Assembly: GCA_965153285.1 (NCBI GenBank) | Contig: OZ229113.1 | DNA length: 64,000 nucleotides | Source of the DNA: Podarcis tiliguerta | Taxonomy: Eukaryota | Strand: one strand, 5' to 3' | Shown: piece after piece, positions 1 through 64,000 of the stretch | How the letters are laid out: every line of letters begins with the position of its first letter | Position numbering within the stretch: position 1 is the first letter of the stretch | Position numbers and translations under genes: made by a program | Notes under the pieces: model-generated | Told to the model about the DNA's origin: nothing | Databases searched by the model: none | The model's input: only the letters and a program-made list of their open reading frames with translations

Positions 1-85
1 ATTCAACAGAAAGGCAACACAGGAAAGGAACACAGGAAGGCCATATTCTAGTCATACAGGAAAGGAATACTCTACATTGTATTCC

Positions 86-270
86 ATTATTATTATTATT
101 ATTATTATTATTCCCCACCCATCTGACTGGGTTGGCACAACCATTCCGGGCAGCTTCCTACATATAAAAACATAATAAAACATTAAACTTAAAACAAACT
201 TCCCTATACAGAGCTGTCTTCAGATGTCTTCTAAAGGTTGTATAGTTACTTATCTTCTTGGCTCAGGGGT
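86..270 (-). mobile_element. L2-like LINE 3' end fragment with (TAA)n tail
   Basis: (TTA)n run followed by sequence resembling lacertid L2 3' ends; recognised by pattern only. Confidence 0.5.
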
Positions 271-280
271 CACATAACTC

Positions 281-397
281 CATACCCTCCAACATTTCTA
301 AGGAAAAGCAGGACATTCTAGGATCAAATCAGAAACCAGGATGGGTTTTATAAATTCGGGACAGTCCCTGGGAAATAGGGACACTTGGAGGGTCTGG
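281..397. mobile_element. Short non-autonomous DNA transposon (MITE)
   Basis: Terminal inverted repeats CATACCCTCCAA / TTGGAGGGTCTG (1 mismatch). Confidence 0.6.
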
Positions 398-723
398 TGC
401 TAAAAAAAAGATTGTGCTATTTTCTGCTACTTAGGTAGCTGCCCTTTGGATTTTTACTGTTGTTTTCTTATCAGTAGTGGCACGAGTGGCGGGAAAGAGA
501 CATAAAGCCATCCCCTTGAGACCAGTTTCACTAATCCTTGCTTGGATTAGTATGGGACTAACACCAACAATCCAGCACTTGCATGAATCAACCAAACCAT
601 GGGACATGTTTCTATTTCCTAATACAATAGTGGTTGTGATCTTCCACAAGCTCTCTGCCCAGAACAATCTCTTTTGAAGCTAAAGCCAAATGTACATATA
701 TATCATCAAGTGTGTTGGCAAAC

Positions 724-869
724 CTTAACGTTGTGTTTCCATAGCATCCCAGGTCTCCAATGCCAAGATCATCAGCCATGAATAATACAATATTAGGCTT
801 TGAAATCCTTTCGTTAATAGCATTGCTTACAGGCCACAGATAAAGCATCACAGGAAGAAGGATCATCAT
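724..869 (-). CDS. STS: Steroid sulfatase (arylsulfatase C), first coding exon; gene continues left of the window
   Basis: Translates [48 protein letters not shown](R): a signal-peptide-like stretch plus the sulfatase motif [21 protein letters not shown]. Ends at a phase-2 donor AG|GTTTGC (GT at 723-722), where vertebrate STS is split before TPNID. STS is preferred over the ARSD/E/F/H paralogues because of head-to-head synteny with PUDP. Confidence 0.88.
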
Positions 870-1367
870 TCTGCTGCTTTAGGGCAAGGATGCTTCAAAA
901 AGTTACCTGTTTGATAAAAGAAATTTGTTTTATACATTTATAGTTTATATAAAACAATATAAAATGTTGCTTTATATTTATTTTCATAATCGGCATCATA
1001 ATTGACCTTGCCATTACAATGAGAACACCATGAAAAGGAAACACAGTTCTAGCAATTACTCGTGTTATTAAAGTTTAGAAGCAGCCTGTTGAGTCCGACC
1101 TTTCGCATTTTAAAACATTTTAATATATTTCCTTTCATAGTTTTGCTGAAAGAGAAAAGCTGAAATGTAGCAAACAATAGGAGTCAATCTTTCACATATT
1201 AGATGATGTTCAAGGACTTTTGAATATATTTTTTCAAAATGTTCTTTCTTGGCAAAAAAAAATTCTGTGGAATTACCATCTGACATAAAGCAGTATTAAG
1301 GTATATTCACATTTTCCATCTAGGCGAAGGTGAGGACATGATTTTAGGATACCTAAAGAACCCAATA

Positions 1368-2158
1368 GTTGTTTATGCTGGTGAAACTGACAGTCTGTTT
1401 AAGGAAGCTGAGAAGGCTGCTCCACTTCCCTGTGGGACGGTGTTGCGGGCAGGCCACATGTTCTCCCTGTGCACAGTGGGGGCTGACCAATCCGGTTGGC
1501 CGGGGTGAGGGTGGCTTACAGCATTTAAGCAGCCATGTGGCCGGGGAATTTCCTCTTGGTTCCTGCTTCCCTGGATCAACCCCCCTCCCACCCTCTTTTC
1601 ATGTGTTTGACACCTTGGCCTTGCTATGAACCTCGGTTGGTCACCTGTTGAGGGGGCCTGGTAGGAATTTTCCCACTTGGCAAATTGGCACCAGCCATTT
1701 GGTTTTCGCCTACCTCATAGCAATTGTCCCAACTTTGTAAGGTTTGGCGGTTTAGGCATTGGTAAAACCTGGCTCATGGGAGGGGAGTTTGTGGCCATCA
1801 CCTGCCCCTCCTCTTTAAGGGTATTCTGTTAAAGGGATCTGGGGGTGTGGATCTCATCCGAAGCCCTGGTATAGGCTAGGGCCATGCCACAACCCCATTG
1901 GGGACCCTGGGGCAGCTCTCAGTTGATGTACATCAACAGGGCTCCCCCTAGTGGTGATTGACCCTTACTGGACTACCCGCATGGCGGGCCAGAGTCAGAT
2001 ATAGTCGGTTCAATTCCAATGCCTAAGCCAATACCACTCATATTCTGTAACCAATAAAGTTGTCGCCTTTATTCGCCCATTAACCTAAAATACCGGTGCC
2101 CATGTGTTTTATTATTCATCAAATGGGGGGGGGGGGGGCTCAGGGTCTTGACATGCAA
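1368..2158 (+). mobile_element. ~790-bp LTR-like / DIRS(Ngaro)-like repeat, copy 1
   Basis: Homologous to 11013-11827. Shared blocks include GGTAGGAATTTTCCCACTTGGCAAATTGGCA, CCTAAGCCA(A)TACCACTCA and CTGTAACCAATAAAGTTGT; both copies end ...GCAA. Left boundary approximate; family assignment is from memory. Confidence 0.65.
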
Positions 2159-3449
2159 GGCATTGCCCAAGCCCAAAGTAGTGCAGTCCAAACTAGTGAA
2201 CAAACAGCTTCTTGAGAGCTCCATAAAATTGTGAAACCCCCAACACAGGAGCAGGATATGAAGACCTAAACAGACCATTCTCTTGGAGTGGAAGATTAGG
2301 GAGCACATGGCAGTCAGAAAAACTTACACTGTGCACTGAACTTGTACTAAAGATGTGATCGGGGTCACATGTGTGAAACAGACAGAGGGCTTGCAAAATT
2401 AAACAGAGGGGCATCATGTGTCAGCTTCCATGTGAACTGGGCTCCACTTACAGTATGTAGCATTTCAGATCACATGAAAGTTTATGTGCCTACAGCTGTA
2501 TGCTTGCAGATTTTCCCTAGTCAAACATCCATGCATAAATTCAGGCTGAAGCAAGGGAGACACACAATTGATGGATAACATAATAAACAAACACCTGAAG
2601 GGGGTTCAAGTTTGGGTGTGTTTTGTGCCTGAAGAAAGGGGATGAAAAGCTTGAAATGCTCTTGGCAGTGAACGTTGATTCAGCAAGAAGCAATTGCTTC
2701 ATCTCCCTTTTCCTTTCATATTTTCTGGGGAAGAAAACTGCAGTCCTGAAGACCAGCCAGATCTTTTGAAGAGTACAGTTTGCACAGTACTGCACAATGT
2801 TCCATAACAATAAACCAATGTGCATACTTGATGACAGCAAAGAATGCCTCTGTTTGAGAAGCACAATATTCCTCGTAGGTGTCATTGTGTCAGCCTCAAG
2901 GAAAAGGGCTTGCCAGTCTAATTAAAAATAATTGACGTCTGCCACACTCTAAGCAAAATGAAACATTCACAACCAAGCAAAGGCATTAGCTGCTATCTTA
3001 TCCTGTAACGAACCCTACTAAGTGTTCAGCTTCACTTTTAGTGTAAGACTTTCACCAGAAGCAATGCCCTTTTCTGGTGGTGGACAGGATTTCCAGTTTT
3101 AATAAAATGTTACACGGGGGGGGGGGGGATGCCACAGCTGAAGGCAGACTATGCTGCTGTTTCACACATGTGTCAGCGCATGGGTAATCTATTCTTTGTA
3201 GTACTAAACCACCAGGTTTAGGTGTGCAGATAACATGAACACATAGAAGGGGCTGATTGCGTGGGTCTTTTTTCATGCAATATGGACACTGCAGAGAAGG
3301 GATGCAGGGAAGGAAGTTGCCAGTCAAGTGGGAAAGAGCCACATGATCCGTCCTGTTCATGTGGTTGCATAACAATTCACACAGCATCCCTGCAAAGCAG
3401 GATCATATTATTCAAATATGGTTCCCATGATATTCAATATTTTTCTAAA

Positions 3450-3479
3450 GTTGTTGTTGTTGTTGTTGTTGTTGTTGTT
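3450..3479. repeat. (GTT)10 microsatellite
   Basis: Seen directly; produces the poly-V run in ORF 3261..3662. Confidence 0.95.
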
Positions 3480-6400
3480 ATGCAAAGCTTGAGTATTCTC
3501 CAAGCCTGTTGCTATCTCTCCCTTGTGTGTAGATGTTGGCTTGACAAGGATCAGTACTCAAAGAATGGGTCTGCTATTAGTATAAAGGATATTGATATAC
3601 CAAACATATTTATGAGCCCAGGGTTAAGGGCAGGAGTGATCAATGTTATTGCAACCTTCTGAATATGGATTTGACATTGGAGATAATAAACCTGCTTTCA
3701 AACGAATCTTACTGTATAGTCCCAGCATCAGTTACTGAAATACTCCCATTGATAGAAACCACCCTTGAGCCAACAGAACACAAACAATACAAGATGCTAC
3801 ACGGGAAATGTTATGTTCAACCTGTCTGGGAATGAACAGTTTAAACCTATAATACAAAACCTTTCTTCCCTTCTCCTGTGCCTAAGAATGCTCAGAGATT
3901 GATTCCATCACACCACACTATATTATTTTTTTCCTTTACAATGATCTCTCTAATATTTGCTATCTTCCCACTCCCCTCTGGTCTTCTACACAATAAATTG
4001 ACACTTCATTAGTATCTGCAATCCTGTACACATATTTTCACAGGCTGAGAAAGTAGTAAGCTCAGTCTTCTCACCTATTAGCTGCTTGTCATCACTTGAT
4101 CATTCCAGAAACACATAGCAGATGCAGCCCACTTTGTTTTGAAGAACCTTCAAATCCATTTTCACCCCCTAACACATTTTTCAAAGCAATGAATAACTGC
4201 CTGATTTTTACAATGTTTCTTTAATTCAATATTCCGCAGAAGTGTTTTAGATGTGTTGCTCCTGGCTTTCTTGTTTAGCATGTAAGATGTTATTACTAAG
4301 AGAATCAATATTCAGAGGAATACATCAACATATAAATACAGAAGGAACCGTGAGAAATTAATTGGTTCAAGGAGTTATCAAGAGTATCTAGGAAAGGCAA
4401 GTATTAAAGTTGTCAGATTTGACAAAATAAAATATCCCATACTACACTAGGAACACCTATAACTAACAATCACATATAATTCCACTGGGACATGTGAAGC
4501 TAGGTTCTGGGTATCCTGTTATTTTGGTAGTTCGTTTTATTATTTTTGTGGGGTGGTGAGGGAAGCAATTAGAAGACTGTCTCCCATACATGATCTGTGG
4601 CAGGATCCCTGAGACATCTGGCTGTGCTGCAACTCAAATTCACCTCAGGTGCCAATCACATGACACAGATAGCATCCTGGGGCAGGACGTAGGAGGGACC
4701 ATTCTCTCACTGGTCTACTCCTTCAAGATTCACATGTGGCTTCAACCAATGTCATCACCATAATACAAACACAGCTTTTTTCTTTTCCTGGTAGAGAAGG
4801 CATTGGGGCAAAACGATGTCAGAGGGGAGTGATGTGAGCATCTCCTTCCACAGGAGGCCACACTGAGGTAAACCTTGACCTATAAACATTATACTCAGGG
4901 AAGCATGGAGCACATTACAATATAAGGTAACAAATGTAGAAAGCATTCGGGTGAGTGTACATTTGTGTATGTGTTTTAATCCATCCCACAAAACAAATGA
5001 GCATCAGCAATTTTTCAAAATACCTGTACATTGTCACTTCTCTCTGAACTGAGTTGAAAAGATCAGATCAGCCAGTGTCAGAGATAGCTGTTGGACTACA
5101 ATTCCCATCAACACCAGCCAGCATGGCCAAAGGTCAGGGAAAGTGGGAATTGTAGTCTAACATCTGGAGAGCAGCATGTTGTCCACCCCTACTGTATGTG
5201 GACACTTCAGTAAGTCTTGGCTGAGAAGGAGCCAATTTCATTCACTTTGTGGCTCCGGTGAGCATAGAGTACAGGGATGGTAAACATTCAATCCTTCAGA
5301 ATTCTAGAATAGGAGCTGATCAATCCTACCTTTAGAAGGCTCTGTCCGTATCCGGCATGTCATCCAGTTCTAAAAATACTACGGGCAGGACAGAGTTTAA
5401 ATTCTGGATATAGCCAATCTCTGAGCTTATCCTCACAGTCTCTACCCTTGTAAGAGACTGCCTGCTGCTCTCTTCTCCAATGTAATTGCCTCAGCATCTG
5501 GCTGAAATTAATAACCTCCTTATTCTGGCCCTACCCTATTCCTCTGGGCTGTTGGCCACTTCTCACTCATGACAGTCTGGTTCCAGTGTCTGAATATAAG
5601 GTTTGGAAACTAGCCTTGAGGAGAATCCTAAGAGTGCTTATGTCAGGCTTGTGACTGCTAAAGGACAGAATTCCATGATAAAAGAAGAATCTTATGAAAA
5701 TACTAAATTACTGTTAGGGAAAAGGAGAAGAATCCATGATGGAGAAGCCAAATGAAATTCCATGCACCTACTGAACTTCCAGGCTATATGGAATGTCTTA
5801 TATCTGATTTACAGTTGTACAACAACACAGTGGTATCAAGAGAGACAAGAGTGAACATTTATTATATAAATAAATCAACAAATGCTCATTTCATCAGATA
5901 TATGGAGCAGCCTCAGATTTTATATCTTCCCCAACCTTGTTTGAACTAAAACTGCCACCATCCCTGTCTATTGCTTTTGCTGGGTGAGGCTGATGGAAGT
6001 TGTCCAAAGTACATTGAGAGCACCAGCTTGGGAAAGGCAGATTTACATGAATAACAAGGGACTCATACTACCTTGACGTCCTGGGAATTTTAATGTCTTA
6101 AACAACTTCGCCAAAGTAGATGGGCGTATAGTCAAAGCAATGGCATCAATTGGCTTGCATAATTCTACAATAATACAGAATATTGTAATCTGTCTAGACA
6201 TTTAATGTTTGCATGCTTAAAGGAGATGCATTATTAATTCAAGACACAAGTGGACATGTTTTGTTGGTGCACCACTTTGATTCAAAATGCAAAAGAAACA
6301 AAACCAACAAAAACCTGTTTGCGGAAAAAACCAAATGCATTAATCCAAACATGTTTATTTGCAGTGCAAATTAGTCCCGGGTTGAAAAACTGGAGACTCA

Positions 6401-6914
6401 ACCTCTGCCTTCCACAAGCAAAGAATCATTTGTTGTGTTGCCCAAATAAAATGTGAATTTGATATTCATCAAAGCACAGTTTAATTAAAAGTCCTGTTAA
6501 TATCCTGATACTACAAACAAAGCTATTAAAAAAATCTTTCAGTAGACAGTATGAAGCCCAATTAACATAGACACTATTAATTACCTGTAAACTACAGCAA
6601 TAATTACATATATACATTAGGAAAGAGATTGTGGCTGTTTTATATTATGGAAAATATCCAAAGAAGAAATCGTTGTCAGCTTTTAAACCAATATTTAATT
6701 AAACAAATGTAAAACTACATAAGACATACATATTTCAACTTGCCAATTGCAAAGAGCTCAACAAAACTGTGGGTAGAAAGAATTTCAAAACAACACCACC
6801 AATAACAACACATTTAATTTCTTAGTCACTTGTTACAAAATTTTAAGAGCATGAAGTATAACAGATATAAGAAACATTTAAAGGTTATGGAGCAGAATTG
6901 TAAATCTCTATTAA

Positions 6915-6951
6915 TTATTATTATTATTATTATCATCATCATCATCATCAT
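6915..6951. repeat. Compound (TTA)n(TCA)n microsatellite
   Basis: Seen directly. Confidence 0.9.
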
Positions 6952-7571
6952 GTGTATAATGACTATCTGCTAAAACACAATAAACTGACTTGACCTGTCC
7001 TGCCGATATTGCTCAACTACAACTCCCATAGTCCCAGCAAGCATAGCTAATGGCTAAGAATGTTGGGAGTTGAAGTTCAGCAATATTTGCATGGTCAAAG
7101 GTTTCCCACACCTGAAATATACCGTAACTTAAAATGGGGGGGGGGGAGACTTACAAGGAAAGCCACACAATCCATAAAACTGTAGCAATAAATTTGAGTC
7201 TTCCATCTAAGAAACACAACGTATGTTTGAGAATGTAAAATTGTTCTATTACCTAGGACTTGCTGGGATATATAAACTAGGGATTTGTTACCCTCTCTGC
7301 CCACCCCACCCCCAAGCCCCATATGGCAGCATTGCTTTTTGGAAAATAAGTTTGAAAGCAGTGATCCTTGTTGGTTGTGACTAACTTAAGCCCCTTGAGA
7401 TTAGAACAAACACACTGGGCTGAATCCAATCATGACTGACAAGACCCATTGCTTTCAGTGAATCTACACTGGCCGTGAATGGATGCAACCCATTTAAGAT
7501 CACAATCTTATACATGCCTGCTCAGATGTAAATCCTCTTGAATTCAGTGTGGCTTTCTCTGGAGATAAGTA

Positions 7572-8061
7572 CAGGTGTGCCATCCCCGTCCCCCCCACTT
7601 ACACACGATTGACTTGCGTATGACCACATATATGTGCTGTGCCATGAAATGGCTGTGCCATTGAATTTAATCATTCAATCCCCCCCCCCCATGGTGGGAG
7701 AGAGCTGGAGAGTCCTCATGGCTCATGAGCAGACCCTCCATGGAGCCCAAAGAGGACATCAGTGAGGGTGAAGGGAGCCCCAAAGAGACTAGAAGCACAG
7801 TGGGGCTTTACTTAGGCTGCTCAGCCTCTCTGCCTAACAGCAGCCCCCACGTTCCCGTGCATCCTCCAGCCTTCTGCCAGCCTCAGAGCTTCAATTCTAG
7901 TTGTGGATATTAATGGATGCCATATTTTTGTTATGGATTGAAGACAGAATAGCAGCTGGGGTGTTTAAAGCATGTTTAGAGTGTTCTCCCCACATTGTGC
8001 AATTTTACTTATGTGCACAGGGGCCTGGAACGTAACCCTTGTGTAACTTGGGGGGTGCCTG
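7572..8061. mobile_element. Tc1/mariner (Tigger-like) non-autonomous element
   Basis: TA|CAGG...CCTG|TA ends with degenerate TIRs (CCCCCCACTTACAC vs GTGTAACTTGGGGGG). Interrupts an older hairpin repeat. Confidence 0.55.
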
Positions 8062-8112
8062 TATATGTAGGATTGCCGCCTAAATGAACTCAATATTCCC
8101 GAGCTATAGAAC

Positions 8113-8467
8113 CATAGCTGTCAACCTTCACCTTTTTTTGCAGGAAATTCCCTTATTCCAGCGCTGTTTCCCGCTGCTATCCCGGATTGTTAGATATCCC
8201 ATCAGTGGCATAGCGTGGGGGGTGCAGGGGGGGCCAGCCGCACCGGGCGCAACATCTGGGGGTTAGGGTAGGGGGTGCAAATCCACAGGTTAGGGGGCAC
8301 AAATCCACGGGTTAGGGGGCGCAAATTACTTGCCTTGCCCCGGGTGCTGACAACCCACGCTACGCCACTGTATCCCGTAGACTATCCCTGGGACAGGTGA
8401 GGCTACTGATCCCTTATTTTCAAGGCTGCTGATCCCTTATTTTCAAATCTGAAAGTTGACAGCTATG
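8113..8467. mobile_element. hAT-type MITE (host of a nested MITE)
   Basis: Perfect 13-bp TIR CATAGCTGTCAAC / GTTGACAGCTATG; perfect 8-bp TSD TATAGAAC (8105-8112, 8468-8475). Confidence 0.9.
8203..8370. mobile_element. hAT-type MITE nested inside 8113-8467
   Basis: TIR CAGTGGCATAGCGTGGG / CCCACGCTACGCCACTG; TSD TATCCCAT / TATCCCGT; internal ~21-bp tandem unit GGTTAGGGGGCGCAAATCCAC x3. Confidence 0.9.
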
Positions 8468-9072
8468 TATAGAACACTGGAGAAAAAATGAATTCATAGG
8501 CTTACTCTCTTATTTATGAATAATAAAACGACTGAATATGTTTAACTAGGCAAACTATTAAGTAAATAAAAATGAAAACATAATAGGATTAGGAAAAGAA
8601 ACCCAAGAATTAAAGTATTAAGGTCTTTAAGATAATAAATAAGTTCCATAAGTAAAGAATCAGAAGAAAGGCCAAATAGGTCTTACAAAGCCGGAAAGAA
8701 ATAAGCCATAATAAAACATATTAAAAACAAAACAAAATCAATTCTATCTAGAAATGAACAATATCTTTATGGTATTAAGATTTACATATTTCTTTGGAAG
8801 ATTCAAGAGCGAAAATGCATTGCTTCACTTCTCTCATTAAGAGGTTTGACAGAGTCAACAGAGAGTTTTATCAGTTCTTTATGACACAAATAGGCCTTTA
8901 CGTATATTGAAACGATAGTTCAGAAATAGTAAGGGAAAAAATGGCTATGGTGCCACTGTGAATGAATGTATGTTTGAGAGAGGAATTACCGGTAACTGGA
9001 AGCCAGCCACAGGCAGCAAAACAGCAGGGTGGTGGGTGGGGTGGCATCCTCACTGAAAATTTGGGGGGTGCT

Positions 9073-9272
9073 NNNNNNNNNNNNNNNNNNNNNNNNNNNN
9101 NNNNNNNNNNNNNNNNNNNNNNNNNNNNNNNNNNNNNNNNNNNNNNNNNNNNNNNNNNNNNNNNNNNNNNNNNNNNNNNNNNNNNNNNNNNNNNNNNNNN
9201 NNNNNNNNNNNNNNNNNNNNNNNNNNNNNNNNNNNNNNNNNNNNNNNNNNNNNNNNNNNNNNNNNNNNNNNN
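9073..9272. other. Assembly gap (200 N)
   Basis: Run of exactly 200 N, i.e. a placeholder of unknown true size. Confidence 0.99.
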
Positions 9273-11012
9273 TCAACAACAACAACAAGGTTAAACCATT
9301 TTTGTAATTTTATGTTGTGAACCACCCTGGGGTCTATGGGTATGGGGTGGCATACAAATTTAATAAATAATAATCAAAATAATAAATGATAATAATAAAC
9401 AAAACCAAGTAATATAGTCCCATTCTGAAAATACCTACATGCATTATTATGTCATTTTTGTGTCTAAGATCTTGATTACCTCATGGGAGTCACTCTCCTT
9501 GAAATGACAAAATGTTGGTTCCACTTTTCCCTAAAGATGATAAAATACACTGTGCTGTCTTTTAGAACTTCTTTCTCCATTTTGATGAAAGATCTATGAA
9601 AGTATTTTTGGTATTTTTGCATGTGTACTAAAACATAGTCTCTCTTTTTATCTATTTATCTTTTCCTCTTCTGCTCTATTAACACATTTTATGGACAATT
9701 TCTCAATTCAGTTACTTATCTTGCTTTGACCTGTAAGAGAAAGAACAGTCCAAATTCCAAAACCATGCACATAATGTAACAGTGTTAAGTCTGGTTTTTA
9801 TTTCCAGTTCATGACCAGACAGCCTTGGGTAGGTCACATTACACATTAACTTTGTTATATAACATACGCCGTCAAGGAACATTACATATTTCACAACTTA
9901 AGGCTTGTGACACAGCATATCTTAAGAAAGCACATTACAACCTACTAGCTTTCACTCTGAGGAAAATCAATCTTCAGGTAAAAATTACAAATTTCTTGAA
10001 TTTAACTTTTCTCCCCCCCCCCCCTTTTTTTTGAGCATACAATGGTATAAATGCTGGAAAGAAATCAGTGTCTCACAGCAGGCAAAGGCTGTTCTTAGGA
10101 ATCCCACTGCTTTTTCCATACCATCAGACTAAAAAGCTATGAAAGGGCTTTCTGCCTTTTGTAACACAAAACACACAAAAAACCCCAATAACATTTTGTA
10201 TTGGACTTTTCTCCGGTTACCTTATTTTGCTCTAGAACAACCAACTTGAGCATGCATAATTCTGCACAAGAATGGGCTGTTAGAATCTCTTTTTATTTGC
10301 GAAAGTTACTTTGATGATCAATGCTTTTTATGATGTGACTTTTTGAAGGGAACGTGGGAATTATTTCCACTTTGACACATTACCATTAGAAAACCTTTGA
10401 AATAATTATTCTTTATTTGTTGCCCTTCACCATAAGGTCCCAGGGCAAGCCAAGGTAACTTAAAAAGTAACTTACCAATAATAATAATAATAATCAACCC
10501 TCAGATTCTAACTGCCAAAACTGAGTTTTACCACAAAATTAATGTAAATTGAAGTTTTACAGGACACATATCAGAGGCAATGTGTCTCTGAATGCCAGTC
10601 ATTGAAATGAGTGCAGTTAGGCCCTGCTTTTAAGCTTTTTATAGGCTTTTGGTTGGCCACTGTAACAGAGTGTTGGATTAGAAGGATCATGGCATGATCC
10701 AGCAAGCTCTTCCTACATTCTTAAGTTGTTTTTGTTTTACATGCTAGTTTTCCAAACTGTTTCCATTGTCCCTTAAATAATAAAAAGCCCAGAAACATGA
10801 TTGAAATGGAAATAAAGTTATCATGTTCAAAGTTCTAATTGTTTCTTTAAAACATTTGTATTTTGCCTTGCCGCAAATGGTACCCAAGACAGCAACAGAA
10901 ACCTACCCCCCCATATTTTAGCTGTATCCAAAAAACAAAAACAAAACTTAAACCAAACCATAAAGGCCCCATTAGTTAACAATTAGCCAATTTTGGCCTG
11001 AAAATGCAGCAG

Positions 11013-11827
11013 GTTGTAGCTTATTGACGGTTATCTCTTCACCACCCTCTTTTAAAGGCCTGATAAAATTTTATAGGACCATTCACCTTTCATGCTGGGC
11101 AGCATCGAGGCTGGGCATCAAGGCCCTTGTGGTAATTCGGCTCAGGGGCGGGGGATTGATGCCCCCCTCGCACCAACTCCCAGCCGTGTCATGCCCACCC
11201 GGCCAATCTATGCTGGCTTGGGGCATAGCCAGCAGGGCTTCCCTCTCTTGCCTCCTCACCAAATCTCCCAAGCCACCCACCCTCTTTTTAAGCTTTGGTA
11301 TGACACAACCTTGCTATGGAAAAATGTCAGCTGCCTTACTGGTGGGGCCAGGTAGGAATTTTCCCACTTGGCAAATTGGCACGGGCCATTGGTTTTCGCC
11401 TACCAAGCAATCGTCACAACTTTGTAAGGTTAGGCATTGGGTAAGCCTTTGTTTAAGGGTGGGGAGGTTGTAGCCTCTGCCTGTACCTCCTCGATAAGGG
11501 TATCCTATCAAAGGGATCTGGGTGTGTGGATCCTGTCCAAAGCCCAGACACGGGCTAGGGCCATGCCACGACCCCAATGGGAACCCCTCGGGGTGCCCCT
11601 TTGATGTAAGTCATAGGGCTCACCCTTCTGGTCGTTTACCCTTAGTTCAATTCCCTGCAGATGGGCAGGAGTCAAGATATCGCCTGGCTTCACCCAAAAC
11701 CTAAGCCATACCACTCACATCTGTAACCAATAAAGTTGTGGCCTGTTTTAGCCCATTAACCTAAATACGCGTGTCTCTGTGTTATTAATCAATAGGGAAC
11801 TGCTGGGCAAAGGACCTTGGCACGCAA
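11013..11827 (+). mobile_element. ~815-bp LTR-like / DIRS(Ngaro)-like repeat, copy 2
   Basis: Diverged relative of 1368-2158 in the same orientation; AATAAA at ~11729; appears to interrupt a decayed L2-like fragment. Confidence 0.65.
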
Positions 11828-14800
11828 CCTTATCTTATTGTTGGATGGAGAGAAAGGAGGTGCCTTTGGTACATCTCTAGGAAGTAACTTCCATCCAGAC
11901 ACTGAGAAGGCTGTATCACTATGCCCCTCACTTTTGGCTATCCCCCTCACTTTTGATGTCAGGTGAATATTTTTTAAAGGCCTCCAGTGACAACTTTAAC
12001 ACACCAGCAGATTTATATGGTGATTCTTCAAGCACCTGGGCCCACTCCGCTTAGGGTAGGCATCAATTGAAATGTGCCTGGAAACAAATTTATACCCAAT
12101 TCAGATCTTTGAGCACTATTGCAATATGTTCAAAGCAATGATTCCTCTCTGTTCTACCCTAGCTGCCACATTCTGGACCAGGTGTGTAGAAGCTTTGAAG
12201 GCAGATTCACAGAAAGCATGTTATTGTATTCTAACCTAGAGTTACTAAGGCATGGGTGACTATTTTCTTTTCCCAGAAGAGGATACAGCTGGTGAATCAA
12301 CAAAATCACACCTGGTCAGGGATGCCACCTGAACAACATGGAGCAGGGTCCAGAAGCACTCCCAAACTACAAAATCCAATCCTTAAAGGGAAGAGCAAAA
12401 CCCATCCAGAAGTGAAAACAAAAATCCAGAACTGTTGAACTACTTACCACCAACGCCTCTGTCTTGTTTGGGTTATGCTTCAGTTTATTTTCTCACCCAG
12501 TTCATTACTGACTCCAAATACCTGCTCAGAATGTCAGCTGCTATGCCTGGATTAGATGAAGAAGATTAACAGAGCATGGTGTTATTAGCATACTGATGAC
12601 ACTTCAGAATCCCACACATTTCTCCAAGCAGTTTCATATAGATGCTAAATAGCTTTGGAGACAAGATGGGAAATTGTGGCATTCCATATACCGATTGCCA
12701 TGGGGTATAGGAGAAGTTTCTGAGATGATTATTTGAAAACTTCCCAACAGATGGAACTACTGGAATGTACTCAGTGCTTTTCTTCTAGACATTTTTCTAT
12801 GAGTTTTTATTATTATTAATGTCTAATTTAAAATAATAAACAAAACAAAAATCTAGAGATACTATTTATTATCCCAAACCTGATTTTTCACAACCTGAAG
12901 ACTTGTACTATAATTACTCTTATTTAAATTTGGATAACTATCCACAAATACTGTACAATTATCTAGGTGGCCTACAAAAGGATGGATCCATGATCTTTCA
13001 TGGAACCTGTTCCCAAACTGTATCTGATTTGATCCGATCTGATCTAGGATTTGCAAGTTACCTGTAGGATTAGAACTAAGTGAAAGCAGGAAAAAAATAG
13101 TTTGTAAACATAAAAGCAGTTAGGAATTGTATCATACATTTTTGCTTTGTAGACATCTTATGCTTGTCTATTCAAAGGTGAGTACAACAGAGTTCCATAG
13201 GACTTATTCCCAGGCAATTAAGTATAAGAATAAAGCTGTAATCAATAACAAAATGCAATGTTTGCACAAATTCTATAAGCCGTATTTTTTATACCAGTGG
13301 CTTTGGTAAGAAATGATAGTGAAGGCTGGTGCTTCTACAGACTGAGAGAAGTGGTCCCCCCCCCCGCCGCTAAGCATTAGGACCACTAGTTCAAAAAGGA
13401 AGCTTGCTCTCAGTGGCCTATACTTGCCTCAGTTTAGCTGAGCACTCTCTTTGAATTCTCACAATGCTCATTGTTGCCTTGTCTGCTTATTTTTTGTCTC
13501 AGACTTTGATTCTAAGGTTCTGAACAGGTTCTGACACACATGGCTTTTTCCCTCATGGAACTAGTGTTATGGAATGTGTTCCCTGCTGAAATATGGGGGA
13601 TCGCATCTGTAGTTGTACTCTAACAGCTTCTGAAGATGTATCTGTTTACACATGCATTTCGTGATCTCACAACCCAGGTCTCCTGTTTTAATTACGGTGT
13701 TGTTTTAATGAGTCTACATTACACAGGACTTAGGATGGCCCTGAGGAAATGAAATACAGGCTGTGCTACATCTGCGCCCCTCCCTTTGTCCCAAGCGCCA
13801 ACAGATTTGGAAATCTTACATAAGACTCCAGTACAGAAAGCTGAAAATTCTCCCAGTTTATTCAGAAGCTGAGATGCGCTACAACTCCCATAGAGCCACC
13901 TCTGTCCACCTAGGAGTAAATATGGCAAAAGCTTAGATTCCACTGTAATCTCCAGACTCTGTGGAGAGACATCACCTGCACCTACAGGATAGTGATATAT
14001 ATTTGCTTTTGAGCATGAAGCTAAGAACTTTCATGGAAATTTCAGGTATGGGAAAATACTGTCAGCTGGACGCTGAGGGGTATGGATAAAGGGAATAATG
14101 CTTTATCTTGAAAGTTCCTGTGTTCACCTTGACAGCTGTATCCTTCTTTTGCTTATGTGCTCGAGTACTCATGGTGACTTTATTCAGAGCCTTAAGGTAG
14201 GATTGTCAAGCTTTTCTTCTTTTACAGAGACTTCATGAATTTAAGAAGAGCATGTTGGGCAAAAATTCAGCTAGTGTAAGATCTGTTGCTCCTACAAGTT
14301 GCACCTGTTGAATTTGTGTCATGCAGCAATTAACCTTGGCCAGAAAGGCATTTGAAATAATCCAAACAGGGGGCATTTCTCCAATGATTTTAACCTCATG
14401 AATTGTACCAGATTACATGTCTTTCCCCCTCACGTTAGTGAGTGACAAGAGAAGTCACACATTGAAATTTTACCTTCTGTTCAATTCTTCTTTGGGAAAA
14501 TTCCCAATGATAAGTACATTTTAAAGCAAAATATTGTTGTTTTTATTTTATAAAAGCCCTTTTTAATTCAGGCAAAAAAGCCATTCAAAAAAGCACATAC
14601 TTTCTGCATGTATGGGCAAGAATTCCACCACTGCAGGCTGAACGATCTCTTGCTTTTCTCTCCCTGTACACTTTTCTGGGAGTTCTCCCACCCACCCAGA
14701 CCCCGGCCAATGGGGGGGGGGCATGCAGGGGGAGCCTCACTGCACAAGTGGAATCTTTGAGCAGGGCTTCTATGGATGGGAATTATTTTCTGAATCCTGC

Positions 14801-15010
14801 CCATAGAAATTCACTTATGGAATGTACAGTTAATTGTGTATACTGTCTTGACCTGCTGGGAACTGCAAGATTGGTTGACTATTTAACTTCTATAGCACTT
14901 AATAAATTAAAATAGCTCTAAGCAGTATATAGAAAATTGAAGAAACAACAGAGAACTGAAACAAAAGATTACAAAAATATGTGGTTACATATAAAAAGGT
15001 TACATTAATA

Positions 15011-15251
15011 CAGTAGTACCTTGGATCCTGAACACTCTGGAACTCGGACGTTTTAGCTCCCGGACACCACAAACCCAGAAGTGATTGTTCCGGTTTGCAA
15101 ATATTCGTTTGTAACCCAAATGTCTGATGGGGCTTCCACAGCTTCTGATTGGCTGCAGGAAATTCCTGCAGCCAATCAGAAGCCACAATTTGGTTTTGGA
15201 AGTTGAACAGACTTCCGGAACGGATTCCGTTCGACTTCCAAGGTACGACTG
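15011..15251. mobile_element. Tigger/mariner-like MITE with central palindrome
   Basis: TA|CAGTAGTACCTTGGA ... TCCAAGGTACGACTG TIRs; internal perfect inverted repeat at 15141-15183. Confidence 0.8.
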
Positions 15252-15615
15252 TGCAAAGTTACTAAATGTCTATAAATATCAATTCATTATCTTCTGATGC
15301 ACCCTCCCTCTTAGCCTGCAGGTTCTCACCCAGGGTCACTCACAAAAGTCTCACAAGAAGAAGAGTTCATGAGAACAGTGGCTATCACCTTAGGCTCTCA
15401 CTCTAGACTTGCTTTTTATGGGCAGGCCCAAGGTGGATGGTACTTCCTTAAGTTGTCCAATTCAGCTGCACTCTCCACACCCAGTTCCAGGCACAACAGG
15501 CTTGTTGAATTTCCCAGGGGATCCAAAGAATGGGAAGAGGGTCCCCTTCCACTCACAGTGAAGGAGTTTAAGGGAGGTCCAGAGTACTGTCTCACAGTGT
15601 ATAGGACCAAGAGGC

Positions 15616-15965
15616 ATGGACGGTGAGGGAGCTGCTCCAGCGACCTGCAATACCTATGCTATGTTTGTCTTTCTGCCGGAGAACATGCAACAGCACACTT
15701 GCAGCAAGTGCAAGCTGGTTGTCTTGCTGGAAGAGCAACTTGAGGCCTGCCTAGTCACACTTGGAGCTACAGGACAACATGCAGCATTTCTCAATAGAGC
15801 TGAGCTGACTGTGATGGAACAACACCACAGATGGGGTGCCCCCTAGGGAGGAGGAAGATTGCCCATTGCAAGAGACTAACCTCCCTGGAGGAATGTGATG
15901 CACAGAAGGACAGTCATGAGCCACACTTTGTCTTTGGAGCTGCAAAATCGCTTCCATATCCTAGC
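15616..15965 (+). mobile_element. Decayed CR1 LINE ORF1 fragment
   Basis: MDGEGAAPATCNTYAMFVFLP...TCSKCKLVVLLEEQLEA resembles the CR1 ORF1 zinc-finger/leucine-zipper N-terminus. An LQNRFxxL motif follows in another frame near 15940. Confidence 0.65.
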
Positions 15966-16074
15966 TCCTCTGGCCCAGAATCAGTGTCCAAGATGAGAGC
16001 ATGGAAGCCTCCTCTTTCTTTAAGATCGGTTAATAACTTATCTTTTATTCTTGGCTTCTTGCCTCTCTAGATAA

Positions 16075-16400
16075 ATCTTGAAATGTCTTTCTGCCAATCC
16101 TTAAAACAATTCATGTTACTTATCCCTGGGATTGGTTGAAATAAAAACAACGTTTTCGGCAATACATTCATCTTAATCTGACAGATGTATTCAAACCACC
16201 TTTACTCTGGTAAACAGTTTTTGAATAGTGACAAAATCCTGAAAAAAGTCTTTTTAACCAAAGTCAACAGCTGGACAAAACAATTGTGCATTGTAAATTA
16301 TAGGAGGTGATGCCTCTTCTCAAACTACTTCGCTGTAAAAAACAACGTCTACCTCCTGCCTAAAATGAACCACCAAGATTTTACTGCCGCTGCTGTAGAC
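16075..16400 (-). mobile_element. Possible decayed hAT transposase fragment (TTF-type zinc finger)
   Basis: Minus-strand translation contains RWFEY ... CFKDWQK, reminiscent of WLEYS...GFxxWKK; heavily degraded. Confidence 0.3.
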
Positions 16401-17559
16401 AGATCATATGCATCCGTAACAATTTCTGACAAGGAAATATCTTTAACGACAGTATGAGAGACATAGATTTGATGTGTAAAACATTCTCCAGCATGGATAG
16501 ACAGTAACTGGGAAAGCATGATGTTTTTGTTGGTTATATAGCTTCTGAGGAATAGGATGTCTGCCAGAAAACGTCTGGTAACACTGATAGAAGAGCCTGT
16601 TTTTAGGTTGAAATTTCCTTTTCAAAATATCTCATTTTCCTACTTTCTAAGCAGTTCACAATATAAGAAAGGATAATCATAATACAGGAAGTTGGCCTCA
16701 GGATGTTGGTCTTCCTACTTCATTAGAACATATATCAATATTAATGCTGAACATCTTGCTATTTAATTCATCTTTTTAAAATTACATTAAGCTAATTTGT
16801 TTCTGCTCCAGACAAGGGCAAAGTTGTTAGGCTAAAATGTTTCATTGAAAACTATTATGTTAGAATGTGAAAGAAAGCTGTCAAATATAGTTGTTAAACA
16901 CAACACTAATTTGTTACAGCTTCTGGTAAGGACTGGTTTAAATGGCATGTCTAACATTTATGAAATAATTATACAACAAATCATTATTGTAGCAGCTCTG
17001 GGTATGAGAGAGATAGCTACATCATGATATTGATGATAAATTCATCAATCATATTTGATGCTTAAACAAATTATTTTATATTTCACATTAAGTGCTTGGT
17101 TAACTGTGATCACTTTTAACAAGGGGCAATATTCAATTAATAATCTTAATGACCATGGTAGTTAGCCATCAGCATTTGCAACATCAGCAGAGCCTATGTC
17201 GTGCACAATAGTAATTTGTTGAAGTATGAGCACTTGGTAAAGAGAATGTCCAGCTTGTGCTGGAAGCCTCTAGTCTCAGACATTTGCCTTCCTTAAGGAG
17301 CTTTGGATCTGCTCCAAAGAGGAAACTACCACTTGATATGCCATAATTCTAGGCTTGTTCACATGTTACACTGAACACATGTCCAAACTGCCTCTACACA
17401 CCCAAAGACCTGTGTTGGCCCATCAGTACATACAGGAGTTTTTGAAAGTTTGTCCACCTTTGGCTCCTCGACATGCACTCAGTTCTCACCTTCGGCTCCT
17501 AGAATCTGTCAGCATGTGACAGTGGCCACACCCTGGGAATGGCTTTGACTGGATAGCCA

Positions 17560-18180
17560 ATGAGTTTCAAACTCTTGGTGAGTTAAGAACTTCCTCTGCC
17601 TGTGAAGACAGTAGAAGACTATCAGTGCCTCCAACAGTCAAGAAGGCAGTTGATGCATGTGCTGTAAAGGGAAATGAGGAGCAGATGGGGCTTGTAAACC
17701 TGGGAAGGTAGCCCATGTTGGGATACTGCCAGGGAGACAAAGGCCATCATGCAGCCTACACATCGTCTCCAGACGATCTCTCGATCTCCCGTAGAACAGC
17801 ATCAGTCAATTAGCAACACGAGCCTCAGACACATTCCAAGACTCATGCACGCCCTTTTCAGCAGACTCCGCAACAGAAGATGCACCCAGAGGAGCATATT
17901 TACAGCTTTATTCAACGTTGGTCAGAACAAAGGAAAAACATGACTGCTTGCCTTCGTGTCGAGGAGATAGCCAGAGACAAAGGCTATATACAAAACGGAA
18001 ACTCCCTGTGAGCAGGAAGTACGCACGTTTGTGACACACAACAGCCTGTTCCCTTTTTAAGGAGGAACGGAAATATCCTAACATCCCAGGAAAAGGAAAA
18101 CTCTGATTCTAAACCTCCATTGCCTTGAGGCTATAGTCTTTCATGAGAAAGGCTTTGGGAGTAAACCCAAGGAAAAATTT
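17560..18180 (+). mobile_element. Old RTE-like 5' fragment split by the solo LTR
   Basis: GGGAAGGTAGCCCA...(LTR)...GGAAAAGGAAAACTCTGATTCTAAACCTCCA resembles squamate RTE 5' UTR sequence; recognised by pattern only. Confidence 0.4.
17716..18083 (-). mobile_element. Solo LTR (368 bp, Gypsy/ERV-type)
   Basis: TG...CA ends with inverted termini TGTTGGGATA / TATCCTAACA; 5-bp flanks GCCCA / TCCCA. On the minus strand a TATA-like TATATA (~17990) lies upstream of AATAAA (~17910). CpG-rich relative to its flanks. Confidence 0.8.
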
Positions 18181-21100
18181 GTACCCACTGCCTTGTGGGG
18201 CATACTTGGAAGAAGAAAAAGCAAAGGAGTAAACCCTACACAAGAGTGGGCGGTGTCTTGTATGCCTCTTTCTGGCAACTCCTTCACCCAACCTGGTGCC
18301 AAATGTATTGGTCTGCTTTCCTTTGGACCACATCAGTGAAGCCAGAAAAGGGTATTGTCATCTGGGCAGTCCAGGAGCTCCATACACATTGCCCTGCAGT
18401 AAAAGCAACATGGGAGGCAGCAGTTATGAGTTATGGGTCTCTGCAGCCATGGTGGGTGCTGTGATTCTCCAGCGGTTTGACTTTGCCCCCAGAAGCACAC
18501 TCCATTTGTCTTTTGAGACAGATAGATACCCACATCTATTTTGTGTTCTCATTTTGTATTTTTGTGTTGTGATCATCATCATCATCAAAATCTTAAAGAG
18601 GACCTCTTCCAAAATAAATCTGCATAACTGCTCCATTAAATAGTGTAAGATGACATCGTTCCCTTATGTCACCTTCACCCTGTGTCATCTTCATTGTCTT
18701 TATCATCTGTTAGACAGATGCACGTTCAGCGCATGTTGTACTGCAGAGAAAGCTCCCATCATTGACTATGCTGGTCAATTGACCATGCTAGTCGAGTCCA
18801 ACCACTAGAGAGCACCATGTTGTGTACCCATGTCCTATTGTGATGAAATCACAGCTATGGGAATTTCTAGGGAATGTCTCTCTAGTAGGATCTACCAAGT
18901 TTAGTATCTTAGAATCTTTAGAAGGCTTATTCAGACTGTAATTTTAACTAGGCGTATGGCCTCATTGGGCATAGTAGGAACACATAATATTGTACTGCAA
19001 GACATTTTTATTTAGCTAAATTCATAGGCATGGAAGATTATGTTATTCCTGGTGTTGTTTTTCTTCTCCTTGTCCTCTGATTTAATTATCTCCCTTCATT
19101 ATTTTGATTTTATTAGAAGCGTTTTTTGGAAAAAAATTTTTAAAAGAAAATCTTCCATTTCTTTCAAAACTGCCTCGCTGGTGGGTTTTTTGGCCATTAA
19201 AAGGTGGTATCTAAATGCCAAGTAGGGTTTCAATCCTCTTACTGCAGTAAAATACCACTCAACACAGTGGGACTTACTTCCAAGTAAACATGCATAGGAT
19301 CGGGTTGCACATAACATGTTGAAAGCTGATGACATAAAATTTAAATGCTTTAAAGCAAGATACTTCTAAAGCATTGCACATATGGGGCAAAATATAAATG
19401 AGTTTCCAGATGTGACCTGCCAATAGAGAATAAATACAAGATTATATTTCTGTAGCTCATGTCCATCTATCTCACTGAGCACACAACAGGTAAAGGGGTA
19501 TGGCTCATTAGCTATAGCTCATTAGATGTTATTCTACTTCTCTCCCTACACCGAATGTTCCCACAACTGTTATTGAAACAGGTCATGCCTCATTATATCC
19601 TAAGGAAAAGTTTTCTGTATTCGTGCCACGCTATCAAGTTGTAGGCATCGCTCCGATAAAAGCTAGATGACATATTCGGGATTGCTTGGACATAAAAGAA
19701 TTTTCTAGCGATAACCTCCAGGTCTGGGGCTCATTTGCTGGGCAGCTGCATTTACTTCACCCTGAGGGCTGTTTTCTGTGAAAGCAGCAAATACAAAACA
19801 TGCTTTCAGTGGTGCCACCAAGGGAAGACCTGGATAGAAGATGTCCTGGGCCCCACTCAGCAGAATGAGGAGGGCCCCAAAACAAAGCATTTTGAAGATC
19901 AAAAAAGTAATATACGTTACCACTTAGAGACTCCCCTATCCTACTCCCTGCCCAGTAAGACCATTAAGTCCAGAATCTGAAATGACAGAACAGCACACGG
20001 CACACTTTGAAGCTTCATTGATGTAATTATCCTACCTTTTCTGTGAAAACAGCCCCACACAGCCAACCTGAACTCGTGGAAACCAATTTAATCTCTCCTT
20101 CTCTCTCTGTGGCAAGCCATGCCCATACTCAAAGCAATGACTGGCATTCTTCCAGAGGAAAACAAACACATTTAAAAACATTTCCCTCTGAAAAAGGGAA
20201 GCAAGAAGAATACAGTGGTTAAAGTCCACAGTCCAATTTGACTGTTTCACAAATGAAGCTAGTAGTTGCCTATAAATGTTACTACTATGCAACAGCAGGC
20301 ACTCGTGATTGTTTGTTTCCTGGCGGCAGCAATGGCCCATAAATATGTCCCTTGTTTTCTGGATCAAAGCCAAGATCCAAAACATATAATTATTATGTAG
20401 CAAACACTCAATAAGATACTTTGGTGCGGGAGAGGGTGCTACATTATAACCTATTATATTCCATCTCTATTTAACAGAATTGTGCAGAAGGGAGTTGTTT
20501 CCCCAAGCAATTTTATACAGAAGACACCTTCTAAAAGGACCGACTGCATGTAGAGAATTCATTCACATGCATTTAATTTTCTACCTGCATCGTTTTCAGC
20601 CAATCCTTTGCTACATTCATGCCATACATTTAAAGCACCATGATACCACATAAAGTCTTGATAGAAATACATCTGGGAGCTGTTGTTTGTCAAGGATGCT
20701 GAGAGTTGTTGGGAGACCCTAAAAGACCTACAATTCCCAGAGTGGTTTAACCATCAATCCCTCTTCATAGTGAATTCTAGGACTTGTAGCTCTGGGAGGG
20801 CAACAAGAGGTCTTCTAACCCTCATCACTCCTAACAAACTAGAGTTCATATAATTATTTGGGGAAAGCTATGGCTAAATGGTATCTTAGTGCTTTAAATG
20901 CACTCATGAATTCCACCCAAGGAGCTCATGAGTTCCGCCCATTTTATTATCACAATGTAATCACAATTACCACAGTAACCAGGGGTTGCCAGTGAGGTAC
21001 CTGCAGGCACTCAAATACCCACAGAAGTCTTCCCTGCTTCTTGAGGGGTCCTCCCCCACCACTAAAATCAGACTTGAACAAATATTCCATTGGAGGCTGA

Positions 21101-21959
21101 ATAGGTTGCAGTGTGTCCTTGGTTGTAGTGGGGTGTGGTGTTCATCATGGCAGTTTCTTCAGTATGCAATGGTGCCCCAAGGACCCCAAAAGCTGGCAAC
21201 TGCTGCTCAATCCACCACACAATGTGCCTCTCAAAATAAAAGACCATCCTCCTGTAAAGGTAGATGTGGTGTTGGGATGTGTGTGTCTGTACACAAATCC
21301 AAGGTTTAAGTTCCTGATCAGCTCTAAAACTCACTGGGTAGCTTACAGTTCATTCAAAAGGGAGCATCACTGAAGAGACTTACTGATGAGGTTTTTTAGG
21401 ACTGCAGCCTTAGAGTTCATTTCACAATCTTTCAACCTATCTCAATATTTAGCTGTTTTGTGGATAAATGAAACACCCCGTTATAAATGCCTTGAGTTAC
21501 TTGGGGGCAAAGATGGGATTCAGACGATAGTGAGATAATGAAATGAAGGGGTGGGGAGCTGCTGGCTGTGTGTGTGAAATTAGGCAACTTTATTTTTGAG
21601 CAGATTGCACGTTTGCTCCTAAGGACACATGCCTGTGTTCAACTCAGTTCCTGAGAAGTGTATTTAGGACTGCAACCTTGGAAGTCTTTTATCGTTAATT
21701 TCTGACATGCAAAATTGAAATCCTAAGCTTGCTGACCTGGGTTTCACTGCTAAACTGACATGTATAGGATTGTACTGTTAGGTAGCAACTCTGCACCCAA
21801 AGAAAAGCACATAGTTCAAACCACATTAGCACTCCTGGTTAGAGAGCTCCACCTGCTCCCACGTAAGCAGCCGCGGCTCTCACCCTTTGCATAATACTAC
21901 TTTTGGAACACGCTGCCTTCACGCTGACCTGAAAACACCCCGAAGTTAAACACTATGGT

Positions 21960-23140
21960 ACCTTAGCGCTGCGTCCCCAAATTCATTTACTTGGGATTAA
22001 AACCTGTGGGATCTAAAACGCCGCTTACTACTTCCCTGTATCCATGCCCTAGCGTCGACCTGTTATGCCTCCTTGGGCTGCTTCTGGTTTATACGACGCA
22101 ACTCCATTTGAGGCGTGCACTACGCACTTGTGCATTGTGTGTCGATGGCGAAGCCCCCCTCCCCTCTTTCTCCAGCGCAGCATTTATTCATTTATTTATC
22201 TATCCCTCTCCCCCGCAGCCTCGCTTCCCAAAGGCGCATTTGCAGCAGCGGCCGCCGAAATGCTAATAGTCCCCATCCTGTGCGCACGCGCGCAGCGAAA
22301 CCGGACGCCCTTTCCAGTTCCTCCCCATCTTGAAATTGCCACCGCGACGCTTGAGCTCCTCGTCTCGGAAAAAGCAGAGCCGCCGGGCAGCGCAGGCACG
22401 CATGCGCAACAAGCCAGCAAACCACCGCTCGGCGTTCCCTTGTCCCCCGCTCCCTCCCCAACAATCTGCGGGACGCGAGTGGAACCGCCAGAGGCGCACG
22501 CGCACTTCAGAGCCTCTCCGGCCGCCCATCTCCTCGCCGCAGCGCTCCGCCCCCTTTCCCTGGCGCTCTCTTTTATCGCTCTTTCTCTCTCTCTGCTGTT
22601 GGCGGGGGTCGCTGTTGCAGCGCTATGGCCTCGCCCGCTTGCCCTCCTCCTCCGACGTCGCCTCAGCCCGTCACTCACCTCATCTTTGACATGGACGGTC
22701 TCCTCCTGGGTGTGTAGCGCGCCGCCCTCCTCTCCCTTTCCCCCTCCACTCTTGCTGCCGGGTATAGTAATAGTAACTGGGACTTAAGCAAGTGCGCGCT
22801 TCCTCTCGCCGCCGCCGCCGCGGGGCTTGTGGAGAGCTCGGGCGCGTGGCTTTCAGGCTGCCCTCGGCGGCGGGGTCACGGAGCAAAAGTGCAAAGAAGG
22901 GCGGCGATATGCCTTCTCATGTGGTGCTTCAGTTCCCCACCCCTCACCCACTTCCCATTTCTTAGGCGCTGGTCTGAAAATGCAGATGAGTAGTGTGTGG
23001 ACATGCTCACTCCCCGCTCCCCCCCCCCAATTCCAGGAATTTTAATGCATTTGCCCAGGCTGTCGTCGTCGTCCCGCTGCATTTATTTAGGGGCTGTGCA
23101 AATGCGTCTTGTGCGCGCGCCTATCTAGAGCGTGACTTCC
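21960..23140. promoter_or_regulatory. CpG island; PUDP promoter and probable shared bidirectional STS promoter
   Basis: Sharp rise in GC and CpG around PUDP exon 1. NRF1-like GCGCAYGCGC motifs at ~22281-22294, 22396-22408 and 22494-22504. No TATA box obvious. Confidence 0.85.
22625..22709 (+). CDS. PUDP: PUDP (pseudouridine-5'-phosphatase, HDHD1) exon 1
   Basis: GCTATGG Kozak context. Encodes MASPACPPPPTSPQPVTHLIFDMDGLLL with HAD motif I (DxD). Phase-1 donor G|GTGTGT at 22710. Absent from the ORF track because it is short. Confidence 0.96.
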
Positions 23141-23589
23141 GCAAACAGGAAATCAAAAGAAGGGCAGGTTTTGGAGAACGGTGCACAAGCTGACAGGGGT
23201 GGTGTGTGGATGGGGATCGCCATAACCCGGTTTGGTCACTTGGGGTGCTTCTTGCATGGTTTTTTTTTTTGGGATGGGATTCGGTCACGTAGCGGCAAAC
23301 GCAGCTTTCACGATTGAACTGGAATGAAAGGGAGCTGCTCTCTCTTTCCTGCTCCCCGCCTCCCTCTCCAAATCGATCTTTTTATAGCAAAGAAAGGTGA
23401 TGGGGGTGGGTGGGGAGGTAGCACTGGGTAACAATGATTCATGAAGCAGTGCCCTCTCACCTCCCCGCAGACCCTCAGAATGGAGGCTCAACAAAGAGCT
23501 GGTTTAACGCGAGGTTTGACAAATTAATAAATGCATGATAAACTGGATCCGGAAAGGTGTCACATAATACTTGTTCGGCATTTATAAGA

Positions 23590-23890
23590 AATCGGCCTTT
23601 TAGTGTGTCGGCTCTCACACTTTGGAACTCACTTCCTATTGACATCAGGCAGCTGCCTTCACTATACTCTTTTCGGCACCTGCTAAAACATTATTGATTA
23701 TATAGGCCTACTCATAAATGTAGATTGTTGACAAGTGTTTTAATTTGTTTTTAGCTTATTGTTTTTATTTTCTTTTGAATGTTTTTAACTCTTTTTATTG
23801 ATAATTTTATTCCTTTTGTAAACTCTTTTGAGTTGTTTTTTTTACAATCTAGCAGCATCTAAATTTTATGAAATAAAATATTAAATAAAT
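23590..23890 (+). mobile_element. L2-like LINE 3' end
   Basis: RPFSVSALTLWNSLP-type C-terminal coding remnant, then a T-rich UTR and an AATAA-type tail. Confidence 0.65.
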
Positions 23891-25457
23891 GAGTCATCTG
23901 GAGGCGACTTTAGACTTTAAATATGGTAGTTTTAGTTCTGCTGAAATGAACAGGACTTTTGATAGCAATTACGTGTCTAGGATTGTAATTCTAAACGGAT
24001 ACTGTAATCCTATACTGTATTCACTTGTTCACATAAGGTTGTGAAGTAGGCAGCAATGGCAGCTTGTTTCCTATTATTTGATTATAGAGTTGTAAACAGA
24101 AGGATAGTCTTGCATTTGTTTGGTATTGATCACAATGAGAGCACTTGCTTGAAAAATTTGCAGTTGTGATTAAATGGCCTTCAGGATTGCAGTGCTAACC
24201 AAGGCATTGGTTAACATTGGGAACAGAATATTAGTGTAATTGTTTGCTGGATGGGACTCCTGTAGTAAGTATGTTGTGCCCATAGAATACAGTAAAAACA
24301 AGTTTCTCCCCATAAATACTTAACATGGAAATATTAGCAAAGCTGTTTGCGGAAGATAGAAATTTTGTATGGCCGATACGTGTCAGTATGGTATTAACAT
24401 GTTATTTATTTAGGTAATTTATTGAACTGCTCTGCCTTAAAATCTCAAAGTGGAGAAGCAGCAGTATTGCAACAAAGGAGTATTTCTCGTACTTGATCAT
24501 TCATAATTACTGCAAGATTTTTACACATTGCATCTGGTTTGAAGGCTGCAGCACATGGTTTACAGATATGGCTTAAAGTTCTCTAAAGTGGTAAATTATA
24601 GGGCTAATTCTTGCTGTTCTTTGAAAGACCAGCTGCATTTGGAGCCGGTTTTCCCTTTTGTACATGCTACAATGTATGTTTGTTTTGTGCTTGAGGATAT
24701 CTCCTCAAATGCAAATAAAAAGCCTTGGGTAAACCCATGTTGGGTGTATAATTACTAGTGATTTGTGAGTACCATTGAAAGACACACATAAATTAATTGG
24801 ATTGTAATGGGAAACAGTTTTATTAATTGAATTAAATAGGCAAGGTATTAATTACACAAGATTTGCCCAAACAATTTAGGCCATTGATGGAGCTCTTGCC
24901 CCTGTGGCGTGGCTGTCCCACCAAAAATGGCCTCCAGGGGCTGGCACAGAGCTGAGCTGCTCCTGTTGACAAGTCTGCTAACATTCTGTGAGGATATGAC
25001 AGCCACCCAGCAATGCTACCTGTCTGACATTTTCCCCACTATCAAAGCAACAACAGGTCAGCTAGCTGTCCTAACTTCTTCTATATGCTGCAAGTGATAT
25101 TTCCTGCCTTTTAATCAGCTCCCTGGCTCTTCATCCACCACCAGCACATCTGCCAAGTTGTGATGAATTATTAGGCAACCAAGTGCAACTGAGTCCTCCT
25201 TGGCCCTGGGAAAGGTGAAAAATGTGATGTGTCCAGTGCTAATTAGCTGGTTGATTTTTTTTAAAAAAATCCTTCCAGGTTCCAAATGATATGTCATCTT
25301 CATTGCCAGAGATACAAACACAAGGTGGGTGCAAAACTTAAGACATTAGAAGCAAACAAACAACTTGAAATCTCCCTCTCCTCCTCAGATTTTAATAGCA
25401 AAAAGGAGAGTGTCTGTTATTGCCAGACTCTTGCTATAATATAATAATACTCAGTTA

Positions 25458-25820
25458 AGGTAAAGGTAAAGGTACCCCTGCCCGTACGGGCCAGTCTTGA
25501 CAGAATCTAGGGTTGTGCGCCCATCTCACTCAAAGAGGCCAAGGGCCAGCGCTGTCTGAAGACACTTCTGGGTCACGTGGCCAGCGTGACATCGCTGCTC
25601 TGGTGAGCCAGAGCCGCACACGGAAACGCCATTTACCTTCCCGCTAGTAAGCGGTCCCTATTTATCTACTTGCACCCAGGGGTGCTTTCAAACTGCTAGG
25701 TTGGCAGGCGCTGGGACCGAACAGCGGGAGCGCACCCCGCCGCGGGGATTCGAACCGCCGACCTTTCGATCGGCAAGCCCTAGGCACTGAGGCTTTAACC
25801 CACAGCGCCACCCGCGTCCC
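25458..25820 (-). mobile_element. Sauria SINE, full length
   Basis: (ACCTTT)n tail, seen as AAAGGT repeats. tRNA-derived head GGGACGCGGGTGGCGCTGTGG with B box GGTTCGAATCC on the minus strand. TSD TAATACTCAGTTA / TAATTCTCAGTTA. Confidence 0.93.
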
Positions 25821-26149
25821 GCTAATTCTCAGTTACAGTTGTTCAAAAAGTATAGTATTGTATCACCTAAGAATGTCCACAAAATTGACAGCATTGGACC
25901 TCAAATATTGCCCCCTCCCCTGCAAAAGTCTTAAAGATAAATGTATAATGCCCAAGCCATTCAGCTTCCAGGGGATAGGCTTCTTCTTATCCCCTGTATC
26001 TCAAGCAATCCCATACCACATGGTCAACTGTTCCTTCCAACTCACAGATGTCACAAGAAAAGTGTCAATCTATCTGACATTGAATAAATTACTCCAAAAA
26101 CGTACAGTGCGATGCCAAAATCCTAAACAGGGCCCACTTGTTTCATCTT

Positions 26150-28010
26150 TTGCTGCTGGTTAAATATCCAGAAATCTCCCCAAAGAAAATTACCTCTCAC
26201 TTGTGAGATCTGCTTTCCATAATTTTTGATCATCACTCATCCGCTTGACCCAACATTTTACTTTCAGAGAGGACAAAGGCAACACAGTGTCAAGTCTTTA
26301 TACCCCAAAGTGTCCTTGGCTGTCTGATCTGCTATCTCATTACTAGCAAATGCTATGTGAGTTAGAATTTAACAGAAGTTTAACAGACTCAAAGACCCAT
26401 TAACTGTAATTCTGAATTCGGCAACCATATTTCCTTTCCCAGATTGCACTTGCATCCCATACTCCTATTCTCAATCGCCAACAACCAAGACAAGGTGTGA
26501 CTTAAGCCCAGTGCCCTATTGGGTCTCACATCCTTAAATTACTGAAAGCCAACTTTTTCTTTGAAAGGTAATATTGTGTTTCAGAATCTCCCCCACCCCC
26601 CCAAAAGTAACAAATTATATTTCATAACCACCACGCTCACCATTGCTATTGAAACTCAATTGGATAGTTGAATCCTAAACATTGGGACATAGAAAAGCTA
26701 TACTCACCTGTGCATGCCATGGCTTCCAGGACCCTTCTGTATATGTTAATCACCATTCATCCCACCAGGAAAAAATATTCTTTATGGTTATTCTTGGACC
26801 CTACTGGTCTACAATGACTTTTTACCTCTCAACTCACAACCCAGATCAAAAGCACCCATTCCCACACATAAAGCAAACAACCAGGCATTTAAAGAGCATT
26901 CTGATTTTGCACCACATTATATCACACCTTATACCACAGTCTTTGTATGAATAGCATTAAGTTTCCACAATAAGGACCCTGAGGCAGATACATGTGCCTG
27001 ACAGCAGTACTTCTTAATAGATATAATAAATGCACACTAGAACATCAATAGTGTTTTCCTATCCACCATCATGTGCTACCTAAAAAGCTCTTTCATTGGA
27101 TTTGGTAACACTTTACATCTATTTATTGTATACAAAATATGCTGCTTCCAAGTGTGTGTTTGTGTGTGTATGCGTATATATATGAGACTTAGAAAATTGT
27201 AACTTGAGACTATATGTATCTGTTTTCCAAAAAAGATTCAATGTAATCTCCCTAGAATGTAATCTCCCTAGAAAACACCATACCCACAATTTTGCGCTGA
27301 TAAAATTAGAATCCCACAGCCCTCCCAATTTCTCCTAACTTACTTAAATCTTTAATTTAATTTCCTCTTGGTCACTTATCCATCTTGCTATGAACACATT
27401 CCTTTTGAGTGTGTATGCAGAAATTTGTGTATTCTAGCAGCCACCAGCACCTCAGTTTTCTGTACATTCGCTATATGCAGTTTCTTATCCTCAGTAATCA
27501 AAGCTAAAATACTGGATAACATTCAGTTTCCTTATCTGCCTGTAAAGCAACACAATTGGTGTATCTATAAAGAGGTTTCCACAAACTTGCCTCCAGCTAT
27601 ATTGTTTAGCCTTCTTGAGAACACTTTTAACTATAGCTGTTTGTCATTGGTATTCCATTAAAACTTCCTCTCCAACATATGCCTGACCTTTTAGAAGGCT
27701 GCTTTGTGCTCCTTACTGCATTAATCTGTCCACCATGGAATTGTATTCCAGTTACTTCTCCTATTCATGAGTAGCCTGAAAAGCTGCTTCTACTATACCT
27801 TGTACCAACGTTTTCAGAAATCTGCTCAGGACCTTGAAACTCAACTGAAGACCCAACAGTTTCCGGTTATTTATGCCTAAATGGTTCTGAACCCGCCTCC
27901 TTAAAAATCCACATAGAAACCATGTCTATGCCAATCCTGAATTCCAAACAATGATCATTATTCATATTGGTTTCCTCCATAACTTCCCAAACACACTGAA
28001 CCACAATAAA
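26150..28010 (-). mobile_element. Very old, fragmented LINE remnant
   Basis: Scattered minus-strand peptide motifs (NSNGER, PWW, RMSDD) typical of APE/RT ORFs; no continuous frame. Confidence 0.3.
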
Positions 28011-28048
28011 CCATGACACTTCTTACTCATTAATTGTATGAATTAACG

Positions 28049-28184
28049 CAGGCTTCTTCAACCTCGGCCCTCCAGATGTTTTGAAACTACAATTCCCACC
28101 ATCCCTGACCACTGGTCCTGCTAGCTAGGTATCATGGGAGTTGTAGGCCAAAAACATCTGGAGGGCCGAGGTTGAGGAAGCCCG
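28049..28184. mobile_element. ~136-bp palindromic hAT-type MITE
   Basis: Long TIRs GGCTTCTTCAACCTCGGCCCTCCAGATGTTTT / AAAACATCTGGAGGGCCGAGGTTGAGGAAGCC; TSD AATTAACG / AATTAACA; same family as 57555-57690. Confidence 0.9.
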
Positions 28185-28422
28185 AATTAACACATAGGTT
28201 AGGTTGAAATAGTGTTCTTTCTTCCTTTTGTTTGGGTGGTTCTATGTTTGAGGAACTGATTCTCTAGTTTTTCCATTTTTATTTACCAAACATACATTAT
28301 AAACATAATTAAACCAATATTTATGATGGGGAAATGAGTGTGTTCATAACTGGGGTTAGAATGTACCACATGATCCCAAATACACAGACACAATGGGATG
28401 CTGTGATAATGACTTAAATATA

Positions 28423-28771
28423 CAGTGGTGCCTCGCAAGACGAAATTAATTCGTTCCGCGAGTCTCTTCGTCTAGCGCTTTTTTCGTCTTGGAAGCAACC
28501 CTATTAGCGGCTTAGCGCTATTAGCGGTTTAGCGGCTATTAAAGGCTATTAAAGGCTTAGCGGATTAGCTGCTAAAAGGCTATTAGCGGTTTAGCGGCTT
28601 AGAAAAAGGGGGTGGGGAGCGAAAAAAAATCTCAAGACTCGCAAGACATTTTCGTCTTGCGAAGCAAGCCCATAGGGAAATTTGTCCTGTGAAGCGCATT
28701 GAAAAACGGAAAACCCTTTTGTCTAGCGGGTTTTCCGTCTTGCGAAGCATTCGTCTTGCGGGGCACCACTG
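28423..28771. mobile_element. Tigger/pogo-like MITE
   Basis: TA TSD; 22-bp TIR CAGTGGTGCCTCGCAAGACGAA / TTCGTCTTGCGGGGCACCACTG; internal TTAGCGG tandem array at 28502-28601; retains CpGs (young). Confidence 0.9.
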
Positions 28772-30689
28772 TATACCTAAGCAGGTATTGAATAACATAT
28801 GGATTATTTCAGCCTCTGTTTTGAGCTCTTTAACAACTTCAACCAAGTATTTATTTTTAAGTAGCTAAGATAAGGATTTGATGTTTTTGCAAAATTTGGT
28901 GCATCCTGGACACTGCCAGTGTTGTGAAAACTTGTTTTATCCAGTTGTTCGGATGTTATAGAGAGCTGGTTTCTAGTGAATCTTGTATTGGTGCAAGTGT
29001 TGCAGCATATTCTTCCATAAAGAATGCACATTTAACAAAAATATTTGCATACATTAAACAATATGTTTAATGGTTAAAAACAACAACCCCATTGTTTAAA
29101 TCCACTGTTGAAGAGACTGCTATATTGTCAGAGAATGAGATATGCTTTTCACAGATGTTTCCCTTGTGGTTGTGGGAGTGCAGTTTGGATAAATTAGTTA
29201 TTTTATTTCCTAATATCACTTAATCTTTCTTACTGAATTTATACAGACCCAGTGCTTCCCAAATATGATGCTGATTGAAAAGTCCACATTTTCCATCTTC
29301 TCATTAGCTGGTGTTTGCCTCCCTTTTCCCTCTCTTCAAGCTCAGTCTGCTAGGGGTTCCATAGCTGTTTGGCATTTGGTTGCTCTCTGTATTTAAGCTA
29401 GCATTTCTCTTTTTCATTCAAACTGATTTCTGATCTTTCCATACTTTGGGACTTGTTTTCCAGACTTGGTGCTGCTCTGTGTTTACATGGACTTCTTTTC
29501 GTTATAGGGTTTTCTTCCTGAACATCCTGGATAAATATTACAGTTCTTATTCTTTGGATACAGGAGAAAAATGTTGTGACCACATTCAAATCAGGAAAAG
29601 CCAGATCTCTCTCTTTCTCCCTCCCTCCCTTAGATGAGGCACACTACCCCTAAGATATCTGATTGCACCCTTCTCATTATATGCAATAAGAAGGAACACT
29701 GGATTAAATGATTAAAAATCCTTAAACTTTTAGAGCTAAGAAAACATGCTACATCAGCTTCCCACTTTTTGTAAGATTATTAGTGTTTTATTACTAGTGA
29801 AAACCTGAATAGTTCTATAATTGCAGAACAAGTCTATCTGAATTCTAATATGCTGCTTTAAAATTCTGTTCAAAGTCTAATTTCTATAATGCATATGCAA
29901 CAAGATTTAGCTAGGCAGCTTAAAAGCAGAGCACACTTTACTGTGTAGCACAACGCCAGGGGAGTAGGAATAACTGAATTAAAATTTTGATGTACTGCTG
30001 AATAATTTTAAAGAAGAGAAGCTGATCTTTATGTATGTGTGGGCAGGGGAGAAGGGGCAGAAGAAGAAAGGCAAACATTCCGATTCTTAGTAAATACTTG
30101 TAGCATAGTTGGTAAGTTACATTTACAAGAGCAGCCCCCCAACAGAGGAAAAAATTGTTAGGCTGTACTACAATTAAATTTAACAGCATATCTGTATGTT
30201 CACTTTTACTCTGTGGGCTGGCTGGATAAAATGGAATCCCAAGTAAGTGCTGGAGCTTTCCAAAGCTTGCAGCAACATATTTTTGTATAGCACTTGGGGT
30301 TAATGGAATCTCTGGCTAATCTAGACATTTGAATGGGTCTGTGAAACTGACATTGAAGATTTGGGTAGAAAGTAGTATGATGAAATTAGCACTTGGTATA
30401 TGTGTCTGGCTGCACAGACCAACATAATGATGCACAGCAACTGCTCTTCTTCAAAATCCCTAAGTGAATGGAAATCTAAATTTCATTTTTTTAATGTTAT
30501 GAAACACGCTGTCATTCAATCCCATGACAAATTGGAGGGAATAGTTCTGTCAGTGGTATCAGTGTCAAGCGTCTAGTGGTGAGTAACTACTAATTATATT
30601 TGTTTAGCTATAAACCTCAGCAAAATAGGAAGCAAAATAAACAAACCGGAGTTGAGTCTCAAATTTAGGTCTTAATTTCCTGGCTGTCA

Positions 30690-30960
30690 GTGTAAATTAA
30701 GAAGCACAAAATGTAATATAATGAAAACTATCAAAACATCAAAGACATGCAAAGTTCTTCCTGCAACTAAACTCCGGCAAGTATTTTTCATGGGGACCTT
30801 TGTAAAGTGGACACTGAATAATATAATATAATGGATAACATCTTGTGTTCCAGTTTTACAAAAGGCACAACGATGCTGTTCCAAGGGTAATTTTGTATAG
30901 TGGCTATCCAAAAAGCAGAGGGCATGACATTAAATGTTGGTTCTGTGAAAACCTTTCTAC
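30690..30960 (-). mobile_element. Decayed LINE ORF2 C-terminus (CCHC knuckle, RTE-X-like)
   Basis: FNVMPSA...YTKLPLEQHRCAFCKTGTQDVIHYI resembles the R-x-C-x-x-C...ED-x-x-H zinc knuckle at LINE ORF2 ends. Confidence 0.5.
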
Positions 30961-33900
30961 GTAGAACTAGAGTAATCAGAACCAGTTTTCTGCTGTCCCC
31001 AGTTAATGCATGCATACAAACTAGAGAATCTTGAGGAGTGAATAATGAGAAAACCAATTTAGTGCAGGGATAGACAACATCGTGCCCTCCAGATGCTGGA
31101 ATACTGTCAGCCATAGCTAGCATAAACAATGGTCAGGGATGATGGGAGATGGACTCCAGCAACATCTGGAGGGAACCACATTGGCTACTCTAATCTAGCG
31201 TAAAGACTCACTTAGAGTTCTTTCAAAGTATTTAGTGTGAACAAGAGACACTGTGGGGAGATGTTATATATTTATTAGTAGTTTTACTGTCTGGCAGTGG
31301 TGACTGAAAATTGTTTTGAATGGAGCTATATGCCCCGCCAATGTGCAGAGATCTATCTGTAAAGTGACAGTCTCTGGCAGCATCATTAGTAAATCATTTT
31401 TGGAGTCCTGATGAGGACAGGTGGGACCATTTGCTTTTAATGTATATTTGAACAATACAAAAGAAAGGTAATTTTGCAAACGCGTTACTTTAGGAATACA
31501 GCTGGACCCCAAAAGGTTCAGGTAATATCTGACTAATTCATACTGTGAATATACTTGTTAAAATCAAAGTTAGTCATGGCTCACTTATCCAATGATTTTA
31601 GTAGGTCGAGTGAGTATAACTTAGTTGGCTAATCTCTTATGAAGTTGATAAAAGGATTGTAGCTGGAGTAATAGAGCACCTGATCAAGTTCTTCTAGTTT
31701 CCTGCTTAGAGCTACTTATTCTTAATTGATGTGTCTTTAATGAGAGTCAGGAACTCCCTAAGTTCTTACCTTCTCAAGTTAAAGAAGACCATACCTATTT
31801 CCAAGTCTTCTGCATGTTCTGATGGGCATTGCAGAATAGAGGAGTTAGCTTTAAACAATCAGCTGGTAAACCAAGCCAACATTTCTGTACTCCCTAGGGT
31901 GGAGATGAAATTCAGGACATTAAGAGCTGCTTTACTTATTGAGCTATAGTATCTTTTGGTGAAAAGTGTAAGTGCTGTATGGTTAAGCTTAGAGCTCAGC
32001 CTGGCCTTCAAGTTATTAGCTCACTTTTGTTGCCATAGATAATACGAAAAGAACCAGAATGGGGGGAAATGACAGCAGTCTTGTTTACAGAAATAGCTCT
32101 TTTCTGCATGTGTACTTAATTTGAATTATCCATTTTCTTTTTGCTTTTATCAATACACTTACCCTACTTGACTCAAACGAATAAATTTCATTAGGCCTCT
32201 TACTTCTACAGAACTTGTGCTGGAGGCTGTTTAAAAAGGAAATGGATAGCAGTCTTATTGTGTATCGAGTTAGTATGCGTTTCTATGTGGGAGTTTAGTT
32301 CCTAGGTGAATTTTCTCCTGCAGCATAGCAAATAGTACCAATTCAGTTTAAGTTCACCTTTCTGTGTAAATTCCTCTTTATTATGCAATTAATCTTGTCT
32401 GAAAGAGACATGTCATCTAACTCCTCGAAATTACAGTGGTCTTCTGCATTTCCTCTACATCTGCTATCTCAAAACACTTCCTATTTCTCTAATTGTAAGG
32501 GATTCCCTTACTTGAAAAAACAGCCATGTTATGCTATGTAGCCTTTATTTTTCTGAAGAGCAACCAGGTAGTTCTGTATCAGAAGTTGAGATGGGAAGGC
32601 CTGGAAAACCCCCAGAATTCCCCCCCCCCCAATTTTTCTGGTTTTCCCCCAGGCCTTCCCATCTCTAATCAGAAGATAGTCCTGGTATTTTCCATAAGCA
32701 TGGGAAATGGAGTTAGTTGACTTTTTGTACTTGTAGCAGAAAATTCAGAGTTACTTTTTAAGCAACGACTGACAGAAACAAAACAAAATGATCAAAAACG
32801 TTAGCAGTTCATCCGTCCATGCTGACCTATTTATCAGAGAATGATAGTCTTGGCATGCTGTTTGCCTTGCTGATAACCCTGGGCAAGTGACTTGCTGGAA
32901 TGGATACAGTGTTTAATGTTCTGAAGAGGCAAACCTTTGTTGCTAATGAGTAACAGCAGCACAACTTGAAATCCCTGATAGCAGTTGGCCCTGCGGCAAT
33001 GGGGATATATGTAGGGACAAGTAATGTCCAAAGCGGTCCTGGCTTCCGCTGAAATAAAGAGTCAGCCACTGAAAGGGTCATGACTGCATCAATTTAAAGG
33101 GTTTGTAAATCATAGTTTCGCTTTCCTCTGATTTGATTTTGGACTAAGAGGCATATTTCTATACTTCGTGAAGATTTGACAGATTGCCTTACCTGTTTGT
33201 TTTTTTAAAGAAATCCGTTGAAGGGTATAGATTTGCAAAGAGACTGTAGTCAGCAGGTGAAAAGAATCAAACAGTAGAAAGTGCTGTAATGTAGTATTAG
33301 AGCAAATGAAAGAGAATGAACCTAAGCCCCAATCAATAAATAATCTGACCCTCCTCAGTTATCCACTCATGGGCTCTTTTTGCTGTAGTTTTTACATTTT
33401 GATTTAATCTGAATACATCTCTTAGGGACTTTTCACACATTGCTTTTCTTCTTTCTGGTGATTTTAAGCTTACCTTCACCGTGACAATCAAAGGCATTAA
33501 AACTGACAGTGAAGTTTAACTTGTCCTAACTACAAACATCGACCCTGTACTTAACAAAGTTCTTTGTAACTGAATAAGCCCTTGATTTTCTCTTGGTGTT
33601 TACAAATGATGCAATTAAACAGCATAGGTAATTATTTTCAGGTGAGGCATTTTCATTTAATATGATCCAGAATGGGCTATTCAGTCCTTTCACACACACC
33701 TTTTCCATCCATAATCGTAATTATCTTCCCCCTTTACTGTACAGAAAATGCAGTGCATTGCATGTTTCCATAGTTCTCCACCTTGCAATTATGCATATAT
33801 CTCAGGAAGTAAATAATAAAGTTGCTAATGGCCACCCTGCTATGTTTGCCCACATTGCCACTATTTTTTACACTTCAGCCCTAAGTTGTAGGTATAGCCA

Positions 33901-34028
33901 TCTCTTTGATTTCTTCTATCCTGTAAAGGGCAGACCTGAGAAATTTGCTTTGTATGGAGAAGTTACAGTTGTGTGGTTCTACCCTGAGAAACGCTTTCTT
34001 TTCCTGGCTTCGTGGTTCTGAAACAATA

Positions 34029-35102
34029 CATAGAATCATAGAACCGTGGAATCTTGGAGTTGGAAGGGACACCAAGCGTCATTTAGTTCAACCCCTGCAA
34101 TGGAGGAATCTCAGCTAAAGCATCCATGACAGATGGCCATCCAATCTCTGCTTAAAAACTTCCAAGGAAGTGGAGTCCACTATCTCTCATGAGAGTCTAT
34201 TCCATTGCTGAACAGCTCTTACGGTCAGAAAGTTTTTACAAATGTTTAGTCAGAATCTCCTTTCTTGCAATTTGAAGCCATTGGTTTGAGTCCTACCCTC
34301 CAGAGCAGGAGAAAACAAGCATGCTCCCTCCTCCATGTGACAGCCCTTAAGATATTTGAAGATGGTTATCATATCTCCTCTCACTCTCTTTTCCAGGCTA
34401 AACACACCCAGCTCCTTCAAGCGCTTCTCAAAAGGCTTTGTTTCGAGACCCCTGATCATCTTGGTTGCCCACCTCTGCACACGTTCCAGCTTGTCAACAT
34501 CCTTCTTAAATTGTGGTGCCCAGAATTGGACACAGTATTCCAAGTGTGGTCTGACTAAGGCAGAATAGTGTGCTACTATTACTTTCCTTGATCTGGACAC
34601 TACGCTTCTGTTGATGCAACCTAGAATAGCATTAGCTTTTTATTTTGCTGCTGCATCACACTGTTGACTCATGTTAAGCTTGTGGTCCACCAAGACCCCT
34701 AGATCCTTTTCACATGTACTGCTAGTGCCCCCCAATCCTATATTTGTGCATCTGCTTCTTCCTGCCTAAGTGCAGAACCATACATTTGTCCTTATTGAAA
34801 TTCATTTTGTTAGCTTGTGTCCAGTTCTCCAATTTGTTAAGGTCATTTTGGATTCTGATTCTGTCTTCTGTAGCATTAGCTACACCTCCCAGTTTGGTGT
34901 CATCTGCAAATTTAATGAGCATTCCCTCAATTCCTTCATGCAAGTCATTTATAAAGATGTTGAACAGCATTGGACCCGGAACAGAATCCTGTGGCACCCC
35001 ACTTGTCACTTTTTTCAGGATAATGAGGAACCATTAGTGAGTACTCTGGGTTTGGTCAGTCAGCCAAATTAACATTAACAATAATCTAGCCCACATTTTA
35101 CC
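34029..35102 (-). mobile_element. CR1 LINE, 5'-truncated
   Basis: RT motifs SGVPQxSVxGPxLFNIFINDL and KFADDTKL, plus [18 protein letters not shown]...LERVQR; (ATTCTATG)n tail at ~34029. Confidence 0.95.
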
Positions 35103-36796
35103 TATCATAGAGGCAGGCAGTCACTCCTGTTGTCATAAATGTGTGAATTGCCTCTTATTATTATTCAATAAATTGGTATGCTGTCCTATACCTCTAGATC
35201 TCAGAGTGGTTCACAACATAAAATTACAATATAAAAACCAAAAAAAAAAAAAAAATGCATAAGAATAAGAACAAAGACAAGCCAATTATTTCTCATTCCA
35301 CAACACATTTAAAAGGGCATCATATGTTACTTAGCCAAAGACCTGGTTAAAGAGGAATGTTAGTTCTTATCTGAACTTTTCATTATAATCATGTTCAGTG
35401 CATTAATGTTTTATGGTTTATGTTAATTTGTTGGTTGTTTGATTGAATTTTTAATTGTTCTATTGTTTTGCTGAATTATTTTATTTTACTCTGGTACCTT
35501 AGGATGAAGAGTGGGTTAGAAATGCGCCTAACAGATATTTGTGGTTTTTTTTTAAAAAAAACCTTGACCTTCCAACCTCCATAGGTTAGGCTGAAAGTGA
35601 GAGAAGGCTGCGTATACTACTAAATGCACAATTAGGAACAGTGACACATGTATATCTTTTTCTAACCTTCAACCCTGAACTGTGCAGGTTGGGAATACAA
35701 GGCCATATGACTCAATCCCACTTCCTTGAAAGAAAAGTTAAGACTAGGGCTTCTGTCTCTTAACTTTTCAGAAGTAAGAAGCTTCTGCTTTCCAAAGCAC
35801 GTATTAGGTAGCAAAAACTAATTGTAATGTAAACCTGGAGACAGTTTTAAGACTTTAACCACTGTGTTGAATGGATAAAAAGGTTCACATCTTTTTGTCA
35901 CTGTTGCAGTCTTTTTGTTTGGGTAGCTCTAATTTTATGATGTGGTAAATTGAAAGGGGCATAGTAGTACTGCAAGAACCAAGCACATATTCTCTCCTGG
36001 CTTTAAAGGGCAAAGGTGCTCTCTCCACTGGCTCATTACAGCAAGCAACAATAATGCTTCTGTTTCCACAGGCTTCTCAAATACCTGTCTTGGCTTGATG
36101 GGTTTGGAACTGTTGGGCTGACAGTCTGCATTGTGTGGTGGGAAGGCAAGGCAGAAGTTCATGTTGACAATAGGCTAATTATCTGTGGGCAATTACATTT
36201 CATCTCATGCAAGGAGGGATTTTGAATAAATTCTTGAAACAGAATGAGTTGAGTTTAGGCTTAGCCATGCTTAGGAAAGACCCACAGAAATCAGTAGGAC
36301 TTTAGTTAGTTGTAAGTAACACACTGTTAAGACCATATTCATGGAAGACAATCTTACTTGGCTACGAATGATCACCAAAGAAGAATACAGTATGTCATAA
36401 GCCACATTGATTTCAAAGGGAATGAATTTGTGCCGCACACTTTGAATTGTCCCACCAACACAAACATTTCATGGGGGGGGGGGGGGGAGACTTCATTTTA
36501 CTGGCTCTTGCTAGCACACCTAAATATTTGAATTCGGCCCCAAAAGTCTACTCTATACATAACCAGTCCTATAACAAAACATCTGATGATCTGAACTTCA
36601 CCGGTGAAAAGTGTTCTCTGGAGCAGGGGTGTGGAATCTCCAGCCTGATGCCTATTTGGACCTCCCAGTCTTCCCCTTTTGGCCTGCAAGGCTATTTTGG
36701 CCAAGCCACACCCATCTGCCCTGCTTATGTCACCAGTTGCGGGGCAGAGAAAAAACTTGCTTGGCCCAAAGGGGGTTTGCAAGCACTGGCAATAAG

Positions 36797-36970
36797 TGGC
36801 TCAGGACCACCTCTCCCCATATAAACCAACCAGGACTCTGCATTCATCATCTGAGGCCCTTCTTTGTGTGTCTCCTCCACGTGAGGGCCAGAAGGTGGTA
36901 ACACGAGAACAGGAATGTAGAATTGTGGGATGCTCTCCCCAGGGAGGTTCGTCTGGCGCCTTCCTTATAT
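36797..36970 (+). mobile_element. L2-like LINE fragment
   Basis: DHLSPYKPTRTLHSSSEALLCVSPP is typical of the L2 ORF2 C-terminus. Confidence 0.6.
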
Positions 36971-38880
36971 ATCTTAAGGACTTCCTGCCTGTTATGTATA
37001 AAGGTGCAGGAATTTCAAAGGACTATCACAGTGGAGGGTTGCTGAAGTAGGAAATTACAGAGTTATGTCTTAAGTTGTTTTGAAATTTTATTTGACACAC
37101 ACTGAGAAATTCTGGTGGTTTGAAATGTCGCCCAGAGTAGAATTAGTTCTTGACAGTAGCAGACAAGCAGAGCTCCACCAGTCTAGTAAATGCAGATAAC
37201 TTCAGAAGCTATTTGTTGGGAGTATACCTGATAGAGAGTTGTTATAGTAAAGCAAAGCCATAAGGGTTATTCAGCTGGCTGGCTAAAATGAAGCTTATTG
37301 ATCAGTTACGCTGCCCAGTAAATTTTTCTTTGAAGGTTGTTGAATGGTACAGTGTAATGGTTTTGTCTATTGTGGCGATCCAGCTATCATCCATTGAGCC
37401 CTTAATCGGACTCCCATTGTAATACGTACCAGTTAAATCAGATCTATGAATTGGATCTTTCCCCCCCTTTTTCTATACTAAAAAAATGCAGTGATGGCAG
37501 AATAATACACCTTTCTGAATTAACTAGCTTGTCTTAAATGCCTCCTCGTACTCTTAAAAATGTTGTTTTGCTTCTTATTACCAAGTGATAAACATCTTAA
37601 TACAATAGCAGTTTATAAAGGACTTGCTGACACAACATCAAGGATAACCACATGAAACTGTCTGTATTGTAAAAGAGAAAAAAAATACCTTTAGAAGCTT
37701 TGAACAAAAATGGTGATTAAAATTATCCTTTATATAGCAGTAGGGAGAACAAAGTAGAAGGTTTTTCCATAATGTTCAGATATTCTTTCTTTGTATTGTA
37801 GACATTTGTTCCTTAGAGTATACTAATATCATCTAGAGCTGCAGTTGGAAAAAGCCCTCACACCGAACAATTTTGTTAATGGAATTTGTTATAATTATTT
37901 TGTGCTTCAGTTTCCCATCTCTCTCTGAGAACTGCCGCCTAGAGGCCTAATTAATGGAAATAGATGGCCTATGAGACTCTCATCTTGTTAAGGTTAGGCC
38001 AGTAAAAGCTCTGTGTGCCTGTTTTTGAAGCAAAAAAGGTGCCTGCTGCAATATTTTTCTCTTATTTCATTGAGTAATTTTTTGTACTGACTGTTCCCCT
38101 CAGGTTATGTTTGCATGCAGATACTAGAGTGGGGCCTCCTTGAAATAGTGGGTACATGCAAAATATTTCTAGAACATTCATTTGGTTTCTGCAAAGGAAT
38201 GTAAAGCTTAATTTGAATTTAGTTGATGGGACCTTTGATCCAACAGGGATTATTGGTAGTAGTATTCAATTTATTACCTGCCCTTCACTAGCAGGTTCTA
38301 GGGCAGGTTACCACAATTTAAAAATCAGTATTTAAAAACAGCTAAAAATAATTGCAGTCACGGGAATAGCATAGTTCTTAAAAATGCACATGCTGGGAGT
38401 CAAAGGCCAGAATGAAGATTTATATCTTCCATCATTTGCTGAAAACTGTAGTAAAGGTGCCAGACACACCTGTGAGGAAGGAATTCCACAATTTAGAAGC
38501 TTTCATAGACAATTCCCTCTTCTGAGCCACCACGCACCCTGAACCTCTAAGAACAGCAGAGCTACCAAGAAGGCCTTCTCTGCCTTCTCTTAATACCTGG
38601 TGGGGTCAGTACAGAAAGAAGTGGTATTTCAAATATTTGGGGCCTAAGTTGTTTAGGGTCTTAAACACTAGTGTGTTTAATGTAACTGTATGTAAGGCTG
38701 TGTGAAACAATTGCAATGGTCACTTACTCACTCACATACCCAGAAAAAAGGAAGCCCTTTGCTTCTTGTTCATTATCCAGTTTTCTCTCCTCTTATCCCA
38801 TGCCTGAGTGCTAAGTCTTCTTAGGAGCATTTGGTGAAGGACTCTGCAAGTATATATTGTATACCACATTGTCCTTCCAT

Positions 38881-40019
38881 TTGTTGTTGTTGTTTAGTTG
38901 TTTAGTCGTGTCCGACTCTTCGTGACCCCATGGACCAGAGCATGCCAGGCACTTCTGTCTTCCACTGCCTCCCGCAGTTTGGTCAAACTCATGCTGGTAG
39001 CTTCGAGAACACTGTCCAACCATCTCGTCCTCTGTCGTCCCCTTCTTCTTGCGCCCTCCATCTTTCCCAACATCAGGGTCTTTTCCAGGGAGTCTTCTCT
39101 TCTCATGAGGTGGCCAAAGTATTGGACCCTCAGCTTCACAATCTGTCCTTCCAGTGAGCACTCAGGGCTGATTTCCTTAAGAATGGAGAGGTTTGATCTT
39201 CTTGCAGTCCATGGGACTCTCAAGAGTATCCTCCAGCACCATAATTCAAAAGCATCAATTCTTCGGCGATCAGCCTTCTTTATGGTCCAGCTCTCACTTC
39301 CATACATCACTACTGGGAAAACCATAGCTTTTACTATACGGACCTTTGTCAGCAAGGTGATGTTTCTGCTTTTTAAGATGCTGTCTAGGTTTGTCATTGC
39401 TTTTCTCCCAAGAAGCAGGCGTCTTTTAATTTCGTGCCTGCTGTCACTATCTGCAGTGATCATGGAGCCCAAGAAAGTAAAATCTCTCACTGCCTCCATT
39501 TCTTCCCCTTCTATTTGCCAGGAGGTGATGGGACCAGTGGCCATGGCTACGTTTTTTTGATGTTGAGCTTCAGACCATATTTTGCGCTCTCCTCTTTCAC
39601 CCTCAATAAAAGGTTCTTTAACTCCTCCTCACTTTCTGCCATCAAGGTTATGTCATCTGCATATCTGAGGTTGTTGATATTTCTTCCGGCAATCTTAATT
39701 CCAGCCCAGCCTTTCGCATGATGAATTCTGCATCTAAGTTAAATAAGCAGGGAGACAATATACAGCCTTGTCATACTCCTTTCCCAATTTTGAACCAATC
39801 AGCTGTTCCATATCCAGTTCTAACTGTAGCTTCTTGTCCCACATAGAGATTTCTCAGGAGACAGATGAGGTGATCAGGCACTCCCATTTCTTTAAGAACT
39901 TGCCATAGTTTGCTGTGGTCGACACAGTCAAAGGCTTTTGCATAGTCAATGAAGCAGAAGTAGATGTCTTTCTGGAACTCTCTAGCTTTCTCCATAATCC
40001 AGCGCATATTTGCAATTTG
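38881..40019 (-). mobile_element. RTE-BovB LINE, 5'-truncated
   Basis: IYFCFIDYAKAFDCVDH...; MATGPITSWQIEGE...HGVTKSRTRL; (CAA)n tail; TSD GTCCTTCCAT (38871-38880, 40020-40029); frameshifted. Confidence 0.96.
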
Positions 40020-41191
40020 GTCCTTCCATACATACATGTTAACACTCAAAAGAATATCAACATATTAGTAATACGGGATAATTTGTTCTTCTGTTTGCGA
40101 ACCATTTAAAACGTGTCAAGCACATTTTAAAAGTACGTTTTACTTAAGCTAACTTCCAATCATGTAGTAAGTTACCTGGCTAAAATCTTCCCCTTTTAAA
40201 ATTACAAGTAATTTCATCTCTCTTTTAAGAATGTATGAATATCATTTATTTTCTTTATTAAATCTGGGGGGAAAGCCTTCCCAATTGGCTAACAACACAT
40301 TTTTTTAAAAAACAAAACATTAGATAACAAAATTCAGCAATGTCAAATAACTTTCCTACTGCTCTTTGTTAATATTTAAGAGCCAGGTAAAAATACTTCA
40401 AATAAAGCTCATCTAAAAGGCTTGGACAAATAAAAAGAACAAATGTCATATGGGTCTGGAAATTTATTGATATGGTTTTTTCACAAGTTCTTTTTCATCT
40501 TAGCTTGATATAATCCCCCCATTGCCTTCCCCAACAACAGTTATAATATGGGTTTTTCTCCAACCTCTGTCAAGATGAAGATAAACATTGAGTTTTTGTC
40601 CATTCACTCTATCCTCCTTTGTGCATTGTTATCCAGTGGTTCAAGTGGCTATTTGGTTGGTTTCTGGCTTTTGGTATAGAGTAGGCCTGCAATCTGTGCA
40701 CATTTAACTTGTGCACATTCAGCTTACAATAGCTCCCCAGTGTGCTTTGGGCTAGGGCAAATCAGCGCTGTAAACCTAGCTTTTGAGACTTCTCGCAGTT
40801 CTTCTCCTTGTCTTACAGCACCACCGTCTGAATCTAAGTGTTAATATATATCTGTAAAAACTGTGGTCTTGCTTTCCTTTTTCTCACTTGGCTCTTTTTA
40901 CTTCTGCGTGAAGGTGGATGAATCATTGGTTCCCATTAATCTGAAACTGGTTGTTTTGGCTTGCAGTGTGTGGGAATTGGGTAAGATGATTTTGCAGCAG
41001 CCCGTTATACATGGGTAGAATGTGCTTCACATTTTATTATTTAAAACACTGTTACACTGTCCTTCATTAAAAGGATTTGAGGGTGGCAATCATTGTACAA
41101 TTAAACTATATCCTTAAAGTGATAACTAAATCAAAAGCACCACTGAGGCATTATAGATCTTTTAAAATGACTAATAATCACAGCTTAATAT

Positions 41192-41260
41192 TGGAATCAT
41201 AGAATTATAGAGTGGGAAAAGGACCACAAGGCTGATCTAGTTCACCTCCCTGCAGTGCTA
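41192..41260 (-). mobile_element. CR1 3' tail fragment
   Basis: GAATCATAGAATTATAGAGTGGGAAAAGGACC..., similar to the 3' end of 34029-35102. Confidence 0.6.
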
Positions 41261-44200
41261 AAGAATCCATGATGATTCATCCCCAAAAACCTGAGCTGCA
41301 GATCTCATAGCAGAACTTGAAATCAGAGGCAGCTAGTAACAGAAAAGGTCTGCAGTGATGAACAAGCTTAGGCTCTCTCTCTGGGACCAGAGAGAGGGAA
41401 GTTCACCAAACTGCATAAAGGATATAAGGGACTGAAACACATGGCTTGTTTGCAATGTGTTATTTTGTTCTTTGGTTACTTTGTAACCAGTATTGTCATT
41501 GTTGGGGGTGTGGTGGGAATTTTTTTATCCTACTGAAAATATTTTATTTTTTTTATTTTGTCCCAACCCTCAGATATAAGCTCATCAGTTGATAACTGTG
41601 GTGCAGATAGGCTTAAGGGTTTAAGTCAAAAGTTGAACCTTCATGATACCAGAATCATGACTATCCTTTACCAATACTCCCTTCCGGAGATGCAAGTAGG
41701 AAAAAGTATGAATAGTCCCCATTCTGCCTTTTAAGAGACCTGACTATTCAAAAAGCTGCCTGGTTGAAAAATTCTTAAATTTACAAACTTCCTTAGCCAA
41801 ACACCATTGTATACAGTAAAAATTGTTAAATGAATTAGTGTGAGTACGCTTTAAATTTGTGTGATTATGCTTCATATTTTAAGGATTAACTATATAAGAA
41901 TAATAATTCTCTGCTTGAGCCTTCTTGGGACAACAGTTGGTGACAATACAACACTATTTGAACAACCGAACTCTTGCACTAGTGAATTACATTTTTAATA
42001 AATCAAGAAGCAAACTACAACTATTTTTTTTTACACCCAACCAACAGTAAACATAATGTGCATACAGTAGCATCCATTTATAGCAAGTACTTTTGCTGTC
42101 TTGAGTAATATGGCAAAAAACTTGTTTGCAGCAGCTAAAGCCTAAAAGAATAGAATACCTGCTCCCCATTAGGATGAGTTATAGATACTTTCATTGAATT
42201 ATGTTAAGTGGTAATCAAAAAACTTAATTTGAAATCATTGCTTGATTAAATTAGTTGCAATCCTTAGTTGTTGGCAATCACATTATTATTTTTATTTCAG
42301 AAGAGATTTATATATATATAAAAGTGCTGCAATATGTGTAGCTTGCACCTGTCTTTTAATATATTGTTGGAGAATTTTGACTCATCATTCAAAGGTTGCT
42401 AATTGTTTTGAGGTTCCATCCAGTTTAATGGTTTTAAACTACACTCCCAATATATGTGTAGCATGTGCTATAGGAACTTTGAAACAATATTCAGAATTCA
42501 GATATGCTTGTTACACTGGAGACAGTTTATCACACAACCCAACTGAGGAAATTAGTTTTAATCATTGTGCCTATTGGGTCTCTCTGGTGTAATTGTTCTA
42601 ATCTAGCAGAAGATGCTTCTGAACAAATTTCCAAAATTATAGCCCATCTATTTTCAAGCCCAGATTCAGGAGATTTTTTTCTCTCTTTTCATTATGGGAA
42701 TTTTGTTTCTATGAATAGGCCTGCATCTAGACTTAATATGAAATCTAGGTTTTATTGTCATTTCTGTGTGGTCATTTTTTCTACTATATTTTGGTATATT
42801 ATTGAAGGGTATAAGAATAGAAAGGAGTCATCCTCAATCTCTTGGTAGATCAGTGATTCCCTGCAACCAATATAGAAGCAGACCTTTTTCAGCACTAAAA
42901 TAAGGATATATATCTTAATTATGTTGCCAGTTCCTTTCCACATAAGCTTGCTGAGAGCATCATGCAGTGCCAAATGAACAGGGTATGAGTTTGTTTGTTT
43001 GTTTGTGTATTGCATGCATCATCAGGCTATCAGTCATGGCATCTTTTCCAGCCTAGTCACTAGAATAGTGCTGACTGAGACTTTGTGAGCTTTTGAGGAA
43101 TCCATGATTCTGATCCCAAAAGTTGGAAAAGTTCAGGGAGAGGATTCAAGAATTGCTGGTTTTTCAGCTGTGATGATAGAGTGAGGCTGCATCCCTTCTC
43201 TTCCTCCCTCTGCTGCAGCCTGATGTAATGTCTGCTGCCAGATGACAGCTTCTCAGCAGAGCTGATGGTAGCCCTGCACTTCTGTCTTTTCACTCCTCTA
43301 TCACAGTCTGATGTAATGGCTTCTGTGAGGTATATGGATCACCCTTCCATTGGGCACTAGCAAAATGACCTGCTGAAACGACCTCAAATGCTTACTGCAT
43401 GAAATTACTGCAGCTAAAGTCAGGTTCATGATAAGAATGCAGAATCTAGAAATGTTGAGTTGTGAGCCACTTGGGAGTTGGAAACTCGCATGAAGTAAAC
43501 AGGTGGTGCTCATCCACTGTTTGTTGTTGTTGCTTATTGTAGATTTTCGATAAATGGATTATAATACAGCAGAGGTGAGGGGAAGATGGGAAGGAAACAA
43601 GAAGACAAGCAAATTCAGGAACTAATACTTGTTAAAGTTATATGGCCATTGAAGGAGACAGTTTGAGAAGGGGAAGAGCCAAATGAGACTTCATCTAAGC
43701 AGGTCTTCAGCTCTACTGCAGCCAAATGGAATGACTGTTAATGGATTAGTTGGACATGCTTTTTGGGGAAACTATCTTTTTTTCTCCAAGGAAGTATAAG
43801 AAATGGTCTACATTGTCAGCATTCAAGGTGATGCTGAAGGTAATGAGATCCTTTGGCATCCAGTGATGTCATTTCATATTTCAAGAACTGGAAACTGGCC
43901 ACTGCCAGCTGCAGTGGTATAATTGAACCCTTACTGGTACATTAAGGCAATGTTAAAAAGAAGTCAAGAATGCTATGGCCAAATGTGCCATGATGATTGA
44001 CTAATGGATAGCAATGAATCTTCATCACGTGAACCAGCGGTGTCAACCTACCTTTGTATTTTTGTGTAGTAGGCCTCAAATTAAAAAAAATTAGACCCCT
44101 TAACCTTACTGGGGGACAAGTGCTCAACAACTTTGCTTTTAAGAGCCGTAATAAAACTGTACCATAATGGCTATGTTTGCTTATCTTTTTCAAAACTAAT

Positions 44201-44939
44201 GAATTCAGGAGAAGGTTGGTTCCTTGGGCTGAAACTTTATATGCATGAGTGTGGCCTGAAGAGAACTTACTTGCTCTTAAACCCCCTTGATTATAGGTTA
44301 TAGGGTTGTAATTGAAATCTAGTCAGATGTAAATGTAACAGTGCCACTGGCAATATAATGCAGACTGTGGCATCTTTTGAAGAACTTTTAAAGTCCTGTT
44401 CAAAGGCTTGCAAAATAAATTACTTTATAGTTTAAATAGAATATGTAATGACATCCCTTGAGTACCAGATTTCCTTCTTCATTTGTTATCTTCAGTTCCA
44501 AGATAAAGATTACCTCCCAATTAAGGCATTCCTTTTCTTCCACAAATATGTTCCAAACACGTAATTGTGCATTGCAGCCCGCAATAGTGTGTTTTGAAAA
44601 TATGAGGGTTTGCCTTCTATAGCAGTGTGAATGTGAATTTATAATCTTGTTGCCATGTATTTAAGGTTAGAGGTTATGTGGCACCCTGATTTGGGTGGCC
44701 TGGCTGTGACCTTAAGTCAGAAGTTATTAGTTTTGCCTGTCAGAAAAGGCTTACGTGATGTTCAAGATGAATTTCTTATGGCCAAGAGTTCAAGACTCTA
44801 TTGTATTGTCTTTTATTCTTGCCAACGTGTTCACCAATAGGAGCGCTGTCTTTTCCCTCCAAGAATGCAACATAATTTGTAATTACGCCCCATTCTGACA
44901 TCATGCCACTAATATTGTGGTTTTTTTTTCTTTCCTCAG

Positions 44940-45158
44940 ATACTGAACGTCTTTATACTATTGTGTTCCAAGAAATCTGCAACCGCTTTGGAAAAACCTA
45001 TACCTGGGATGTAAAATCCTTAGCAATGGGTAAAAAGACACTGGAGGGATTAACGATCATGCGAGATGCCCTGGACCTTCCGATAACCATAGAAGAACTA
45101 CTGCATGAAAGTAAAACGAAGCAAGAAAAAGTGTTCCCCACAGCTGCATTGATGCCAG
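44940..45158 (+). CDS. PUDP: PUDP exon 2 (219 nt)
   Basis: Polypyrimidine acceptor TTTTTTTTTCTTTCCTCAG; (D)[32 protein letters not shown]...VFPTAALMP(G); donor G|GTTGTA. Phase 1-1, joins exon 1 in frame. Confidence 0.97.
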
Positions 45159-47735
45159 GTTGTATTTCCTCTAATCAAATGTGTGTATATCCAATTAAAT
45201 CTTGCAGTTTGAATTTGAATAGTTACATTCACAAAATGCTTTTCTCTGGTGCCTGGTTGTTTCCTCATCACCTTGGAAGATTGAACGTTTTTTTTTTATT
45301 TCTCAAAAAACCCACTGAGGTGTCTTCTAAGAATAAATATGATGCACTTTTCAGCAATGCCATCTGTCTCTTGCATAGGGGAGGGAGAGAACATGTGATA
45401 TTGTTCTACTTGACAGCTCTGAATGCGTGTATGGTTAGTTGCCGTGTGTTTTTAAGCTGTTGATAGCTGTTTTCACAGGCCTCTCCACACCTTCTGTAGT
45501 GTCCCATGGATGCCCAAAAACAAAGTTCCACTACCCTCTACCTATTAAAGGGAATACTGTCTTTAGGATGTGTGTCTGTGTTCATTTTCCACATTGTCAG
45601 GCATGATACCCCGTCAAGTGATTTGGCATGTGCATTGGGAGGGGTGACTATTGTTGTACTGCTGGATCACTCTTACTCACAAAGGAATCTGGGGTGGAGG
45701 GTGGGAGGGACCTGCAAAATAGGAAACAGCGCAATAAAAGCATTCTAAAAACTTTTAACAACATGTTTTACATTCTCACAATTTATAATCTCAAAGTTAC
45801 CAGGAACGGTGTCTCTTTCAGCCACCAAATGCCTGGGTGAAAAATAATGTTTTTAAATTTGCCCTGAATGTTAACATTGAGGGGTGCAGCTCACCACAAA
45901 TGGGAAACCACCAATGAGAAAGTCCTTTTAAGGGTCAGTGCCAACCGGGCAGAATACAGCGGTAACACAACAAATGTTGGCTGGGTTTTTCGGAAGCAAC
46001 AAGAGTGTCATTCATGCTTTCTTAAAAACATAGCACAAACTTGGGGGGGAAAGAACTTCAGAGAAGGAGAGTGTCTATTCTCTCTCTTTGTGCTGGGCAT
46101 TGGAGAAGACAAGTGGTGTAAGTCCTCTTGCCCCTGGCTTCTGTCTCCTGCCATAATATGAGAGACCTGAGCTTTCCTTGCACAAGCTCTCTGCTTATGC
46201 CAGAAGACTTGGAAGAAGGAAGGCATCAGTAGTGAGTAAAAAGAATGCCACAGCTAGTATGCGATACTCAAGTTTTTACACCTTTGAATCCACACTGTGC
46301 ATTAATTAGGGGTTGAATAGCTATATTAAGCAAATAAACTACTGCTCTTTCATTAAAAAATCAATTTATATATAAAATGGATGCAGATATATTAAGTGTA
46401 TGTTAAGAAAGTTGATGGAATGGGAGCTGCTTCTGTTCTCCCTTTCTGCATGTTTTCCAGTTCATGAAAATGTCTGCATTTGTTTCACTCAGATGTTTCC
46501 CCATTCAGCTATGCACTCACATGCATAATCACATGGACAAAAATAGGCCATATAGCCTGTTTGTGGATTGACCCCTACATACAAATAATTAACTCTTGTC
46601 ATATCCAAGAGCCACTCTTCATTACAGAAGAATTGGGAAATCAACAGTATAGAGCATTTATTCATCTTAATTCCCCATTTATGCAAAGTTTCTACAAGCC
46701 AGTGCTATGGCCATTCCTTGCCTTCACTTAAAGAGTCATGCATAATAAAGTAATGCTTTTTGAAAGGTGCAAAAAAGACAATATGCAATAATATCCCTGT
46801 ATTTGACTTTTTAATGGGAGTTTGTGATGACAATGACGATAATAATAGCAGAAAATACAGAATTTCTGGAATGGTTATTTAAGGCCATTGCACATTCCAA
46901 ATAGTTTTAAGCTTATTTTACTTTGGTGATGGGAAACCAATATGTAACTCAGCACCTACTAGTCTGCCTCTCTCCAAAATGATGGAAACCTATGTCCCCC
47001 CCTCACAGCTTGAACCTATAATTGTTCTATAAAGTGGTGTTTGGCAAACTACGGGATATAGCAGAGAGCTATACCACAATACTGCCATCATTTCCATGTT
47101 TTCTGTTGCTGCTGTTTATTGTGTTCTTCTTCCTAAGCTAGTTAAAAAGACAATTGCTGCTTACTGGATTTTCCACTGGGAATAATGCTTTAATTTATAT
47201 TGCTTGTTGAAATGTGAGTAACTTTCCAAATGGATGTGTTAATGATTTTCCAAGAACTGCTTTGTTCTACTTTGTCACACATTAAAAAAATGGTGGCTCT
47301 CTGCTTTGAGCCTGCAGTTCTAGGGATTTGCATAGAATTGTTGTAGATGAAGACTTTTATTTTTTATTTTTTACTTTAAAAGAAACAGAAGAAATAGATA
47401 ATTGATTGCGTTCCTGTTGAGAATCCATCTCTGGTACATCTGTTTCTATTTAAGACCAAAACATAACAGATTCTACAGTTTTTACATTTTCTGTTATACT
47501 GATGTCTAAATCCCTGGGAGCTATTGCACCACCAAGACACAGTTTTTAATCATCTGTCTTAAGCAGCAGAAAATGACTAAGTGCCTCTTACACGATATTC
47601 TCTAGATTGCTAATTTTAGCCTAGCAGCCCTATCTGATAGGAAATGCAGAGAGACAGAGACAGACAGAGAAAGTAAGTCTGATTGGTCAACAAGTAAGAA
47701 CATGATGGAAGTTCAATGTCCCCATATTTTGTATA

Positions 47736-48084
47736 AAAAGGTAAAGGGACCCCTGACCATTAGGTCCAGTCGTGACTGACTCTGGGGTTGCGGCACTCAT
47801 CTCGCTTTATTGGCCGAGGGAGCCGGCATACAGCTTCCGGGTCCTGTGGCTAGCATGACTAAGCCGCTTCTGGCGAACCAGAGCAGCGCATGGAAACGCC
47901 GTTTACCTTCCCGCGGGAGCGGTACCTTTTTATCTACTTGCACTTTGACATGCTTTTGAACTGCTAGGTTGGCAGGAGCAGGGACAGAGCAATGGGAGCT
48001 CACCCAGTCGCGGGGATTCGAACCGCCAACCTGATCAGCAAGTCCTAGGCTCTGTGGTTTAACTCACAGCGCCACCCGCGTCCC
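47736..48084 (-). mobile_element. Sauria SINE, full length (second subfamily)
   Basis: Same head and core as 25458-25820 but a different 3' region; perfect TSD CATATTTTGTATA (47723-47735, 48085-48097). Confidence 0.93.
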
Positions 48085-48424
48085 CATATTTTGTATAGGC
48101 ATTCCTATATAGATATTGTTATTGAACTTATATCCTTCCCTTCCAAAGGAGCCCAGGGCAGCAAACACATCCATGTTTTTGTTTTTTAAAAACTTAATAA
48201 AACAGTTAACAGTTTTAAAATCCTTTCATACAGTGTTGCCAGGAAGAGCATTATTCAGCCACCAAATGCCTGAGTATTTGTCCTGAAATTGATAATGTTG
48301 GAGACATATGCACATCACTAGGGAGTGCATGCAGCCCCCACCGAAAAGACCCTGTCATGGGTCAGCACCAACTGCACAGCGCCTGGTACCACATTATCTT
48401 AACTTAATGTCTGGTCAAAAATTG

Positions 48425-48532
48425 TGCTAGAGACTAGCTTTTAATATGTTAAAGGGTTTGAATACCCTTTAAAGACTGCTAGAGACTTGCTTTAAATATG
48501 TTAAAGGATTTGAATACCCTTTGAGGACTGCT
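48425..48532. repeat. 52-bp tandem duplication
   Basis: TGCTAGAGACTAGCTTTTAATATGTTAAAGGGTTTGAATACCCTTTAAAGAC repeated with a few mismatches. Confidence 0.9.
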
Positions 48533-49272
48533 TGCTCAGCCCAGTTGAATCATAAGTAAAGCTAGTAAATTGTGTGTTTTTAAGTGTTGGAAACAAATTA
48601 CTCCTCTCAATATTATCTCCACTACTGTTTCTCTAGCTGAAAAAATAGACCCTTTACCAAAGTCAGTGCAATGCTGAATATGCCTGTAAGCAAAGTTTCA
48701 TAGTGATGTTTGCTGTAGCTGGCAGAATCTGAACATTAGAAAAATTAAGCATCAAATGTTAATGCTATAGTGGCAGGATTTGGGGTCATCTGGTGGACTG
48801 AAAATACATGACTTGTACACATCTTATGCTCCATGCAATTCAAAGGTGTAAATGTGAGATATAATAAAGGGAAAATATGTGTAAACGAGTATTGTTAACA
48901 TAACATCAGCTTGTAGAAATTGTTTTAGATCTTTCAGAATATGGACTTTAAAGGTGTGCCAAATCTACTTTGTTTTTCACTGAAACTTGGAGATCCCCCA
49001 ACCAGACCCTTGTGCAAACAATATCCCTTTAAAGAAGAGGCATTATTGTAGCTCTAGTACTCTAAGGAGATGGGGTACGGTCTGGGAAGAGTCCAAAGGG
49101 CCAATAGCAGGAGTCTGGGGTATTGCATTTGTGATCCTAAAATCTGAGATACCCACCCCTTCTAGTTATAGTGTGGGATGTGATGCTAGTTTCATAGCCG
49201 CTTCCACTGATGCTCCAAACTGATAAAGTATAGAGCAAGCTATTCTCTTAGCTCATGTTAATCAGAAATCAG

Positions 49273-49590
49273 CAGGGCCAGATTTAGGTTTGATGAGGCC
49301 CTAAGCTACTAAAGGTAATAGGGCCCTTTATATGTCCAGCTGTCCTTTGTCAACAGAAAATTGTCGCTGTTTTTTTTTTGTGTTGAATATATGCTATATG
49401 GTAATTTATGGACCACCTTATAGGTATCTAAATGCCATTTGCACATAACAAAATATGTATGTTATCAAAGTAATTGCTGAACTGAAATGCAATTAAGAAG
49501 AAGTATATTAATATTAAATTTGGGGGGGGCACCCAAAAGAGTGGGGCACTAAGCTATAGCTTGTCCAGCTTATACATAAATCTGGCACTG
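49273..49590. mobile_element. hAT-type MITE
   Basis: TIR CAGGGCCAGATTTA / TAAATCTGGCACTG; TSD GAAATCAG / GACATCAG. Confidence 0.85.
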
Positions 49591-51874
49591 GACATCAGAA
49601 TTGCTTTTGTAAAAACAAAACAAAACCAGCTTTCCTTCTTTAAAAAACCGACTGTGTCCGTCCCCACCCCCCTGCAGTGAAATTTAAATTTAATGGAAAC
49701 ATGTTGAAGTCTATTTTGAATCATTGACACATTATAAACGAAAGTTGGTCAAAACCAGGTTTTTTAAGAAAATGAAAGAGAAACCTGGAAGATCCATGTA
49801 AATAGATGAGGTCTGCAATATAATCAGTTTTGATTATTTGTGACTGCTAAGCAAACAAGGCAGCTATTGATTGTTGATCTCATGTTATGCCCAATAACTA
49901 CAAGCCCTTTCTAGAAATCTCTTGGCATTTCAGAATTCAGCTGACCCGATTACCCAAATAGTGCAAAAAGTACATGGGGCCATATGATTAACGTTCTGCA
50001 TTATGTTCCTAGGTAGTATACAGGATATATTTAGTTGCATACCAATATTCTAAAATTGCTACAGGAGCTAATTAGTATCCATACTTGGTTGAAAAATAAT
50101 ATTGTGGGAAACTTGACTGGAATCATTTATTTAAAAGGGCATTATTTAAATCAACCCACCCTGGCATTAATCAGTTATGTTTTATCCCCAACAGCTTCAC
50201 AGATACCACAGTATTTGAGAATACCTTAAATGTTTAACACAGACCCGCTTGACAAGAAAAAAGGTGGAAGGGTTTAAATAAATTCTAAGTGATGTGCAGA
50301 CTGCATCATTTTTCATGTATGTATCCTGAGGCTTTATGTAGTAATTCTTTTATCCTTTCACCTGGGTTTGTGAAGTCCCAAGTGGAAAGACAGGTAAACA
50401 TTTGCTAAACTATTGCTGTTTTGAATAAAAGTGATAGTTTTTCTTTCAAAATAACGGTTGGCAAGGAAGTTTAATGACCTCTGTAAAGTGTCACTGCATT
50501 AATTATAGTCTGCAGAGAGGGTGAAATGCCTCCTAAACATTCCCCTCCTCCTTTTTAAACAAAAGGGACCTGGATTTTCTACTGTCAAGACATGCAATTG
50601 GATTTAAACTTATCTTGCTGTTTTGGAGGGCCCCAGAAAGCATACTGATATGCATTGCAACATTAAAAACAAGGACAGACCAGTTGCTAGAAAAAAGCTT
50701 ATAATACTAGCATTTCAATAAATTTATATGTCATATTGTTGAGTAGAAGTGGTATATGAATGTGCTGGCTGGTTGACAGACATAATGTATGAAGCAGTGA
50801 GTGATTGTGCTAAAGTAGTGGTGAATGAAATTGCGTGAGTGGTTTGGCGAAAAGTTGGTTTGTTGGAATTTTACATTTTGTTGCTGTGTAAAGCTCTTCG
50901 ACCTTATAGTGAAGCTGTGTTTAAGTATACGGTTATATTTCAGTTTTTATGTGAATAATTTGACACGGTTTTTATTGTATGTACTGTGTTTATATATGTA
51001 TTTTATCAATTGCGAACTGCTTCAAGATTTTCAGGTATCAAGCTGTCTGTATATGGAAATAATACATAAATGAATACACATTTTTTGTGCATGCTTTGCA
51101 GTGTAATGCTGTGCATTCCATATCAAAAGAAAGCCCCATTGAATTGAGGAGCCCCATATGTATCCTTAATATCAGAGGATAAATGCAAATACATTGTGGA
51201 AAGCAAAATATGTAAATAAGAGAATCATTCTCACCAAAATAATTGATGCTACTTGAGTTTCTAGGAGACTAGAAAGAGCAGAACACCAGGGGGAAAATAA
51301 AGCCACAAGAAAAAGTTTAATTTGAGTTATTTTATGTATTTTTCAGAGCTGTCAAATGGAAAATGCTGAATTATTCCTTTCTGAAAGCTTCTATTGTCCC
51401 ATGAGAAATACTTCAATTCTGTCAGGATTTTTTAAAAAAATACATCTGTGTTCAGAGTTCTAAATTTGGCATGTGACTAATTATTGTTTAAAGTTCTTGA
51501 GGTTTATATATTTTGATCCTTTCAGCTTTATTAACTACATCAGACCTACTAAATATGCATTACATCCCTTCCTTTTATTTGTTTTTTTTTTTTTTGGCCA
51601 GAAGTTCATGTATTACAACACAGTTCCTCTTAGTCTACAGATGTCTTCTCTGCATACTATCTTGATTTTATGTAGTATGATGCACTTTGTGGTTTCTATA
51701 CACCTGCAGGGATGTGCAGTAGAAAACTTTCCTTTTTTACTTTCCTCTTTCATATTCAAAATTGTTTTTGCTATTTCTTTTTTTTCATAAAAAAATCCAT
51801 CACCTTTTTAAAAAAGTTCAGATTCATTTCATTTGTACTGTGTATTTCTACTTGCTAAACAGAAGCTTAAACAA

Positions 51875-51914
51875 CTTGTAGGGATGAAGGTTTCTTGTAG
51901 GGATGAAGGTTTCT
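51875..51914. repeat. 19-bp perfect tandem duplication
   Basis: CTTGTAGGGATGAAGGTTT x2. Confidence 0.9.
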
Positions 51915-52291
51915 GTTGCTTTAAAGGTCCTTGGGGGCATTTGCTCCACCAATTTTTGGGCTACAAACTCCCTCCCCCTGTGCAAGTTTATTGAGACAGA
52001 CTCTCCATTGACTTAGACAGGGATTAACAGATGTATGACAAATGCAGCTCACCACCAAGGATGTTTTAGGGCAACAGGATTCTTTCGAGGGGGCGCCTTT
52101 TTCCACCACTAGCAGCCCTGGGGACTACAGAATTTTTTTTTAAAGCCTATGCAAGACTAGAGAGATGGAACTTCTATGGACAAGGACTAAAATAGATGGG
52201 TGATGGGTGGTGCAGCCAGTGAGGATGTAACGTCAGTGGCAGAAGATGCAGCCACATGTTCCCCCTCACACAGTTAAAATCCACACAAGGT

Positions 52292-52626
52292 TGTTGTCGT
52301 TTAGTTGTGTCTGACTCTTTGTGACCCCATGGACCAGAGCACACCAGGCACTCCTGTCTTCCACTGCCTCCCGCAGTTTGGTCAAACTCATGTTAGTAGC
52401 TTCGAGAACACTGTCCAACCATCTCGTCCTCTGTCATCCCCTTCTCCTTGTCCTCTCAATCTTTCCCAATATCAGGGTCTTTTCCAGGGAGTCTTCTCTT
52501 ATTATGAGGTGGCCAAAGTACTGGAGCCTCAGCTTCATGATCTGTTCTTCCAGTGAGCACTCAGGGCTGATTTCCTTCAGAATGGATAGGTTTGATCTTC
52601 TTGCAGTCTGTGGGACTCTCAAGAGT
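52292..52626 (-). mobile_element. RTE-BovB 3' fragment
   Basis: Homologous to 38890-39227 (ARRSNLSILKEISPECSLE...KLRLQYFGHL); flanked by CCACACAAGGT direct repeats. Confidence 0.93.
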
Positions 52627-52851
52627 TATACAAAGTTATATAGGAGGCAGCAACGAAAATCATCCCACACAAGGTACAAACACCCAAATAGCTCTATTAT
52701 CAACCATTAGTCTTTTGATGAAGCAGGAAAGGGAACTAACTAAATCAAGTTCAGAAGGTGGGATAAACAACTCCAGTAAATCTAGCTCCTCTGATTTTGC
52801 TCGAACAAGTGTATTTTAACACTTTCATATATATTTTTTTCTGTTTCACAG

Positions 52852-53081
52852 GTGTTGAAAAACTAATCCGCCATCTACATCAACACAACATACCCATAGC
52901 TGTTGCCACCAGCTCATCTCGGGTGACATTTGAAATGAAAACAAGTCGACACAAAGACTTCTTTAATTTATTTCATCATATTGTGTTGGGAGATGACCCT
53001 GAAGTGAAGGCTGGCAAGCCAGAGCCTGATGTGTTTTTAGTCTGTGCAAAGAGATTTAACCCTCCTCCGCCTCCAGAAAAG
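52852..53081 (+). CDS. PUDP: PUDP exon 3 (230 nt)
   Basis: Acceptor TTTTTTTCTGTTTCACAG; (G)[21 protein letters not shown]...[31 protein letters not shown] with HAD motifs II (ATSS) and III (GKP); donor AAG|GTAGGA. Confidence 0.97.
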
Positions 53082-54016
53082 GTAGGAATAATCACAGTAA
53101 TAAAAGTGGCAGTGTATTATCCCAGGTCATGCTTTGATTTTCATTCTTTATATAATATAGTAAGTTCTATGTGAGATTTGATAGCAACTATAAAAAAAAC
53201 CAAGTGGGAAAGTATTGGCAAAGGTTCTATTTCTTCATTGTGTATAATGGTTTGCAATGCAAATGTGTATCGATTTGTTGCTGTGTGCTACAAATGAACA
53301 GGAGTGTTTTAAGTGTGTCCAATATATTTATAAATCTGGGTGCTAACTGTTTGGACACCGAGTTTTCCATCTGCAACATTTGAGCTCCTGTGTATGAGTG
53401 CAAGCAACCTCTTCTAAATGTTCAGAATAGGACATTTTGTAACACGTTTCATGATGTTTTTGTTTTGAGTGCTGAACGTGACATTATTTCTATATGTCCT
53501 GTATCTGAAACAGAGTAAAGACATTTGCCTCCTGAGCCCAGCAGTAAAGAAGCAAAATGCAAAATTGGGTTTTCAACTGGGCAACAACTTCATTAGCTGT
53601 AACTTTTTAAAGTATTTGTGATGGATTAAATGATAGATACTAAATTTCTGTTCTACAGTGTAGGTTTCAGTTGGCTGAAGGCAATATGGTGCTCTCAACA
53701 TGGTGGACTCAAAAATCTAATCAGCCCCTTACCAGCAGGGCCAGTAGTCAGGGATTTTTTTTTGGGGGGGGGGGGGTTAATACAGCAGTATCTAGAGGGC
53801 CCCAGGCTGGCTATCACTAATTCAAGACGTTGAACCAAGTCTCCTCACCCCTTTCTAGGCAAGTGTTGTCCCTGGTTTGGGGCTTCTTACTTACAGTTGG
53901 AACAAGGGAGCCCTATGCATGTCTACCCTGCCCCACAGTGCTTGAAACAGTATGAAGCTTAAGTCTAAAACTCATTTTACTTATTTATATAATCCCTTGA
54001 ATAGATTGCATTAGAC

Positions 54017-54139
54017 TAGGGTTTCCCCAAACTTGGATCTCCATTTGTTTTTGGACCACAAGTCCCACCATCCCTAGCTAGCAGAACCAGTGGTTAGGGA
54101 TGATGAGAACAGCTGGAGACCCAAGTTTAGGAAACTCTG
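54017..54139. mobile_element. Short hAT-type MITE
   Basis: Imperfect TIRs (GTTTCCCCAAACTTGG / CCAAGTTTAGGAAAC); perfect TSD CATTAGAC. Confidence 0.85.
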
Positions 54140-57100
54140 CATTAGACCAGAGAGCTGAACTGAACTTTTGAGTGCAAGTTGGCACTAAATAAAGGCATGT
54201 TCTCCATTCCAAACCTTTTTATTTATATGCCCCTGGATGCATGGTTTGCAAGCTGTGTATAATGGGGTAACTTGTGCTGCCCTAATGCAACTCCCGTAAG
54301 TTGTATCCATTAAAACTTCCTTACAAATACATTTCCCACTTTAAATTTTAAATCAAGTGCAAGGCTTGGTTTGTAATATGGAATGTTTTCCTCCAGTATT
54401 TTTCACTGCCTCAGTTTCACAAGAGCTTGTCACTATTGAGTACTAAGAATTAGCAGAAACTGGCAAATCGTGAACCTTGCAGGGCACTGCAAGGAAGAAG
54501 CAGTTGTCTAACCTGGTAGCAGAGCAGAAATCTGCATTTTCATATGCTCCTTCACTATTTTTACCTTATTCGTATTCAGCATAAAACTGTACAATTGGTT
54601 GTATTCATTCCCATTTTAAAGATAAGAATTGAGGCACTTGGGCTTAAACCACATGAATATCAGAGTTCTGGATACTCTACTCCAGCCCAAAGCAACCTGG
54701 GGTATGCTGTGTATGAGCTGAAGAAAATGGCTTTTGAAACATTTTGTGTCCTTTTTCAACTTAAAATTTCCCACCTCAAGCGGTTTTTTCCTCCTATAGG
54801 GAATTGATATGAAAGCCCCATGTCTTTTCCCCTTGGAGGAAAAAACCCTACCAGTTTTGAGCTGTCAGTGCAAAGTTTCTCTCCCCAGTTTGAGACTATT
54901 TCCCTTTTCCAATGCAACGCCTCATTCCACAACTAAATGCCCAACAGAAGAGTTATTCAAAGCTTTGTAGGTTATCTTTGTACCTGGCATTGACTTGTGT
55001 TTTAAAGCTTGCATTCATCATCATTGTTACTACTCACGACTCATTCCCATAGCCCAGCAGCTCGCTTACCCAGCTTGGGAAGACAACGTGAGGCCATCAA
55101 ATGTTGCCAAGGGCCACCAAAAAAGGTCTCAAGGGCCATGTGTTGGACCACCCTGATCTAAACTGACTCTGGAGGCATTTGCAATTTATTTCGATTATAA
55201 GACTTTCAGCTACAAAATTCCTTACCTCCAGCTGGCCTGCTTTTTATTTATTTGAGTGGTGGGATGAGATATTGCCTGTATTGAAAGCAATTAAACCATT
55301 GGCCTAGGTTCTGTTATATATCCACAACACGTCAGCCATTGTTATAGCAAAAATATGGTCAACATTGCCATTCTCTTAGGTACTAGTGGTGATGTAAGGA
55401 AAGAGTTACAATTTGCTTATATTCTTTGGGGTGCCCCTGTCAAGGGGGCAGAATGTGCTAGCGCTCATCTTGATAATATATCAAGCAGCTGGTAAGGGAC
55501 TTCATGAAATATGAGGCAGAATACTAAATTACATTTTGTAACCCTCTTCCCCCTCTATGTGATGTGGGTGTGAAAGCATGCGTTGTTTGGTAAAAAAACA
55601 TTATATTCCGATTAGCAGGTCGCTGGAGATATACTACTAATTGTTTTAGGGAGCTCATTACATGTATTATCGCATATTATCCATAGGAAGCTGTGGAGGG
55701 AGGGTGGGGAAAGCAAAAAAAGAGAAAAAAGAACTTTGTTTCATGATAAACTACTCACTGAGTTGTGTTTTTCCTCTTTCCAAGGCCCTTAGCACTTCTG
55801 GCATTGCCAACAGAACAATCATTGAATAGTTAGGTTTAATTTACAGGAATTCTCTCATAAAATGTTTTAAGAGGTGCTCTGGGTTGTGGCAAGCAATGAA
55901 TTAATCCTCTTCTTAAAAAGATTCAGTGTATTGATCTTACCTCTATAGTTGGAGATGCTTTTTTAATTGCCCCAGTGCTTGTCATAACTGCGCATCTCCA
56001 CAGGTTTAGAACAAAGGCCGACTAAAACAAGGAATTGCTCTGTAAGCGTTATTTTTATTGTTCTCTTAATTTATTATTCCAGAGGGGTCTGCAGAAAACT
56101 CAGAAAGGCCAAATGCATTTTGTTTTGTTGCCGTAGCCTTTATTTTAAGACCTTTTTTTTAAAAAAACAACAACACAATTTCATATTGCAAAAATTTGCT
56201 TTTAAAAGTATCCTGATATTTGGGTTTCCATGTTTCTCTCTTACTTGTCTGCAGTTTATGAGGTGCCAGGGCTATATTTATTATTATTGTTCTATATTAC
56301 TGTCTCTCAGTTGGCAACAAAGCCGCATACACGGTATAGTTTATTAACACTAACAAACTATTTATTGCGTAAAGAGGGCAAAGTATCTTATCTTATATTA
56401 GTTCAGTAGACAGCAGCCATGAATATAGTGCAATTATAAGCTGATTGTAAATTTCTAATTTATAAAGTACTGTTTGACGGCCAAATGCGTCCTAGGCTTC
56501 AGTTTTATGAAACCTGGGAAATTCTCTTTACTATGTACTGTATATATGGGAAAAGGCAGAAACTTTTCATAACGGGATTTGAATAATAATAACAATAATT
56601 TGAATAGTTGTAATAATAATCACTGAAGAGCCCAGAGATTTTCCTTGTTCCCATTTGTATAATAATATCTGATCCATCAAACCCTTCACCTTAATACTAT
56701 TACCTGTGAAGCAGATTCAAGCAGAAAGGCCATAATAAATGTGTTTTGGGTGGCTGGTCCCCAGTTATGGAACCTTCTCCTATTCTGGGGCCACCAAAAT
56801 CCAAGATAGAGAAACCTGCTTGTTTGGCGAGGGTTAAAACAGGGAATAAATATCATGGATTTTAAAGTATATTAAACTTTATTTAGTTTTGCTGACAGTG
56901 TAGAGACGTTGGTTTTCCCACCCGAACAATTCTTTTGTGTTAGATAGTTCTAAATATAAAAAAATAAATAACAGCACAATTTTAACCATGTCTCCCCTTT
57001 ACCTTTATGCAGACCTAAATCCTATTGAATTCAATGGGGTTTAATCCAAGTAACTAGGATTAGGATTGGAGCCCCCTTCACTAAGCCTAAACCCTACTTT

Positions 57101-57554
57101 ATTCTGCTTGCATTGTTATCCATTATTCAGTTTTTGTGTTTGTATATAGATGTATACATAAATATCTGGGTCTGTATAGTTGTATATGCAAAATATTTGT
57201 ACAAATCCGGAATCAAGAACTGAAGCAGGGCCACTTAGGAAAGATTTGGGGCTTATCTGAGCTGAAGTGGGATCTTGAGACAAAGTGCTGCAGAGATGTG
57301 TATGTTTTAAAAATGCTGTGTATCTTGAGTCTGAAAAACCGAAACATTTTTTTCAATCTTACTTTATAAGGAAAACACAAGAGTGAGGGGAGGGAATGCT
57401 TTTTAGTGACCTAGCATCTAATTGAAGGGACCATATCTTGAACTTTCGCACCATAGAACTTTGGGGAAGGGATGTTAAGGTATCAACTTCATCTTGTCTG
57501 TTCTGTGCTTTTTTCTTTTTTCTAGTTCTGCTGCTTGTTTGGCAAATGCTAGAT

Positions 57555-57690
57555 CATGCTTCCCCAACCTCGGTCCTCCAGATGTTTTGAGACTACAATT
57601 CCCATCATCCCTGACCACTGCTCCTGGTAGCTAGGGATCATGGGAGTTGTAGGCCAAAAACTTCTGGAGGGCAGAGGTTGAGGAAGCCTG
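57555..57690. mobile_element. ~136-bp palindromic hAT-type MITE
   Basis: Same family as 28049-28184; perfect TSD TGCTAGAT. Confidence 0.9.
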
Positions 57691-57836
57691 TGCTAGATAA
57701 TCAAGTCTCCTGCCTCTGTATCACATGTCTCTATATCCCCTTGAGTCATATTAGCTTTGGGCTTCTCCTCAACTGGCACCAAGAGTCACAACTAAGTCTA
57801 GTCCTTGCTCCCATTCTTCTGAAAATTTACAGATTA

Positions 57837-59538
57837 CACTGGTCAACAACAAATTTGTTGTCTGTGTTTTTTCAGTTGATTTAGGACGAATCTGATGCGC
57901 TGAATCCAAAAATCACATTGGTTTTGCTCAATCAGGTCAAGTTTTTGAACTATGGCCACGTTATTTTTTTACGTTTTTGTTCACATGTACGCTTGTGTGG
58001 AGCATTTTAGAAGAAGTTGGGGGGGGGTAAAATGCCATGTCGAATAATTGTTTTGATTGGAAATGATTATTTTAATGACAAGAAGTATTCAGGTCTGATA
58101 GTTCTGGGTGATTATGTCAAAAAGGGATCAGTTTGAAGTCATAAAACCTCGAAATCTTCCATAAATTGGTGCAGCTGGGATCAACAGAAAGAACCGGAGC
58201 AGCCTCAAGTATCCTGATCTTCAATCAGCATGTTGTCCTGTAGCTCATTGTGATGAAATTCCAGTGCCTATCTTCGGAGAACTTCCTGACATTAGTGACG
58301 AAGATGCCTCCAGTGTTGAAGGACATGAAGAAGAAGAAGTGGTTCTTGAAGATGATGCTCCACATCCATTTTCCCAAAAGGAGTTGAATGATCTAGTTCA
58401 CGACCTCAGCTTGTCAAAGGACTCTGCCGAACTGTTGGGATCCAGATTGAAGGAAAAAAACCTCCTCTCTGACAGTGCTCGTATCAGCTTCTTCCGCAAC
58501 AGGCATCAAGAGTACCTCTGTTTTTTCTCGGAAGAGAAGGACTTGGTGTACTGTGCAGATATTGCGCAGCTTCTGCTCAAGCTTGGAGTGCCACAGTATG
58601 AACCCAAAGATTGGAGACTGTTCATTGACAGCAGCAAGCGATCACTGAAATGTGTTGTGCTACACAACGGCAACCAGTTTGCCTCTATACCCCTGGCTCA
58701 CTCGAGTACACTGAAGGAGAACTTTGAAGCGGTGAAGTATGTGCTGGAGAAAATTGGTGCCTTGCAAAGAAAGGAACGTCATCAATGACCCTCTGGTGGA
58801 CAGAGACAGAATACTCTTCCCACCGCTGCACATCAAGCTCGGCTTAATCAAGCAGTTCACCAAGGCTCTGGACAAGGATGGTGACTGTTTCACTTACTTG
58901 TGCCAGGCTTTTCCAGGATTGACCATGGAGAAGTTGAAAGCTGGCATCTTTGACGGTCCTCAGATCCGTCAGCTCATCAGAGATCCAGAGTTCGGAAACT
59001 CAATGAACGAAGTGGAACTGGAAGCGTGGAAGGCATTTGTTCTGGTAGTGAAGAACTTTCTTGGCAACAATAAGGTCAGAAACTACGCAGAACTTGTCAA
59101 CAACATGCTGACTGCTTTCAGAAACCTGGGCTGCAACATGAGCGTCAAGATGCACTACCTATTTTCACATATGGACCGGTTTCCTGAGAAATGAGTGACG
59201 AGCAGGGGGAGAGATTCCATCAGGACATGAAAGAGATGGAGACCAGGTATCAGGGTCACTGGGACGCAGTCATGATGGCTGACTACTGTTGGACTCTGAA
59301 GAGAGACCTCCCTGCCGCTGAGCATTCCAGGAGTTCCAAGAAACAGAAGTTCAAGCCCTAAAGTTTGAAAAATGGTGAAGCAACATGCAATTTACGTGTA
59401 CTTACCTTTATCAATGCCCACCATTCAGTTTACAGTAAACCTGACCTGATGGAGAGAAACGGATGCCATTTCCTGATTCAGCAGTGCAAAAGTAGAAATC
59501 TAGACAACATTCAAAAAGTAAAAGATTGTTGCCCAGTG
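57837..59538 (+). mobile_element. Chapaev3-type (CMC superfamily) DNA transposon, internally deleted
   Basis: TIR CACTGGTCAACAA / TTGTTGCCCAGTG; 3-bp TSD TTA on both sides; imperfect subterminal inverted repeats (ATCAGGTCAAGTTT / AAACCTGACCTGAT); transposase remnant inside. Confidence 0.85.
58177..59361 (+). pseudogene. Chapaev3-type transposase pseudogene (three frames)
   Basis: Motifs WRLFIDSSKRSLKCVVLH, LHIKLGLIKQF, GIFDGPQIR, MSVKMHYLFSH, SDEQGERFHQD and MMADYCW. Frame breaks near 58760 and 59190; N-terminal region missing. Confidence 0.85.
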
Positions 59539-60879
59539 TTATTTGCCTCTGCAGCTGTTGAGCAGGGGGTTGATTCTGTGCAGGGAGGCACCCCTGATCT
59601 TGGTTGGGAGGGATGGAGGATATACAAGGAACAGGATCCAGGGTGGGGTTGGTTCCCAGGTCAACCCAGGGCAGGTTAACCCACACCCACCCACCCCATT
59701 CTGTTGGAGCCATGAGACAGATTGTTGCAGCAGGGAGCTGTGCACAGCCTATTAAATTCTGTTTCGCTCTGACTTTGGTGACTTGAAGGGTTAATTTTCT
59801 GACTTTTCCTGTTGAAGTCTGTTGTTGATTTTGTGCATAATTGAACATAACTTTGTGGCCATGATTGATTTGATTGATTTGATACTTTAGCTCCTTTTGG
59901 AGGAGCTAAATGCCTCAACGAATATTTGCAAGACTTCTATTTGCAAATAGAAAGCCTCTACCAATTCCTAGCCCTGGCCTGTTGATTCCCTGAATTGCCA
60001 TGTCATGCTGTGCTTTGGAGCTAACAGAAGTGCAGCTGCTACCTGCCCCAAAGCCCAGCAGAATACGAAAAACACCCCTCTAAGTATCACAGAGCATGAA
60101 AGACCTCTCTCAATCAGCAAGTATATGCATGCCAGGGTGGTTCCCTCGCTTTTAGAGCAAAGAGGCTACCAAACCAGCAACGGTTTGTGGGAGGCCGCCG
60201 AGAGAAGCGGGCAGGAGTCTCTTCCAGCCCTATGTGGATATTCTGCAACCCACCCATTGAATTCCCCCACCGGCCAGATGAGTCAGCGCTTCGCAGATAA
60301 GGAATAATAAACGACGCCATCAATCTTGACCGCCGGAGCAGGAAGACTAGAAGGCAAGCGTTGGTTAAAATTACTCCTGGGCACTGGATCACCTCTGCGG
60401 TAGCTGTAGCCTGGAGACAGGGCCTGAGCGGAGTTTTAATACTCGGGGAAGGGAAAGAGCCAAGCCGAAGTTTTGGAGCCAGGTCAGGGGAGGACCAGAG
60501 GAGATCATAGGCCTGGGCGGGCAGTTGAACCCGACGGGCTTGAGGACCCAGCCTCCCCCTTGAGACGTCTTCTCCAGCTGCACTTCGTCATCCTAACAGC
60601 GAGAGTGGAAAGCTGTGAGGCTGTGAGGCTTCGGGTTGCTGGAATTACACTCTGAGAGGTGAAGAAGTCTTTTTGGCAGAGAGGGGTGAAGAGAGAGGAG
60701 ACGGAAGTTTAAATTAAACAAAACAAAGCCTGGAAATTCACAAAGCACTCTTCAACGAACTGCGGAGAAATCCCTGTAGTTAAATACTCAGCTGTACAGC
60801 TAAATCATTGACTGTGGTAGGAAGTCCCCTTCTTCTTTCCTGTATTACTCACATTATTTAGCTCATATCTACTGTGGCT

Positions 60880-62568
60880 ATGGGCAAGAGGAAACGCCTC
60901 AGAGAAGCAGAGGAATTACTGCTTCTCCCTAGCCCCAAGCTACAAGCTAAAGGAAGAAGAGATCAGCCAAATTTTCAAGCAGCAGTTACCACATACAATA
61001 GATTTCTTCCACTAAGTGACTTGGATGTAGCTAATAACATTCCCAAGTCCCAAAATACCACCTTACACAATTGTAACTTAACGAGCACTCCCAACAAGGG
61101 TGGGCCCGATGTGGATGGGGAAAAGATCCAGGATAAGGAGAACCAGCTGGGAAATGAGTCCTCCCATTTACAACTAGTCATTAGGACACTGGACTGCATA
61201 TTTAAAAAGATAGACTTTCTGACGTGCTCAATTTCCAAGCTAACGGAAAAAGTGATGGATATGGACGCCAAAATTGCCCTCAAAAATAACTACCAGAGGG
61301 GACCTCCAGTGATAGCCCCACCAAACTCTGGGGCAAAGGGGATGAGAAAATACAAACTAAACGATCTCATGTGTAAGCAAAATCTAACATTGCAACCTAA
61401 GAAGGTGTGCCTAACGATAAGGTCTGAGATTTGGGACTGGTCAAGCTTGGAAGGAGCTAAAATTGCCCTAAGTAAAATCTTGAGAATAAGCATAGTTCAT
61501 ATTGATCTTCATGCCTTACTCCCGCTAACTCAATCAAATGGCCCTTACAAAGTTATTTTAGCCTTCCGTTCGCTGAGACTACCCTTATTAATAATAAGAC
61601 AAAAATGGAAATTCATAAAAACAAAAATCATACCCACAAGGGTTTTTGCGGACAGCATAGTAAAACCACTACTTGTGGAAAAAGAGAGAGAGACATTAGA
61701 TCCAGGAACAAGCTCTACAAAATCGCCAGACAAAGAGATGTTGCTTTCCCCACAGAGAACGGAGGAGATTGCCTGCAGTCCACATCCAGGAACGAACTTG
61801 GGTGATTCCAGAATATCTAATGATGAAAGCGCCCTTATGAATTCATTTGACGAACTACAGTCACAAGAAAAAGAAAAAATAATAAATAAATTAGATAAAC
61901 TAAGAGAGAAGATGTCTCAGGCCAAAAGCAAAATAGGAAACAAAGAAATTCAAACCAACAGTGCCATTGGAGGCTCAGTGGACCTTCTCAAATTTAGCCC
62001 ACAGCCCCAAAATAGGCCCATAAAATCCAAGGCAACGATACAGACAATCGTCTCGCCACCCCTATTAGTCAATCTGGAACCAGCTCTTCCGGCACCAGCC
62101 GGAATGGTCACACCTACTAAAGAACAGCAAAATGTAAACAAAATTTCGACACACTCCTCAATGCCTGACCTGGAGTCATCATTATCGGGTGGAGAATCTC
62201 TAGTTGACGATTTAGAAGCTCAAACCGCTATCGATATGGACTGGACAGAAGACCCCTTGGGCCATATAAATAAGATGACATACCCACGGAAGGGAAATCT
62301 AAGAATAGTTAAAACTTGTACCGACTTAATCTCTGCTCCCCTAGGTGATAAGCTCTCTGATAAAACAAGGGATTTCAGAGAGGAGACTAGACCAAATCAG
62401 GACACTACCCCTATAGGACCGGCTGAGCAGAGCATAATTACAAATAGCTCAAGAGGTACATCTGCGCCAAAAGGAGAGAAGTCATCTACTATTAGTCAAA
62501 GGAAAATTACTGACTTCTTTAAATCTGACAACCCACCAAGGCCAGCGTTCCCCCCTTCCCTATTGTGA
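60880..62568 (+). CDS. LINE ORF1 protein (562 aa from the ATG)
   Basis: Uninterrupted 1.7-kb A-rich ORF; ATG in GCTATGG context; N-terminal KRKR, YNRFLPL motif, heptad-like segment, disordered C-terminal half; directly precedes the APE ORF. Confidence 0.8.
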   Translation: MGKRKRLREAEELLLLPSPKLQAKGRRDQPNFQAAVTTYNRFLPLSDLDVANNIPKSQNTTLHNCNLTSTPNKGGPDVDGEKIQDKENQLGNESSHLQLVIRTLDCIFKKIDFLTCSISKLTEKVMDMDAKIALKNNYQRGPPVIAPPNSGAKGMRKYKLNDLMCKQNLTLQPKKVCLTIRSEIWDWSSLEGAKIALSKILRISIVHIDLHALLPLTQSNGPYKVILAFRSLRLPLLIIRQKWKFIKTKIIPTRVFADSIVKPLLVEKERETLDPGTSSTKSPDKEMLLSPQRTEEIACSPHPGTNLGDSRISNDESALMNSFDELQSQEKEKIINKLDKLREKMSQAKSKIGNKEIQTNSAIGGSVDLLKFSPQPQNRPIKSKATIQTIVSPPLLVNLEPALPAPAGMVTPTKEQQNVNKISTHSSMPDLESSLSGGESLVDDLEAQTAIDMDWTEDPLGHINKMTYPRKGNLRIVKTCTDLISAPLGDKLSDKTRDFREETRPNQDTTPIGPAEQSIITNSSRGTSAPKGEKSSTISQRKITDFFKSDNPPRPAFPPSLL

Positions 62569-64000
62569 CTACCCAAACCTCAGTCAAATCCTCCCCCGTT
62601 CTCCCTTTTAAGCTGGAATATAGCAGGTTGGAAGGGGAAAAAATCTGACCCGGACTTTGTAAAACTAATAAACTCACACCAAGTAATTCTCTTGCAGGAA
62701 ACATGGGAAGAGGGGAGAGTAGACATTAATGGTTTTGATGTTACATCATTACCGGCATGCCCGTCTACTAAAGGAGGCCGGCCCAGAGGAGGATTAGTTA
62801 TAGCAATTTCCTTGAAAATACAGGCAAAACTCACGCTTGTAAATGCTTCCACCTTTGCAATTACAGCCCTGATTACGGGGGAAAACTTTGAACTTGTTAT
62901 AACAAATGTTTATCTTCCTCCTGGAGGCAATATTGCAGACTTACACAATAAATGGGGAACCTTGGAGGAACATCTCACTTTTTGCCACTCCAAATACCCC
63001 AATATACCCAATGTTATAGCAGGGGACTTCAACGCTCGCATTGCAACAAACTGGGAGTCTTTAATCAAAGCCAAATGGTGGATAACCCCAGAATTCATTA
63101 ATGACCTCTCCCTCCATAATCAAAGACTTTCCAAAGACAAAAGGGTAAATGAAGCGGGAACCCTTCTTTACCAATTGGTACTACGTCTAAACTTAGTGAT
63201 TCTAAACGGGAACTGCCTGCCTGACGTACCGGGCGAGTTTACACACATAAGCTCCTCTGCAAACAGTGTCCTGGATTATATATTAGTATCTCATGACATA
63301 TTCCCCAGAGTTTCCCATTTCAAAGTTGAAAATATTCATCTGAGCGACCACCTACCGTTGGTCGCCACAATGACTATAGACTGGACCCCAGATGGAAACA
63401 GACACCCAACACATCTGATTATGAACTCAGTATTGCAAATCAAAAGTGTAAAGTGGTCCGAATTACAGGCCCAAAATACTCAGCATATTTCCAACAAGGA
63501 CTAAAACAAGCATATTCAGGCTTAACCGAGGATTATTATGATTATGACCAAACTTTAAGACTATTCTCGAATCTGTCGGAAGATCTAACGTCTTTTTTCT
63601 CTGTCCCGACGCATAAAATAAATCGAACACAAAGGAAGATAGGTGCATTGTGGTTCAATAGTGCTTGTAAACAGGCTAGACAACTTCTCGGTAACATCTA
63701 CAAAGAGTATAAAGCCTCCGGGGCAACGGTCTTGCCAAAAGAATATTTCCAAGCAAAATCGGCCTACAAGCAAATTCAAAAGGGAGCCAGACAGGAATGG
63801 CAAGTGAATCAATGGCGAGCAATCATAGAAGCCTCATCATCACGGAACTCCAGACAATTTTGGCTCCTGGTAAATAAAAGAACTAAAAGATACCCTTTGA
63901 CTATTATTCCTGCCCCGGTTTGGGAATCTTACTTAAAAAATTACTTTGCCACAACTGACTGTATTGCTAACACAAGAGATGAATTTCAACATCAGCTTCC
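62569..64000 (+). CDS. LINE ORF2 N-terminal part (APE endonuclease + linker), one frameshift near 63489
   Basis: APE motifs SWNIAG, LQETW, NVYLPP, AGDFNA, LDYILVS and SDHLP. After a 1-nt shift at ~63489 the frame (FQQGLKQAYS...WFNSACKQAR...RQFWLLV...WESYLKNYF) stays open to the window end. Confidence 0.85.

Follow-up and report, generated by a model that had tools for sequence, protein, structure and literature searches.

A squamate LINE with ORF1 and ORF2 in one frame across a single UGA-CUA junction: a candidate for stop-codon readthrough

How ORF2 is translated from a bicistronic LINE RNA is an old and unsettled question, and the answers given so far (reinitiation, stop-start coupling and use of an IRES) all yield two separate proteins. 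Single-ORF LINEs such as R2, L1Tc/ingi and ZfL2-2 carry a nucleic-acid-binding N-terminus, the endonuclease and the reverse transcriptase (RT) in one polypeptide, so that a fused protein is workable in principle. We know of no LINE that works via an ORF1-ORF2 fusion. No report of stop-codon readthrough between LINE ORF1 and ORF2 was found in a literature search which, with its thin coverage of older LINE work, is weak evidence of novelty. In L1, translation of ORF2 is independent of its AUG (PMC5972666, PMC5009743). The sequence UGACUA is a type II readthrough hexanucleotide; UGACUA and UGACUG are both experimentally known readthrough hexanucleotides, and UGACUAG without added structure gives readthrough of at least ~1.3% (PMC13517186).

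The stretch of DNA analysed here (64,000 nucleotides from Podarcis tiliguerta; hereafter the window) contains a LINE copy whose ORF1 and endonuclease lie in the same frame (Table 1). A second copy was found in the window neither by self-BLAST nor by tblastn. The GTG at position 60874 is merely the mechanical start of the open reading frame of ORF1. The window ends at 64000, inside ORF2 and before the RT.

Table 1. Features of the LINE copy in the window (positions refer to the whole stretch)
Feature	Position	Strand	Basis or remark
ORF1, 562 codons plus TGA stop, starting MGKRKRL	60880..62568	+	
PIP-box-like motif Q-R-K-I-T-D-F-F; ORF1 ends 15 residues further on	62497..62520	+	Same spacing in P0002 and P0003
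UGA stop and CUA junction, hexanucleotide UGACUA, base +7 = C	62566..62571	+	Sequence reading; context according to PMC13517186
Linker of 13 in-frame codons, LPKPQSNPPPFSL, from the stop to the Pfam endonuclease match, without ATG	62569..62607	+	Translation and Pfam
Apurinic/apyrimidinic-type endonuclease domain of ORF2, same frame as ORF1	62608..63351	+	Pfam PF03372, PF14529
First in-frame ATG 3' of the ORF1 stop, past the last endonuclease motif (SDHLP..VATM)	63370..63372	+	
Frameshift site in an A-run that is one base shorter than in the reading of Zootoca P0155	63473..63476	+	
ORF2 continuation (linker towards the RT), +1 frame, open to the window end	63474..63998	+	Colinear with P0155 and P0012

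The sequence identifies the element as the 5' portion of an APE-type LINE outside the L1 clade. An AP-type endonuclease stands at the N-terminus of ORF2, as is characteristic of APE-type LINEs: Exo_endo_phos (PF03372) matched residues 14-261 of the 311-codon stretch past the stop (E 2e-11), and Exo_endo_phos_2 (PF14529) matched this stretch as well (E 2.2e-12). Membership of the L1 clade was ruled out because (i) ORF1 matched neither Transposase_22 nor any other Pfam domain; (ii) the endonuclease had no PDB match at E 0.01 or better, and thus none to the L1 endonuclease, though the latter is in PDB; and (iii) the RT of the element was about equally far from L1 and R2 in a PDB search. With L1 excluded, the element may belong to the L2/CR1 group or to another clade.

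The first-pass annotation of this DNA had read ORF1 as ending in TTG TGA and the same frame as running on into CTA CCC AAA CCT. The sequence bears this out, with TTG at 62563-62565, TGA at 62566-62568 and CTA at 62569-62571, followed by CCC AAA CCT. Translated across the junction, the frame reads ...PPSLL*LPKPQSNPPPFSLLSWNIAGW..., and SWNIAG begins 14 codons past the stop, as had been stated; the Pfam endonuclease match lies in this same frame. Equally correct were the observations that no ATG occurs until past the last endonuclease motif (reading of the sequence revealed none in frame between 62569 and 63369) and that the ORF2 start set mechanically at 62692 is a TTG codon within the endonuclease domain. 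A programmed -1 or +1 frameshift between ORF1 and ORF2 was ruled out, as both lie in one frame. Stop-start coupling of the SART1 type (UAAUG) was also discarded, there being no AUG that overlaps or adjoins the ORF1 stop.

Two features of type II readthrough sites are present at the junction, namely a single stop with coding continuing in the same frame and one of the hexanucleotides UGACUA or UGACGG (62566-62571 reads TGACTA). The context had previously been called leaky with reference to UGA-CUAG. This stood with respect to UGACUA, a type II hexanucleotide (PMC13517186), but not with respect to the longer and stronger UGA-CUAG motif, since the site reads UGA-CUA-C and the G at +7 is missing. 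A single in-frame UGA-CUA junction could be due to chance, at about 1/3 (frame) times a few per cent (context); it is the recurrence in other lineages that lifts the junction above chance.

Relatives of ORF1 were found in P0001 (91% identity), Zootoca P0002 (34%) and P0003 (30%). A profile search yielded no further ones, and none were found by locus searches of metagenome, viral and prokaryote-genome collections. The PIP-like motif was used as a landmark for the position of the stop in these relatives, which was compared from proteins and hence concerns the place of the stop, not its codon or frame. The ORF1s of the window copy, P0002 and P0003 all end exactly 15 residues after Q-x-K-I-T-D-F-F/L, at pairwise identities of about 30-39%. 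A copy-specific nonsense mutation, which the first-pass annotation had set against its own proposal, is not the case here, because the stop has the same place in ORF1 relatives of no more than 30-34% identity, a coincidence not to be expected of random nonsense mutations.

Copy-specific or recurrent decay would mean that the true state of the family is a single long ORF, with a sense codon (e.g. CGA) at this place, and that this dead copy gained the nonsense codon. From TTG-CGA to TTG-TGA is indeed a single CpG transition (CpG hotspot after a preceding G), and the window copy is defective elsewhere. One base is missing in the A-run at 63473-63476 relative to P0155, and the ORF1/endonuclease frame ends at a stop at 63502-63504; judged by these frames, the window copy is a dead or defective element. 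Moreover, the ORF1 search took in proteins of 0.55-1.75 times the query length, a range that long fusion proteins would have escaped. In Naja naja, P0141 combines an ORF1-type motif (hhalign E 6.8e-5) with the endonuclease in one uninterrupted ORF, so that in a third family, too, the two parts are in frame with each other. Against decay stand the common end point of the three diverged ORF1s and the annotation of ORF1 and ORF2 of Zootoca as two consecutive genes, LOC118091683 and LOC118091684. Together with the retention of the stop in a second lineage (see below), these observations make decay highly improbable. The frameshift near 63475 had not been mentioned in the first-pass annotation.

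The endonuclease of the window copy is 62% identical to that of Zootoca P0155. The P0012 cluster (Podarcis muralis and P. lilfordi) includes at least six ORF2 models, each 942 aa long and each starting with MRRTSKD. This start corresponds to endonuclease residue ~185 and implies that no in-frame ATG lies upstream in those models. P0012 itself is 56% identical to the window copy over their common endonuclease end, its linker is colinear, and it contains an RT domain (RVT_1, E 8.7e-33). The expectation that relatives, too, lack an ATG before SWNIAG held in part: the Podarcis models have none through ~185 endonuclease codons, but those of Zootoca ORF2 begin with an ATG that lies five codons before motif I, ~10 codons past the expected position of the stop. 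N-termini of Logan proteins were left out as evidence for start codons, since P0169 has M where P0165 has V and an initial M in these proteins is thus not readable as ATG.

A comparable arrangement was found in five metagenome contigs of the ENA assembly ERZ1739169 (L002, L012, L014, L015 and L076). Each comprises a long ORF1, TGA, an open linker without a conserved ATG, and then an endonuclease with SWNIAG. ORF1 is complete in four contigs, with 460-497 codons and mutual identities of only 33-54%; in L014 the end of the contig truncates it. The codon after TGA is CTA, CTC, CTG, CTA and CTG, respectively, so that the stop context is TGA-CTN in all five copies while the surrounding linker is variable. 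Within this otherwise variable linker, an island of the form (D/E/N/S)(E/D)(V/I)D-stop-L is conserved. The linker past the TGA extends over 121-180 codons and contains no stop in the ORF1 frame, compared with 5-16 in the other frames. A tree of the endonucleases placed the window clade and the ERZ1739169 clade as separate lineages inside one well-supported group. When the ORF1 of the window copy was compared with that of the ERZ1739169 lineage, hhalign gave a probability of 0.8% and only an NRF..L motif aligned; as homology of the two ORF1s is not demonstrable, we do not firmly assert that the stop has shifted inside a protein homologous between the two lineages.

TGA is retained in five of five copies, and apart from it their ORFs are intact for more than 900 codons, which speaks against decay. 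The chance of such retention of TGA is ~0.005-0.015, a rough value for which the copies were treated as independent. Both ORFs in one frame, a lone UGA within the leaky UGA-CUA context, and an ORF2 without AUG before or within the endonuclease very probably make up a conserved architecture. That a distant LINE lineage is built alike suggests that the enzyme may come from ribosomes reading through the stop.

The same architecture has to be weighed against termination followed by AUG-independent reinitiation at a nearby non-AUG codon (or, in Zootoca, at the nearby AUG), which would produce ORF1p and ORF2p as separate proteins and in which the common frame would be inherited without function. For L1, whose ORF2 needs no AUG, an unconventional termination-reinitiation is thought to operate (PMC5972666, PMC5009743); the missing AUG is for this reason not diagnostic of readthrough. 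SART1 uses stop-start coupling, and the ATG of the Zootoca ORF2 models is placed where reinitiation might use it. As there is no spacer between the ORFs, selection acting on each of them would also maintain their common frame passively. A functional C-terminus of free ORF1p would agree with the conserved ..EVD-stop and with the PIP-like box close to the stop. What reinitiation leaves unexplained is the occurrence of TGA-CT in the five diverged ERZ1739169 copies and the window copy, as opposed to none of 46 other LINE loci. In these loci the ORF1 stop is most commonly TAA rather than TGA (TAA 25, TGA 16, TAG 5), and the frame relation of ORF1 and ORF2 is random (15/15/16). Furthermore, no conserved start codon of any kind was identifiable, and in the ERZ1739169 copies the open linker begins with the codon immediately following the stop. 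On balance, we regard reinitiation as rather unlikely and less probable than readthrough.

Folding of the RNA did not reveal the 3' stimulatory structure that is a conditional feature of type II readthrough at UGACUA, and for which the first-pass annotation had proposed to look. Stretches of 100, 155 and 301 nt around or after the stop folded no differently from shuffles (z-scores of -0.93, -0.72 and -0.03, the last for the 301 nt around the stop), and an alignment fold of the five ERZ1739169 junctions amounted to only -1.68 kcal/mol. This lack of a stimulatory structure is in line with reinitiation. Pairing recurred solely in a hairpin of 5 bp that takes in the stop itself (UGACU with AGUCA in the window copy); the ERZ1739169 copies show a similar pairing.

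This hairpin, together with an ORF2 without AUG, could also hint that the stop is passed by another route: conversion of UGA to UGG by A-to-I editing (compare the hepatitis delta amber/W site), selenocysteine incorporation, or an IRES with non-AUG initiation. ADAR editing would require a far longer helix than these five base pairs, and the 301-nt fold is unremarkable. Rfam revealed neither a SECIS nor any other family over 60000-64000, the 3' UTR lying beyond the window, and no structured region precedes ORF2. These routes appear very improbable.

Stop-codon readthrough is the best reading of the junction and, as a prediction from sequence, has in our estimate an even chance of being the mechanism that makes the ORF2 product. 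Most ribosomes would stop at the UGA and release ORF1p with the PIP-like box at its C-terminus, while a small fraction would decode the UGA with a near-cognate tRNA and carry on. The product would be an ORF1-endonuclease-RT fusion made at a low, fixed ratio, comparable to gag-pol of retroviruses or nsP3-nsP4 of alphaviruses. The copy in the window is itself no longer able to make such a fusion because its ORF2 is frameshifted near 63475. Regarding the fusion proposed by the first-pass annotation, the architecture proved real and TGA-CTN recurs in a separate lineage, but a 3' structure was not found and the absence of an AUG lost its diagnostic value. The wider statement, that this squamate LINE lineage and a second lineage obtain their endonuclease-RT solely through UGA-CUN readthrough, as part of an ORF1-ORF2 fusion, is put forward tentatively, its chances being slightly short of even. 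The leaky stop may also differ in place, following the folded block of ORF1 in the ERZ1739169 lineage and a long linker in the window family.

If true, readthrough would represent a retrovirus-like solution to ORF2 translation, with a fixed ratio of ORF1p to fusion and a built-in cis-association of the enzyme with its RNA-binding partner. It would also be the first case of recoding in the manner of gag-pol among non-LTR retrotransposons. The arrangement also matters for annotation. Gene callers shorten such ORF2s at an internal ATG or TTG, as at 62692 here, and the Podarcis models thereby lose 185 endonuclease residues; surveys may then call such elements ORF1-less or broken in the endonuclease.

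Among LINEs, mammalian L1 likewise has ORF1 followed by an ORF2 that is translated independently of an AUG; however, its ORFs are separated by a spacer (63 nt in human) or overlap, and no fusion protein is formed, whereas the ORFs of the window element have no spacer. In SART1 and other R1-type elements with UAAUG, which are LINEs too, translation of ORF2 is coupled to termination of ORF1, but this requires a structure downstream as well as an AUG that overlaps the stop, and the window element has no AUG there. The single-ORF elements R2, L1Tc/ingi and ZfL2-2 have no internal stop, while the frame of the window element is split by a conserved UGA. In MLV (gag-UAG-pol), a nucleic-acid-binding structural protein and an RT enzyme share one frame with one stop, and a low-ratio fusion would be analogous. 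MLV, however, uses UAG-GGA and an obligatory pseudoknot, in contrast to the non-LTR window element with UGA-CUA and no detectable structure. Alphaviruses and the vertebrate UGA-CUAG genes MDH1 and OPRL1 use readthrough in viral polyproteins and cellular genes, whereas the window element is a LINE known from its sequence; many of these sites have an extended 3' stem-loop or a G at +7, neither of which is present at the window junction. The nsP3-UGA-CUA-nsP4 junction of alphaviruses (Sindbis, O'nyong-nyong) has the same UGACUA and, as is proposed for the LINE, a polymerase in frame downstream that would be made in small amounts, and Trocara virus has UGACUG, the hexanucleotide found in two of the ERZ1739169 copies (PMC13517186).

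The LINE near the 3' end of the window has its two ORFs in one frame. ORF1 ends with the sense codon TTG (62563-62565), and beyond the TGA the frame continues unchanged with CTA CCC AAA CCT. Translated across the stop it reads ...PPSLL*LPKPQSNPPPFSLLSWNIAGW... and runs into the endonuclease, which also matches the Pfam family Exo_endo_phos_2 (E = 2.2e-12). The earliest in-frame ATG past the stop (63370) comes only after the final endonuclease motif. The ORF finder's ORF2 start at 62692 is a TTG within the domain, and a GTG at 60874 is a mechanical ORF start only. Sequence and Pfam matches thus agree in every detail with the first-pass annotation, which had described this junction, the lack of an ATG before the end of the endonuclease motifs and the intra-domain TTG. 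Its claim of a leaky stop context held for UGA-CUA but not for the stronger UGA-CUAG motif, the base after CUA being C.

Coordinates of features in the window and at the junctions of related LINE loci
Feature	Position	Strand	Remarks
ATG ORF (MCWRKLVPCKERN...)	58739-59194	+	151 codons; 1.7 kb upstream of the LINE
ORF1	ATG 60880 to TGA 62566-62568	+	562 codons
PIP-box-like motif Q-(R/S)-K-I-T-D-F-(F/L)	62497-62520; also C-termini of P0002 and P0003		ORF1 ends 15 residues further on
Endonuclease, Exo_endo_phos	residues 14-261 of 311 post-stop codons		Pfam E = 2e-11
ORF1 end and stop, ERZ1739169 loci	L002:1701-1721; L012:1702-1722; L014:245-265; L015:1699-1719; L076:1901-1921		

The joint frame ends at a stop at 63502-63504, and ORF2 resumes in the +1 frame up to the window end. 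In the alignment to the Zootoca relative P0155 the frame switches in an A-run (63473-63476), and the window copy is defective because this run is one base short. The window ends at 64000, ahead of the reverse transcriptase, and holds no second copy of the LINE. Immediately upstream of ORF1, the stretch 60250-60700 is G+C-rich (0.53-0.57 vs about 0.42 in the ORFs) and may be the 5' UTR or promoter of the element. The more distant ATG ORF, for which Pfam gave no match, resembles part of a protein from some other mobile element.

Four relatives of ORF1 were present in the protein collection: P0001, a fragment with 91% identity to the window ORF1, P0002 from Zootoca vivipara (34%), and P0003 and P0004 (about 30%). 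P0001 and P0004 terminate early at unrelated positions, in the manner of decayed copies. P0002 and P0003 reach the C-terminus, and both end, like the window ORF1, exactly 15 residues past a common Q-x-K-I-T-D-F-F/L. The stop thus appears to be a property of the family, because three proteins so diverged would not coincide in a chance nonsense position. This contradicts the copy-specific nonsense mutation that the first-pass annotation had named as its refutation, and a private or recurrent nonsense mutation is considered very improbable. The PIP-box-like motif is shared by proteins with a mutual identity of 30-39%, and its fixed distance from the stop suggests that the free C-terminus of ORF1p is functional. 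In Zootoca, ORF1 (LOC118091683) and the 518-aa ORF2 model P0171 (LOC118091684) carry consecutive gene numbers, which fits two neighbouring genes of one element; P0171 clusters with P0155, whose identity to the window endonuclease is 62%.

The cluster of the ORF2 relative P0012 (Podarcis muralis and P. lilfordi) contains at least six models of 942 aa, every one starting with MRRTSKD at about endonuclease residue 185. As these ATG-bound models drop most of the endonuclease, the ORF2s, intact in other respects, lack any in-frame ATG further upstream. The missing AUG of ORF2 leads to a systematic error of annotation: these proteins, at least six in number and annotated as 'reverse transcriptase domain-containing proteins', are all truncated by the first ~185 endonuclease residues. 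An ORF2 without early ATG is common in the family but not universal, because the Zootoca models (MLFLCWNIAGW) have an ATG five codons ahead of the W of endonuclease motif I. The N-terminal M of Logan-derived proteins was excluded as evidence, P0169 having M and P0165 V at that position. The Naja naja protein P0141 (KAG8125768.1) hints at a third case of the joined layout: its single ORF, uninterrupted by a stop, encodes the endonuclease as well as a motif of ORF1 type, matched to the ORF1 alignment by hhalign at E = 6.8e-5. Its sister copy P0022 (KAG8131822.1) has its initial M 18 residues ahead of motif I; in this family the stop may be sited elsewhere, or may have been lost in the P0141 copy.

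Scanning of metagenome contigs with the endonuclease alignment yielded 80 LINE loci. Five of them (L002, L012, L014, L015 and L076), all from ENA assembly ERZ1739169, encode endonucleases 27-40% identical to that of the window. Their ORF1 comprises 460-497 codons (cut by the contig end in L014) and ends with TGA in every case, followed by CTA (L002, L015), CTC (L012) or CTG (L014, L076). The subsequent linker of 121-180 codons has no stop in the ORF1 frame, vs 5-16 in the other two, has in-frame ATGs at positions inconsistent among the copies, and leads into SWNIAG and the remaining endonuclease. Pairwise identity of the four full-length ORF1s is only 33-54%. Because the ORFs flanking the stop are open for several hundred codons, the copies represent separate lineages under selection, as opposed to one insertion in various states of decay. 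A conserved island, (D/E/N/S)(E/D)(V/I)D-stop-L, surrounds the stop within a fast-changing linker. The ORF1 endings EEVD, DEVD, NEVD or SDID directly before TGA resemble the TPR-protein-binding EEVD C-terminus of Hsp70/Hsp90 and the caspase site DEVD; either such a motif or the recoding context may account for the conservation.

For comparison, 46 other loci of the same scan whose upstream ORF measured 150 codons or more were used. Their ORF1/ORF2 frame relation was random (15/15/16), their ORF1 stops were TAA (25), TGA (16) and TAG (5), and TGA-CT occurred in none. If P(TGA) is taken as 0.35 and the copies as independent, the chance of TGA being kept in all five diverged ERZ1739169 copies is roughly 0.005-0.015. 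A tree of the endonucleases separates the clade of the window and Zootoca from that of ERZ1739169, both inside a single well-supported group (100/100), which includes lineages with ordinary separated ORFs. The sister copies L039 and L029 (WLWI01-prefix contigs) provide a useful contrast to the ERZ1739169 lineage: L039 is in frame across TAA-TTA and L029 is +1, and the shared frame in their clade is accidental.

UGA is the leakiest of the three stop codons. The following features by which comparative studies call readthrough are present: (i) a single in-frame stop; (ii) stop identity conserved as UGA among the ERZ1739169 copies; (iii) a C at +4 and U at +5 conserved in those copies; (iv) coding sequence that begins immediately past the stop. 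Sindbis-like alphaviruses and a triatovirus use UGACUA, the type II readthrough hexanucleotide, Trocara virus has UGACUG, and UGACUAG alone gives readthrough of at least ~1.3% in human cells (PMC13517186). The main rival is that ribosomes terminate and then reinitiate without need of an AUG, a mechanism proposed for mammalian L1 (PMC5972666, PMC5009743). It accounts for the ATG in Zootoca as well as for the lack of an AUG elsewhere, and would also keep the shared frame passively because there is no spacer between the ORFs. However, it leaves the fixed TGA-CT context unexplained and is regarded as rather unlikely; the chances of readthrough being the mechanism are put at about even. No sign of the 3' stimulator structure considered in the first-pass annotation was found near the stop (shuffle z-scores -0.93, -0.72 and -0.03; alignment fold of the ERZ1739169 junctions, -1.68 kcal/mol). 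For UGACUA such a structure is required only conditionally. At 62566-62586 UGACU of the stop region can pair with an AGUCA situated 11 nt downstream; for GACU(A/G) of the ERZ1739169 copies the partner is CUAGU(U/C), a conserved sequence ~17 nt downstream that lies within ~28 nt of the stop. The 5-bp hairpin alone is too short for significance, and the stop itself lies inside it. Rfam gave no match across 60000-64000. Editing, selenocysteine or an IRES is given little credence as an explanation.

The element is an APE-type LINE. Membership in L1 was rejected, as ORF1 lacks Transposase_22, no PDB match links the endonuclease to that of L1, and the reverse transcriptase of P0012 is about equally near L1 ORF2p (E = 3e-25) and R2 (E = 6e-21). 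Assignment to L2 is possible; lizard L2 elements have been reported without ORF1 (PMC13343379) or, alternatively, with a non-esterase, AT-rich ORF1 (PMC7140322). No description of stop-codon readthrough between LINE ORFs was found in the full-text literature searched, in which older LINE papers are thinly covered. In kind the element remains a LINE; in its would-be working it comes nearest to alphavirus nsP3/nsP4 and to gag-pol of gammaretroviruses.
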